Of a stretch of 34,199 nt of DNA, positions 1 to 34,199 are shown in pieces. Numbering within the stretch: the stretch's first letter is position 1; the number at the start of each line of letters is the position of its first letter. The translations under genes were made by a program, and so were the position numbers. The notes beneath the pieces are model-generated. The model had not been told where the DNA came from. It did not search any database and worked only from the letters and a program-made list of their open reading frames with translations. The stretch comes from a virus (taxonomy: Duplodnaviria; Caudoviricetes). Location of the stretch: positions 1 to 34,199 of the IMG/VR virus record IMGVR_UViG_3300032303_000855; one strand, 5' to 3'.

Positions 1-58
1 GGGGAAGCGATATGACCGCGAAATTGCACGTTCGGCCTCAAGATTTGGAGATTTGCAC

Positions 59-508
59 ATGGTTGCTGGCAGACCTCCCAAGCCAAATGAAATAAAAAGA
101 GCAACAGGTAATCCTGGCAAACGTCCGTTGACTGAACTTGCAGTTGTTACAACTTTGCCAATGGCAGACCGCACTCCACCTGCGCCCGAAGGTTTGGGCA
201 AAGATGGACTTGAGCTATGGAATAACGCATGGGAACACGCAATCACTTGGTTGTCTCCGGCATCGGATCGACAAGCCATTGAGAACTCAGCGCGGCTGGC
301 AGATGATTTAAGAGCCGCAAGAAATAAATACCACGCAACTTTGGAAGCAGCCGACGGAAGGTTGTTGGTTCACGTCAACAAAGCATTTGTCGATTCCCTT
401 TCCGCACTTGGCTTCGATCCTGTATCTCGCACACGCCTTGGCGTTGCCGAGGTCAAACGAGTTTCAGCTCTTGACCAATTGATTGCCAAGAGACAAAGCA
501 AGCAATAG
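59..508 (+). CDS. terS: Terminase small subunit (P27-like)
   Basis: N-terminal GRPPKP...GNPGKRPL and C-terminal LGFDPVSRTRL motifs; directly upstream of terL. ATG at 59 preferred over TTG at 53. Confidence 0.88.
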   Translation: MVAGRPPKPNEIKRATGNPGKRPLTELAVVTTLPMADRTPPAPEGLGKDGLELWNNAWEHAITWLSPASDRQAIENSARLADDLRAARNKYHATLEAADGRLLVHVNKAFVDSLSALGFDPVSRTRLGVAEVKRVSALDQLIAKRQSKQ

Positions 509-523
509 CAAGGAGTGCCAGGG

Positions 524-2098
524 GTGGCAAAGAAAATTGAAGGTTGGCCACCACGTTGGCTGACAACAGTTCCTGAAGCTGATTTGAAACGTTCTCGCGG
601 CGCTCATGTCTCTGATTTTGCTGAAGCACTCTGCAAGATTACAAAAGACTCGGTTGCTGGTAATGCCGGTCAACCATTGAATTTTCGTGGATGGCAGCGA
701 GAGTTGACTCGTCAACTGTTTGCTGAGAAAGCAGACGGGACACTTCGTCACAAGGTTGCGCTCATCGGCCTTCCTCGAAAAAACGGAAAGAGTGCCTGGC
801 TCTCAGCAGTTGCACTTGAGTCCCTAGTCTTTGGATCAGTTGGCGGGGAAATCTATTCCTGCGCCGCTGAGAAGGAACAGGCAAAGATTGTGTTTGGCAC
901 AGCCAAGCGCATGGTTGAGATGCAACCTGAACTCTCTGAAGTTCTCGATGTATTCAAAGATGCCATTTACAATCCCAAAACTGGCTCTGTGTACCGAGCT
1001 TTATCCGCCGAGGCATTCTCCAAAGAAGGATTGAACCCAACCTTCGTTGCCTTTGACGAACTCCATGCACAACCCAATCGCGAACTCTTTGATGTCATGT
1101 CACTGGCGATGGGTGCTCGCGTAGAGCCTCTGATGGTCGCTATCACGACAGCAGGAGTCAAGACTGACAACTCAGGTAAAGATTCCATTTGCTTCTCTCT
1201 CTACGAGTACGGCAAGCGCGTCGCTAGTGGGGAAGTCGATGATCCGACTTTCTTCTTCTCGTGGTGGGAAGCTGCCAACGGAGAAGAGAGCGACTATCGC
1301 TCACCTGATATTTGGAAATCTTCCAATCCTGGCTTTGACGACATAGTCGCAGCCGGTGACTTTGCATCAGCAATCTTGCGAACACCCGAGGCCGAGTTCA
1401 AGACCAAGCGTCTAAACATCTGGACTTCGGTGTCTGAGACTTGGTTGCCTCATGGCGCATGGGATGCGATTGCAAACCCTCAAGAAATTCCTGACGGCTC
1501 TGACGTAGTCATTGGCTTTGACGGATCATTCAATGGCGACTGCACAGCAATTGTTGCAGTCTCTGTCGAAGATGTTCATCACGTTGTACCTGTGAAGGTG
1601 TGGGAGAAACCCGACGAGGCCGACGCCAACTGGCAAGTGCCGGTGCTAGAAGTAGAAGATGCCATTCGCGAAGCCGCAAGGCGCTGGCAGGTCTTAGAGA
1701 TTTCATGCGACCCGTATCGATGGGCAAGAACATTTCAAGTCCTAGAAGATGAAAATTTGCCCGTCGTAACTTTTCCACAGAATGCCTCAAGAATGACTCC
1801 TGCCACCACCCGCTTCTTCGAGGCAGTAGTCAACAAAAGCATTACGCACAATGGCGACCCACAACTGGCTCGTCATATCTCCAACGCCACCTTGCGCGTC
1901 GATGCGCGTGGCTCACGCCTAGCAAAAGAGAAACGCGGCTCTATGCGTCGCATTGACTTGGCAGTGGCATCTGTCATGGCACTCGAAAGAGCAGCCTGGT
2001 GGCAAACCCAAAGCGGCAACTTGCCGCAAGTCTTTGATCCCTGGTCACTTCAAGAAGAGGAGATACCAAGTGTTTGGTCTAATCACGACAATAATTGA
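524..2098 (+). CDS. terL: Terminase large subunit
   Basis: Walker A PRKNGKS, Walker B VAFDELH, coupling motif ITTAG, RNase H-like IGFDGS...D and RIDLAVA. AGGAG at 511-515 favours the GTG at 524. Confidence 0.96.
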   Translation: MAKKIEGWPPRWLTTVPEADLKRSRGAHVSDFAEALCKITKDSVAGNAGQPLNFRGWQRELTRQLFAEKADGTLRHKVALIGLPRKNGKSAWLSAVALESLVFGSVGGEIYSCAAEKEQAKIVFGTAKRMVEMQPELSEVLDVFKDAIYNPKTGSVYRALSAEAFSKEGLNPTFVAFDELHAQPNRELFDVMSLAMGARVEPLMVAITTAGVKTDNSGKDSICFSLYEYGKRVASGEVDDPTFFFSWWEAANGEESDYRSPDIWKSSNPGFDDIVAAGDFASAILRTPEAEFKTKRLNIWTSVSETWLPHGAWDAIANPQEIPDGSDVVIGFDGSFNGDCTAIVAVSVEDVHHVVPVKVWEKPDEADANWQVPVLEVEDAIREAARRWQVLEISCDPYRWARTFQVLEDENLPVVTFPQNASRMTPATTRFFEAVVNKSITHNGDPQLARHISNATLRVDARGSRLAKEKRGSMRRIDLAVASVMALERAAWWQTQSGNLPQVFDPWSLQEEEIPSVWSNHDNN

Positions 2099-2228
2099 AA
2101 TCCTTGGCGCAATCCTGATTGCTGTTGGCATTGGAATCATTCTCGGAATTGGTGCAGCTTGCATCGCGTCAGGAGTTTTGCTCATTGCTGGCAGTTATTT
2201 TGTAACATCTGAAGGAGCAATTGAATGA
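2070..2228 (+). CDS. Small two-TM membrane protein between terL and portal
   Basis: GTG at 2070 after GAGGAG; strongly hydrophobic (ILGAILIAVGIGIILGIGAACIASGVLLIAG); stop overlaps the portal ATG. Confidence 0.7.
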   Translation: MFGLITTIIEILGAILIAVGIGIILGIGAACIASGVLLIAGSYFVTSEGAIE

Positions 2229-3445
2229 GTCTCCTGCGTAGAGGTAGCACAAGCGGCAGATACCCACAGTTTAACAACTACGTTTCACCTTTAAGTCAAC
2301 TGTACGGACAGACATCAATGACCTCCGCAGCCGGAGAACGAATTGATGAGTGGACGGCGCTTGGAGTTTCATCAGTGCTGGCGGCAGTTTCCCTGCTTGC
2401 TGACTCTGTGGCTTCAATGTCGCTGCGATGCTTTGTGATTAATAAAGATGGCAAGCGAGTAATGCAGCCGCTGCCAACTATTCTTGCAGACCCTGATCCT
2501 GAATCCAACACTTACGAACTCATCCATCAGATAGTCGCTTCAATGGCGCTGCATGGAAATTCATACATCAAGATTGATAGAGACTCACGCGGAGAGATGA
2601 TTGGCCTAGTGCCTTTGCATCCGTATCAGATGCAGGTCATGCCTAATGGGGCGCAGACTGGTCGCATTTACTTGCACCTTGGGAATGAAATAAGCAACGA
2701 GGACATGATTCACATGCGTTGGTTCACACCGCCGCAGTCTTTGGTTGGCATCTCTCCACTCAATCAAGCTCGCAACCTTGTTGGCCTTTCCATCGCAATG
2801 GATCGACACCTTGCGCAGTTCTATGGCGAAGGCGGCACTCCTTCTTCAGTTCTTGAGACTGACCAAAAGTTGACTCTCGACCAGGCTCGCATCATTCAAG
2901 GCACATGGGAGGCGACTCATCGCCGCCATCGTAAGCCAGCAGTTCTTTCAGACGGATTGAAATGGCGTCCAATCACAACATCGGCAGCCGACAACGAAAT
3001 GATTGCAACTCGCGAGCAGCTCATTCGTGACATTGCCCGAATCTTTAGAATTCCTGACCACCTTATCGGCGCAATGGGTGGCAGTCAGACTTATCAAAAC
3101 GTCGAACAGGCGTCCATCAACTTCCTGACTCACACAATTGCACCCTGGATTCGTCGCATTGAAATTGGAATGTCCAAGATTCTTTTGACTGGAACAGATG
3201 TTGCATTTGATACATCGTCAATCTTGCGCACAGATGCTCTGACTCGCTCTCGCGTGAATATGATAAATGTTCAGATGGGCGCTCGTACTCCAAATGAAGT
3301 TCGCCAAATTGAAGGTCTTGAGCCTTTTGATGGTGGCGATGTATTCCATCAAGCATTGACTGGCAGCGTCACCGCCGGTGGTGACACACCTGCTCTTGGT
3401 CAAGATGCTGATCCATCTGCACCTGTGATGGGAGTCCTTGAGTAA
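2225..3445 (+). CDS. Portal protein (HK97 family)
   Basis: LHGNSY, GISPL, IARIFRIP, TYQNVEQ and TPNEVR motifs; position after terL. Confidence 0.96.
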   Translation: MSLLRRGSTSGRYPQFNNYVSPLSQLYGQTSMTSAAGERIDEWTALGVSSVLAAVSLLADSVASMSLRCFVINKDGKRVMQPLPTILADPDPESNTYELIHQIVASMALHGNSYIKIDRDSRGEMIGLVPLHPYQMQVMPNGAQTGRIYLHLGNEISNEDMIHMRWFTPPQSLVGISPLNQARNLVGLSIAMDRHLAQFYGEGGTPSSVLETDQKLTLDQARIIQGTWEATHRRHRKPAVLSDGLKWRPITTSAADNEMIATREQLIRDIARIFRIPDHLIGAMGGSQTYQNVEQASINFLTHTIAPWIRRIEIGMSKILLTGTDVAFDTSSILRTDALTRSRVNMINVQMGARTPNEVRQIEGLEPFDGGDVFHQALTGSVTAGGDTPALGQDADPSAPVMGVLE

Positions 3446-4980
3446 TGGCCGAGACATATCGTCCAACCAAGGGAATGCAAGAAGCCGCAGTTCGTGCTCT
3501 TGCATGGATTAAGGATGGCAAGGCGGGACAAGGCTTCACCGATGTTGGACGCAAACGTGCCTCCGACATTGCAGCAGGACGTTCAATGTCCCAAGAGATT
3601 GTCATGCGAATGTATTCATTCTTCGCTCGACATGAAGTGGACAAGAAAGCCACAGGCTTCAACTCAGGTGAAGAGGGTTATCCATCACCGGGGAGAGTTT
3701 CATGGGATGCGTGGGGCGGGGACGCTGGATTCTCATGGGCAACCAAGATAAAAAACCAACTTGATAACAATGTTCGAGCTTTGCAACAAATGACATCCGA
3801 GGAGGGTGCAATCATGGTTGATCCGACCAATTCAGATTTGATGACGACAGATGTTCCTATGCAAGAGACAGAGATGGGAACTGACTCAGTTCTCCATTCA
3901 GTTATGGCAGCAGATGCCGCGATGGATGCAGCTCAAAACTTGCTTGCTAACAACCTCGATCCAATTGTTTCTCAGGCTTACTACCTCATCTGTGCAGCAG
4001 ATGCTGCGTTGACCGCAGTTATCGAAGCACTTGGTGGTGCTGATGAAGATGACGACATGAGCGAAGAAGATGCTCAAATGCCAGCAATGGGGATGATGGG
4101 GATGTATTCCGCATCAAAGAACGCTTTGACTGAATTGAGAATCTCAAGTGGCTCATTTGTATCTTGGAACTCATCAGGTGGCATGGCAAAAGGTAAAGTT
4201 GAAAGCATCATCACTTCAGGAACGGCTGTCTCCTCTGATGGTTATGAGATGGATGCAAGTGCAGACAAGCCTGTGTATAAAATTACTCTTTACAAAGAAG
4301 GGGCAGATGGTTGGGAAGCAACCGACACAACTGTTCTTCATCTAGGTGAAACCTTGAACGCAATTGAGGCTCTACGCTCGAAAGAATATGAGTTGATTGA
4401 GGCTCGTAAGAACGCTATGGAAACCGCAGAGCGTCTTACAATGGTTGCAGATATTCGTTCAATGTCCACCGAAGATGGTTCACTCAAAATCGCAGGATAC
4501 GCTGCAACATTTAACCAAGAAGCTGATGGACTTAATTTCCGCGAAGTAATCGCACCAGGAGCATTCACACGCACCTTGGCATCAGAGCAACCAATGTTTT
4601 TGCTTGTCAACCATGACTTTGAATCCCTGCCACTTGCAGCAACAAAGTCAGGAACTCTTGTCCTGGCTGAAGATTCAGTCGGATTGCGCATGGAAGCAAC
4701 ACTCGATCCCGCAAATCCTCGCGCACAAGAACTCGCATCAGCATTGACTCGTGGCGACGTGGACAAGATGTCATTTGCATTCACTGTCGCAGATGGTGGA
4801 GATACTCGCGAAGGTGGCCTTCGCACACTAACAGACCTTGACCTCTACGAAATCAGCGTTGTAACAATGCCAGCATATTCCTCAACTTCAGTGGGAATGC
4901 GTAAAGCCGACGACGAGAACCTTGCTCTTCGCAAGCGACAACTACAACTGAAGTTCAATCAACTTCGTCTGCGCAAGTAG
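3445..4980 (+). CDS. Prohead protease (HK97/S78 type) with ~330 aa N-terminal extension
   Basis: C-terminal IAGYAATFN, FREVIAPGAF, LVNHD, MSFAF, LYEISVVTMPAY; lies between portal and capsid. Confidence 0.92.
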   Translation: MAETYRPTKGMQEAAVRALAWIKDGKAGQGFTDVGRKRASDIAAGRSMSQEIVMRMYSFFARHEVDKKATGFNSGEEGYPSPGRVSWDAWGGDAGFSWATKIKNQLDNNVRALQQMTSEEGAIMVDPTNSDLMTTDVPMQETEMGTDSVLHSVMAADAAMDAAQNLLANNLDPIVSQAYYLICAADAALTAVIEALGGADEDDDMSEEDAQMPAMGMMGMYSASKNALTELRISSGSFVSWNSSGGMAKGKVESIITSGTAVSSDGYEMDASADKPVYKITLYKEGADGWEATDTTVLHLGETLNAIEALRSKEYELIEARKNAMETAERLTMVADIRSMSTEDGSLKIAGYAATFNQEADGLNFREVIAPGAFTRTLASEQPMFLLVNHDFESLPLAATKSGTLVLAEDSVGLRMEATLDPANPRAQELASALTRGDVDKMSFAFTVADGGDTREGGLRTLTDLDLYEISVVTMPAYSSTSVGMRKADDENLALRKRQLQLKFNQLRLRK

Positions 4981-5046
4981 CAGACGCACCCCTCGGCGCT
5001 ACTGCCCCGACGGATTCATTCATCCAATCCAAGAGAAAGGGACATC

Positions 5047-6396
5047 ATGTCTCTAGTTTCAAAACTCAAGGAACAGCGTGATGCAGTAGCAACGGAAGCA
5101 GAGGCAATTCTTGTCGCTGACGATGTAACAGCCGAAGCATTAGACGCAGTTTCAGCAAAGCAGGAAGAAGTTGCAGCACTCGATGAGCGCATTGCAACAG
5201 CAGAAAAGCTCGAAGCCCGCACATCAGCACTTGCAGAATCACGCAAGGAAGCCGGAATCAAGACATTCGGTGGCGCTGTAGTAACACGCGAAGCACACAC
5301 ATACGAGAAGAATGGCGAGAACTCATTTGTTCGCGACATGATTGCAGGAACACTTCGCAATGACGCAAAGTCATGGGAGCGCCTACATCGTCATCAGCAA
5401 GAAGTTGCTGTTGAAACTCGTGACATCTCACGCACAGATGGTGCTGGTGGAGATTTTGTGCCTCCTATTTACCTCATCAACGAATACGCAGAGTTCGCTC
5501 GTGCAGCTCGTGTAACTGCTGACCTTGTTACAGGCATGGCATTACCTGCCGGAACTGACAGCATCAACATTCCGCAGATTACAACAGGTACTTTGAGTGC
5601 TTTCCAGTCATCAGACAATTCAGCGACAACAACTCGCGACATGGTCTCAAGCACTGTAACTGCGCCAGTTCGTACAATCAGTGGTTACGAGAATGTATCA
5701 ATTCAGCTTGTTGAACAATCTCCTCTTGCTGGCGGTCTTGATCGTCTCGTATTTGGCGATTTAATGGCTGACTACGCATTGCAACTGAACACAGCAGTTG
5801 TTGGAACAGGTGACGGAACATCAGGAACATTCAAGGGTCTCATCACTCTTGGTGCTGATACAACAAACGGCATCCCAACAACATGGACAGAAACAACACC
5901 TTCAGCAGCAAACGGTCTCATCTCAATCGCTAAGGCGATTTCAAAGGTGACAACAAACCGCTACAAGGCAGCAGAAGCAATTGTCATGCATCCATCACTT
6001 TGGTACTGGTTCGCATCACAGGTTGACGGATCAACTCGTCCACTCGTTGTACCAGTAACAGGCGCATCACAGGCATTTAATGCAGCAGGAACTGTCACAA
6101 ATCCAGGAGCACCTGCCGGTCTTGTTGGAACAATTCAAGGAGTTCCTGTATTCATTGATGCAACAATGCCAAAGACATACGGCGCTGCAACAAATCAGAC
6201 ACCAGTTCTCGTCGGTAAGTTCTCAGATTCTTACCTCTTCGAGTCAGGCGTTAAGACTCGCGTTCTTCCTGATGTCCTATCAGCGAACCTCACAGTTCGT
6301 TTCCAGGTCTATGGATACGCAGCACTTGCACACCGCTTCAACAAGTCGGTTTCTACAATCGCAGGAACAGGCACAGTAGCTCCTTCAGGCTACTAA
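5047..6396 (+). CDS. Major capsid protein (HK97 fold, N-terminal coiled-coil delta domain)
   Basis: Coiled-coil N-terminus, GGDFVPP, GTG..GTFKGL, IVMHP, GTIQGVPV; RBS GAAAGG; position. Confidence 0.95.
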   Translation: MSLVSKLKEQRDAVATEAEAILVADDVTAEALDAVSAKQEEVAALDERIATAEKLEARTSALAESRKEAGIKTFGGAVVTREAHTYEKNGENSFVRDMIAGTLRNDAKSWERLHRHQQEVAVETRDISRTDGAGGDFVPPIYLINEYAEFARAARVTADLVTGMALPAGTDSINIPQITTGTLSAFQSSDNSATTTRDMVSSTVTAPVRTISGYENVSIQLVEQSPLAGGLDRLVFGDLMADYALQLNTAVVGTGDGTSGTFKGLITLGADTTNGIPTTWTETTPSAANGLISIAKAISKVTTNRYKAAEAIVMHPSLWYWFASQVDGSTRPLVVPVTGASQAFNAAGTVTNPGAPAGLVGTIQGVPVFIDATMPKTYGAATNQTPVLVGKFSDSYLFESGVKTRVLPDVLSANLTVRFQVYGYAALAHRFNKSVSTIAGTGTVAPSGY

Positions 6397-6408
6397 TTTT
6401 GACGCTGA

Positions 6409-6442
6409 CGCACCTTCCTTGGCTTAGGTCAGGGAAGGTGCG
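6409..6442 (+). terminator. Stem-loop after the capsid gene (terminator or stabiliser)
   Basis: CGCACCTTCCTTGGC-ttag-GTCAGGGAAGGTGCG forms a 15-bp stem with two G:U pairs; no U-tract follows on +. Confidence 0.6.
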
Positions 6443-6470
6443 AAAGCACAAACACAATCGGGGGATTGTT

Positions 6471-6617
6471 ATGGGTACTTCGTTTTTTCTTGAAGGTTTG
6501 AAAGCAGCAAGGCAATTGGTTAAGGGTGACACTACAAAACTTGATGCTTTGATTGCAGAGCACGAAAGTGGCGCGATTGAAACCGCAGCCTTACGAGTAC
6601 AGGCAGAGACTCGATGA
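6471..6617 (+). CDS. Small hypothetical protein after capsid (48 aa)
   Basis: ATG at 6471 after GGGGGA; ATGA overlap with the next gene. Confidence 0.7.
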   Translation: MGTSFFLEGLKAARQLVKGDTTKLDALIAEHESGAIETAALRVQAETR

Positions 6618-7321
6618 AAACATCCGACAAAATCTGCGTTGGAATGGTCACAGACGGCAAAATAAACGGCCAACTGGCTATTGATTTGATTCATATTGCT
6701 CGGCATAAGACACAAAAACTGGATCAAATGGTTCAGGTTGCCAACGTCGGACTGACCACTCGATCACGAAATGTGGTTGTGAGAAACTTCCTTGACGAAG
6801 TAACGACACCTTGGCTCTTAATGATTGACTCAGATGAGCGCCTTCCAATGGAGACATTCTTCAAATTGGTTGACGCAGCTCACGACAAAGACCGCCCAAT
6901 TGTTTCAGGGCTAGTTTTCGCAGCTTTTTTTGATGATAAAGACAACTTGCGAGCAGTTCCCACAATTTATCGCATGACTACCGACAAGGGTTTGCAGCCT
7001 ATTGATGATTACCCAATCGACACTCTGCTGGAAGTCGATGCGACTGGCACTGGTTGCTTACTTATTCATCGCAGCGTCTTGGAGACCATGCGCAAGCAAG
7101 CAACAGCGAATCAAGGCAAAGATTGGGCTTGGTTCGTTGAAGGTGCTATTGACGGCACATATTTTGGCGAGGATTTACTTTTTTCAAAGCGTTTGAAATC
7201 TATGGGTTACAAAATCCATGCTCACACAGGTGCAATTTTGCCTCATCAAAAGCAATTTTGGCTTGATGAACGTCATCACGCTCCGTTGCGTGAGGCAGCA
7301 ATTCAGCATTACAAAGCATGA
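6614..7321 (+). CDS. GT-A fold (GT2-like) glycosyltransferase within the head module
   Basis: RSRN, LLMIDSD (DxD), VDATGTGCLLIHRSV, GEDLLF and a C-terminal His. Confidence 0.85.
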   Translation: MKTSDKICVGMVTDGKINGQLAIDLIHIARHKTQKLDQMVQVANVGLTTRSRNVVVRNFLDEVTTPWLLMIDSDERLPMETFFKLVDAAHDKDRPIVSGLVFAAFFDDKDNLRAVPTIYRMTTDKGLQPIDDYPIDTLLEVDATGTGCLLIHRSVLETMRKQATANQGKDWAWFVEGAIDGTYFGEDLLFSKRLKSMGYKIHAHTGAILPHQKQFWLDERHHAPLREAAIQHYKA

Positions 7322-7356
7322 GGTTGGTTCGTACCCCTGGCAAACCAACCTCATGC
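7316..7356 (+). terminator. 14-bp perfect stem-loop after the glycosyltransferase
   Basis: GCATGAGGTTGGTT / AACCAACCTCATGC with loop CGTACCCCTGGCA. Confidence 0.6.
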
Positions 7357-7376
7357 CCTATTTCTAAGGAGTAACA

Positions 7377-8222
7377 ATGGCAACATACGATCTCGGAGAC
7401 AAGGTATATCTCTCTTGGTCAACAGTTGATTCCTCCGGTGCAGCAGTAAATCCAGGCACAGTCACCGCATCTGTCACTCTTCCTGACGCAACAACTGTCT
7501 CGTTGACTACAGCAACAGCAGTCACTGGCACTTACACAACCACATATTTGCCAACCTTGGTTGGTCGTCACATTTACGCTTGGACTGCAACAGGTGCGTG
7601 GCCGCAAGCCAACAACGATGTCTTTACAGTGCGTGACATCACTGACATTGGCATTGTTTCACTCGATGATGCCAAGTATCACTTGAATATACCAAGCACA
7701 GATGTCACCCAAGATGCCGAACTCACACGAATGATTGATGCCGCCGCCGATTTATGTGAATCCTACGTCGGCGTTGTCTTGGGTCGTCGCACATATACAA
7801 ATGAGCTTTACGATGGCAACAACGAATTCATTCGCCTTCAAAACCCCAAGGCAATTTCTATCACCACAGTTTATGAAAACAATGCTTTGCTCAACTCTGG
7901 TCAATATGCACTTGATCCGACAGGTCAGCGCCTTTATCGCGTGGGGTCGGGAACGCTTTATGCCACAAATTCTTATGGATACTGGTCAGGCGGGATGCAA
8001 AACATCAAAGTGACCTATGTTGCTGGTTATGTGAACCCACCTGCTGCTGCAAAGCAAGGTGTCCTTGAGGTCATTCGTCATCTATGGCAGACACAGCGCG
8101 GCTCAATGAGCGTCATGGGACGCAATTTGGCAGGGGATGAGCAGTATCAAACTCCAACATATTCCCTTCCTCGCAGAGCAATGGAACTTCTCGACCCTAT
8201 TGGCCTTCCTGGAATCGCGTAA
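7377..8222 (+). CDS. Head-tail connector/adaptor (gp6-like) with N-terminal beta-rich (Ig-like) domain
   Basis: VSLDDAKYHLNI...DAELTRMIDAAADLCESYVG and VTYVAGY..PPAAAKQGVL; Thr-rich ~85 aa N-terminal domain. Confidence 0.82.
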   Translation: MATYDLGDKVYLSWSTVDSSGAAVNPGTVTASVTLPDATTVSLTTATAVTGTYTTTYLPTLVGRHIYAWTATGAWPQANNDVFTVRDITDIGIVSLDDAKYHLNIPSTDVTQDAELTRMIDAAADLCESYVGVVLGRRTYTNELYDGNNEFIRLQNPKAISITTVYENNALLNSGQYALDPTGQRLYRVGSGTLYATNSYGYWSGGMQNIKVTYVAGYVNPPAAAKQGVLEVIRHLWQTQRGSMSVMGRNLAGDEQYQTPTYSLPRRAMELLDPIGLPGIA

Positions 8223-8225
8223 GAA

Positions 8226-8687
8226 ATGACAGTCACCATCGCATTTCCAACGATGATTGACAAAATCATCACAGCACTAGGTGCAGCCGCAACGTTGACC
8301 GGCATCCGCGTTTTTGATGGAGCTGAAGTTGACGATTCCTATCCAAGCGATGCAATTGCAATCGGCCATGATGGTTCATTCGGTGATGCAGAAATGCAAG
8401 CCGGGTCAATTACTAACAATCCACAAAACTTTACAGACCAACATCAAGAAGATGGCTCAATCAGTTGCGCTCTTTGGACTCAAGATGGTGGAACTGATCT
8501 CACAGCAAAGCGCACTCGCGCCTTCTCTGTACTTTCCAAGATTGACACAGTCATCCGAGCAGACCCAACTTTCACAGGTACTTGTTTCTATTCATATTTG
8601 CAATCAGGGAATGTCGGATATGCACAAACTCAAATGGGTTCAGCAGTCATCATCACTTTCACAATCACTTACCAAGCACAGTCATAA
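8226..8687 (+). CDS. Putative tail terminator/completion protein
   Basis: Size, position before the tail tube, RVFDG motif, C-terminal beta-strand. Confidence 0.6.
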   Translation: MTVTIAFPTMIDKIITALGAAATLTGIRVFDGAEVDDSYPSDAIAIGHDGSFGDAEMQAGSITNNPQNFTDQHQEDGSISCALWTQDGGTDLTAKRTRAFSVLSKIDTVIRADPTFTGTCFYSYLQSGNVGYAQTQMGSAVIITFTITYQAQS

Positions 8688-8699
8688 GGAGCACCACAA

Positions 8700-8882
8700 A
8701 TGGCATACACAATCACATCGGAATACCTGGACTGTGAAAAGTCATTGGGTGATTCCATTACAGAAAAAGAATTGCTTGAAATGGGAGCAAACATTGACGC
8801 TCTGATTTCAGCAGGTCATATCAAAGATGAGACCACAACCAAATCAGCATCACCACGCCAAGAAGGAGAAATAAATGCCTAA
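8700..8882 (+). CDS. Small hypothetical protein
   Basis: RBS AAGGAG; NIDALISAGHIK motif of the kind seen in small genes preceding tail tubes. Confidence 0.7.
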   Translation: MAYTITSEYLDCEKSLGDSITEKELLEMGANIDALISAGHIKDETTTKSASPRQEGEINA

Positions 8883-9282
8883 AATCGTATTGACGGATGC
8901 GAAGGTAACCATCAACTCGGTGGTGCTTTCGGATCATATTTCTAGCATCACAATTGACACAAAAGAGGACATAATCGAGACAACAGGATTTGGTTCAACA
9001 GCCAAAACACGCGTTGCTGGTCTTGCAGATAATTCTGTGATGTTGGACTTCTTCCAAGATTATGCCGCAACAAATGTTGAAGCAACAATTTATCCTCTTA
9101 TCGGGTCAACCACAACAATTGTGGTTCAACCAGCATCAACTTCTGTAAGTACAACAAATCCAACATATACATTTACTGCTCTTGTCTCAGAATGGACTCC
9201 GCTCAAGGGTGGAATTGGACAACTAGCAACAGCATCAGTCACATGGCCAATCTCCGGATCAATCACAAAGGCGACCTCATAA
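8875..9282 (+). CDS. Tail tube (major tail) protein, copy 1
   Basis: ETTGFG...RVAGLADNS, DFFQD, NPTYT, ATASVTWP; position upstream of chaperone and tape measure. Confidence 0.85.
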   Translation: MPKIVLTDAKVTINSVVLSDHISSITIDTKEDIIETTGFGSTAKTRVAGLADNSVMLDFFQDYAATNVEATIYPLIGSTTTIVVQPASTSVSTTNPTYTFTALVSEWTPLKGGIGQLATASVTWPISGSITKATS

Positions 9283-9283
9283 C

Positions 9284-9691
9284 ATGGCAAAACTTGTTCT
9301 CACCAATCCTTCCATCACAATCGCAGGAACAGACCTCAGTGACCACATTTCAAGCGTCACACTTGATACAAAATATGACATCGTTGAGACCACAAGTTTT
9401 GGCGACACCGCGAAAAAGAGAGTTGCTGGTCTTGCAGATAATTCTGTGAGCATCGACTTCTTCCAGGATTTTGCATCGTCATCAGTTGAATCAATTATCT
9501 TTCCATTGCTCGGCACAGCCGCAGCAATTGTCATCAAGCCAGTTTCAACAACCACTACAACAACAAATCCGAGCTACACAGTCTCAGCACTTGTTTCAGA
9601 GTGGACTCCACTCAAGGGTGGAATTGGTCAACTAGCAACAGCATCAGTGACTTGGCCGGTATCCGGCGTCATCACTAAGGCGACTGCTTAA
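9284..9691 (+). CDS. Tail tube (major tail) protein, copy 2
   Basis: Same length as copy 1 (135 aa), ungapped; 92/135 identical by manual count. Confidence 0.85.
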   Translation: MAKLVLTNPSITIAGTDLSDHISSVTLDTKYDIVETTSFGDTAKKRVAGLADNSVSIDFFQDFASSSVESIIFPLLGTAAAIVIKPVSTTTTTTNPSYTVSALVSEWTPLKGGIGQLATASVTWPVSGVITKATA

Positions 9692-9719
9692 TCATCAAAA
9701 ACTAACTAAGGGGAAATAT

Positions 9720-9998
9720 ATGGACGGCTTATCAGTAAAAATCGTGCTTTCAGATGGATCAGAATTCACCTATCCACTGCGACCAAGAATCATCGTTGCG
9801 TTCGAGCAGAAGTTCGGAGCAGGATTTGCAAAGTTGCTTGGGGATCAACAGCGCCTTGAGCACATCTATTGGTTAGGGCATGAAGCACTGAAATGCAACG
9901 GACAGGTTGTCAAGCCTTTTGGAGCTGAATTCCTTGACACAGTAAAAACTGTGGAACTGGTTACTGACGAATCTTTCGTATCCACCGAGACAGCCTGA
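9720..9998 (+). CDS. Tail assembly chaperone (G-like)
   Basis: Position after the tail tubes; an overlapping -1 frame continues past its stop. Confidence 0.8.
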   Translation: MDGLSVKIVLSDGSEFTYPLRPRIIVAFEQKFGAGFAKLLGDQQRLEHIYWLGHEALKCNGQVVKPFGAEFLDTVKTVELVTDESFVSTETA

Positions 9999-10123
9999 CC
10001 TATTCAATAGCGGCTCTCTCGGTGGAAACAGGGTTGTCTCCGACGTCCTTACTTGATGCGCCTGAAGGTGTTCTTGAATCTATCGTTGCATATTTGAAAG
10101 AGAAGAACAAAAGTCGGGAGTGA
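9968..10123 (+). CDS. Frameshift extension of the tail chaperone (T-like frame)
   Basis: -1 frame open from 9968 to TGA at 10121-10123 (RIFRIHRDSLTYSIAALSVETGLSPTSLLDAPEGVLESIVAYLKEKNKSRE); no ATG; fills the gap exactly. Confidence 0.72.
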   Translation, partial: RIFRIHRDSLTYSIAALSVETGLSPTSLLDAPEGVLESIVAYLKEKNKSRE

Positions 10124-10127
10124 TGAT

Positions 10128-10724
10128 ATGGCGCAAAACGCAGTTGTTGTTTCAGGAGTAAAAGAGACAATTGCAGGTCTGAAAGAGTTTGACAAACAAG
10201 CCTTGAAAAAATTTCGCAAAGTAATCAACAAAGAACTTCGCAAAGCAAAAAATGATGCAAAACAAATCGCGACCACAGCTTCCGTTCATGGGGCTGGCGC
10301 TCCGATGAGTGGTTGGAAAACAACACCCGCCAAGAATCCTCGAAGGCGTAAGGGAAACAAAGATGATAAAGGTTTCCCCGCATGGGATGTGAATGCAGTG
10401 GTTGCGGGAATCAAATCTTCCAAAGCGCAAGGAAAAATGCGAGGGGATTACACAACCAGCGCCGGAGCGTTGATAAATGCAAGTCCAGCAGGGGTAATTT
10501 TTGAAATTGTAGGTCGCAAACAAGGTAGTTCATCTGTTACCGAGGATGCTGGCAGTGGAGAACAGTTCAAACGTACTTTATCCAATCGTTACGGCAAAGC
10601 CTCTCGCATGATTTGGCGCATAGTGGATCGAGATAAAGCCAAGATTGAGAAGAACTTTGATGAGGCACTTGATACTGCAAAAGCAGACCTTCAAAAAGCA
10701 ATGGAATCACAGAAAACTAGGTAA
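10128..10724 (+). CDS. Basic neck/tail-completion protein (HK97 gp10-like)
   Basis: N-terminal VVSGVKETIAGLKEFD, Lys-rich, AGVIFE motif. Confidence 0.6.
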   Translation: MAQNAVVVSGVKETIAGLKEFDKQALKKFRKVINKELRKAKNDAKQIATTASVHGAGAPMSGWKTTPAKNPRRRKGNKDDKGFPAWDVNAVVAGIKSSKAQGKMRGDYTTSAGALINASPAGVIFEIVGRKQGSSSVTEDAGSGEQFKRTLSNRYGKASRMIWRIVDRDKAKIEKNFDEALDTAKADLQKAMESQKTR

Positions 10725-10742
10725 TCGGAGAGCGAGGCAATC

Positions 10743-12896
10743 GTGGCAAAAGGCGCAGTAATTGCTCGAATCATTTCCGAATACTCAGACAAGGGCACAA
10801 AGGCAGCGGCCAAGGATGCTGAAAAACTAGGGAAACAATTTCACGATTTCGGTAACAAGGTTGCAAAGTCCTTTGCTATCGCAGCCGCAGCATCGGCAGC
10901 ATTCGCCATCAAGATGGGCGTTGACTCAGTCCGAGCTGCAATGGCTGAAGAACAGTCGATGGCTATCCTCGCCAAGACTTTGCAAAATGTTACAGGTGCA
11001 ACTGACTCACAAATTGCGTCAGTCAATACCTACATAAAGCAGACCATGCTTCGCCTCAACGTCCAGGATGAACTCCTTCGTCCAAGCCTTCAGGCGTTAT
11101 TGATTGCCACTCACGATATTACCAAGGCAGAAAGTTTGCAGCAGATTGCACTTGATGTCAGTGCAAATCGTGGAAAAGATTTGACTGCTGTGTCAATCGC
11201 ACTTGCAAAGGCTTATGCGGGAAATTTCAATGCACTTAAGCGACTTGGAATTCCTTTATCTGAGACTCTTATCAAGAGCAAAGACTTCGTTGGCATCGTC
11301 AAGGAACTTGAATCCGCCACCAAGGGATCAGCAGCGGCAGCCGCAGACACATTTGCTGGCAAGATAGGTCGCATCGGCTTGGCTTTTGACGAGGTAAGAA
11401 AGACAATTGGCAACGCAATCATCTTGGCTTTGCAACCTTTCCTTGATAAGTTCACAAAGTATTTGCCTCAAATCGAAAAATGGCTGGATGCCAACGGCAA
11501 GAAAATAGCCGCGTTCTTTATTACTGGCATTTCTTATGGCGTCGCCTTCGCTCAAGTTTTGTATGACACTTTCAGCTTTGTAGCTCGCAACATTAAAACT
11601 TTTGAAGTCCTTGGCGCTGTTATTGTTGCCGCTCTATTTGGCGCAAAGGTAGCGGCGGCAGTTCAAGGGATGATTACTGCTGTCATGGCAATCATCAAGG
11701 TGATGAAAGCACTTCGCACAGTCTCACTAGGCGCAGCCGCAGCCGAAGCCCTCGCCACCGGTGGAATATCGGCAGCGGCAGGGGCAGCGGCATTTGGCGT
11801 TGCCTTGATAGCAATCAATGTGGCCACAAATAAGTTTGATAAGGACGCTGAAAAAGCGGCGGCAAAAGTGGGCGACCTGAAGTTCAACTTCAAGGGTCTT
11901 GCTCTCACAACCGCCGATTACCTCAAAGGTCTTGGCAAAACATCAGGTGCAACAACGAAACTCACTGCGGATCAGATAAAAGCAGCCAAAGTTGCTGCGG
12001 AACTCCTAGCGTTACAAAAACAATTGGCGAACAAAGGTGTTACTGCAACAACTGAGACAGACCCAATCCAACTTGAAGCGGTACGACTTAACCTGCTCAA
12101 GCAGCACAATGTTGAGCTAGATATGGCTTACGCCCGTTTGATGGCAAATTATGAAGCTCAGATGTCTAACAATACTGCGGCTCAGCGATACGCAGACATT
12201 CTTGGCACTTTGGCCGATAAAGATATTTCAGTCAATGAAGTCAATATGTTGGCTAAGAAATGGGGAGAGTCGCAAGAGGCAGTTGTTGCATACATTGCAT
12301 CTGTTCTTGGCGCTGATACCTATTCAAAGGCATTGACAAACCCTGGTGACGTCGCAGCAATGGGATGGCGCAACGCTCTGAGTCAACTTGATGTTTATAT
12401 TTCCACACTCAAGGCAATCCCCGCTTACAATCCAAATGTGACCAGTGGGGCTGCATTTGTAGCAACACAAGTTGCCGATATAGATGCCGCAACCAAAGCA
12501 GCAGAGGCTGCCATTGCTGTGGCAGATGCGGCTATTGCGGCAGCAGAAAAAGCCATCAATGATCCTGAGTTAAATAAGATTTTGGACGCATTGAAGAATA
12601 TACCTGCCAAGACCTATAACACCGGCGCAAACAATTACGGGGGACTCTCCGGTGCTGGTCAAGCTGGCGGCGGTGGTGGTTTTGGCGCTGTCACAGGTAC
12701 TTCAACTTCCATGTTTGCTGCCACTAGCGCCCCTGCAACCGACTCGTCTGCATCTATCGGCGGGGGACTTTACATCACTGTCAACAATGCTGGCTCTGTC
12801 ATCTCAAACACAGACCTTGTCGCATCCATCACGCAAGGAGTCCAGCAGAATCAGTTGTCAGGAAAAGCCTTGACATTCAATGGACAGTATTTCTAA
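10743..12896 (+). CDS. Tape measure protein
   Basis: 717 aa, Ala-rich helical, hydrophobic middle segments, C-terminal ITVNNAG; position. Confidence 0.92.
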   Translation: MAKGAVIARIISEYSDKGTKAAAKDAEKLGKQFHDFGNKVAKSFAIAAAASAAFAIKMGVDSVRAAMAEEQSMAILAKTLQNVTGATDSQIASVNTYIKQTMLRLNVQDELLRPSLQALLIATHDITKAESLQQIALDVSANRGKDLTAVSIALAKAYAGNFNALKRLGIPLSETLIKSKDFVGIVKELESATKGSAAAAADTFAGKIGRIGLAFDEVRKTIGNAIILALQPFLDKFTKYLPQIEKWLDANGKKIAAFFITGISYGVAFAQVLYDTFSFVARNIKTFEVLGAVIVAALFGAKVAAAVQGMITAVMAIIKVMKALRTVSLGAAAAEALATGGISAAAGAAAFGVALIAINVATNKFDKDAEKAAAKVGDLKFNFKGLALTTADYLKGLGKTSGATTKLTADQIKAAKVAAELLALQKQLANKGVTATTETDPIQLEAVRLNLLKQHNVELDMAYARLMANYEAQMSNNTAAQRYADILGTLADKDISVNEVNMLAKKWGESQEAVVAYIASVLGADTYSKALTNPGDVAAMGWRNALSQLDVYISTLKAIPAYNPNVTSGAAFVATQVADIDAATKAAEAAIAVADAAIAAAEKAINDPELNKILDALKNIPAKTYNTGANNYGGLSGAGQAGGGGGFGAVTGTSTSMFAATSAPATDSSASIGGGLYITVNNAGSVISNTDLVASITQGVQQNQLSGKALTFNGQYF

Positions 12897-14165
12897 ATGT
12901 CACTTGCTGGATTTCCCCAACTTGGCGTCATCATTGACTTTACCAACGGCGCTCAATTCATTACCACTGCTTTTACCTTGGACAACGCTACAAAAGGACT
13001 TCTTGGCACAGGTCAACTTGCTGATGCAGATGATCGAGTGGATGTCTCTGCAATCACCTTGCAGGTGGCTATACGTCGTGGTCGAAACCGCATCCTTGAC
13101 AAGTTTGAAGCAGGGACTGCAACTGTGGTCTTGCAAGATGAGCAAGGGTATTTCAACCCAAGCAATGCCTCATCGCCCTATGCGGGGCAGCTCATCCCTC
13201 TGCGTAAGATTCAAATATTTGCAGACTTCAATGGTATTCGTTATCCACTCTTTTACGGATTCATTCAGCAATACACCACAAACTTTGCAGTGGGCGTCAA
13301 TGACATCAACAGCGTGACCTTGCAGTGCGTTGATGGATTTAGATTGCTCAACAACGTTGCCTTCACCACTGTCACTGGCGCTGCCGCTGGTGATTTAAGT
13401 GGTACTCGCGTGACGCAACTACTGGATACCGCGTCTTGGCCTATTGCTGCTCGATCCATTGATGCCGGTTCATCAACGATGCAAAATGACCCTGGAACAG
13501 CCAATCGCAACTTACTTGATGCTATTCAACTTGTCGCAGACAAGAGTGAAAATGGTGGCTTCTTCATTGATAGTGCGGGGAATGCGGTTTTTCTCTCTCG
13601 TGACAGTATGGCAAAGAAACCGAGTGTATCTCCGATTGTCTTTACTGATACCGGCACAGGAATCGACTATCAAGGTGTGGAAGTCCTACAAGATGACACC
13701 CTTATTCTCAATGATGTGACAGTCCAAAGACTTGGGGGAGTAGCGCAACGAGTGCAAGATGCTACTTCGCAAGGCATCTATTTCATAAAATCAGGAGTGC
13801 GCACAGATATTTTGGTGCAGACTGACACTGAGGCTTTATCCCAGGCACAAATTGCACTGGCTACTCGCAAAGATGTTTCGGTGCGTATCTCATCGCTCAT
13901 GCTTAATCTTTTTGATTCAAGCTCACCAACTCGTGTTGCAGCAGGTTTAGATGCCGACATTTTTGACGTCATTAGTGTGCAAAAAACAATGTCCGGGAGT
14001 TCATCCATTACCAAGACTTTATTGGTGCAGGGCGTTCAGTACGACATCACTAAAAAAAGTTTTGTGGCTAAGTTATTGACTAATGAACCACAAATTTCAG
14101 GATTTGTTCTTAACAGCACGACCACAGGTGTTCTCAATTCATCTGCTGGACTCTTGAGTTACTAG
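12897..14165 (+). CDS. Minor tail/baseplate hub protein
   Basis: Directly after tape measure; IRRGR...FEAGTATVVL..GYFNP motif typical of actinophage minor tail proteins. Confidence 0.8.
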   Translation: MSLAGFPQLGVIIDFTNGAQFITTAFTLDNATKGLLGTGQLADADDRVDVSAITLQVAIRRGRNRILDKFEAGTATVVLQDEQGYFNPSNASSPYAGQLIPLRKIQIFADFNGIRYPLFYGFIQQYTTNFAVGVNDINSVTLQCVDGFRLLNNVAFTTVTGAAAGDLSGTRVTQLLDTASWPIAARSIDAGSSTMQNDPGTANRNLLDAIQLVADKSENGGFFIDSAGNAVFLSRDSMAKKPSVSPIVFTDTGTGIDYQGVEVLQDDTLILNDVTVQRLGGVAQRVQDATSQGIYFIKSGVRTDILVQTDTEALSQAQIALATRKDVSVRISSLMLNLFDSSSPTRVAAGLDADIFDVISVQKTMSGSSSITKTLLVQGVQYDITKKSFVAKLLTNEPQISGFVLNSTTTGVLNSSAGLLSY

Positions 14166-14179
14166 GTAAAGGAGACACA

Positions 14180-15187
14180 ATGGCTGGCGCAGGCTATAAG
14201 CTATTTTCAACAGGCGAAGTATTGACCGCAAACAATGTCGCAACATATTTGATGCAACAGACTGTCATGGTATTTGCATCTTCAGCAGCTCGAACCACAG
14301 CACTCAGCGGAGTATTGGCAGAGGGCATGGTCTCATATCTCCAGGACACAAACGTCCTTGAAGTCTACGACGGAGCCGCCTGGGTTGGAGCAACCGGCGA
14401 TATCACCGAAATAACAGCCGGCACAGGCATCAGCGTCACCAGTGGAACCGGGCCGATTCCAACCGTTGCAATCAACACCGCCGTTACAGCCGATTTAACC
14501 ACAGCGCAGACGTTGACAAATAAGAAACTTTCAGATTCAACGACGACAATCGTAGACGTTACAGATGCAACTAAAGCAATTAAGTTTGACGTGGCCGGAA
14601 CGACAGCGATCACCGGAACGATTGCAACCGCCTTCACCACTGCCAAAACTTTATCTTTGCCAGATGCAACAGATACGCTCGTCGGTAAAGCAACCACAGA
14701 CACCCTCACAAACAAGACACTGACCGCCCCAATCATTTCTACAATCAGCAATACCGGAACCTTGACCCTTCCGACTTCGACCGATACGCTCGTCGGTAGA
14801 GCGACAACTGACACCCTTACAAATAAGACGCTGACAACACCAGTAATATCCAGCCCTAAGATTTCATCTACCTACACAGCCAAGACTGCGGCCTACACAT
14901 TTGCCTCCGGCGATGAAGGTCAGTTGTTCTCGATGAACAACGCAGCATCCGTCCAGTTTAATATCCCGACAGATGCCACCTTCAACTTCGCAGTAGGCAC
15001 AGAGATTAACGTCTTTTGGATTACAGGTGCAGGTCAACCAACTATAGGTGCAGTGACACCAGGAACAACTACTGTGATTTCTACCGGCGCTACTAGTGCT
15101 ACTCCCAAACTTCGTGTAGCCAACTCAGGTGCAACTTGCAAGAAAATTGCGGCAAATAGTTGGATTGTATTTGGAGACCTTGCCTAA
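14180..15187 (+). CDS. Tail fibre/minor tail protein with TLTNKT repeats
   Basis: N-terminal FSTGEVLTA...YLMQQ, Thr-rich repeats, C-terminal beta domain ending WIVFGDLA. Confidence 0.8.
   Translation: MAGAGYKLFSTGEVLTANNVATYLMQQTVMVFASSAARTTALSGVLAEGMVSYLQDTNVLEVYDGAAWVGATGDITEITAGTGISVTSGTGPIPTVAINTAVTADLTTAQTLTNKKLSDSTTTIVDVTDATKAIKFDVAGTTAITGTIATAFTTAKTLSLPDATDTLVGKATTDTLTNKTLTAPIISTISNTGTLTLPTSTDTLVGRATTDTLTNKTLTTPVISSPKISSTYTAKTAAYTFASGDEGQLFSMNNAASVQFNIPTDATFNFAVGTEINVFWITGAGQPTIGAVTPGTTTVISTGATSATPKLRVANSGATCKKIAANSWIVFGDLA
14672..14835 (+). repeat. 111-nt-period internal repeat (DTLVG[K/R]ATTDTLTNKTLT x2)
   Basis: GATACGCTCGTCGGTA occurs at 14672 and 14783. Confidence 0.85.
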
Positions 15188-15753
15188 TGACTCCAATGCT
15201 AGGGATTATGGCTAGTTCAATCAGCGGCAGCAAAGCAGTAACCAACTCTTATGAGTCTATTGCGACTGCAACCGGTACGGGGTCAAGTGGAATAATTACT
15301 TTTACATCAATTCCACAGACATATAAGCATCTTCAAGTGCGGGCAATACTTAGAGGTACTGCAGCAGCAAGCGCAAATGGAACTGATATGCGGTACAACA
15401 GCGATTCAGGTGCTAACTATACACTTCACCGCCTTATTGGTGATGGTGCTTCTGCATCAGCAGATGCATACACAGGACGCACGGGTGCTTGGCTTGGTTT
15501 GGAAGTGGACGCATCAGCGGCTTCAAACATTTATGCCGCTGCTGTAGTTGATATTCTTGATTACACAAATACAAACAAATATAAGACTAGCCGTTCAATG
15601 GGTGCTTACGACCTTAATGGCTCAGGACAAATTAATTTTGCATCAGCATTATGGCTCAATACTGCGGCAATTACTTCAATTACAATTACCGCGGCTTCAA
15701 GTGGCAACTGGACAACTGGTTCATCATTTGCACTATACGGGATTAAGGGGTAA
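15187..15753 (+). CDS. Tail-tip beta-rich protein, paralog 1
   Basis: ATG overlaps the upstream TAA; YESIAT...ITFTSIPQTYKHL...W.NTAAITSI...LYGIK. Confidence 0.78.
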   Translation: MTPMLGIMASSISGSKAVTNSYESIATATGTGSSGIITFTSIPQTYKHLQVRAILRGTAAASANGTDMRYNSDSGANYTLHRLIGDGASASADAYTGRTGAWLGLEVDASAASNIYAAAVVDILDYTNTNKYKTSRSMGAYDLNGSGQINFASALWLNTAAITSITITAASSGNWTTGSSFALYGIKG

Positions 15754-15755
15754 TC

Positions 15756-16280
15756 ATGGCAGCCGGATCAACCTACACACCGATAGCGACTACAACGCTT
15801 AGTAGTTCCGCAGCAGATATTACTTTTACTGGAATTAGCCAGAGTTATACAGACTTAGTAATTATTATTTCTGCTCGTTCAACTTATTCAGGTGCAGATG
15901 TAGCAGGATTTATTAGAGTTGGCAATGGCTCAATAGACACAGGCGCTAATTATTCTAGGACTCGATTATTAGGAACTGGCTCTGCTGCATCATCTGCTCG
16001 TGGTACAGGTTCGACTACTATTGCTTGGGATTCCATTCCGGGCGCAACTGCTACCGCCGGAGTTTTTTGCGTTACCACAATTTCTATCAATAATTATTCA
16101 AACAGCACCACATATAAAACATTGTTAATACGTTCAAATCAACCAGAATTATATGTAGAAGCAACAGTTGGGCTTTGGCGTAGTACGAGCGCAATTAACC
16201 AAGTACAGATTTATGGCGATGGAGCAGCAAATTTGGCTTCAGGAACAACAGCAACCCTCTACGGAATCGCGGCGGCATAA
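15756..16280 (+). CDS. Tail-tip beta-rich protein, paralog 2
   Basis: YTPIAT...ITFTGISQSYTDL...GLWRSTSAINQV...LYGIA. Confidence 0.78.
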   Translation: MAAGSTYTPIATTTLSSSAADITFTGISQSYTDLVIIISARSTYSGADVAGFIRVGNGSIDTGANYSRTRLLGTGSAASSARGTGSTTIAWDSIPGATATAGVFCVTTISINNYSNSTTYKTLLIRSNQPELYVEATVGLWRSTSAINQVQIYGDGAANLASGTTATLYGIAAA

Positions 16281-16816
16281 TGGCTAATACATTTGAGTTA
16301 ATTTCGTCAAGTACAGTTGGCAGCGGCGGTGCTGCAACTATTGACTTTACAAGCATTGTTTCAACATTTACTGATTTGTGTTTGAAAGTATCGTTGCGAA
16401 GCACAAGCACAAGCGGTAATCAAGAGTATTTGCTATTACGTTTTAATAATGATTCAGGTTCTAATTACACATCAATAGGTCTTGCAGGTGGTGGCGGTGC
16501 GGCTGGTTCGAATACTCGCTCCGCTCAAACTGAATTGTGGTGTAGCACATCAAGTTACGGAGCAAACAACGCAAACGATACTGCAAACACATTTTCAAAT
16601 GGTGAGTTATACATACCAAACTATTTAGGCTCAACACAAAAAAGTGTTTCGGTTGATACAGTTGTGGAAGCAAACTCGTCATCCATTGGAAGTTTAGGTA
16701 TTACAGCAGGAATTTGGACAGGAACATCTGCAATAAATCGCGTCACTATATTCCCACTCTCAGGAGTTTGGGCTCAATACACAACCGCCTACCTATATGG
16801 AGTAAAAAATGCCTAA
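16280..16816 (+). CDS. Tail-tip beta-rich protein, paralog 3
   Basis: FELISS...IDFTSIVSTFTDL...GIWTGTSAINRV...LYGVK. Confidence 0.78.
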   Translation: MANTFELISSSTVGSGGAATIDFTSIVSTFTDLCLKVSLRSTSTSGNQEYLLLRFNNDSGSNYTSIGLAGGGGAAGSNTRSAQTELWCSTSSYGANNANDTANTFSNGELYIPNYLGSTQKSVSVDTVVEANSSSIGSLGITAGIWTGTSAINRVTIFPLSGVWAQYTTAYLYGVKNA

Positions 16817-17042
16817 CCCAACACGAATCGAAATAAACTGCGAGACAGGCGTGGAGTCAATTATTGAACTCACCGATGCCGAAGTAGCACAGATGCAAGC
16901 AGATGCAGCGGTTGCCGAAGCGGATCGAGTGACTCGTGAGGCAGCAGCCGCAGCCCTAGCCACACTTAAAGCATCGGCCAAGGCAAAGCTCATCGCTGGC
17001 ACACCTTTAACTCAAGCCGAGGCAGACACACTCGTCATCTAA
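16809..17042 (+). CDS. Small helical protein (possible fibre chaperone)
   Basis: EINCETG...ELTDAE...KASAKAKL; coupled to paralog 3. Function inferred from position only. Confidence 0.65.
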   Translation: MPNPTRIEINCETGVESIIELTDAEVAQMQADAAVAEADRVTREAAAAALATLKASAKAKLIAGTPLTQAEADTLVI

Positions 17043-17072
17043 CTCATCCACACATAGGAGAAGCAATTCCTT

Positions 17073-17336
17073 ATGAACCTTTCCAACTCATCCATGCTCC
17101 TTGCAACAATCAGCGCATTAGCCAACACCCTCGTCATACTCGGTGGGGGTTTTCGCGTGTATATGCACATCATCAAGAAGTTGGATCGAATTGAGTATGC
17201 AATCTTTAACGACGGCAACGGAATGAAACAGCAAGTTGAAGAGCTGCACAACAATCAGGCTTGCATCAAGACCGACATTGCAGTGATGAAGGCGAAGATG
17301 GAAATCACTACACCTAAGCGTCGCCGAGTCTCGTGA
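17073..17336 (+). CDS. Single-TM plus coiled-coil membrane protein (lysis block)
   Basis: RBS AGGAG; hydrophobic N-terminus followed by a heptad-like C-terminus. Confidence 0.65.
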   Translation: MNLSNSSMLLATISALANTLVILGGGFRVYMHIIKKLDRIEYAIFNDGNGMKQQVEELHNNQACIKTDIAVMKAKMEITTPKRRRVS

Positions 17337-17405
17337 GGTACTTCCTGGCTCGACTAGGAACATTCCTCTCACAAGTAAAATCACCAGGGAGATAGCAGGA
17401 ATCCT

Positions 17406-18899
17406 TTGCCAAAGATTGCTCGCGTTGCAATCGTTCTTGGAATAATTTTTGCCATCATCCCTGATTGGGCTGGCGCAGATTCAGGCGTGATTGGGACACC
17501 AACAAACCTTGAGTTAGAAGTTGACTACCAAACCCGCCAAGTAAAATTACAATGGCAAGCGCCACAAGATTCCGCGCCTGTTGAAAGATATGGCGTCTTT
17601 TGGTTTTGCAAGGGATGCGAAGGCGGCGGCAGGGCAATAGCTTCAACGGAGACCCACATCAATCTGAGTTTTGACGTTGTTGATGACGCCGGAGCACTAG
17701 ACGGGCGCTTGTTTGATTTCTCTATTCGATCCGATAACGATTCCTTGCAGATGTATTCAGGCTACATCAGCAAATCCGTCAAGTTGGGTAAACCAACAAT
17801 CGCGATAGACCCACCACCAATTCTTGTGCCAATAGAGACATCAACTACAGGCGCAGGGGTCATCCTTGATACGAGAACGGCAACTTTGGAAACACAGACT
17901 GTCGTGATTCCTACTCCGCCTCCGGCAGTTGATATGGAGGCGCAACGTCAAGCAGAGGCAACAGCTCAAGCCGCAATCGCCAGCGCAGTCGCAGCAGAGC
18001 AAGCAGCGCGAGAGGCAGAGGCATCGCGCATTAGGGCAGAGATAGATGCTCGCATCGCCGAAGCCAAGCGCATTGAGTCTGAGATAGCAGCACGATTGGC
18101 CGAAGCCGAAGCCAAAGCAAAGGCGCAAGCTGATGCAATCCTGGCGGCGCTGCAAGAAAAAGATGCAGCGGATCGAGTTGCCGCCGAGATAGCCAAGGCA
18201 AAGGCCGAGGCTGATAGGCAAGTGGCGGAGGCAGCAAGAATTGCAGCCGACATTGCGGCAAAGGCTCAGATTGCAATCAATGCAAAAGCGATTGCAGATG
18301 CAGCCAGGGCTGAGGCAGATAAGCAAATTGCAGAGTTAGCTCGCATCAAGGCTGAAGAGGTAAAGGCTAAGGCGCAAGAGGTAAAGGCTAAGGCTGAAGA
18401 AGCCAAGGCGATTGCAGAAATCGGCGTCAAGCCAAACAGCGCAGAGCAACTTCCTATTGATAAGCCAAAAGTTCCCGAAGGTGACCTTTTGACACCACGC
18501 ATCCAGCAAGACGTTCAAGGTGTGGAAAACGGCGGCATTGAATTCTTCGGCACTCAATCCCAACCGCAAGTGGTCAATGAAGATGGCACTTTGACAGCGC
18601 CAGCGCCATTACCAGGCACAGGTGATCCGATTCCTCCCGATGCAATTACTACCGCTGAGACCTTTATCGGGCAACCCGGCGGCGTCACTTTCAACGCACC
18701 TGACGTTGCAGTTCCCGTTGAACCGATAGAGGTCAACATTGAGATTCCTGGCGTGGGGCAAGCGGCGCAAGCAATTGCCGATGCCTATGTCGCGATGGCG
18801 AACGTTGGAAACGACATGTCACCTATTACGCGCAAGAAGGCCAAGAAGATTCTTGTTGCAACCATTTTTGCCGGGGCTGTTTTAAGGAGGAATCCATGA
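17406..18899 (+). CDS. Exported protein: signal/TM, Fn3-like domain, Ala/Glu/Lys coiled coil, Pro-rich region, hydrophobic C-terminus
   Basis: PTNL...VKLQWQAP...YGVFW (Fn3 pattern); TolA-like helical repeat; ends RKKAKKILVATIFAGAVLRR. TTG start after CAGGA. Confidence 0.75.
   Translation: MPKIARVAIVLGIIFAIIPDWAGADSGVIGTPTNLELEVDYQTRQVKLQWQAPQDSAPVERYGVFWFCKGCEGGGRAIASTETHINLSFDVVDDAGALDGRLFDFSIRSDNDSLQMYSGYISKSVKLGKPTIAIDPPPILVPIETSTTGAGVILDTRTATLETQTVVIPTPPPAVDMEAQRQAEATAQAAIASAVAAEQAAREAEASRIRAEIDARIAEAKRIESEIAARLAEAEAKAKAQADAILAALQEKDAADRVAAEIAKAKAEADRQVAEAARIAADIAAKAQIAINAKAIADAARAEADKQIAELARIKAEEVKAKAQEVKAKAEEAKAIAEIGVKPNSAEQLPIDKPKVPEGDLLTPRIQQDVQGVENGGIEFFGTQSQPQVVNEDGTLTAPAPLPGTGDPIPPDAITTAETFIGQPGGVTFNAPDVAVPVEPIEVNIEIPGVGQAAQAIADAYVAMANVGNDMSPITRKKAKKILVATIFAGAVLRRNP
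18355..18394 (+). repeat. 21-nt-period tandem repeat (EVKAKA x2)
   Basis: AAGAGGTAAAGGCTAAGGC at 18355 and 18376. Confidence 0.85.
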
Positions 18900-19066
18900 A
18901 GCGTTTTCGTGAGTTTGCATCAGATATGGCTAATCAGATTTGGACATTTGTGGGCTTATTCGTTGGCTGGCTAGTTCTCACCGGATCAGCCAAGACAGTC
19001 GTTGGTTACGCAATCATCGCGTCATTCATCGGTTGGGTCATCACATTCCCACTCCGCAACCCCTGA
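18896..19066 (+). CDS. 56-aa two-TM membrane protein (not in ORF track)
   Basis: Strong RBS AAGGAGG, ATGA overlap; MKRFREFASDMANQIWTFVGLFVGWLVLTGSAKTVVGYAIIASFIGWVITFPLRNP. Confidence 0.8.
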   Translation: MKRFREFASDMANQIWTFVGLFVGWLVLTGSAKTVVGYAIIASFIGWVITFPLRNP

Positions 19067-19080
19067 GCAAAGGAATAACC

Positions 19081-19326
19081 ATGAGAATCATCAAAGACAT
19101 CATTCTGCGCATCATCGCGACATTCATCATTGGAGCACTCGGCACTATCGGAGCAGCCTCCATCTTTGGCATTGATGTATGGAAGGCAGCCTCAGTTGCT
19201 GGCCTACTAGCGACAATGGACGTCATCGCCGAGCTTTCACGCTTCTATGTGGCCGATGGCAAGTTGTCTGAAAAGGAAATCAACCACGCATTTGCAAAAG
19301 CAACAAAGACCGAGGGGACAAAGTAA
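19081..19326 (+). CDS. Putative holin
   Basis: ATG at 19081 after AAGGA; 1-2 TM segments, charged C-terminus; stop overlaps the endolysin start. Confidence 0.65.
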   Translation: MRIIKDIILRIIATFIIGALGTIGAASIFGIDVWKAASVAGLLATMDVIAELSRFYVADGKLSEKEINHAFAKATKTEGTK

Positions 19327-19820
19327 TGGGACAACGCTATCAAGTAGCAACCGCTGCTCGCGCTGAGTTGGGGTATATCGAGACCGGCGAGAATCACACC
19401 AAGTATCAAAAGACAGACCAGCCTTGGTGCGGTGCGTTCGTCAACTGGATTTTTAAGAATGTGGGAGTAAAGATTCCTGACTGCACCTCAACCCTGGCAG
19501 GTGCAACAGCCTTCCAAAAGAAGAAGGCTTGGCAAGATGCCGAAGGTGCTACACCTCAAGTTGGTGACCTGGTGTTCTTTGACTTCCCGGGCGACGGCGT
19601 GGATCGAATCAGTCACATTGGAATCGTGGTCAAGAACAACGAAGATGGCACTGTCAACACTATTGAAGGCAACACCGCACCTGATAAAAAAGGCGACCAG
19701 CGCAATGGCGGGGAAGTCTGCCTGAAAGTTCGAGCATTTAACAAAAAGAATCGCAGCGCTCTCAAGCCATCTTTGCCTGTATTCATTGTCGGTTTTGGAT
19801 TGCCTCCTTTCACTGACTAA
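19326..19820 (+). CDS. Endolysin, CHAP domain
   Basis: PWCGAFV (Cys), GDLVFF, SHIGIV (His), TIEGN; no obvious cell-wall-binding domain. Confidence 0.9.
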   Translation: MGQRYQVATAARAELGYIETGENHTKYQKTDQPWCGAFVNWIFKNVGVKIPDCTSTLAGATAFQKKKAWQDAEGATPQVGDLVFFDFPGDGVDRISHIGIVVKNNEDGTVNTIEGNTAPDKKGDQRNGGEVCLKVRAFNKKNRSALKPSLPVFIVGFGLPPFTD

Positions 19821-20194
19821 TGATGCAAACTAAGAAGTGCCAATATTGTGCAAAAGTGAAGGAATTTCATCACTTTTCCCGCAATATACGCACCTCGGAT
19901 GGGCGCAGGGATGAGTGCAATGAGTGTCGAAATGCCAAGCGCAAGGTAATTCGCGCTGTTGACTATGACGCTTTATTTGTAGCACAAAATGGCAAATGTG
20001 CTATTTGCAACATTGACGCTGAAACCTACGGCAAACGTTTCTCCATCGATCACGACCATAGCAATGTCGAGAATCCAATTCGAGCTTTGCTCTGCGCACA
20101 CTGCAACACCTTGATTGGGATGGCTGATGACTCAGTTGAAATCCTGGCTCAAGCAATTGGATATTTGAAACACCACGAAATCAAACTCATCTAG
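19820..20194 (+). CDS. Endonuclease VII-like HNH nuclease with N-terminal Zn finger
   Basis: CQYC...CNEC, QNGKCAIC, IDHDH, RALLCAHCNTLIG. Confidence 0.88.
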   Translation: MMQTKKCQYCAKVKEFHHFSRNIRTSDGRRDECNECRNAKRKVIRAVDYDALFVAQNGKCAICNIDAETYGKRFSIDHDHSNVENPIRALLCAHCNTLIGMADDSVEILAQAIGYLKHHEIKLI

Positions 20195-20202
20195 GGGAGA
20201 GC

Positions 20203-20460
20203 ATGAACAGGGAAGAGATACTCAACGAGGCACTACGCCTGACATCAACGGATCGACAAAAGAACTATGGGACACCGCTTATCAATCATCAGCGGATTGC
20301 CGATATATGGAAAGTCATTCTTGACATGGATATAACGCCATCGCAAGTGGCTTTGTGCATGGTTGGCGTCAAACTCGCAAGGCTTGTTGAAACGCCAACG
20401 CACATGGATTCCTTTGTGGATATGGCAGCTTATGCCAGCATTGCCGGTGAAATTGTATGA
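20203..20460 (+). CDS. DUF6378-like phage protein
   Basis: DRQKNYG, RIADIW, VALCM..VKLAR, DSFVDMAAYA. Confidence 0.8.
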   Translation: MNREEILNEALRLTSTDRQKNYGTPLINHQRIADIWKVILDMDITPSQVALCMVGVKLARLVETPTHMDSFVDMAAYASIAGEIV

Positions 20461-21134
20461 GCATGGCAGTCATCATTCCAAGCAGAGGCAGACCTTCTAA
20501 CATAGAAGATTTACTTATTGCGTGGAAGGAAACTGAAACTAAGGCTGACTTGTTTGTAGTTGTTGACAATGATGATCCGACAATTGACGCCTACCGGGAA
20601 CTTCCAGGGTTCACTCTTCTTGTGTATCCACGCGAAGGCAAGGGAATGGCCAAGCCGCTTAATCGCGCAGCTCGTGAAATTATCAGCACTGGCGATTACG
20701 CATTCTTTGCATTCATCGGCGACGACCACAGGCCACGCACTCAGCATTGGGATGCCAAGTTAATGAATGCACTCGATGAGATAGGCACAGGCATCGCCTA
20801 CGGCAACGACCTTCTCCAAGGAGAAGGTTTGCCAACGGCTGTTGCCATGAGCGCAGACATAGTCCAGGCACTTGGCGGCATGACACCGCCTGACATGATT
20901 CACTTATACCTGGACAACTTTTGGCTGAAACTAGGTCAAGACACTGCGATTGCTTATCTTCCTGAAGTCATCATCGAGCATCTCCACCCTACAAACGGCA
21001 AAGCCCAATGGGACGAGGGATATCGCGCTGTTAATGCAGACGAGGTCTATTCCGCTGATGCCAAGGCTTTTCACGAATACATCGCCAGCGACCTCTATCA
21101 ATATCTCTTGCAGGATTTACGAGACCAGGCATGA
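20457..21134 (+). CDS. GT2-like glycosyltransferase
   Basis: VIIPSRGRP, VDNDD, FIGDDH (xDD), HLYLDN, IEHLH. Confidence 0.85.
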   Translation: MSMAVIIPSRGRPSNIEDLLIAWKETETKADLFVVVDNDDPTIDAYRELPGFTLLVYPREGKGMAKPLNRAAREIISTGDYAFFAFIGDDHRPRTQHWDAKLMNALDEIGTGIAYGNDLLQGEGLPTAVAMSADIVQALGGMTPPDMIHLYLDNFWLKLGQDTAIAYLPEVIIEHLHPTNGKAQWDEGYRAVNADEVYSADAKAFHEYIASDLYQYLLQDLRDQA

Positions 21135-21147
21135 TGTTGCCTTGCAA

Positions 21148-22008
21148 ATGAGAATCCTCATCACAGGCGACGCTGGCTTTGTTGGTCGCAACTTTAAGCG
21201 TCACCTAGAAGGCCACGACATTACCGGCGTGGATATAGTCAACGGCATCGATACTCGCGACTTCTTCCGCACTGATGACACCCATTTTGACCAAGTCATT
21301 CACCTGGCAGCAGTTGTCGGTGGGCGCAAGATGATTGAAGGCTCGCCACTTGCCCTGGCTGTCGATCTCGCCATCGATGCAGAAATGTTCGGTTGGGCGC
21401 TACGCACCAAGCCAAAGAACATCACCTATTTTTCCTCATCTGCTGCATATCCAACTTTCTTGCAAGCACCAGGAATGCCATCAATTCGTTTGGAAGAATC
21501 ATTTATTGATTTGTCATACATCCAAACACCTGATTTAACTTACGGATGGGCAAAGCTGACAGGGGAGATGTTGGCAGTTCACGCAAGAGCGCAAGGATTG
21601 AAAGTGCAAGTCTTTCGTCCATTCTCGGGTTACGGATCAGACCAGGCACTTGATTACCCATTTCCATCATTTATTGCTCGTGGCTTGAGTAAGGCAAATC
21701 CTTTTGAAATATGGGGCGATGGCACTCAAGTGCGCGATTTTATCCATATCGATGACATCGTCCAGGCGGTGCTTACGGCTTGGGAGACTGACATTGAGAC
21801 AGTCAACCTTGCTACCGGCAGACCGACATCCTTCAATGACTTGGCTCGCCTAGTGGCAGATGCTGTTGGCTATGCGCCAGCAGTGCGCCATTTAGAGGCA
21901 GAGCCGGTTGGCGTTGCCTACCGAGTAGGCGATGCCAAACTGATGAAAACCTTCTACACACCAAAGATTTCTTTGGAAGAAGGAATTCATTTGGCTCTCG
22001 CCAACTAG
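21148..22008 (+). CDS. NAD-dependent NDP-sugar epimerase/dehydratase (extended SDR)
   Basis: ILITGDAGFVG, IHLAA, FSSSAAY, YGWAK (YxxxK), GDGTQVRDFIHIDD. Start placed at ATG 21148. Confidence 0.93.
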   Translation: MRILITGDAGFVGRNFKRHLEGHDITGVDIVNGIDTRDFFRTDDTHFDQVIHLAAVVGGRKMIEGSPLALAVDLAIDAEMFGWALRTKPKNITYFSSSAAYPTFLQAPGMPSIRLEESFIDLSYIQTPDLTYGWAKLTGEMLAVHARAQGLKVQVFRPFSGYGSDQALDYPFPSFIARGLSKANPFEIWGDGTQVRDFIHIDDIVQAVLTAWETDIETVNLATGRPTSFNDLARLVADAVGYAPAVRHLEAEPVGVAYRVGDAKLMKTFYTPKISLEEGIHLALAN

Positions 22009-22041
22009 AGTCACACCTCGCCTGATTCGTTGGCGTTAATA

Positions 22042-22089
22042 GAAAAAACCCCCTGACCATCTGTGAAGATGCAATCAGGGGGTTTTTTC
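22042..22089. terminator. Bidirectional intrinsic terminator between converging operons
   Basis: GAAAAAACCCCCTGA ... TCAGGGGGTTTTTTC with inner CATCT-gtga-AGATG hairpin; A6 and T6 tails. Confidence 0.9.
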
Positions 22090-22102
22090 GCCTTGAAAGG
22101 GT

Positions 22103-22231
22103 CTATTCGAGCCATTCTAGGAGTAAATGAATAATGATGGCGCTGACGGATGTGTGTTCCTTTTTTGCCTTGGCTTGGACTTGCTTCCATAACTTGTCAG
22201 GGATGCGTACTGAACGCGCAGGGGTCTGCAT
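22103..22231 (-). CDS. 42-aa ribbon-helix-helix DNA-binding protein (not in ORF track)
   Basis: MQTPARSVRIPDKLWKQVQAKAKKEHTSVSAIIIHLLLEWLE has the Arc/CopG pattern; TAATG-coupled to the upstream gene. Confidence 0.8.
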   Translation of the reverse strand: MQTPARSVRIPDKLWKQVQAKAKKEHTSVSAIIIHLLLEWLE

Positions 22232-22386
22232 TATGCGCCTACCTTTGAGCGAGGAATAGTGCGATTTAATTCTTCCCAATCGGCTTTGAGCATTGCGCCA
22301 TCGTATTCATTGCAAGGAACGCAATGGGTGTTATTGGTCATCTGAGTGTCGCAATAGACACACATCCAAATCTCTTTGTCAGCCAT
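22231..22386 (-). CDS. 51-aa Zn-ribbon protein (not in ORF track)
   Basis: MADKEIWMCVYCDTQMTNNTHCVPCNEYDG...; CxxC-x9-CxxC; TAATG overlaps at both ends. Confidence 0.72.
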   Translation of the reverse strand: MADKEIWMCVYCDTQMTNNTHCVPCNEYDGAMLKADWEELNRTIPRSKVGA

Positions 22387-22778
22387 TATTTGCCCCCATA
22401 GGTAGGAACGAAGCCTTCTTGTGCTTCTTTGTAGAGTTGGGCAACAGTAATTGGATTGTTCGCAAACATCTCAACAAGGTCTGCCTTGGTTAAATTTACA
22501 GTCGCAAGTTCCTCTTCTTCAATTCCTAGAAAATCCAAATCAATTTTCTTGGAGATTGCCATTTGAAACATCGCAAGAAGGCAAACCACGCTCTCTTCAT
22601 CGTATTCCTCGGTGATGAAAGCCTTCGACACCTCATCGATATTTGTTTCTTGATTGATTTCAACCGCTTTATCAATCACAAGGTTTGAGACATAGGGAAG
22701 TGCGTGGGCAAAATTCCACATCCAACAATTGATGTTTTCGCCCATAATCTTCTTGAATTGTGCTTCTTTGTTGCTCAT
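22386..22778 (-). CDS. Acidic hypothetical protein
   Basis: ORF in the coupled leftward operon; ATG at 22778 overlaps the upstream stop. Confidence 0.72.
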   Translation of the reverse strand: MSNKEAQFKKIMGENINCWMWNFAHALPYVSNLVIDKAVEINQETNIDEVSKAFITEEYDEESVVCLLAMFQMAISKKIDLDFLGIEEEELATVNLTKADLVEMFANNPITVAQLYKEAQEGFVPTYGGK

Positions 22779-23071
22779 AGTGCCACCAACTCTGCTGTCT
22801 GAGTCCATAATTCAACTACAATGGCTTGTATCGAGCCTAAATCCTCAAATGAACCGCAACCTAATTCACGACCTTCAATGTCTATTGCATTCCATGTGTA
22901 TCCACACTCGTCGTCAAGGCTATCGCCGAAAGCAATTTGAATTGACATGTCCTTTTTGCTAATTGCGATATACCCTGGATATTCCCAAGTAACGGAAAAA
23001 TCTTGTGGCTCACTAATTTGCACTGCTTTCAATACTTCCTGAATGTCTATCTTGTTCTTTACTTCAGTCAT
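22775..23071 (-). CDS. Hypothetical protein, first gene of the leftward operon
   Basis: ATG at 23071 preceded by AAGGGGGA; downstream of the predicted promoter. Confidence 0.72.
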   Translation of the reverse strand: MTEVKNKIDIQEVLKAVQISEPQDFSVTWEYPGYIAISKKDMSIQIAFGDSLDDECGYTWNAIDIEGRELGCGSFEDLGSIQAIVVELWTQTAELVAL

Positions 23072-23115
23072 TCTGATCCCCCTTGCTAGTACCTGACCGC
23101 TTTGGCCATACCCCA

Positions 23116-23152
23116 ACCATAGCGCCTGTACATACATTGTCAATACAGGCGC
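23116..23152 (-). promoter_or_regulatory. Leftward sigma70-type promoter overlapped by a 9-bp inverted repeat (putative operator)
   Basis: Minus strand TTGACA-N16-TATGGT; GCGCCTGTA (23122-23130) and TACAGGCGC (23144-23152) flank the -35. Confidence 0.7.
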
Positions 23153-23168
23153 AACACCTATTTTGGGA

Positions 23169-24077
23169 CTATTTTTGACCCGATTGCCAGTCAATGTCGC
23201 TCAGTAAGGCGCTCATAATCCTGGACTCCTCGCCATTGGATAGGTCGGCATATCGGGCTGTGACCACAGGGGAGGCGTGGCGCATCAGGCGCTGAGTCGT
23301 AATCAGATTGCCTCCTGAAGCTGCAAGGACACTGGTGGCAAAGAAATGCCTGGTCGAATGCAGACTGAGCCTGGATTCCGACCCTGACGAGCGTGTGGCG
23401 ATGCCTAGACGTCGCATCTCAAGATTGGCAAGGCGTGAGAGGTAGTTGGGTTCAACGGCATACAGGCGTCCCAAGACATTCTTCGACTGGATTAGTTCGA
23501 CCAATTTTGAATGACAGGGAATGAGCAGGTCTGTGTCTCCTTTGCCAAAGATGCGCAGGAAGTAGTTGCCATTGTGCTGCTCAAGCCAATCGCCTCTGAT
23601 TCGGCTCATCTCAATCGCTCGCAGCCCTGCCAGGCAGCCAAGCATGAACCACTCACGCATCGGTTCTCTTGCGGTCATCATCAGCATGGTTGCTTGTTCT
23701 CGACTGATAGGTCGAGGGGTATGTCTCGCAACCTTGACCTTGGGCAAACCTTCCTCGGGATGATGATCCAAGGGGATAATGCCAAGCATCCGCATTGTGT
23801 TAAATAAAGACTTGATTCGGGCTGTATAAGTCTCTCGTGAGGCTTGAGTCTTACCTTTGAGCACCTTGACTAGCAAATCTTGCAGAAAGACCTCTGAGGG
23901 GTGTTTGTGGCCACATATATCGCGAAGGATGGCAAAGTCATTCATATAGATTTCCCTTGACCAACCGGCATATTCATACCGAGCAGCCAAGAGCATTCCC
24001 ACATTCTCATGCCAGGGTTGCGTGAATTCAGGCAGCCTGATGAATATCTCAGGCATCAATGACTCTTCATCGAACAC
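23169..24077 (-). CDS. int: Tyrosine recombinase/integrase
   Basis: GLRAIE (R), GKG (K), LHSTRH (HxxR), MRHAS (H), TARY (Y). GTG at 24077 with AAGGAG preferred; the ORF is open up to 24257. Confidence 0.92.
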   Translation of the reverse strand: MFDEESLMPEIFIRLPEFTQPWHENVGMLLAARYEYAGWSREIYMNDFAILRDICGHKHPSEVFLQDLLVKVLKGKTQASRETYTARIKSLFNTMRMLGIIPLDHHPEEGLPKVKVARHTPRPISREQATMLMMTAREPMREWFMLGCLAGLRAIEMSRIRGDWLEQHNGNYFLRIFGKGDTDLLIPCHSKLVELIQSKNVLGRLYAVEPNYLSRLANLEMRRLGIATRSSGSESRLSLHSTRHFFATSVLAASGGNLITTQRLMRHASPVVTARYADLSNGEESRIMSALLSDIDWQSGQK

Positions 24078-24521
24078 CGCATCACGCTCCTTTGCGTAAC
24101 TTGTAGGCGCACCACCTCTCGGCGGAAGAGAGATATTAGTCACAACGTTAGGAATTTGTAAGGGGTCAATTTCAGGGGTGACCCTGGAGTTGAGGTTGAG
24201 ATATTCAAAATTATCTCGGCGAGTTGCTTGATTAGGAATGGGTAGTTCATTTAACATACGCGGAATCGATTCAGTAGTGGAGAACTACTAGATTGCGGAG
24301 AAATGCGCCTCAGAGCTTCCAAACTCTGATCCTGCTAGTCAATCAACATTTTGACATTTTGTGTCCGAATGTGGAAATTCTAGCAAATTGGACATTTCAG
24401 CAACCTGGTCGTTAACCACCCTACACCACAGGGGGCAAAGACATGGGGATTTTCCTACATTCTTTTGAGGATTCATTTCCCAATAAATCTGTGCGAATCG
24501 GTAATTCACTCAAATCATTCA

Positions 24522-24566
24522 ACTCCACCGACTTTGCCATGCCCCCATGTGCTCAGTCGGTGGAGT
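24522..24566 (+). promoter_or_regulatory. Stem-loop with C-rich apex upstream of the early rightward operon
   Basis: ACTCCACCGACT / AGTCGGTGGAGT 12-bp perfect stem; apex CATG-CCCC-CATG. Confidence 0.7.
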
Positions 24567-24587
24567 CATTTAAGGGGGCAAAAAATC

Positions 24588-24731
24588 ATGGGAATAATCA
24601 TCGCAGCGATAGTAGGAGTCTCGGCTGTTCTTCCGTTACTTCTCAAATTGGAGTCATGGCTTAACAAGGACGACGAGTTCCTTGAAGTAAAAGATTGGCA
24701 CAACTTCACCTCCGTCATGGAGAAGAAGTAA
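24588..24731 (+). CDS. 47-aa single-TM membrane protein
   Basis: ATG at 24588 after AAGGGGG; MGIIIAAIVGVSAVLPLLL then a charged tail. Confidence 0.7.
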   Translation: MGIIIAAIVGVSAVLPLLLKLESWLNKDDEFLEVKDWHNFTSVMEKK

Positions 24732-24974
24732 ATGGGCATCGATGTAGCACCTTTGACAGTTGCCTGGCTTTTGTTCATATTCAGCGCCTCCGCCTTTGGT
24801 TACCTCATCGGCGCTTACCGCGAATGGGATCGAGCCAACACCACGCGCAGCCAGCTTTTCCTCGAATTAGAGGATTCCTATCGCGAGGCAGACGAATTAC
24901 GCACCATCATCTTTGAATCCAACCTTGGCCGTTCCCAAGGTTTCAATCCTGCGCAAAGGCTGACCTCTATCTAA
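24732..24974 (+). CDS. Single-TM plus coiled-coil protein
   Basis: Hydrophobic N-terminus; abuts neighbours on both sides. Confidence 0.7.
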   Translation: MGIDVAPLTVAWLLFIFSASAFGYLIGAYREWDRANTTRSQLFLELEDSYREADELRTIIFESNLGRSQGFNPAQRLTSI

Positions 24975-25327
24975 TGAGCAAAGCCAAAGCGAAAGGCACT
25001 GCTGCCGAGAGCGCCCTGGTCAAATTCCTGTCGGGACAGGGGTTTCCCTATGCGGAACGACGGGCGCTCTCCGGCAGCAATGACATGGGAGACATCACTG
25101 GCACTCCATGCCTGGCATGGGAAGTCAAGAACCATAAGTCATACGCCATTCCTGCTTGGCTTAAAGAGACAGCAATTGAGAAGGACAACGCGGGTGCTGA
25201 CTTCGGCATTCTCGTAGCAAAGCCCAACGGCATCGGACTTTCACATGTCGGTGACTGGTGGGCAATCATGCGAGTGGCAGACATTGTTGATTTGCTCCGC
25301 GCCGCAGGTTACGGAGACCCTAAGTGA
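24974..25327 (+). CDS. Holliday junction resolvase (Hjc-like PD-(D/E)XK)
   Basis: KAKGTAAE, AERR, DMGDI, WEVKN. Confidence 0.85.
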   Translation: MSKAKAKGTAAESALVKFLSGQGFPYAERRALSGSNDMGDITGTPCLAWEVKNHKSYAIPAWLKETAIEKDNAGADFGILVAKPNGIGLSHVGDWWAIMRVADIVDLLRAAGYGDPK

Positions 25328-25728
25328 TCCTCCGTCGCGTCGTGGATTTTCCACGCTTTCCCTTTGCTAAATGTACAGGAGAGATTGCCGATTTCTTCTT
25401 TCCTGAAAGTAAAGCTGAATTGAAGGAATCGCTACCGATGCTGCAATCTATTTGCAAATCATGCGCTCACGAAAAAGAGTGTTTGCAATACGCACTCGAT
25501 AACGAAATCACACATGGTTTTTGGGGTGGAAAGACAAGTGAAGAACGCACCCTAATTGCAATCCATCATCCAAAAGAAAAGAAGAAAGAACCATCCCGAC
25601 TTGAAGAAGTCTTGCATTTGCAAGCGTCAGGTTGGTCTATTGAGGCAATTGCCAGGTCGTCAAGCGTATCGACAGCAGCGGTCAAACGACTGCTTGAGCG
25701 CGCTCGAAAGAAGGGTCACATTCAATGA
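25324..25728 (+). CDS. whiB: WhiB-family transcription factor with C-terminal HTH
   Basis: C...FFP...CKSC-x5-C, GFWGG, EER; then GWSIEAIA..SSVSTAAVKR. Confidence 0.88.
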   Translation: MILRRVVDFPRFPFAKCTGEIADFFFPESKAELKESLPMLQSICKSCAHEKECLQYALDNEITHGFWGGKTSEERTLIAIHHPKEKKKEPSRLEEVLHLQASGWSIEAIARSSSVSTAAVKRLLERARKKGHIQ

Positions 25729-26171
25729 ATAAACAAGTTATGCGTTTCGGAGTATTTATCGGTTCACTCGCAATCTTTTCCATCATCTTTAATTCCATCA
25801 CCTTGTCAACAATCATCGGACAAGAAAAAGTTACACACAAAGTTGTGCAAGTCAAAGAAGTTGTCTTGCTCACCGACAAGCAGCGGATCAATTTGTTGAT
25901 TGACGAGCTACTTACGCCAACATCGGCTCGATGCTTTCGTCAAATTCTCAAGCATGAGTCGCACTTTAATCCGAAAGCAAAGAATCCAAACTCTTCCGCA
26001 CGAGGCGTTGGTCAGTTGCTTTCAAGCACTTACCGAAATTTAGGGCTACGTCATAGCAATGACGGAACTGCACAGACAGTTGCCGCACTTGCGTATGTGG
26101 GTCGTAAATACGGAGGAAAGAACGCTACATGCGCCGCATGGAAGCACTGGCAAGACAAGAAATGGTTCTAG
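25725..26171 (+). CDS. Membrane-anchored lytic transglycosylase (SLT-like)
   Basis: N-terminal TM; HES.FNPKA.N..SSARG.GQ, Y...KYG...C.AW. Confidence 0.82.
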   Translation: MNKQVMRFGVFIGSLAIFSIIFNSITLSTIIGQEKVTHKVVQVKEVVLLTDKQRINLLIDELLTPTSARCFRQILKHESHFNPKAKNPNSSARGVGQLLSSTYRNLGLRHSNDGTAQTVAALAYVGRKYGGKNATCAAWKHWQDKKWF

Positions 26172-26180
26172 GGGGAATCC

Positions 26181-26498
26181 ATGTCAGTACAAATAAACGC
26201 ACAAATGTGTGACCTTGACGCTACGGCAGCAGCCTGGCTTGAGGCATACATTGAAGCAAAAGCAAAGATGAAGGAATACACCGAGAAGGCTGACCGCGCT
26301 CAAGAGCAAGTCAAAGCCGCTTTGGGTGATTGCGAAATTGGCCTAGTCAATGGTCGTGAAGCAATTCGCTGGTCAACTATTGAGTCAAAGAGAATCGATG
26401 TCACAAAACTTCGCTCTTTGCTGCCACAGCAAGTGCTCGACCTTGTCGAAGTCACATCAGTCACACGCCGGTTCTCAATCGTTGATGGTGACGAATGA
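26181..26498 (+). CDS. Hypothetical protein (coiled coil, recombination-associated)
   Basis: RBS AGGGGGA; coupled to the exonuclease gene. Confidence 0.7.
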   Translation: MSVQINAQMCDLDATAAAWLEAYIEAKAKMKEYTEKADRAQEQVKAALGDCEIGLVNGREAIRWSTIESKRIDVTKLRSLLPQQVLDLVEVTSVTRRFSIVDGDE

Positions 26499-27250
26499 CC
26501 GAATTTGCCAAACCAGGCGATGTCCATCAAAACCTTGCCGATGAATTACGCAGCGTCATCGGCAAGGCGGCGATGAACGCACCGCGTTCACGCCAAAGCG
26601 CCGTTGGACTCAGCGAGGTGGGCGAGCCTTGCATCAGAAAATTGGCATACAAGATTCTTGATTTTGATAAGACAAATCGTTCATCTGATCCTTGGCCAGC
26701 GATTCAAGGAACTGCAATCCATGCCTGGCTTGCCGAGCAATTCAGCGACGTGTATGACGGCGAAGAAAATCAACTTTATTTAGTAGAAACACCTGTCAAA
26801 GCTGCGGAAGGTTTAGAAGGCACAGCCGACTTATTTGATGTGCGTCAAGGAATGGTCATTGACCACAAATGTGTTGGTGCAACTTCTATGAACAACGCCA
26901 AGAAGCGCGGGATGACAGAGCAACAGCGTGTGCAAATAAACCTTTATGGACTCGGATTTGAGAACGCTGGATACAAGGTTGAGAAAGTGGCGCTTGCCTT
27001 TTATCCCCTAGGTGGACGCCTAGATGGAATGCACACGATTGTTGAGGCATACAACCGAAAGATTGCTACCGATGCAATCCAGCGATACGAGCATTTACAA
27101 GCCTTGGTGTGGCAACTAGACCCCGAGAACAGCCCCGCCACCTGGGATTTGTTACCCATGACCATTTCATATCTTTGCACTTACTGTCCCTGGCTTTTGC
27201 CAAAGTCTCGCAATCTGTCAAAAGGATGCCCCGGGGAGATAGTCGCATGA
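26495..27250 (+). CDS. Cas4/RecB-like PD-(D/E)XK exonuclease
   Basis: SEVGEPC.RK, GTAIH, GTADL, IDHK, QINLYG, C-terminal CxxC...C. Confidence 0.88.
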   Translation: MTEFAKPGDVHQNLADELRSVIGKAAMNAPRSRQSAVGLSEVGEPCIRKLAYKILDFDKTNRSSDPWPAIQGTAIHAWLAEQFSDVYDGEENQLYLVETPVKAAEGLEGTADLFDVRQGMVIDHKCVGATSMNNAKKRGMTEQQRVQINLYGLGFENAGYKVEKVALAFYPLGGRLDGMHTIVEAYNRKIATDAIQRYEHLQALVWQLDPENSPATWDLLPMTISYLCTYCPWLLPKSRNLSKGCPGEIVA

Positions 27251-27435
27251 GTCCGACATATTCCTATCGCTGCGGTCACTGTGGCTGGTCAATTGCTATC
27301 AATAAAAGCATTGCACAACGCGATGAAGCGCCCATGTGTGGCGATTGTTGTGTGCAGATGACCCGAGAAGTATCACAAGCAGTCGGATCATCGTTTAAGG
27401 GTCAGGGCTTTTATACAACGGATTCACGCCGATGA
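27247..27435 (+). CDS. FmdB-like Zn-ribbon protein
   Basis: MSPTYSYRCGHCG...PMCGDC...FKGQGFYTTD; ATGA overlaps at both ends. Confidence 0.85.
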   Translation: MSPTYSYRCGHCGWSIAINKSIAQRDEAPMCGDCCVQMTREVSQAVGSSFKGQGFYTTDSRR

Positions 27436-28157
27436 ACGCAGTCAGTCTCTTTGCAGGGGTAGGCGGATTTGACCTTGCCTTTGAACGCAACGGGATTGAC
27501 GTGATTGCAGCGGTTGAAATTGATGCACAGGCTCGTGGAGTTTTGAAACAGAATTTTCCAAAGACAAATTTGTTCGACGATGTCTGCAAAGTTACAGGGA
27601 AGGATTTACTAGATGCCGGATTCAAACCAAGTGAAGGAATCATTGCTGGCGGATTTCCTTGCCAAGATTTGTCAATTGCAGGGAAGCGAGCTGGACTCGA
27701 TGGTGCTCGCTCTGGACTCTTCTTTGAAATTGTTCGACTCCTCGATGAAACCAAAGCGAAGTATTTCATCCTCGAAAATGTCCCTGGCTTACTTAGTTCG
27801 CAATCAGGATCAGACATGGCAACTGTCATCAGCGCGTTGGATGACCTCGGGTATCACGTCGCGTGGCGAGTGCTTGATGCTCAATTCTTCGGAGTTCCCC
27901 AGCGACGCCGTCGAGTGTTCATTGTCGGATGTCTTGGAGACAACTGGTCAACACCTGCACAAATACTCGCTCTCAGCCAAGGCCGCGCAGGGCATCTTGC
28001 GAAGAGCAACGCGCAGGGAAAAGACGTTGCCGGAAACGCTAGAAAAAGCGTTACGCGAATGCGCGGCTGCGGAGAATACCAATTAGACCTCACAGCCCCC
28101 GAATTTCTTACAACGGATCAAACAGATGCAACTGACCTTGTGGTTCACAAAGAGTAA
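27432..28157 (+). CDS. C5-cytosine DNA methyltransferase, N-terminal part (motifs I-VIII)
   Basis: SLFAGVGG, GGFPCQ, ENVPG, PQRRRRVF; ends without motifs IX/X. Confidence 0.93.
   Translation: MNAVSLFAGVGGFDLAFERNGIDVIAAVEIDAQARGVLKQNFPKTNLFDDVCKVTGKDLLDAGFKPSEGIIAGGFPCQDLSIAGKRAGLDGARSGLFFEIVRLLDETKAKYFILENVPGLLSSQSGSDMATVISALDDLGYHVAWRVLDAQFFGVPQRRRRVFIVGCLGDNWSTPAQILALSQGRAGHLAKSNAQGKDVAGNARKSVTRMRGCGEYQLDLTAPEFLTTDQTDATDLVVHKE
27613..28086 (+). CDS. Nested +1-frame ORF, candidate methyltransferase small (beta-like) subunit; start uncertain
   Basis: 157 codons inside the MTase gene; C-terminal SEFPSDAVECSLSDVLE...KYSLSAKAAQGILRRA resembles overlapping MTase partner peptides. Confidence 0.62.
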   Translation: MPDSNQVKESLLADFLAKICQLQGSELDSMVLALDSSLKLFDSSMKPKRSISSSKMSLAYLVRNQDQTWQLSSARWMTSGITSRGECLMLNSSEFPSDAVECSLSDVLETTGQHLHKYSLSAKAAQGILRRATRREKTLPETLEKALRECAAAENTN

Positions 28158-28332
28158 GCGAGCACAGAATGTTGACGACAACGAGTCATGGAAGCGGGGG
28201 GGGGTAGTGCCAACTTTGAATGCGTTTGATATGGGTGACACACGAGCAACTGTTTTGATTCTTACCGAACCAATTTTGATGCGAGATCGAGAAGGAAAAG
28301 CGGGGGGGGGGCAAAGGATTGTTGATAAGTAA
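28126..28332 (+). CDS. Methyltransferase variable/target-recognition fragment, cut short at a G10 tract
   Basis: VVPTLNAFD and REGKAGGG motifs; joins the next ORF if one G is removed. Confidence 0.65.
   Translation: MQLTLWFTKSKRAQNVDDNESWKRGGVVPTLNAFDMGDTRATVLILTEPILMRDREGKAGGGQRIVDK
28302..28311 (+). repeat. G10 homopolymer (a second G9 tract lies at 28196-28204)
   Basis: Read directly from the sequence. Confidence 0.9.
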
Positions 28333-28663
28333 TAAGGCTTTCACTCTTTCCTCCGCAAATTTCCATGCTTTGTTTGAGCCTCAGAAAAAAGATGACACGC
28401 AAGGGACAGTCCGTCGCTTGACACCAACAGAGTGTGAGCGACTCCAAGGTTTTCCTGACGGATGGACTGCCGAACGCTTCGACGAAAAGAAGCAAGAAGT
28501 CGTCGCTCAAGCAGACTCAAACCGCTACAAGCAGATGGGAAATGCAGTTGCAGTGCCTGTCGTGGAATGGATTATCCAGCGCCTAGTCGCTGCAAACAAA
28601 GAATTGACATCACAAGATGACAATGCAACACCCCAACCAAAAACAGAAAGCAGGGAACGATGA
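28319..28663 (+). CDS. C5 methyltransferase C-terminal fragment (motifs IX-X)
   Basis: VRRLTPTECERLQGFPDGWT, RYKQMGNAVAVPV. Confidence 0.88.
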   Translation: MLISNKAFTLSSANFHALFEPQKKDDTQGTVRRLTPTECERLQGFPDGWTAERFDEKKQEVVAQADSNRYKQMGNAVAVPVVEWIIQRLVAANKELTSQDDNATPQPKTESRER

Positions 28664-29112
28664 CATTTACAGACCCATCATCTAGCTCTGAGAGTGTGAA
28701 GCCAGCCGATTTGGATGGTCACCTTCTCATCATCAAGCCAATCGAATACAAGGCAAACATCTCCACTTCACTTGGGGATACCGACGCAATCGAGTGCAAC
28801 ATCATTGACGTGACAACAGGCAAGCACCATGACAGCGTCTTGTTCTTCAACGTTGCACTGAAATCCGCACTCAAATCAAACATTGACAAGATTGTTTTGG
28901 CTCGCATGGGTCAAGGCATCGCTAAGCCAGGCAAGTCAGCGCCTTGGATTCTCAATCCAGTAACAGACCCGGGCGACATCGCCTCAGCCACCGCCGCGCT
29001 TGCAGGTGCTGCAAAGGCTGCACCAGCACAGCCTGTGGCACAGGCGGCGGCGACAGCCATCACTCCTGAAGTGCAAGCGTTACTGGATCAACTAGGCGCA
29101 AAGGTCGTCTAA
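28660..29112 (+). CDS. Putative ssDNA-binding protein (actinophage type)
   Basis: Beta-rich, AKPGKSAPW motif, Ala/Pro tail; located in the replication module. Confidence 0.55.
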   Translation: MTFTDPSSSSESVKPADLDGHLLIIKPIEYKANISTSLGDTDAIECNIIDVTTGKHHDSVLFFNVALKSALKSNIDKIVLARMGQGIAKPGKSAPWILNPVTDPGDIASATAALAGAAKAAPAQPVAQAAATAITPEVQALLDQLGAKVV

Positions 29113-29120
29113 GAAACAAG

Positions 29121-29182
29121 TTTGCTGATGTGTGTGTGAGGTGTGCCTTTCTACCTTTTACGCAGTTCGGGGCATCAGCAAA
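29121..29182 (+). other. Long stem-loop after the SSB-like gene
   Basis: TTTGCTGATG / CATCAGCAAA outer stem; inner TGTGTGA/TTACGCA and GGTG/TACC; apex TGCCTTTC. Confidence 0.6.
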
Positions 29183-29183
29183 A

Positions 29184-29244
29184 CCCGTTGGCAGGTTCGC
29201 ATCGATGGAGAAGCGGTTGAGGTTCAACTCCTCACAACGGACAA
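29184..29244 (+). ncRNA. tRNA-like element (acceptor stem + T arm, reduced D/anticodon region)
   Basis: CCGTTG/CAACGG acceptor-like stem stacked on TGAGG-TTCAACT-CCTCA; only 27 nt between the arms. Confidence 0.55.
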
Positions 29245-29267
29245 GGCAGACAACAAGGGGGTTTGGC

Positions 29268-29513
29268 ATGGCAATCAAGATGGACAGCACCGATGACTCA
29301 GGCAATTGCTTGTGTCCCGACCTTTCAAAGTTGTGGACAAATGAAGAAGTCCAACAACTCTTGGATGACATTATCTTTTGGGTTGGAACAACCAAGACAT
29401 TGAAACATCGCGACTTTCCAACTCTTGTTGAGAACGTAGCATATCTCCTGGCCATTGAAGATTCCATCCATCGCATCAAGCAACGTAAATGGACAGTCAG
29501 AGATGGCAAATGA
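29268..29513 (+). CDS. Hypothetical protein
   Basis: ATG at 29268 after AAGGGGG; ATGA overlap with the next gene. Confidence 0.65.
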   Translation: MAIKMDSTDDSGNCLCPDLSKLWTNEEVQQLLDDIIFWVGTTKTLKHRDFPTLVENVAYLLAIEDSIHRIKQRKWTVRDGK

Positions 29514-29722
29514 CCCCATTCCCATTGCGTTACAAGAAAACCACACCATTTTCGAACGAATGCTGTTGGTTTGAAGATAACGGCGAAGGGTTGATGGACT
29601 CGTGTTTGCAGGTCGCAACGACAGGTTTCTATTACGACAGAGGTGAAGTCATTCGCTTGATCTCACTTTGTCAATATCACGCAATTGTCCAGGAGTCATT
29701 ATTTAAGGCGGGGATGGAATGA
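29510..29722 (+). CDS. Small Cys-containing hypothetical protein
   Basis: ATGA overlaps at both ends; CC...C...CQYH. Confidence 0.65.
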   Translation: MTPFPLRYKKTTPFSNECCWFEDNGEGLMDSCLQVATTGFYYDRGEVIRLISLCQYHAIVQESLFKAGME

Positions 29723-31809
29723 ACGAGGTCATGCAAGCAGCGTTGGCATTTAGAGATGCCGGTGTCTCAGTTGTTCCTGCCGCAATGGATGGATCGAAAG
29801 CGCCAATCGGTACATGGAAGAAGTATCAAGTGAGCATGGCAGATGAAGAGCAACTGGCTGCATGGTTTAGTGGCGCAGCCACAGGCATCGGCATCGTCAC
29901 TGGCAAAGTCAGCGGCAATCTTGAAATGGTCGAGCTTGAAGGACGCGCCGTTGCCGAGGGCTGTTTAGATGAAATCAGAGAGATTGCAATCAACTCAGGT
30001 CTCGGCGACTTATGGACAATCATTTCCACTGGCTATGTTGAACGAACACCATCGGGCGGCATTCACTTCTTATGGCGAATCGCAGATGAGCCTGTTCCTG
30101 GCAACACGAAGTTTGCAAGGCGACCAGGGGAGAACAACACAGTTCTTGTCTATGCAGAGAGCCGAGGCGAGGGCGGCTTTGTGGTCACAGCGCCATCGTC
30201 AGGGACAGTTCATCCGTCAGGTCAGCCTTGGCAGTTGCTAGTCGGATCACCACTGACAATTCCAATGTTGTCGTGGGAAGAACGTGAGGCAATTGTCTCT
30301 GTATTCAAATCAATTGATTCCATGCCTGAGAAAGAAACAATCGTTGCAGCGTTGCAAACTCATCCAGCTTCAACAGGTGAAAAACCAGGCGATGACTTCA
30401 ACGAGCGAGGCGATTGGGCTGAGATTCTCGTTGGATGGCGAAAGGTCTATACAGCCAATGGCGTGACCTATTGGCGCAGACCAGGCAAGGAGACCGGCAT
30501 ATCGGCCACGACAGGGCGCAACGACGCCGACAATCTCTTTGTCTTTACATCTTCGACAACTTTTGAACAAGAGCGCCCATATTCAAAATTTGCAGCCTTT
30601 GCACACTTACACCACAACGATGACTTCTCATCTGCTGCAAAAGAATTGCGTTCACGAGGATTCGGATCAACGTCATCATCCCTACCCACACTGACAGAGT
30701 TGATGAGCACACCAAGTCTTTCTCTTGTTCCTGACCTCGATGCAGACCATGTCGAAGAGCAGCGAGAACGCTCAACCTGGTATCCAAAGCCTTTAGACCT
30801 CACAGGTGAGATTGAAGAGCCATCACCTGAATTCCTCAGCCGCAACGACGGACACAGACTCTTCTATCGAGGCAAAATCAACGCACTGCTCGGCGAGTCC
30901 GAGTCAGGAAAGACATGGGTTGCATTACTGGCAGTTAAGCAAGCCTTAGATGTCCAACAAAAGGTCATATACCTAGACTTTGAAGATTCCGGCAAAGGCA
31001 TTTTGGCAAGACTGCGCTCAATGGGCATTGAAGATGCCAAGTTTGCAAACTTTACCTACGCCAACCCTGACCAAAATCTCGCACTAGACGAGCGCATTGA
31101 CCTACTTGATGCCTTGAGAGAGATAAACCCTGAACTCATCATCGTCGATGGCGTCAACGCTGCCATGACGCTGCTCAACCTGGAACTAACAAGCAACAGA
31201 GACGCCACATTCTTCAGCCAACAACTCCTCAAGCCACTGGCTGCGTCAGGCGCGTGTGTCGTGACCATCGACCATGTTCCGAAGTCAAAAGACAATCGCG
31301 GCAACTACGCCATCGGCGCTCAAGCCAAGCGAGCAGACATTAACGGCTGCGCCATCGCCGTCGAAGTCACCCTGCCATTTGGCAAGGGCATGAATGGCGA
31401 GCTACAACTCAAAGTCACCAAGGATCGACCAGGTGCGGTGAGAGAGAACTCAAAAGAGGCGAAGTTTGCTGGCACTGTCTCACTCAGGTCATCTCGTGAG
31501 GGAAATGTCGTGATGGTCATCGAAAGTCCACAGATGACGGGAGATAAGACGAGGCCGACTCATCTCATGGAGCAAGTCAGTCGAACATTAGAAGGATCAC
31601 AGATGCCTCTCTCCAAGAATGCTGTTGAAAAAGAAATAAAGGGCAAGGCCGAGTGGGTGCGAATTGCCATCCAAACTCTCATTGATGAGAAGTATGTTGT
31701 CATCGAAAACGGCTCTCGAAACGCTCTTAACCTCAAATCAGTCCGTCAATATCGAGAATCTGACGAGGTTGTTTCACCACTTCATTGGCAAGAGGCGAAT
31801 GATGTTTGA
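29719..31809 (+). CDS. Bifunctional primase-polymerase fused to RepA/AAA_25-type helicase
   Basis: KAP..W, GIGIVTG, ELE, TPSGGIHF, ESRGEGGFVV.APS; Walker A GESESGKT, YLDFE, IIVDG, IDH. Confidence 0.92.
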   Translation: MNEVMQAALAFRDAGVSVVPAAMDGSKAPIGTWKKYQVSMADEEQLAAWFSGAATGIGIVTGKVSGNLEMVELEGRAVAEGCLDEIREIAINSGLGDLWTIISTGYVERTPSGGIHFLWRIADEPVPGNTKFARRPGENNTVLVYAESRGEGGFVVTAPSSGTVHPSGQPWQLLVGSPLTIPMLSWEEREAIVSVFKSIDSMPEKETIVAALQTHPASTGEKPGDDFNERGDWAEILVGWRKVYTANGVTYWRRPGKETGISATTGRNDADNLFVFTSSTTFEQERPYSKFAAFAHLHHNDDFSSAAKELRSRGFGSTSSSLPTLTELMSTPSLSLVPDLDADHVEEQRERSTWYPKPLDLTGEIEEPSPEFLSRNDGHRLFYRGKINALLGESESGKTWVALLAVKQALDVQQKVIYLDFEDSGKGILARLRSMGIEDAKFANFTYANPDQNLALDERIDLLDALREINPELIIVDGVNAAMTLLNLELTSNRDATFFSQQLLKPLAASGACVVTIDHVPKSKDNRGNYAIGAQAKRADINGCAIAVEVTLPFGKGMNGELQLKVTKDRPGAVRENSKEAKFAGTVSLRSSREGNVVMVIESPQMTGDKTRPTHLMEQVSRTLEGSQMPLSKNAVEKEIKGKAEWVRIAIQTLIDEKYVVIENGSRNALNLKSVRQYRESDEVVSPLHWQEANDV

Positions 31810-31965
31810 CCTCGTCCCACCTCGTCCCGACCTCGTCCCGGACGAACTGACCAATACCAATCGACTTCGTCCCATCGTCCCCCTCTCTAAGAGGGGACGA
31901 GGACGAGGTCAGATGGTGAGCGCAAAACCATGACTGAATACCTAATATCCACACCACCTCGTCCC
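31809..31965. repeat. Iteron-like (ACC)TCGTCCC cluster, putative replication origin
   Basis: ACCTCGTCCC at 31809, 31819, 31830 and 31956; TCGTCCC at 31867 and 31875; inverted GGACGA at 31840, 31895 and 31901. Confidence 0.78.
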
Positions 31966-32271
31966 GAGCTTTGTTTGCGATGCAAGGGGTGGGTTTTGAC
32001 ATCTCAAGTCTTTGGATTTGAAACGAAAGTTGAGCCGAACCCACTCAACCTTGTCGAAGAGGTCAAGGCTCGTATTGAAGGACGAAAAATCTTTCAGACC
32101 TTTGGCACAGTCGAGCCAATCTTGGTCAGGCGCTCGATGTGGCACATCGCAAACATCGATCCGCATACGAAGGTGTTGGTTGCCCACGATTGCAAAAGGC
32201 CGACCTATTTCGAGCCACAGCCGCTATTTGAAAGCCAAGTGTCAACCCATTCCGAAGGAGCGCCATTTTAG
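31930..32271 (+). CDS. Hypothetical protein (CxxC ... HxC)
   Basis: 113-aa ORF; its 3' end carries the RBS for the next gene. Confidence 0.7.
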   Translation: MTEYLISTPPRPELCLRCKGWVLTSQVFGFETKVEPNPLNLVEEVKARIEGRKIFQTFGTVEPILVRRSMWHIANIDPHTKVLVAHDCKRPTYFEPQPLFESQVSTHSEGAPF

Positions 32272-33033
32272 ATGACATGTTCAATGTGCAACAACAGCGT
32301 CCAAGTCCAAGGGCTTTGTAACAGATGCCATGCCAAATTCCATCAGATGCTCGATGACCTCGGTGAGTTGTGGCGTGACAGTCACATGGAGTTGTTACCT
32401 GGTAAGTCAGGAGGCGGGGGCAGGTCGAGTGAGAGAACTATTGGACTCAACGTGGCGGCGCTGTCATTTGTCGCTGGCTCAGACATTCTCGGCATCTTGC
32501 ATGAGTGGGAGAAGGTAGTCCGAGCCGATAGACAACTGACGCCGCCAGCGTTCGTGCGCAAGCCTGAGTCAGTAGGCGCAGAGATAGTTGATGCAATCGC
32601 CTTCGCCCAAACCCACCTGCGATGGGCGGGGGAGCAGGAATGGATTAGGGAGTACATGCGAGAGGTGAAGGAGCTTCACGCGATGGGGATGGCGGCGGCG
32701 CGAAAGTTTGTGAAGAAGGCTCGGCGCATTGCCTGTCCAGCAGAGATTGCAGATGGCGGCAATTGCAATAACCTCTTGAAGATAAACGATGATGATCCGT
32801 TGGACATCTTCCAATGCAGGAAGTGCGAGAGCCAGTGGACAACACTGCGATTGATTGCGGTAGCCATGTCTGACCCAACCCGAGACATTTGGCTGGATGC
32901 TGAAGCCATTGCATCTTGGACTCATATTCAAGAACGCCAGGTCTATCGAATTGCAAGGCGAGAAGGCATTGCGAAAAAGGGGCAGCTCTACAATGTCAAA
33001 CAATTTCTTGCTCATGTAAACCAGGCGATTTGA
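32272..33033 (+). CDS. Zn-finger protein with C-terminal HTH, possible late-gene regulator
   Basis: CxxC-x8-CxxC, CP...C...CxxC, and DAEAIA...ERQVYRIARR...LYNV. Confidence 0.7.
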   Translation: MTCSMCNNSVQVQGLCNRCHAKFHQMLDDLGELWRDSHMELLPGKSGGGGRSSERTIGLNVAALSFVAGSDILGILHEWEKVVRADRQLTPPAFVRKPESVGAEIVDAIAFAQTHLRWAGEQEWIREYMREVKELHAMGMAAARKFVKKARRIACPAEIADGGNCNNLLKINDDDPLDIFQCRKCESQWTTLRLIAVAMSDPTRDIWLDAEAIASWTHIQERQVYRIARREGIAKKGQLYNVKQFLAHVNQAI

Positions 33034-33100
33034 CTTGTCATGTCAAAGTTAGGGAGTACGATTAAGCGTCGGCGAAAAGTGTCAAAACACTCACGCCGAC
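33029..33100 (+). promoter_or_regulatory. Putative late promoter with palindrome and leader hairpin
   Basis: TTGTCA-N16-TACGAT (33035-33062); TTTGAC-N7-GTCAAA palindrome; hairpin GTCGGCG/CGCCGAC at 33068-33100. Confidence 0.5.
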
Positions 33101-33127
33101 ATTGTCATTTCAGAAAGGTATTCCACT

Positions 33128-33280
33128 ATGACTAACACAGTGGAAATTACTGACGTGGACAATGTCATTGATAACATCCTGGCGCATCTTTCGGAAGTCA
33201 TTCGTATCGAACACAACATTCCACGAAAAGAAGCACTTCAGGTTGTTGTTGATTCATTGTTGGATCAGAGAAAGAAATGA
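33128..33280 (+). CDS. 50-aa hypothetical protein (not in ORF track)
   Basis: RBS GAAAGG; MTNTVEITDVDNVIDNILAHL...VDSLLDQRKK; ATGA overlap with the next gene. Confidence 0.7.
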   Translation: MTNTVEITDVDNVIDNILAHLSEVIRIEHNIPRKEALQVVVDSLLDQRKK

Positions 33281-33813
33281 CAACTATTGTTGCTGTGCAG
33301 TCACATGATAGAGTTTTGTTTGGTGCTGACTCACAAGTAACTGCACCAAATGGCAGAAAGTATTCTGCACAAGCAATGGTGAAGATAAGTCAGCGCAATG
33401 GATACATCATTGCTGGTTCAGGTGAGTGCGCACCATGCGATATAGCACAGCACATTTGGTTACCACCAACACCTACTGCAAAAGATAAGCGCGACCTGTA
33501 TCACTACATGATTGCCAAGGTAGTCCCATCACTTAAGGTTTGTTTCAAAGATAATGATTACAAACCAAACAATGATGATGAGGATGCAAACTCATTCTCC
33601 TTCTTAATTGCGTTATGTGGTGAGTTGTTTGAGATAGCAGATGACTTCTCAGTATCGCGAGATGACTCAGGCTTCTATGGTGTAGGCAGTGGTAGTGGGT
33701 ACGCAATAGGTGCGCTATATGCAGGTGCATCAATAGAACATGCGCTGACTATCGCATCACGCAATGACGCTTACACATCAGCACCATTCATTTACATAGA
33801 GCAGAGTAAGTGA
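33277..33813 (+). CDS. Ntn-hydrolase, proteasome beta/HslV-like protease
   Basis: N-terminal MTTIVAV, GADSQVT, conserved Lys (VKI), IAGSG, GVGSGS.YA.GAL, D.YTS. Confidence 0.85.
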   Translation: MTTIVAVQSHDRVLFGADSQVTAPNGRKYSAQAMVKISQRNGYIIAGSGECAPCDIAQHIWLPPTPTAKDKRDLYHYMIAKVVPSLKVCFKDNDYKPNNDDEDANSFSFLIALCGELFEIADDFSVSRDDSGFYGVGSGSGYAIGALYAGASIEHALTIASRNDAYTSAPFIYIEQSK

Positions 33814-34148
33814 TGCCTAAGTTGCCATGTATTAGATGCGGTGTACCGATACAACCAAACAAGTTTAGTCGCTGCAATAATTGTTTAGAGATACACATTG
33901 CAGCACAACCACCAAGAATCAGAGCCAATGCCAATGCTCGTGGCTATGACGCACAGTGGCGCAAACTTCGTGAGTTCATATTGCAACGCGATGGCATGGT
34001 CTGCAATTACTGCCAAATAAAATTAGATTCAACGAACGCATCTGTCGATCATGTCATCCCACTGAGCAAGGACAAGTCCTTGTCGCACACACCATCAAAC
34101 TTGGTTGCTTGTTGCAGAAAATGCAACTCATCTCTTCAAGCTAAGTAA
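33810..34148 (+). CDS. HNH endonuclease (packaging-associated, HK97 gp74-like)
   Basis: RGYDAQWRKLR, RD...CNYC, VDHVIP, NLVACCRKCN; precedes terS on circularisation. Confidence 0.9.
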   Translation: MMPKLPCIRCGVPIQPNKFSRCNNCLEIHIAAQPPRIRANANARGYDAQWRKLREFILQRDGMVCNYCQIKLDSTNASVDHVIPLSKDKSLSHTPSNLVACCRKCNSSLQAK

Positions 34149-34199
34149 AAAACAACATCCACGCTCAAGACCTGTTTTTCCTCCGACGCTTATATAGAC

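What the first reader, a model, noticed from the sequence alone, without database searches (positions are those of the whole stretch)
24430..24593. Candidate RNA switch where a repressor is expected: a hairpin complementary to start regions on both sides
Seen: two similar initiation regions, AGGGGGCAAAGACATGGGG (24430-24448) and AGGGGGCAAAAAATCATGGG (24573-24592), flank a 12-bp stem (24522-24566). Its top strand has TGCCCCC (24540-24546), complementary to GGGGGCA in both RBSs; CCCCATGT (24543-24550), complementary to ACATGGGG at the first start; and CTTTGCC (24532-24538), complementary to GGCAAAG at 24434. The first start opens a 73-codon ORF through the hairpin; the second opens a 47-aa TM peptide heading the early operon. 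Known: P4 CI RNA and P1 C4 RNA act by pairing with targets upstream and downstream of themselves. Inferred: analogous RNA-based lysis/lysogeny control, or type I toxin-style SD sequestration. The pairings are only 7-8 bp.
Basis: partly seen in the sequence, partly recalled or inferred. Interest (0 to 1): 0.75.

Follow-up and report, generated by a model that had tools for sequence, protein, structure and literature searches.

The report
Phage RNA lock on early genes
In a group of actinobacteria-type phages that carry a recombinase but no recognisable classical repressor gene, a conserved hairpin with a C-rich tip sits between two ribosome-binding sites and likely keeps the early lytic genes untranslated unless a ribosome runs through it, which would be an RNA-only control where a repressor protein is normally found.

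Summary
The hairpin (24522-24566) is conserved in relatives whose recombinases are 44-86% identical. Its stems covary, its tip keeps GCCCCC, and the downstream ribosome-binding site keeps GGGGGCA (14 of 14 loci). A short upstream ORF with no conserved protein sequence stays open through the hairpin in 14 of 14 loci. Among 76 relatives, the element is in 11 of 12 with a divergent recombinase and 0 of 64 without. Two of its three pairings occur only in this genome. Best reading (0.5): a cis translational lock. The C-rich tip caps the start of the first early gene unless ribosomes on the upstream ORF melt it. A P4 CI/P1 C4-like trans-acting RNA is possible (0.2). Loop-to-site pairing shows no covariation, and neither transcription nor lysogeny is shown. 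No Rfam match. Verdict: new variant of a known kind, interest 0.62.

The parts
23169..24257 (-). Tyrosine recombinase, divergent from the early operon (possible later start at 24056)
   Evidence: PHROG integrase and PF00589; start conserved in the alignment
24348..24379 (.). Palindromic site with 8-bp spacer TGTGTCCG (24360-24367): candidate recombinase core site, overlapping a candidate rightward promoter (TTGACA 24351-24356, 17 nt, GAAATT 24374-24379)
   Evidence: Found in 12 of 13 hairpin loci and 7 of 9 hairpin-less recombinase loci; function inferred
24418..24423 (-). Candidate -10 element (TAGGGT) of a leftward promoter for the recombinase
   Evidence: TAnnnT at this place in 12 of 13 and 8 of 9 loci, with many variants; inferred promoter
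24416..24435 (+). Hairpin H1, predicted to cover the first Shine-Dalgarno site (SD1)
   Evidence: Opening cost 5 kcal/mol or more in 10 of 12 hairpin loci and 7 of 8 hairpin-less recombinase loci, against 14% of 118 control sites
24430..24437 (+). SD1, AGGGGGCA
   Evidence: G-run kept in 14 of 14 loci; the following bases vary
24443..24664 (+). Upstream ORF through the hairpin (73 codons here, 42-54 in relatives); no conserved protein
   Evidence: no Pfam or PHROG hit
24495..24508 (+). Conserved GAAT(T/C)GGTAnTTC motif upstream of the hairpin; role unexplained
   Evidence: Alignments
24522..24566 (+). Hairpin H2: 12-bp lower stem, internal loop, upper stem 24536-24541/24546-24552, CCCC tip 24542-24545
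24573..24580 (+). SD2, AGGGGGCA, the predicted partner of the loop TGCCCCC (24540-24546)
   Evidence: Invariant in 14 of 14 loci
24588..24731 (+). 47-aa peptide with a hydrophobic N-terminus and an (E/D)W(H/Q)NF motif; first early gene
   Evidence: no family hit
24732..25728 (+). Abutting or overlapping downstream genes (80-aa membrane-type protein, RusA-like resolvase, WhiB-HTH) that translational coupling would place under the same lock
   Evidence: Junctions TAAATG, TAATG, GTGA, ATGA; families

Best explanation
This is a conserved hairpin with a C-rich tip inside a short upstream ORF at the head of the phage's early operon, and it likely works as a cis translational lock: its GCCCCC tip is predicted to pair with the GGGGGCA ribosome-binding site of the first early gene unless ribosomes on the upstream ORF melt it. 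Steps: (1) Shown: H2 stems covary and the tip and SD2 are invariant. (2) Shown: the upstream ORF stays open through H2 and, in 13 of 14 loci, ends within -11 to +16 nt of the peptide start. (3) Predicted: SD1 is held in hairpin H1, so ribosome loading on the upstream ORF is the gate. (4) Inferred: with no loading, H2 folds and caps SD2, and the peptide gene and its coupled followers (80-aa protein, RusA, WhiB) stay off; with loading, H2 melts and ribosomes restart on the peptide. (5) Inferred: this second lock tightens silencing of lytic genes in a quiescent (integrated or plasmid-like) state of a phage with no recognisable repressor. The signal that opens H1 is not identified; a change of the transcript's 5' end is my best guess.
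For: Covariation: 8 of 16 pairs change on both sides, 98% of cells pair, 0 of 500 shuffles match, in 7 aligned relatives; further compensatory changes across 11 loci. A model built without this genome finds it at 46 bits. SD2 is GGGGGCA in 11 of 11 loci chosen by recombinase alone and 14 of 14 overall, while CA follows G5 at only 6 of 60 other start sites and the peptide's SD varies freely in hairpin-less relatives. Opening the tip costs 3.2-3.8 kcal/mol against a duplex of about -16; net -6.3 to -11.2 for SD2 before any pseudoknot penalty. The start-bearing frame is open in 14 of 14 loci, other frames in 7 of 28, and all three frames across the loop are used. The element is in 11 of 12 loci with a divergent recombinase and 0 of 64 (30 clusters) without. 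A distant lineage (L296) has a flipped closing pair yet keeps 7 bp to both sites; 136 of 100000 shuffles give such a loop. C-rich loops repress G-rich RBSs without chaperones in mycobacteria (PMC6486639, passages).
Against: The 7 loop-SD2 pairs never vary, so there is no covariation proof. G5 is a common SD in these phages. The pseudoknot was not modelled, and a 7-nt linker across a 12-bp stem is tight. In this genome the upstream ORF overshoots the peptide start by 77 nt, which suits coupling less well. Both strands fold about equally; strand evidence is 7 G-U against 4 A-C cells. The 14 loci are about 6-7 lineages, and in 3 of them I took the longer of two starts. Seven recombinase-bearing relatives lack H2. 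L296 is missed by the covariance model. The rightward promoter is only a candidate, and lysogeny is not shown.
Confidence: 0.5

Rival explanations
1. H2 is released as a stable small RNA that binds SD1 and SD2 of new transcripts in trans, blocks upstream-ORF translation and so makes more of itself: a self-sustaining immunity RNA like P4 CI or P1 C4.
For: Complement to SD1 is 6-8 nt in 13 of 14 loci, and L296 keeps 7 bp to both sites. The layout of target, RNA, target, small membrane peptide matches P4 seqA-CI-seqC (PMC4825925, passages). In L004, L005, L007 and L011 the recombinase is the only leftward gene, so there is no room for a repressor there.
Against: SD1 is already paired in H1; net binding is -7.3 to +3.5 kcal/mol and unfavourable in 4 of 13 loci. 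L006 has only 5 bp. There is no second conserved pairing patch and no conserved terminator to release the RNA.
Confidence: 0.2
2. H2 is an attenuator-type terminator that ribosomes on the upstream ORF override; the loop match to the SD is secondary.
For: The stem is strong and GC-rich, with pyrimidine tails of 5-6 T in 8 nt in the L005 group; the upstream ORF always crosses it.
Against: The tail has 3 T in 8 here and 1 in 8 in L296; the terminator scan found none; this does not explain the invariant GCCCCC tip and GGGGGCA.
Confidence: 0.12
3. Silencing is done at DNA level: recombination in the palindromic site splits a promoter that overlaps it, and H2 is only a stabiliser, a protein-binding site or fine tuning.
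For: TTGACA-17-GAAATT spans the palindrome here, and the site is kept in hairpin-less relatives. Recombination-based switches exist in mycobacteriophages (PMC3694055, passages); cluster N phage integrases are among the top cultured hits at about 27%.
Against: The -35/-10 matches are poor in several relatives. It does not explain the open upstream ORF or the loop-SD match. It is compatible with the best explanation as an added layer.
Confidence: 0.1
4. The G5 and C5 motifs are DNA operator or arm-type sites and the hairpin is incidental.
For: The motifs flank a recombinase core-like site; a further TGGGGGCA lies near the recombinase start in L009 and L010.
Against: Stem sequences change while pairing is kept, including G-U pairs; both G5 motifs sit at SD distance from starts in 14 of 14 loci.
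Confidence: 0.04
5. Type I toxin-antitoxin module with the 47-aa peptide as toxin.
For: A small hydrophobic peptide lies behind a sequesterable SD.
Against: A peptide motif lies upstream of RusA in 31 of 64 loci without a divergent recombinase, none with the element; there it follows a plain promoter. No convergent antitoxin was identified.
Confidence: 0.04

Closest known systems
Phage P4 immunity (seqA - CI RNA - seqC)
   Same: A structured RNA lies inside the transcript it controls, with complementary sites upstream and downstream, at the head of replication genes (PMC4825925, passages).
   Different: No sequence or Rfam match. Targets here are the two SD sites, there is a single 6-8-nt patch, SD1 has its own hairpin, and neither processing nor termination is shown. 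The host group appears actinobacterial.
Phage P1/P7 C4 antisense RNA (Rfam RF01695)
   Same: A small RNA pairs with its own operon's mRNA ahead of small regulatory genes (10.64898/2025.12.28.696737, passages; short two-patch pairing at the icd RBS is recalled).
   Different: No Rfam hit. C4 controls an antirepressor beside a protein repressor C1; here no repressor or antirepressor was found.
Gifsy-1 IsrK - orf45 - anrP
   Same: Translation of an upstream ORF is needed for a downstream phage gene by translational coupling (PMC4825925, passages).
   Different: IsrK activates in trans; here the conserved C-rich tip is predicted to inhibit, and the upstream ORF has no conserved protein.
Actinobacterial 6C sRNA
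   Same: C-rich hairpin loops pair with G-rich RBSs such as AGGGGGG without chaperones (PMC6486639, passages).
   Different: 6C is a free-standing host sRNA with two C-rich loops; this is one C4 tip inside a phage mRNA leader, with no Rfam match.
Integration-dependent immunity of mycobacteriophages
   Same: A simple tyrosine integrase faces away from the lytic operon across a short control region (PMC3694055, passages).
   Different: Those systems have a repressor gene containing attP; no such gene lies between the recombinase and the early operon here.

Membership tests
P4 CI / P1 C4 antisense immunity RNAs | Match to the family covariance models | tested here: not met
   0 Rfam hits at gathering in the window and 6 loci; only sub-threshold chance hits at E up to 10
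P4 CI / P1 C4 antisense immunity RNAs | Complementary targets upstream and downstream in the same transcript | tested here: met
   Downstream 7-10 nt in 14 of 14 loci; upstream 6-8 nt in 13 of 14
P4 CI / P1 C4 antisense immunity RNAs | Two separate pairing patches per target (recalled) | tested here: not met
   Second patches at SD1 only in this genome; GGCAAA at SD2 in 4 of 14 loci
P4 CI / P1 C4 antisense immunity RNAs | Stable processed small RNA acting in trans | not testable with these tools
   Needs RNA data
Upstream-ORF-gated SD sequestration (translational coupling) | Open ORF with its own SD crossing the inhibitory structure and ending near the next start | tested here: met
   Open in 14 of 14 loci; ends -11 to +16 nt in 13 of 14, +77 here
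Upstream-ORF-gated SD sequestration (translational coupling) | Structure pairs with the downstream SD | tested here: inconclusive
   Invariant complement and favourable energy, but no covariation
Upstream-ORF-gated SD sequestration (translational coupling) | Downstream translation depends on upstream translation | not testable with these tools
   Needs a reporter
6C sRNA | Rfam model match and two C-rich stem-loops | tested here: not met
   No hit; one C4 tip
Type I toxin-antitoxin | Toxin gene tied to a repressing RNA | tested here: not met
   Peptide motif in 31 of 64 loci without the element
Type I toxin-antitoxin | Peptide is toxic to the host | not testable with these tools
   No family hit
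Intrinsic terminator / attenuator | U-tract after the stem | tested here: inconclusive
   1-6 T in 8 nt; 3 here; scan found none
Integration-dependent immunity | attP inside a repressor gene next to int | tested here: not met
   No repressor ORF between the recombinase and the early operon

The most novel reading that the evidence does not exclude
These phages run lysogeny with no repressor protein. Recombination at the palindromic site splits the early promoter, and a self-sustaining RNA circuit keeps the early operon off and gives superinfection immunity: H1 gates the upstream ORF, and the H2 C-loop caps both ribosome-binding sites in cis and in trans. The circuit occurs with two separate recombinase lineages.
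Probability: 0.17. Interest if true: 0.87.

Novelty: new variant of a known kind. Interest (0 to 1): 0.62.

Why it matters
RNA-based phage immunity is known from a few proteobacterial phages (P4, P1). A covarying RNA motif that occurs only with a divergent recombinase, in uncultured actinophage-like genomes with no recognisable repressor, gives a compact and testable candidate for how such phages stay silent. It fits in about 250 nt and can be tested in laboratory actinobacteria. It would also extend the C-loop/G-rich-RBS principle of the 6C sRNA to a cis switch.

Tried and rejected
Rfam: no hit. A stem-sequence pattern scan gave 120 loci, of which 1 was a true relative. A loop-plus-SD scan gave 120 loci, mostly chance, and one new lineage. 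A flipped-loop scan gave 12 loci and only the 2 known contigs. The first MAFFT alignment was out of register, so its RNAalifold result was not used; covariation was counted on 7 well-registered rows and checked by script on 11. A third perfect target, TGGGGGCA at 22391-22398 (-), is not kept in L002: rejected. An 11-nt inverted match inside the recombinase gene was treated as chance. A minus-strand ORF from the loop is not conserved (read). An amino-acid or TTA attenuation peptide was rejected: TTA 0-3 and Trp 0-2 codons, none conserved. The RHH gene (22103-22279) as universal repressor was rejected: absent in L004, L005, L007 and L011. No RNA holder was listed. Two DNA runs of one study showed no integration or inversion joint. 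No close recombinase was found in genome contigs or in 301 genomes searched; without a positive control this shows nothing about lysogeny. Atlas hits for the peptide were 0.81, which is chance level. Three look-ups of earlier findings returned nothing. The first tree lost 7 rows to a parsing fault and was replaced.

Full report
CONTEXT. The window is a 34,199-bp virus record. It has siphovirus-type head genes, lysis genes, a leftward tyrosine recombinase (23169-24257), and a rightward operon with a RusA-like resolvase, WhiB, an exonuclease and a primase-polymerase (52 ORFs scanned). WhiB and the cultured hits to actinophages point to an actinobacterial host; this is inference. No cI-like repressor was found among the 52 ORFs; a small RHH gene lies at 22103-22279.

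OBSERVATION. Every string and coordinate is confirmed. The hairpin has z -7.9. Its top folds further, leaving a CCCC tip. Matches of 7 nt or more to the hairpin occur in 5.6% of random windows, so relatives were needed.

RELATIVES. The recombinase found 10 loci at 63-86% identity. In the first 11 sequences, chosen by recombinase alone, TGCCCCCA and the downstream GGGGGCA are invariant while the neighbouring bases drift. In 7 well-aligned relatives, 8 of 16 pairs change on both sides and 0 of 500 shuffles reach that (shuffles ignore relatedness). A script shows further compensatory series across 11 loci. A covariance model built without this genome finds it at 46 bits; across 89 sources its 10 strong hits are all members. 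It misses L296. L296 was found through its SD sites: its recombinase is about 44% identical, the gene order is the same, and its hairpin has the closing pair flipped (AG-CCCC-CT) but keeps 7 bp to both sites. Later scripts required GGGGGCA or GGGGGC at SD2, so the unbiased count for SD2 is the 11 of 11.

UPSTREAM ORF. The frame that carries the start after SD1 is open through the hairpin in 14 of 14 loci, against 7 of 28 other frames. All three frames across the loop are used and the peptides are dissimilar. In 3 loci I took the longer of two starts. The stop lies -11 to +16 nt from the peptide start in 13 of 14 loci; this genome overshoots by 77 nt. Translation through the hairpin, not the product, appears to be selected (inference; about 6-7 lineages).

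WHICH PAIRING. Loop to SD2: 7-10 nt in 14 of 14 loci, but the 7 core pairs never vary. CA follows G5 at 6 of 60 other start sites (82 sites, less 22 that belong to the element). Opening the tip costs 3.2-3.8 kcal/mol; net binding is -6.3 to -11.2 for SD2, without a pseudoknot penalty, and -7.3 to +3.5 for SD1 (13 loci).

HAIRPIN H1. SD1 is itself predicted to be paired with a C-rich stretch just upstream. The opening cost is 5 kcal/mol or more in 10 of 12 hairpin loci and 7 of 8 hairpin-less recombinase loci, against 14% of 118 control starts. SD positions in the second set were chosen by eye, and the loci are related, so the p-values are inflated. In hairpin-less loci the SD and its partner change together (CCTC/GAGG; CTCTA/TAGAG to CTGTA/TACAG; GTTATCTC/GAGATAAC). 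H1 therefore looks like the older gate, and the upstream ORF plus H2 like an added second lock.

DISTRIBUTION. Of 80 loci anchored on RusA (the best 80 of 244 matches), 76 had enough upstream DNA. The element is in 11 of 12 with a divergent recombinase and 0 of 64 (30 clusters) without. Eight of the latter that I read have a plain promoter leading to the first gene. In a 22-row recombinase tree, 9 hairpin loci form one clade, L296 falls elsewhere on a long branch (one clade rejected, p-AU 0.0009), and 7 divergent-recombinase rows lack H2. H2 thus goes with the recombinase layout but is not needed for it.

OTHER CONSERVED DNA. A leftward TAnnnT lies just left of SD1 in 12 of 13 and 8 of 9 loci, and a palindrome with an 8-bp spacer lies about 70 nt left of SD1 in 12 of 13 and 7 of 9, with the spacer reversed in L259 and L260. 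The spacer contains GACAC, the WhiA motif, which can lie on either strand (PMC10243135, passages). Promoter and recombination roles are inferred.

MECHANISM. Best (0.5): H1 gates ribosome loading on the upstream ORF. Without loading, H2 folds and its tip caps SD2, silencing the peptide and the abutting genes behind it (junctions). With loading, H2 melts. Rivals: trans-acting immunity RNA (0.2), attenuator (0.12), DNA-level promoter splitting with an accessory hairpin (0.1), DNA sites (0.04), type I toxin-antitoxin (0.04). Against the best reading: no loop-SD covariation, an unmodelled and tight pseudoknot, near-equal folding of both strands (7 G-U against 4 A-C cells), the overshooting ORF here, and no demonstration of transcription or lysogeny.

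KNOWN SYSTEMS. It works like a mix of IsrK-orf45 coupling and P4 CI target layout (PMC4825925, passages) with 6C-type C-loop pairing (PMC6486639, passages). It is not a member of these families: no Rfam hit and no second pairing patch. I saw table passages of PMC2864571, passages of PMC3694055 and of 10.64898/2025.12.28.696737; other papers only as search listings. Details of C4 two-patch pairing are recalled. Nine searches listed nothing describing this element. The library is partial, and supplements of large RNA-motif screens, which I did not see, may contain it.

VERDICT. A real, apparently undescribed, covarying RNA element; new variant of a known kind; interest 0.62.

Noticed in passing
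window 21999-22036 (+); L389:3473, L438:2954, L463:3453: A second conserved hairpin with a CCUCGC(C) loop and varying stems lies right after the last late gene and before the terminator, here and in 23 of 64 loci without a divergent recombinase. No Rfam hit.
   Followed up: partly
window 22042-22097: Strong terminator-like hairpin with A and T tracts on both sides, between the late operon and the leftward operon.
   Followed up: partly
window 24348-24379; L259, L260: Palindrome with an 8-bp spacer beside the recombinase; the spacer is reversed in L259 and L260, and in L264 and L266 the genes after the recombinase run on its own strand, hinting at inversions or a resolvase role.
   Followed up: partly
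L389:3560-3620, L452:3230-3290, L463:3530-3590: Early promoters of recombinase-less relatives have GACAC(G) about 25-32 nt upstream of the -35 box; RACACRC occurs within 2 kb upstream of RusA in 58 of 64 loci (not tested against chance). Possible WhiA/WhiB control.
   Followed up: partly
L389, L412, L452, L463, just after the candidate early promoter: A short hairpin with loop ACAAGGA recurs at the predicted 5' end of the early transcript; it resembles a CsrA-type site (recalled).
   Followed up: no
L259 and L260, first ORF after the first SD: The first ORF looks like a soluble paralog of the membrane peptide (HGRxxD...W motif), suggesting the upstream ORF and twin start regions arose by gene duplication.
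   Followed up: no
window 24270-24292: Small hairpin with a GGAGA loop ahead of the recombinase start; L009 and L010 have TGGGGGCA in a hairpin at the same place.
   Followed up: no
window 8875-9282 and 9284-9691: Two adjacent 135-aa genes both match the same major tail protein family.
   Followed up: no
window 27432-28663: DNA methyltransferase homology is spread over two ORFs (27432-28157 and 28319-28663) with a long G-run near 28196-28204 and 28302-28311 between them.
   Followed up: no
L297-L357: Many related phages carry a distant tyrosine recombinase (36-39% to the query) among tail-region genes, with no early operon beside it in those I read.
   Followed up: no

What the first reader, a model, noticed from the sequence alone, without database searches (positions are those of the whole stretch)
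27432..28157. Methyltransferase with a second polypeptide nested in the +1 frame
Seen: a 157-codon +1-frame ORF lies wholly within the catalytic gene, with a protein-like C-terminus (CSLSDVLE...KYSLSAKAAQGILRRA). One TAG (28084-28086) and 13 sense codons separate it from the same-frame 28126 ORF. Known: M.EcoHK31I is an alpha/beta C5-MTase whose beta chain is encoded in an alternative frame inside alpha, and M.AquI is split in two. Inferred: an enzyme assembled from three or more chains encoded in overlapping frames.
Basis: partly seen in the sequence, partly recalled or inferred. Interest (0 to 1): 0.7.

Follow-up and report, generated by a model that had tools for sequence, protein, structure and literature searches.

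The report
Three-chain phage methylase with poly-G switches
A phage DNA cytosine methyltransferase gene hides a second conserved gene one base out of step and puts its last conserved motifs on a third, separately started reading frame, so the enzyme is likely built from three chains, and runs of G in that third gene vary in length between related phages and likely switch parts of it on and off.

Summary
The nested +1 ORF (27613-28086) is real. It is a homologue of the M.EcoHK31I beta chain: 20 of 36 residues match by eye from published primers. In relatives its frame, not alpha's, carries the conserved protein at alpha codons 181-200 (0.81 vs 0.40 identity). Unlike M.EcoHK31I, this beta lacks motif IX. 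Motifs IX-X lie on a third gene, likely starting at TTG 28138; 45 of 52 relatives have a start codon at that spot. A complex prediction supports binding (0.78, best control 0.08). Readthrough of the TAG is not supported. The third gene holds the window's only two homopolymer runs of 8 or more: G9 (in frame) and G10 (one base too long, breaking it at 28302-28311). At one homologous site 40 of 51 loci carry G7+, 11 of them out of frame. Six cultured mycobacteriophages identical over 1,280 flanking bases carry G8, G9 or G10. Verdict: new variant of a known kind; expression and activity untested. The scan has noted both nested beta genes and poly-G switches on other DNA.

The parts
27432..28157 (+). 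Alpha-N chain: C5-methyltransferase motifs I-VIII (catalytic PCQ, ENV, PQRRRRVF) plus one variable-region module at its end; no motif IX or X
   Evidence: PF00145 1-169, E 2.9e-57; TIGR00675; phrog_116
27613..28086 (+). Nested +1-frame gene: M.EcoHK31I beta-type chain, 157 aa, conserved core at about residues 56-150, lacking motif IX
   Evidence: phrog_16143, E 5e-12; dual-frame conservation; 43% over 95 aa to the EcoHK31I-layout beta of L184; predicted binding
27601..27604 (+). AGGA, a Shine-Dalgarno-like site 8 nt before the beta ATG (weak; not tested)
   Evidence: sequence
28059..28145 (+). Variable-region module at the end of alpha-N; same length as in L001/L005 but with a 12-residue core replaced (possibly degenerate or of changed specificity)
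28138..28332 (+). Third gene, front part (64 aa from TTG 28138, overlapping the last 20 nt of alpha-N in the +1 frame): module 1 and the start of module 2
   Evidence: start codon at this exact position in 45 of 52 separately encoded homologues (24 ATG, 20 TTG, 1 GTG)
28196..28204 (+). G9 run in module 1, in frame here; the homologous site is G7-G12 in 40 of 51 loci and out of frame in 11 of those
28302..28311 (+). G10 run in module 2, one base longer than the in-frame spacing; shifts the third gene out of frame
   Evidence: 6 of 8 parsed loci are in frame; the window and L140 are shifted by +1; the run's own Logan contig shows the same letters with no gap at depth 18 (may be the source sample)
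28319..28663 (+). Third gene, back part: rest of module 2, motif IX and motif X; two TTG codons 7 and 10 nt after the G10 run could restart translation (inferred)
   Evidence: PF00145 270-322, E 2.5e-12; profile A7 aligns to M.HhaI 269-318

Best explanation
The locus encodes a phage C5-cytosine DNA methyltransferase on three conserved reading frames that likely assemble into one enzyme, and the third frame is here broken by a poly-G run that likely acts as a reversible slippage switch. Shown: alpha-N has motifs I-VIII; the nested +1 frame is under protein-level selection and is homologous to M.EcoHK31I beta; motifs IX-X sit in a separate frame with a positionally conserved start codon; the G runs vary in length among relatives. 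Predicted: beta residues about 76-83 pair with alpha residues 142-147, and beta also touches the motif IX segment of the third chain, so beta would be a structural clamp rather than the motif IX donor. Inferred: the third chain starts by translational coupling; its tandem 35-45-residue modules are target-recognition domains, as in multispecific phage methyltransferases; the enzyme protects phage DNA from host restriction; one-base slips in the G runs give lineages with the third chain intact or cut. This genome is in a cut state at G10: either OFF, or lacking some modules if translation restarts at TTG 28319/28322.
For: Beta is in +1 in 188 of 188 rows with a beta hit (190 rows, duplicates and the window included). 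The conserved frame flips from alpha to beta across the overlap. About 5,600 representatives of 50%-identity clusters match the beta profile. A start codon sits at one fixed position in 45 of 52 separate third chains, against 1 of 8 where the module is fused to alpha. Complex: score 0.78, best of 3 controls 0.08; the mark was reached by 116 of 157 solved complexes and 2 of 215 mismatched pairs; the runs agree in at least 86% of contacts; partner pLDDT at least 77; the counts hold only roughly for three chains with my own alignments. The predicted pairing strand corresponds to M.EcoHK31I beta residues 38-45, and deleting 42 residues there is reported to weaken subunit association. G7+ runs: 67 in 113.7 kb of variable regions against 17 in 532 kb elsewhere; GGGGGG codes 66 of 418 Gly-Gly pairs there against 6 of 323 in alpha-N and 8 of 451 in flanking genes. 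Among cultured cluster J phages, six identical over 1,280 flanking bases carry G8 (1), G9 (3) or G10 (2). The nine module motifs I searched occur in 36 different combinations across 56 split loci.
Against: There are no expression, proteomic or activity data for any chain. The modules' identity as recognition domains is not shown by any tool: the PDB profile search matched only motifs IX-X. Out-of-frame alleles at G7+ (11 of 40) versus shorter runs (0 of 11) give only p = 0.09. The link between splitting and G runs (42 of 56 vs 1 of 87) is mostly one broad clade (48 of 49 split rows) and partly circular, since a slip can itself make a locus look split. A start codon after the G run is not specific to G-run loci (33 of 40 vs 7 of 11). 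The cluster J run lies in the alpha tail, at a different site from the window's runs. No within-population length variation was seen, because only contigs were available. The alpha-N/C-terminal part of the complex resembles solved single-chain enzymes, which may help the score.
Confidence: 0.72

Rival explanations
1. Three chains as described, but the G runs are unselected by-products of glycine-rich loops, and out-of-frame alleles (this genome included) are decaying, inactive genes.
For: Every run sits on Gly-Gly codons; the enrichment counts homologous sites that are not independent; frameshift excess p = 0.09; mostly one clade; the window's alpha-tail module also looks altered.
Against: Runs recur at several non-homologous sites and in cluster J. 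Run lengths are bimodal, with G2-5 or G7-12 and none at G6 among 51 loci. Shifted loci show no stops in alpha-N. The window's only two runs of 8 or more in 34 kb are both here, against about 0.01 G9+ runs expected.
Confidence: 0.2
2. Alpha-N and the third frame are joined by a programmed +1 ribosomal frameshift (or beta is read through its TAG into the third frame), so the enzyme has two chains like M.EcoHK31I.
For: The junction is +1 in 36 of 52 loci with a near-constant 17-nt offset; some starts are weak TTG codons without a clear ribosome-binding site; 2 loci (L070, L086) do fuse beta to IX-X.
Against: The codon at the junction is a start codon in 45 of 52; 16 of 52 use another frame, some after a gap of 70-84 nt; beta and the third frame are separated by exactly one stop in only 5 of 52.
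Confidence: 0.1
3. The G10 break is a sequencing or assembly error, and the true genome has an intact third gene.
For: Homopolymers are error-prone; the matching run X1 may be the source of this contig, so it is not independent.
Against: A second assembly of that run gives the same ten Gs with no gap at depth 18; finished genomes of cultured phages also differ at such a run; L140 has the same +1 state.
Confidence: 0.08
4. The nested ORF is a shadow of alpha's conservation and is not a gene.
For: 4% of synonymous shuffles give an equally long open +1 frame.
Against: Where alpha diverges (codons 181-200) the +1 frame is the conserved one; it is homologous to an experimentally required subunit.
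Confidence: 0.02

Closest known systems
M.EcoHK31I (YGGCCR), alpha/beta C5-methyltransferase (as described in PMC2836561 and PMC3404938; Lee, Kam and Shaw 1995 not read)
   Same: Beta gene nested in another frame of the catalytic gene; beta core homologous (20 of 36 residues identical without gaps, read by eye from primers); alpha has motifs I-VIII.
   Different: There alpha keeps the recognition domain and motif X, and beta ends in motif IX. Here beta stops after the core, and IX and X are both on a third gene. No neighbouring restriction endonuclease was identified. Specificity unknown.
M.AquI (CYCGRG), two-polypeptide C5-methyltransferase (PMC3404938)
   Same: Split inside the variable region: I-VIII on one chain, the distal variable region plus IX-X on another.
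   Different: No nested beta is described for M.AquI; sequence homology to M.AquI was not tested here.
Multispecific Bacillus phage methyltransferases (SPR, phi3T, rho11, H2, phiBssHII; cited in PMC8936443)
   Same: Phage-borne, with tandem interchangeable modules between motifs VIII and IX.
   Different: Those are single chains (recalled); module homology and multiple specificity were not shown here.
Phage contingency loci: T2 agt and T4 rIIA (bioRxiv 10.1101/2025.10.21.683753); that preprint also mentions poly-G tracts in Fletchervirus receptor-binding proteins and in a Bordetella-phage methylase gene
   Same: Homopolymer runs in a phage DNA-modification gene that shift its frame.
   Different: Mutation and reversion rates were measured there, not here; here several G runs lie in putative recognition modules of a multi-chain enzyme.
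Cluster J mycobacteriophage methyltransferase loci (Omega gp127/gp128 and kin)
   Same: Same beta (49-53% identity), alpha split from a IX-X gene, one poly-G run after the beta stop.
   Different: Annotated as two unrelated-looking genes of varying length, with beta unannotated in all 17 phages fetched; the run is in the alpha tail, and the modules differ from the window's.

Membership tests
C5-cytosine DNA methyltransferase (PF00145) | Motifs I-X including the catalytic Pro-Cys, ENV and motif VIII | tested here: met
   I-VIII on alpha-N and IX-X on 28319-28663, both over Pfam's cut-off; a continuous relative aligns to M.HhaI 13-171 and 270-317
C5-cytosine DNA methyltransferase (PF00145) | Methylates cytosine C5 in a defined sequence | not testable with these tools
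   no methylome or assay
M.EcoHK31I-type alpha/beta enzyme | Second chain encoded inside the catalytic gene in another frame | tested here: met
M.EcoHK31I-type alpha/beta enzyme | Beta homologous to M.EcoHK31I beta | tested here: met
   20 of 36 identical by eye from published primers; 43% over 95 aa, E 5e-20, to the L184 beta, which has the EcoHK31I layout. The M.EcoHK31I record itself was not retrieved
M.EcoHK31I-type alpha/beta enzyme | Motif IX on beta; motif X and recognition domain on alpha | tested here: not met
   beta ends at 28086 without IX; IX and X are on the third frame. IX is on beta in only 10 of 165 non-redundant loci
M.EcoHK31I-type alpha/beta enzyme | Beta required for activity | not testable with these tools
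   only a predicted interface
M.AquI-type split enzyme | I-VIII and IX-X on separately initiated genes | tested here: met
   layout and conserved start codon; initiation itself is inferred
Multispecific phage C5-methyltransferases | Tandem exchangeable modules in the variable region | tested here: met
   36 combinations of nine searched motifs in 56 split loci
Multispecific phage C5-methyltransferases | Each module is a target-recognition domain giving its own specificity | tested here: inconclusive
   PDB profile hits cover IX-X only; structure model too poor to use, mean pLDDT 48
Simple-sequence-repeat contingency locus | Repeat length varies between otherwise identical genomes and changes the frame | tested here: met
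   met in the cluster J relatives: six phages, G8/G9/G10, 0 other differences in 1,280 nt. At the window's own two sites, variation is seen only between more distant relatives
Simple-sequence-repeat contingency locus | High, reversible mutation rate within a population | not testable with these tools
   only contigs were available

The most novel reading that the evidence does not exclude
The poly-G runs are a specificity switch, not just ON/OFF. Because the catalytic chain, the beta clamp and the motif IX-X chain start separately, a slip changes which recognition modules are attached without losing the enzyme. In cluster J phages G8 puts one module on alpha, G9 skips it and picks up the next module from another frame, and G10 gives neither, while the IX-X frame is untouched. 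A phage lineage would then carry a shifting set of methylation specificities from a three- or four-chain enzyme written in overlapping frames.
Probability: 0.35. Interest if true: 0.78.

Novelty: new variant of a known kind. Interest (0 to 1): 0.52.

Why it matters
The nested beta gene is known from one characterised enzyme, yet the family is large (about 5,600 cluster representatives; 157 phage and 518 plasmid records) and was unannotated in all 17 cluster J genomes fetched. This locus shows that beta is kept when motif IX sits elsewhere, so beta must have another job. It would also extend natural C5-methyltransferase fragmentation from two chains to three. If the G runs switch modules, phages can hedge against host restriction by phase-varying methylation. 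This is directly testable in cultured M. smegmatis phages that already exist as natural G8, G9 and G10 alleles.

Tried and rejected
Readthrough of TAG 28084: rejected. ATG 28126 as the third start: disfavoured; the conserved position is 28138. Poly-G as a restart signal: 39 of 47 runs have an in-frame start 3-13 nt downstream against 22% background, but loci without a run have the same codon nearly as often (7 of 11 vs 33 of 40), so this is inconclusive. Showing that beta equals the linker after motif VIII of single-chain enzymes: no PDB sequence hit at E up to 10; one longer homologue only; the model of the natural beta-IX-X fusion L070 had mean pLDDT 60 (its alignment A6 held one wrong-frame row of 41), and fold searches gave nothing at E 0.001 or Z 5. 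Model of a third chain: pLDDT 48, unusable. ESM Atlas: only unnamed clusters. Beta has no Pfam or NCBIfam family. The front of the third gene has no hit in Pfam, PHROGs, NCBIfam or the phage collection. One published M.EcoHK31I primer found no plasmid record. No RNA holder listed. Promoter and terminator scan at chance level. The careful tree did not finish; the quick tree was used (137 of 165 loci). The Hannaconda G run was missed by my pattern and left out of the cluster J count (16 of 17 parsed). Literature: nine full-text searches listed no paper on a three-chain or poly-G-switched enzyme of this family; the library lacks most subscription papers, and bioRxiv supplements are closed.

Full report
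Setting. The window is a whole IMG/VR virus record (G000, 34,199 nt). It has terminase, portal and capsid genes and an integrase, WhiB and a primase-helicase, so it is likely a temperate phage of an actinobacterium (inferred). The methyltransferase lies in the replication/recombination region. None of the neighbours scanned was identified as a restriction endonuclease.

Observation. Alpha (27432-28157, 241 aa) matches PF00145 positions 1-169 only. A separate frame, 28319-28663, matches positions 270-322. The +1 ORF 27613-28086 (157 aa) is as described and matches phrog_16143 (E 5e-12). Its length alone is not decisive: 813 of 20,000 synonymous shuffles reach it.

The nested ORF is a gene. Of 190 rows (duplicates and the window included), 188 had a beta hit, all in +1; the other two were a truncated locus and a distant family. 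In 44 of 126 aligned loci (60% nucleotide identity or more), alpha-frame identity falls to 0.40 at codons 181-200 while +1 identity rises to 0.81. Synonymous change at conserved alpha residues falls from 0.59 to 0.04, the most variable codon position moves from alpha's third to beta's third, and +1 stops are 0 of 6,108 inside against 183 of 2,552 upstream. To remove query bias I picked 80 loci with alpha residues 1-95: 17 were truncated or lacked the motif pattern, 37 had beta in +1 with a stop-free core, and 26 had no beta hit; among the top 22, all 15 testable loci had beta. The beta profile matches 5,603 representatives at E 0.001 and 3,978 at 1e-10.

It is a M.EcoHK31I beta homologue, without motif IX. 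PMC2836561 (passages; supplement file 1 passages and part 2; file 2 not searched) describes beta as encoded in another frame inside alpha, carrying motif IX, with association weakened by a 42-residue N-terminal deletion. Its truncation primers, read by eye, give beta residues 37-72, which match window residues 75-110 at 20 of 36 without gaps. Loci L184, L187 and L189 have the published layout (IX on beta, X on alpha), and the L184 beta is 43% identical to the window's over 95 aa (profile probability 99.5). Across 165 non-redundant loci, IX lies on a continuous alpha in 87, on a separate frame in 56 and on beta in 10, and no IX-X was found in 12. The beta core is constant while IX moves, so beta has a role apart from IX (inference).

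The third chain. In the split group alpha-N stops shortly after a module, and the next module begins in an overlapping frame. The codon at one fixed position is ATG, TTG or GTG in 45 of 52 such loci, all 52 have a start within ten codons of the module's anchor residue, and only 1 of 8 fused loci has one at that position. In the window this is TTG 28138. Readthrough from beta is not conserved: one stop in 5, two to six stops in 31, another frame in 16. Omega gp127/gp128 and its kin are annotated as two genes in the same way. PMC3706429 (passages) mentions only a putative methylase, and PMC11855218 (passages) concerns a nested HNH gene. PMC3404938 (passages) gives M.AquI as the precedent for a I-VIII / IX-X split.

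Predicted assembly. With alpha-N 1-189, the IX-X piece and beta 56-155 as partner, the score was 0.78 against a best control of 0.08. The mark was reached by 116 of 157 solved and 2 of 215 mismatched pairs, run agreement was at least 86% and partner pLDDT at least 77; these counts hold only roughly for three chains with my own alignments. The best contacts pair beta 76-83 with alpha 142-147, and the motif IX segment of the third chain is also in the interface. No solved structure matched beta by sequence, but alpha-N and IX-X resemble solved enzymes. This supports binding and does not show it.

Poly-G runs. The window's only homopolymer runs of 8 or more are G9 (28196-28204) and G10 (28302-28311), both in the third gene. 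G9 is in frame. G10 is one base longer than the spacing in 6 of 8 parsed loci and shifts the frame; with nine Gs the third gene would be one ORF of 174 aa (arithmetic). A contig from run X1, possibly the source sample, has the same letters. At the G9 site 40 of 51 loci have G7-G12 and 11 have G2-G5. Eleven of the 40 are out of frame and none of the 11 (p = 0.09). Runs are enriched in variable regions (67 in 113.7 kb vs 17 in 532 kb) and beyond glycine content (15.8% vs 1.9% and 1.8% of Gly-Gly pairs), though homologous sites are not independent. They occur in 42 of 56 split, 1 of 87 continuous and 1 of 10 beta-fused loci. The split loci are mostly one broad clade with continuous members interspersed (quick tree, 137 rows), and a slip can itself make a locus look split, so this link is weaker than it looks. 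The cleanest evidence is from cultured cluster J phages: 16 of 17 parsed give G9 (9), G8 (4), G10 (2) and G6 (1), and six are identical over 1,280 flanking bases except for the run. There G8, G9 and G10 give three different alpha ends while the IX-X frame is unchanged. The preprint 10.1101/2025.10.21.683753 (passages) establishes phage contingency loci and notes unstudied poly-G tracts in a phage methylase gene.

Modules. The variable region is built of 35-45-residue units; nine searched motifs occur in 36 combinations across 56 split loci. Their position between motifs VIII and IX and a recalled Thr-Leu-type motif suggest target-recognition domains, as in multispecific Bacillus phage enzymes (PMC8936443, passages). 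No tool confirmed this.

Mechanism and verdict. Most likely this is an orphan anti-restriction methyltransferase of three chains with slippage switches in its recognition region, caught here in a shifted state (confidence 0.72). The nested beta is a known kind. Beta without motif IX, the third chain and the switches together make a new variant; nine library searches listed no paper describing it. The scan's earlier notes report nested betas and poly-G switches in other genomes, and no look-alike of this stretch; my reading was recorded before I saw them, and they are not evidence. Interest 0.52.

Noticed in passing
L191-L195, L190, L198-L208 (cluster J mycobacteriophages): One poly-G run gives three different C-termini of alpha; annotators called genes of different lengths, and beta is never annotated. 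Several also carry an HNH gene inside alpha (for example Constella, Schatzie, Yeet).
   Followed up: partly
L236, L239, L243, L252-L254, L260, L263, L273, L277, L285, L289: A sister family (motif VIII reading G-A/Y/F-P-H) has no hit to the beta profile, yet 23 of 26 such loci keep the +1 frame open. In the 12 printed, that frame has a similar Trp-x-x-Ser-Gly segment and tandem modules, and ends in a motif IX-like stretch in the 11 where the printout reaches it.
   Followed up: partly
L196:1909-4197 (P1-like phage-plasmid gene annotated as Dam-family methyltransferase): Its N-terminal half is a C5 domain with an unannotated beta ORF in +1; most of the 40 listed rows among 518 plasmid hits are of this kind.
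   Followed up: partly
L008 and L019, after the alpha stop: A further G8 run in the alpha tail and, in L008, a short module in its own frame between alpha-N and the third gene, suggesting single modules encoded as mini-genes.
   Followed up: no
L070, L086: Natural fusions of beta to modules plus IX-X, giving a two-chain M.AquI-like layout in overlapping frames.
   Followed up: partly
window 28083-28118: A 12-codon core of the alpha-tail module differs completely from the 81%-identical relatives L001 and L005 without any length change; unexplained.
   Followed up: no
window 27109-27435: The upstream zinc-ribbon (FmdB-like) ORF probably starts at ATG 27247, and its stop overlaps the alpha start (ATGA), suggesting translational coupling.
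   Followed up: no
window 20950-22008: An NAD-dependent epimerase/dehydratase gene lies between the structural genes and the integrase, a possible surface- or DNA-modification cargo gene.
   Followed up: no
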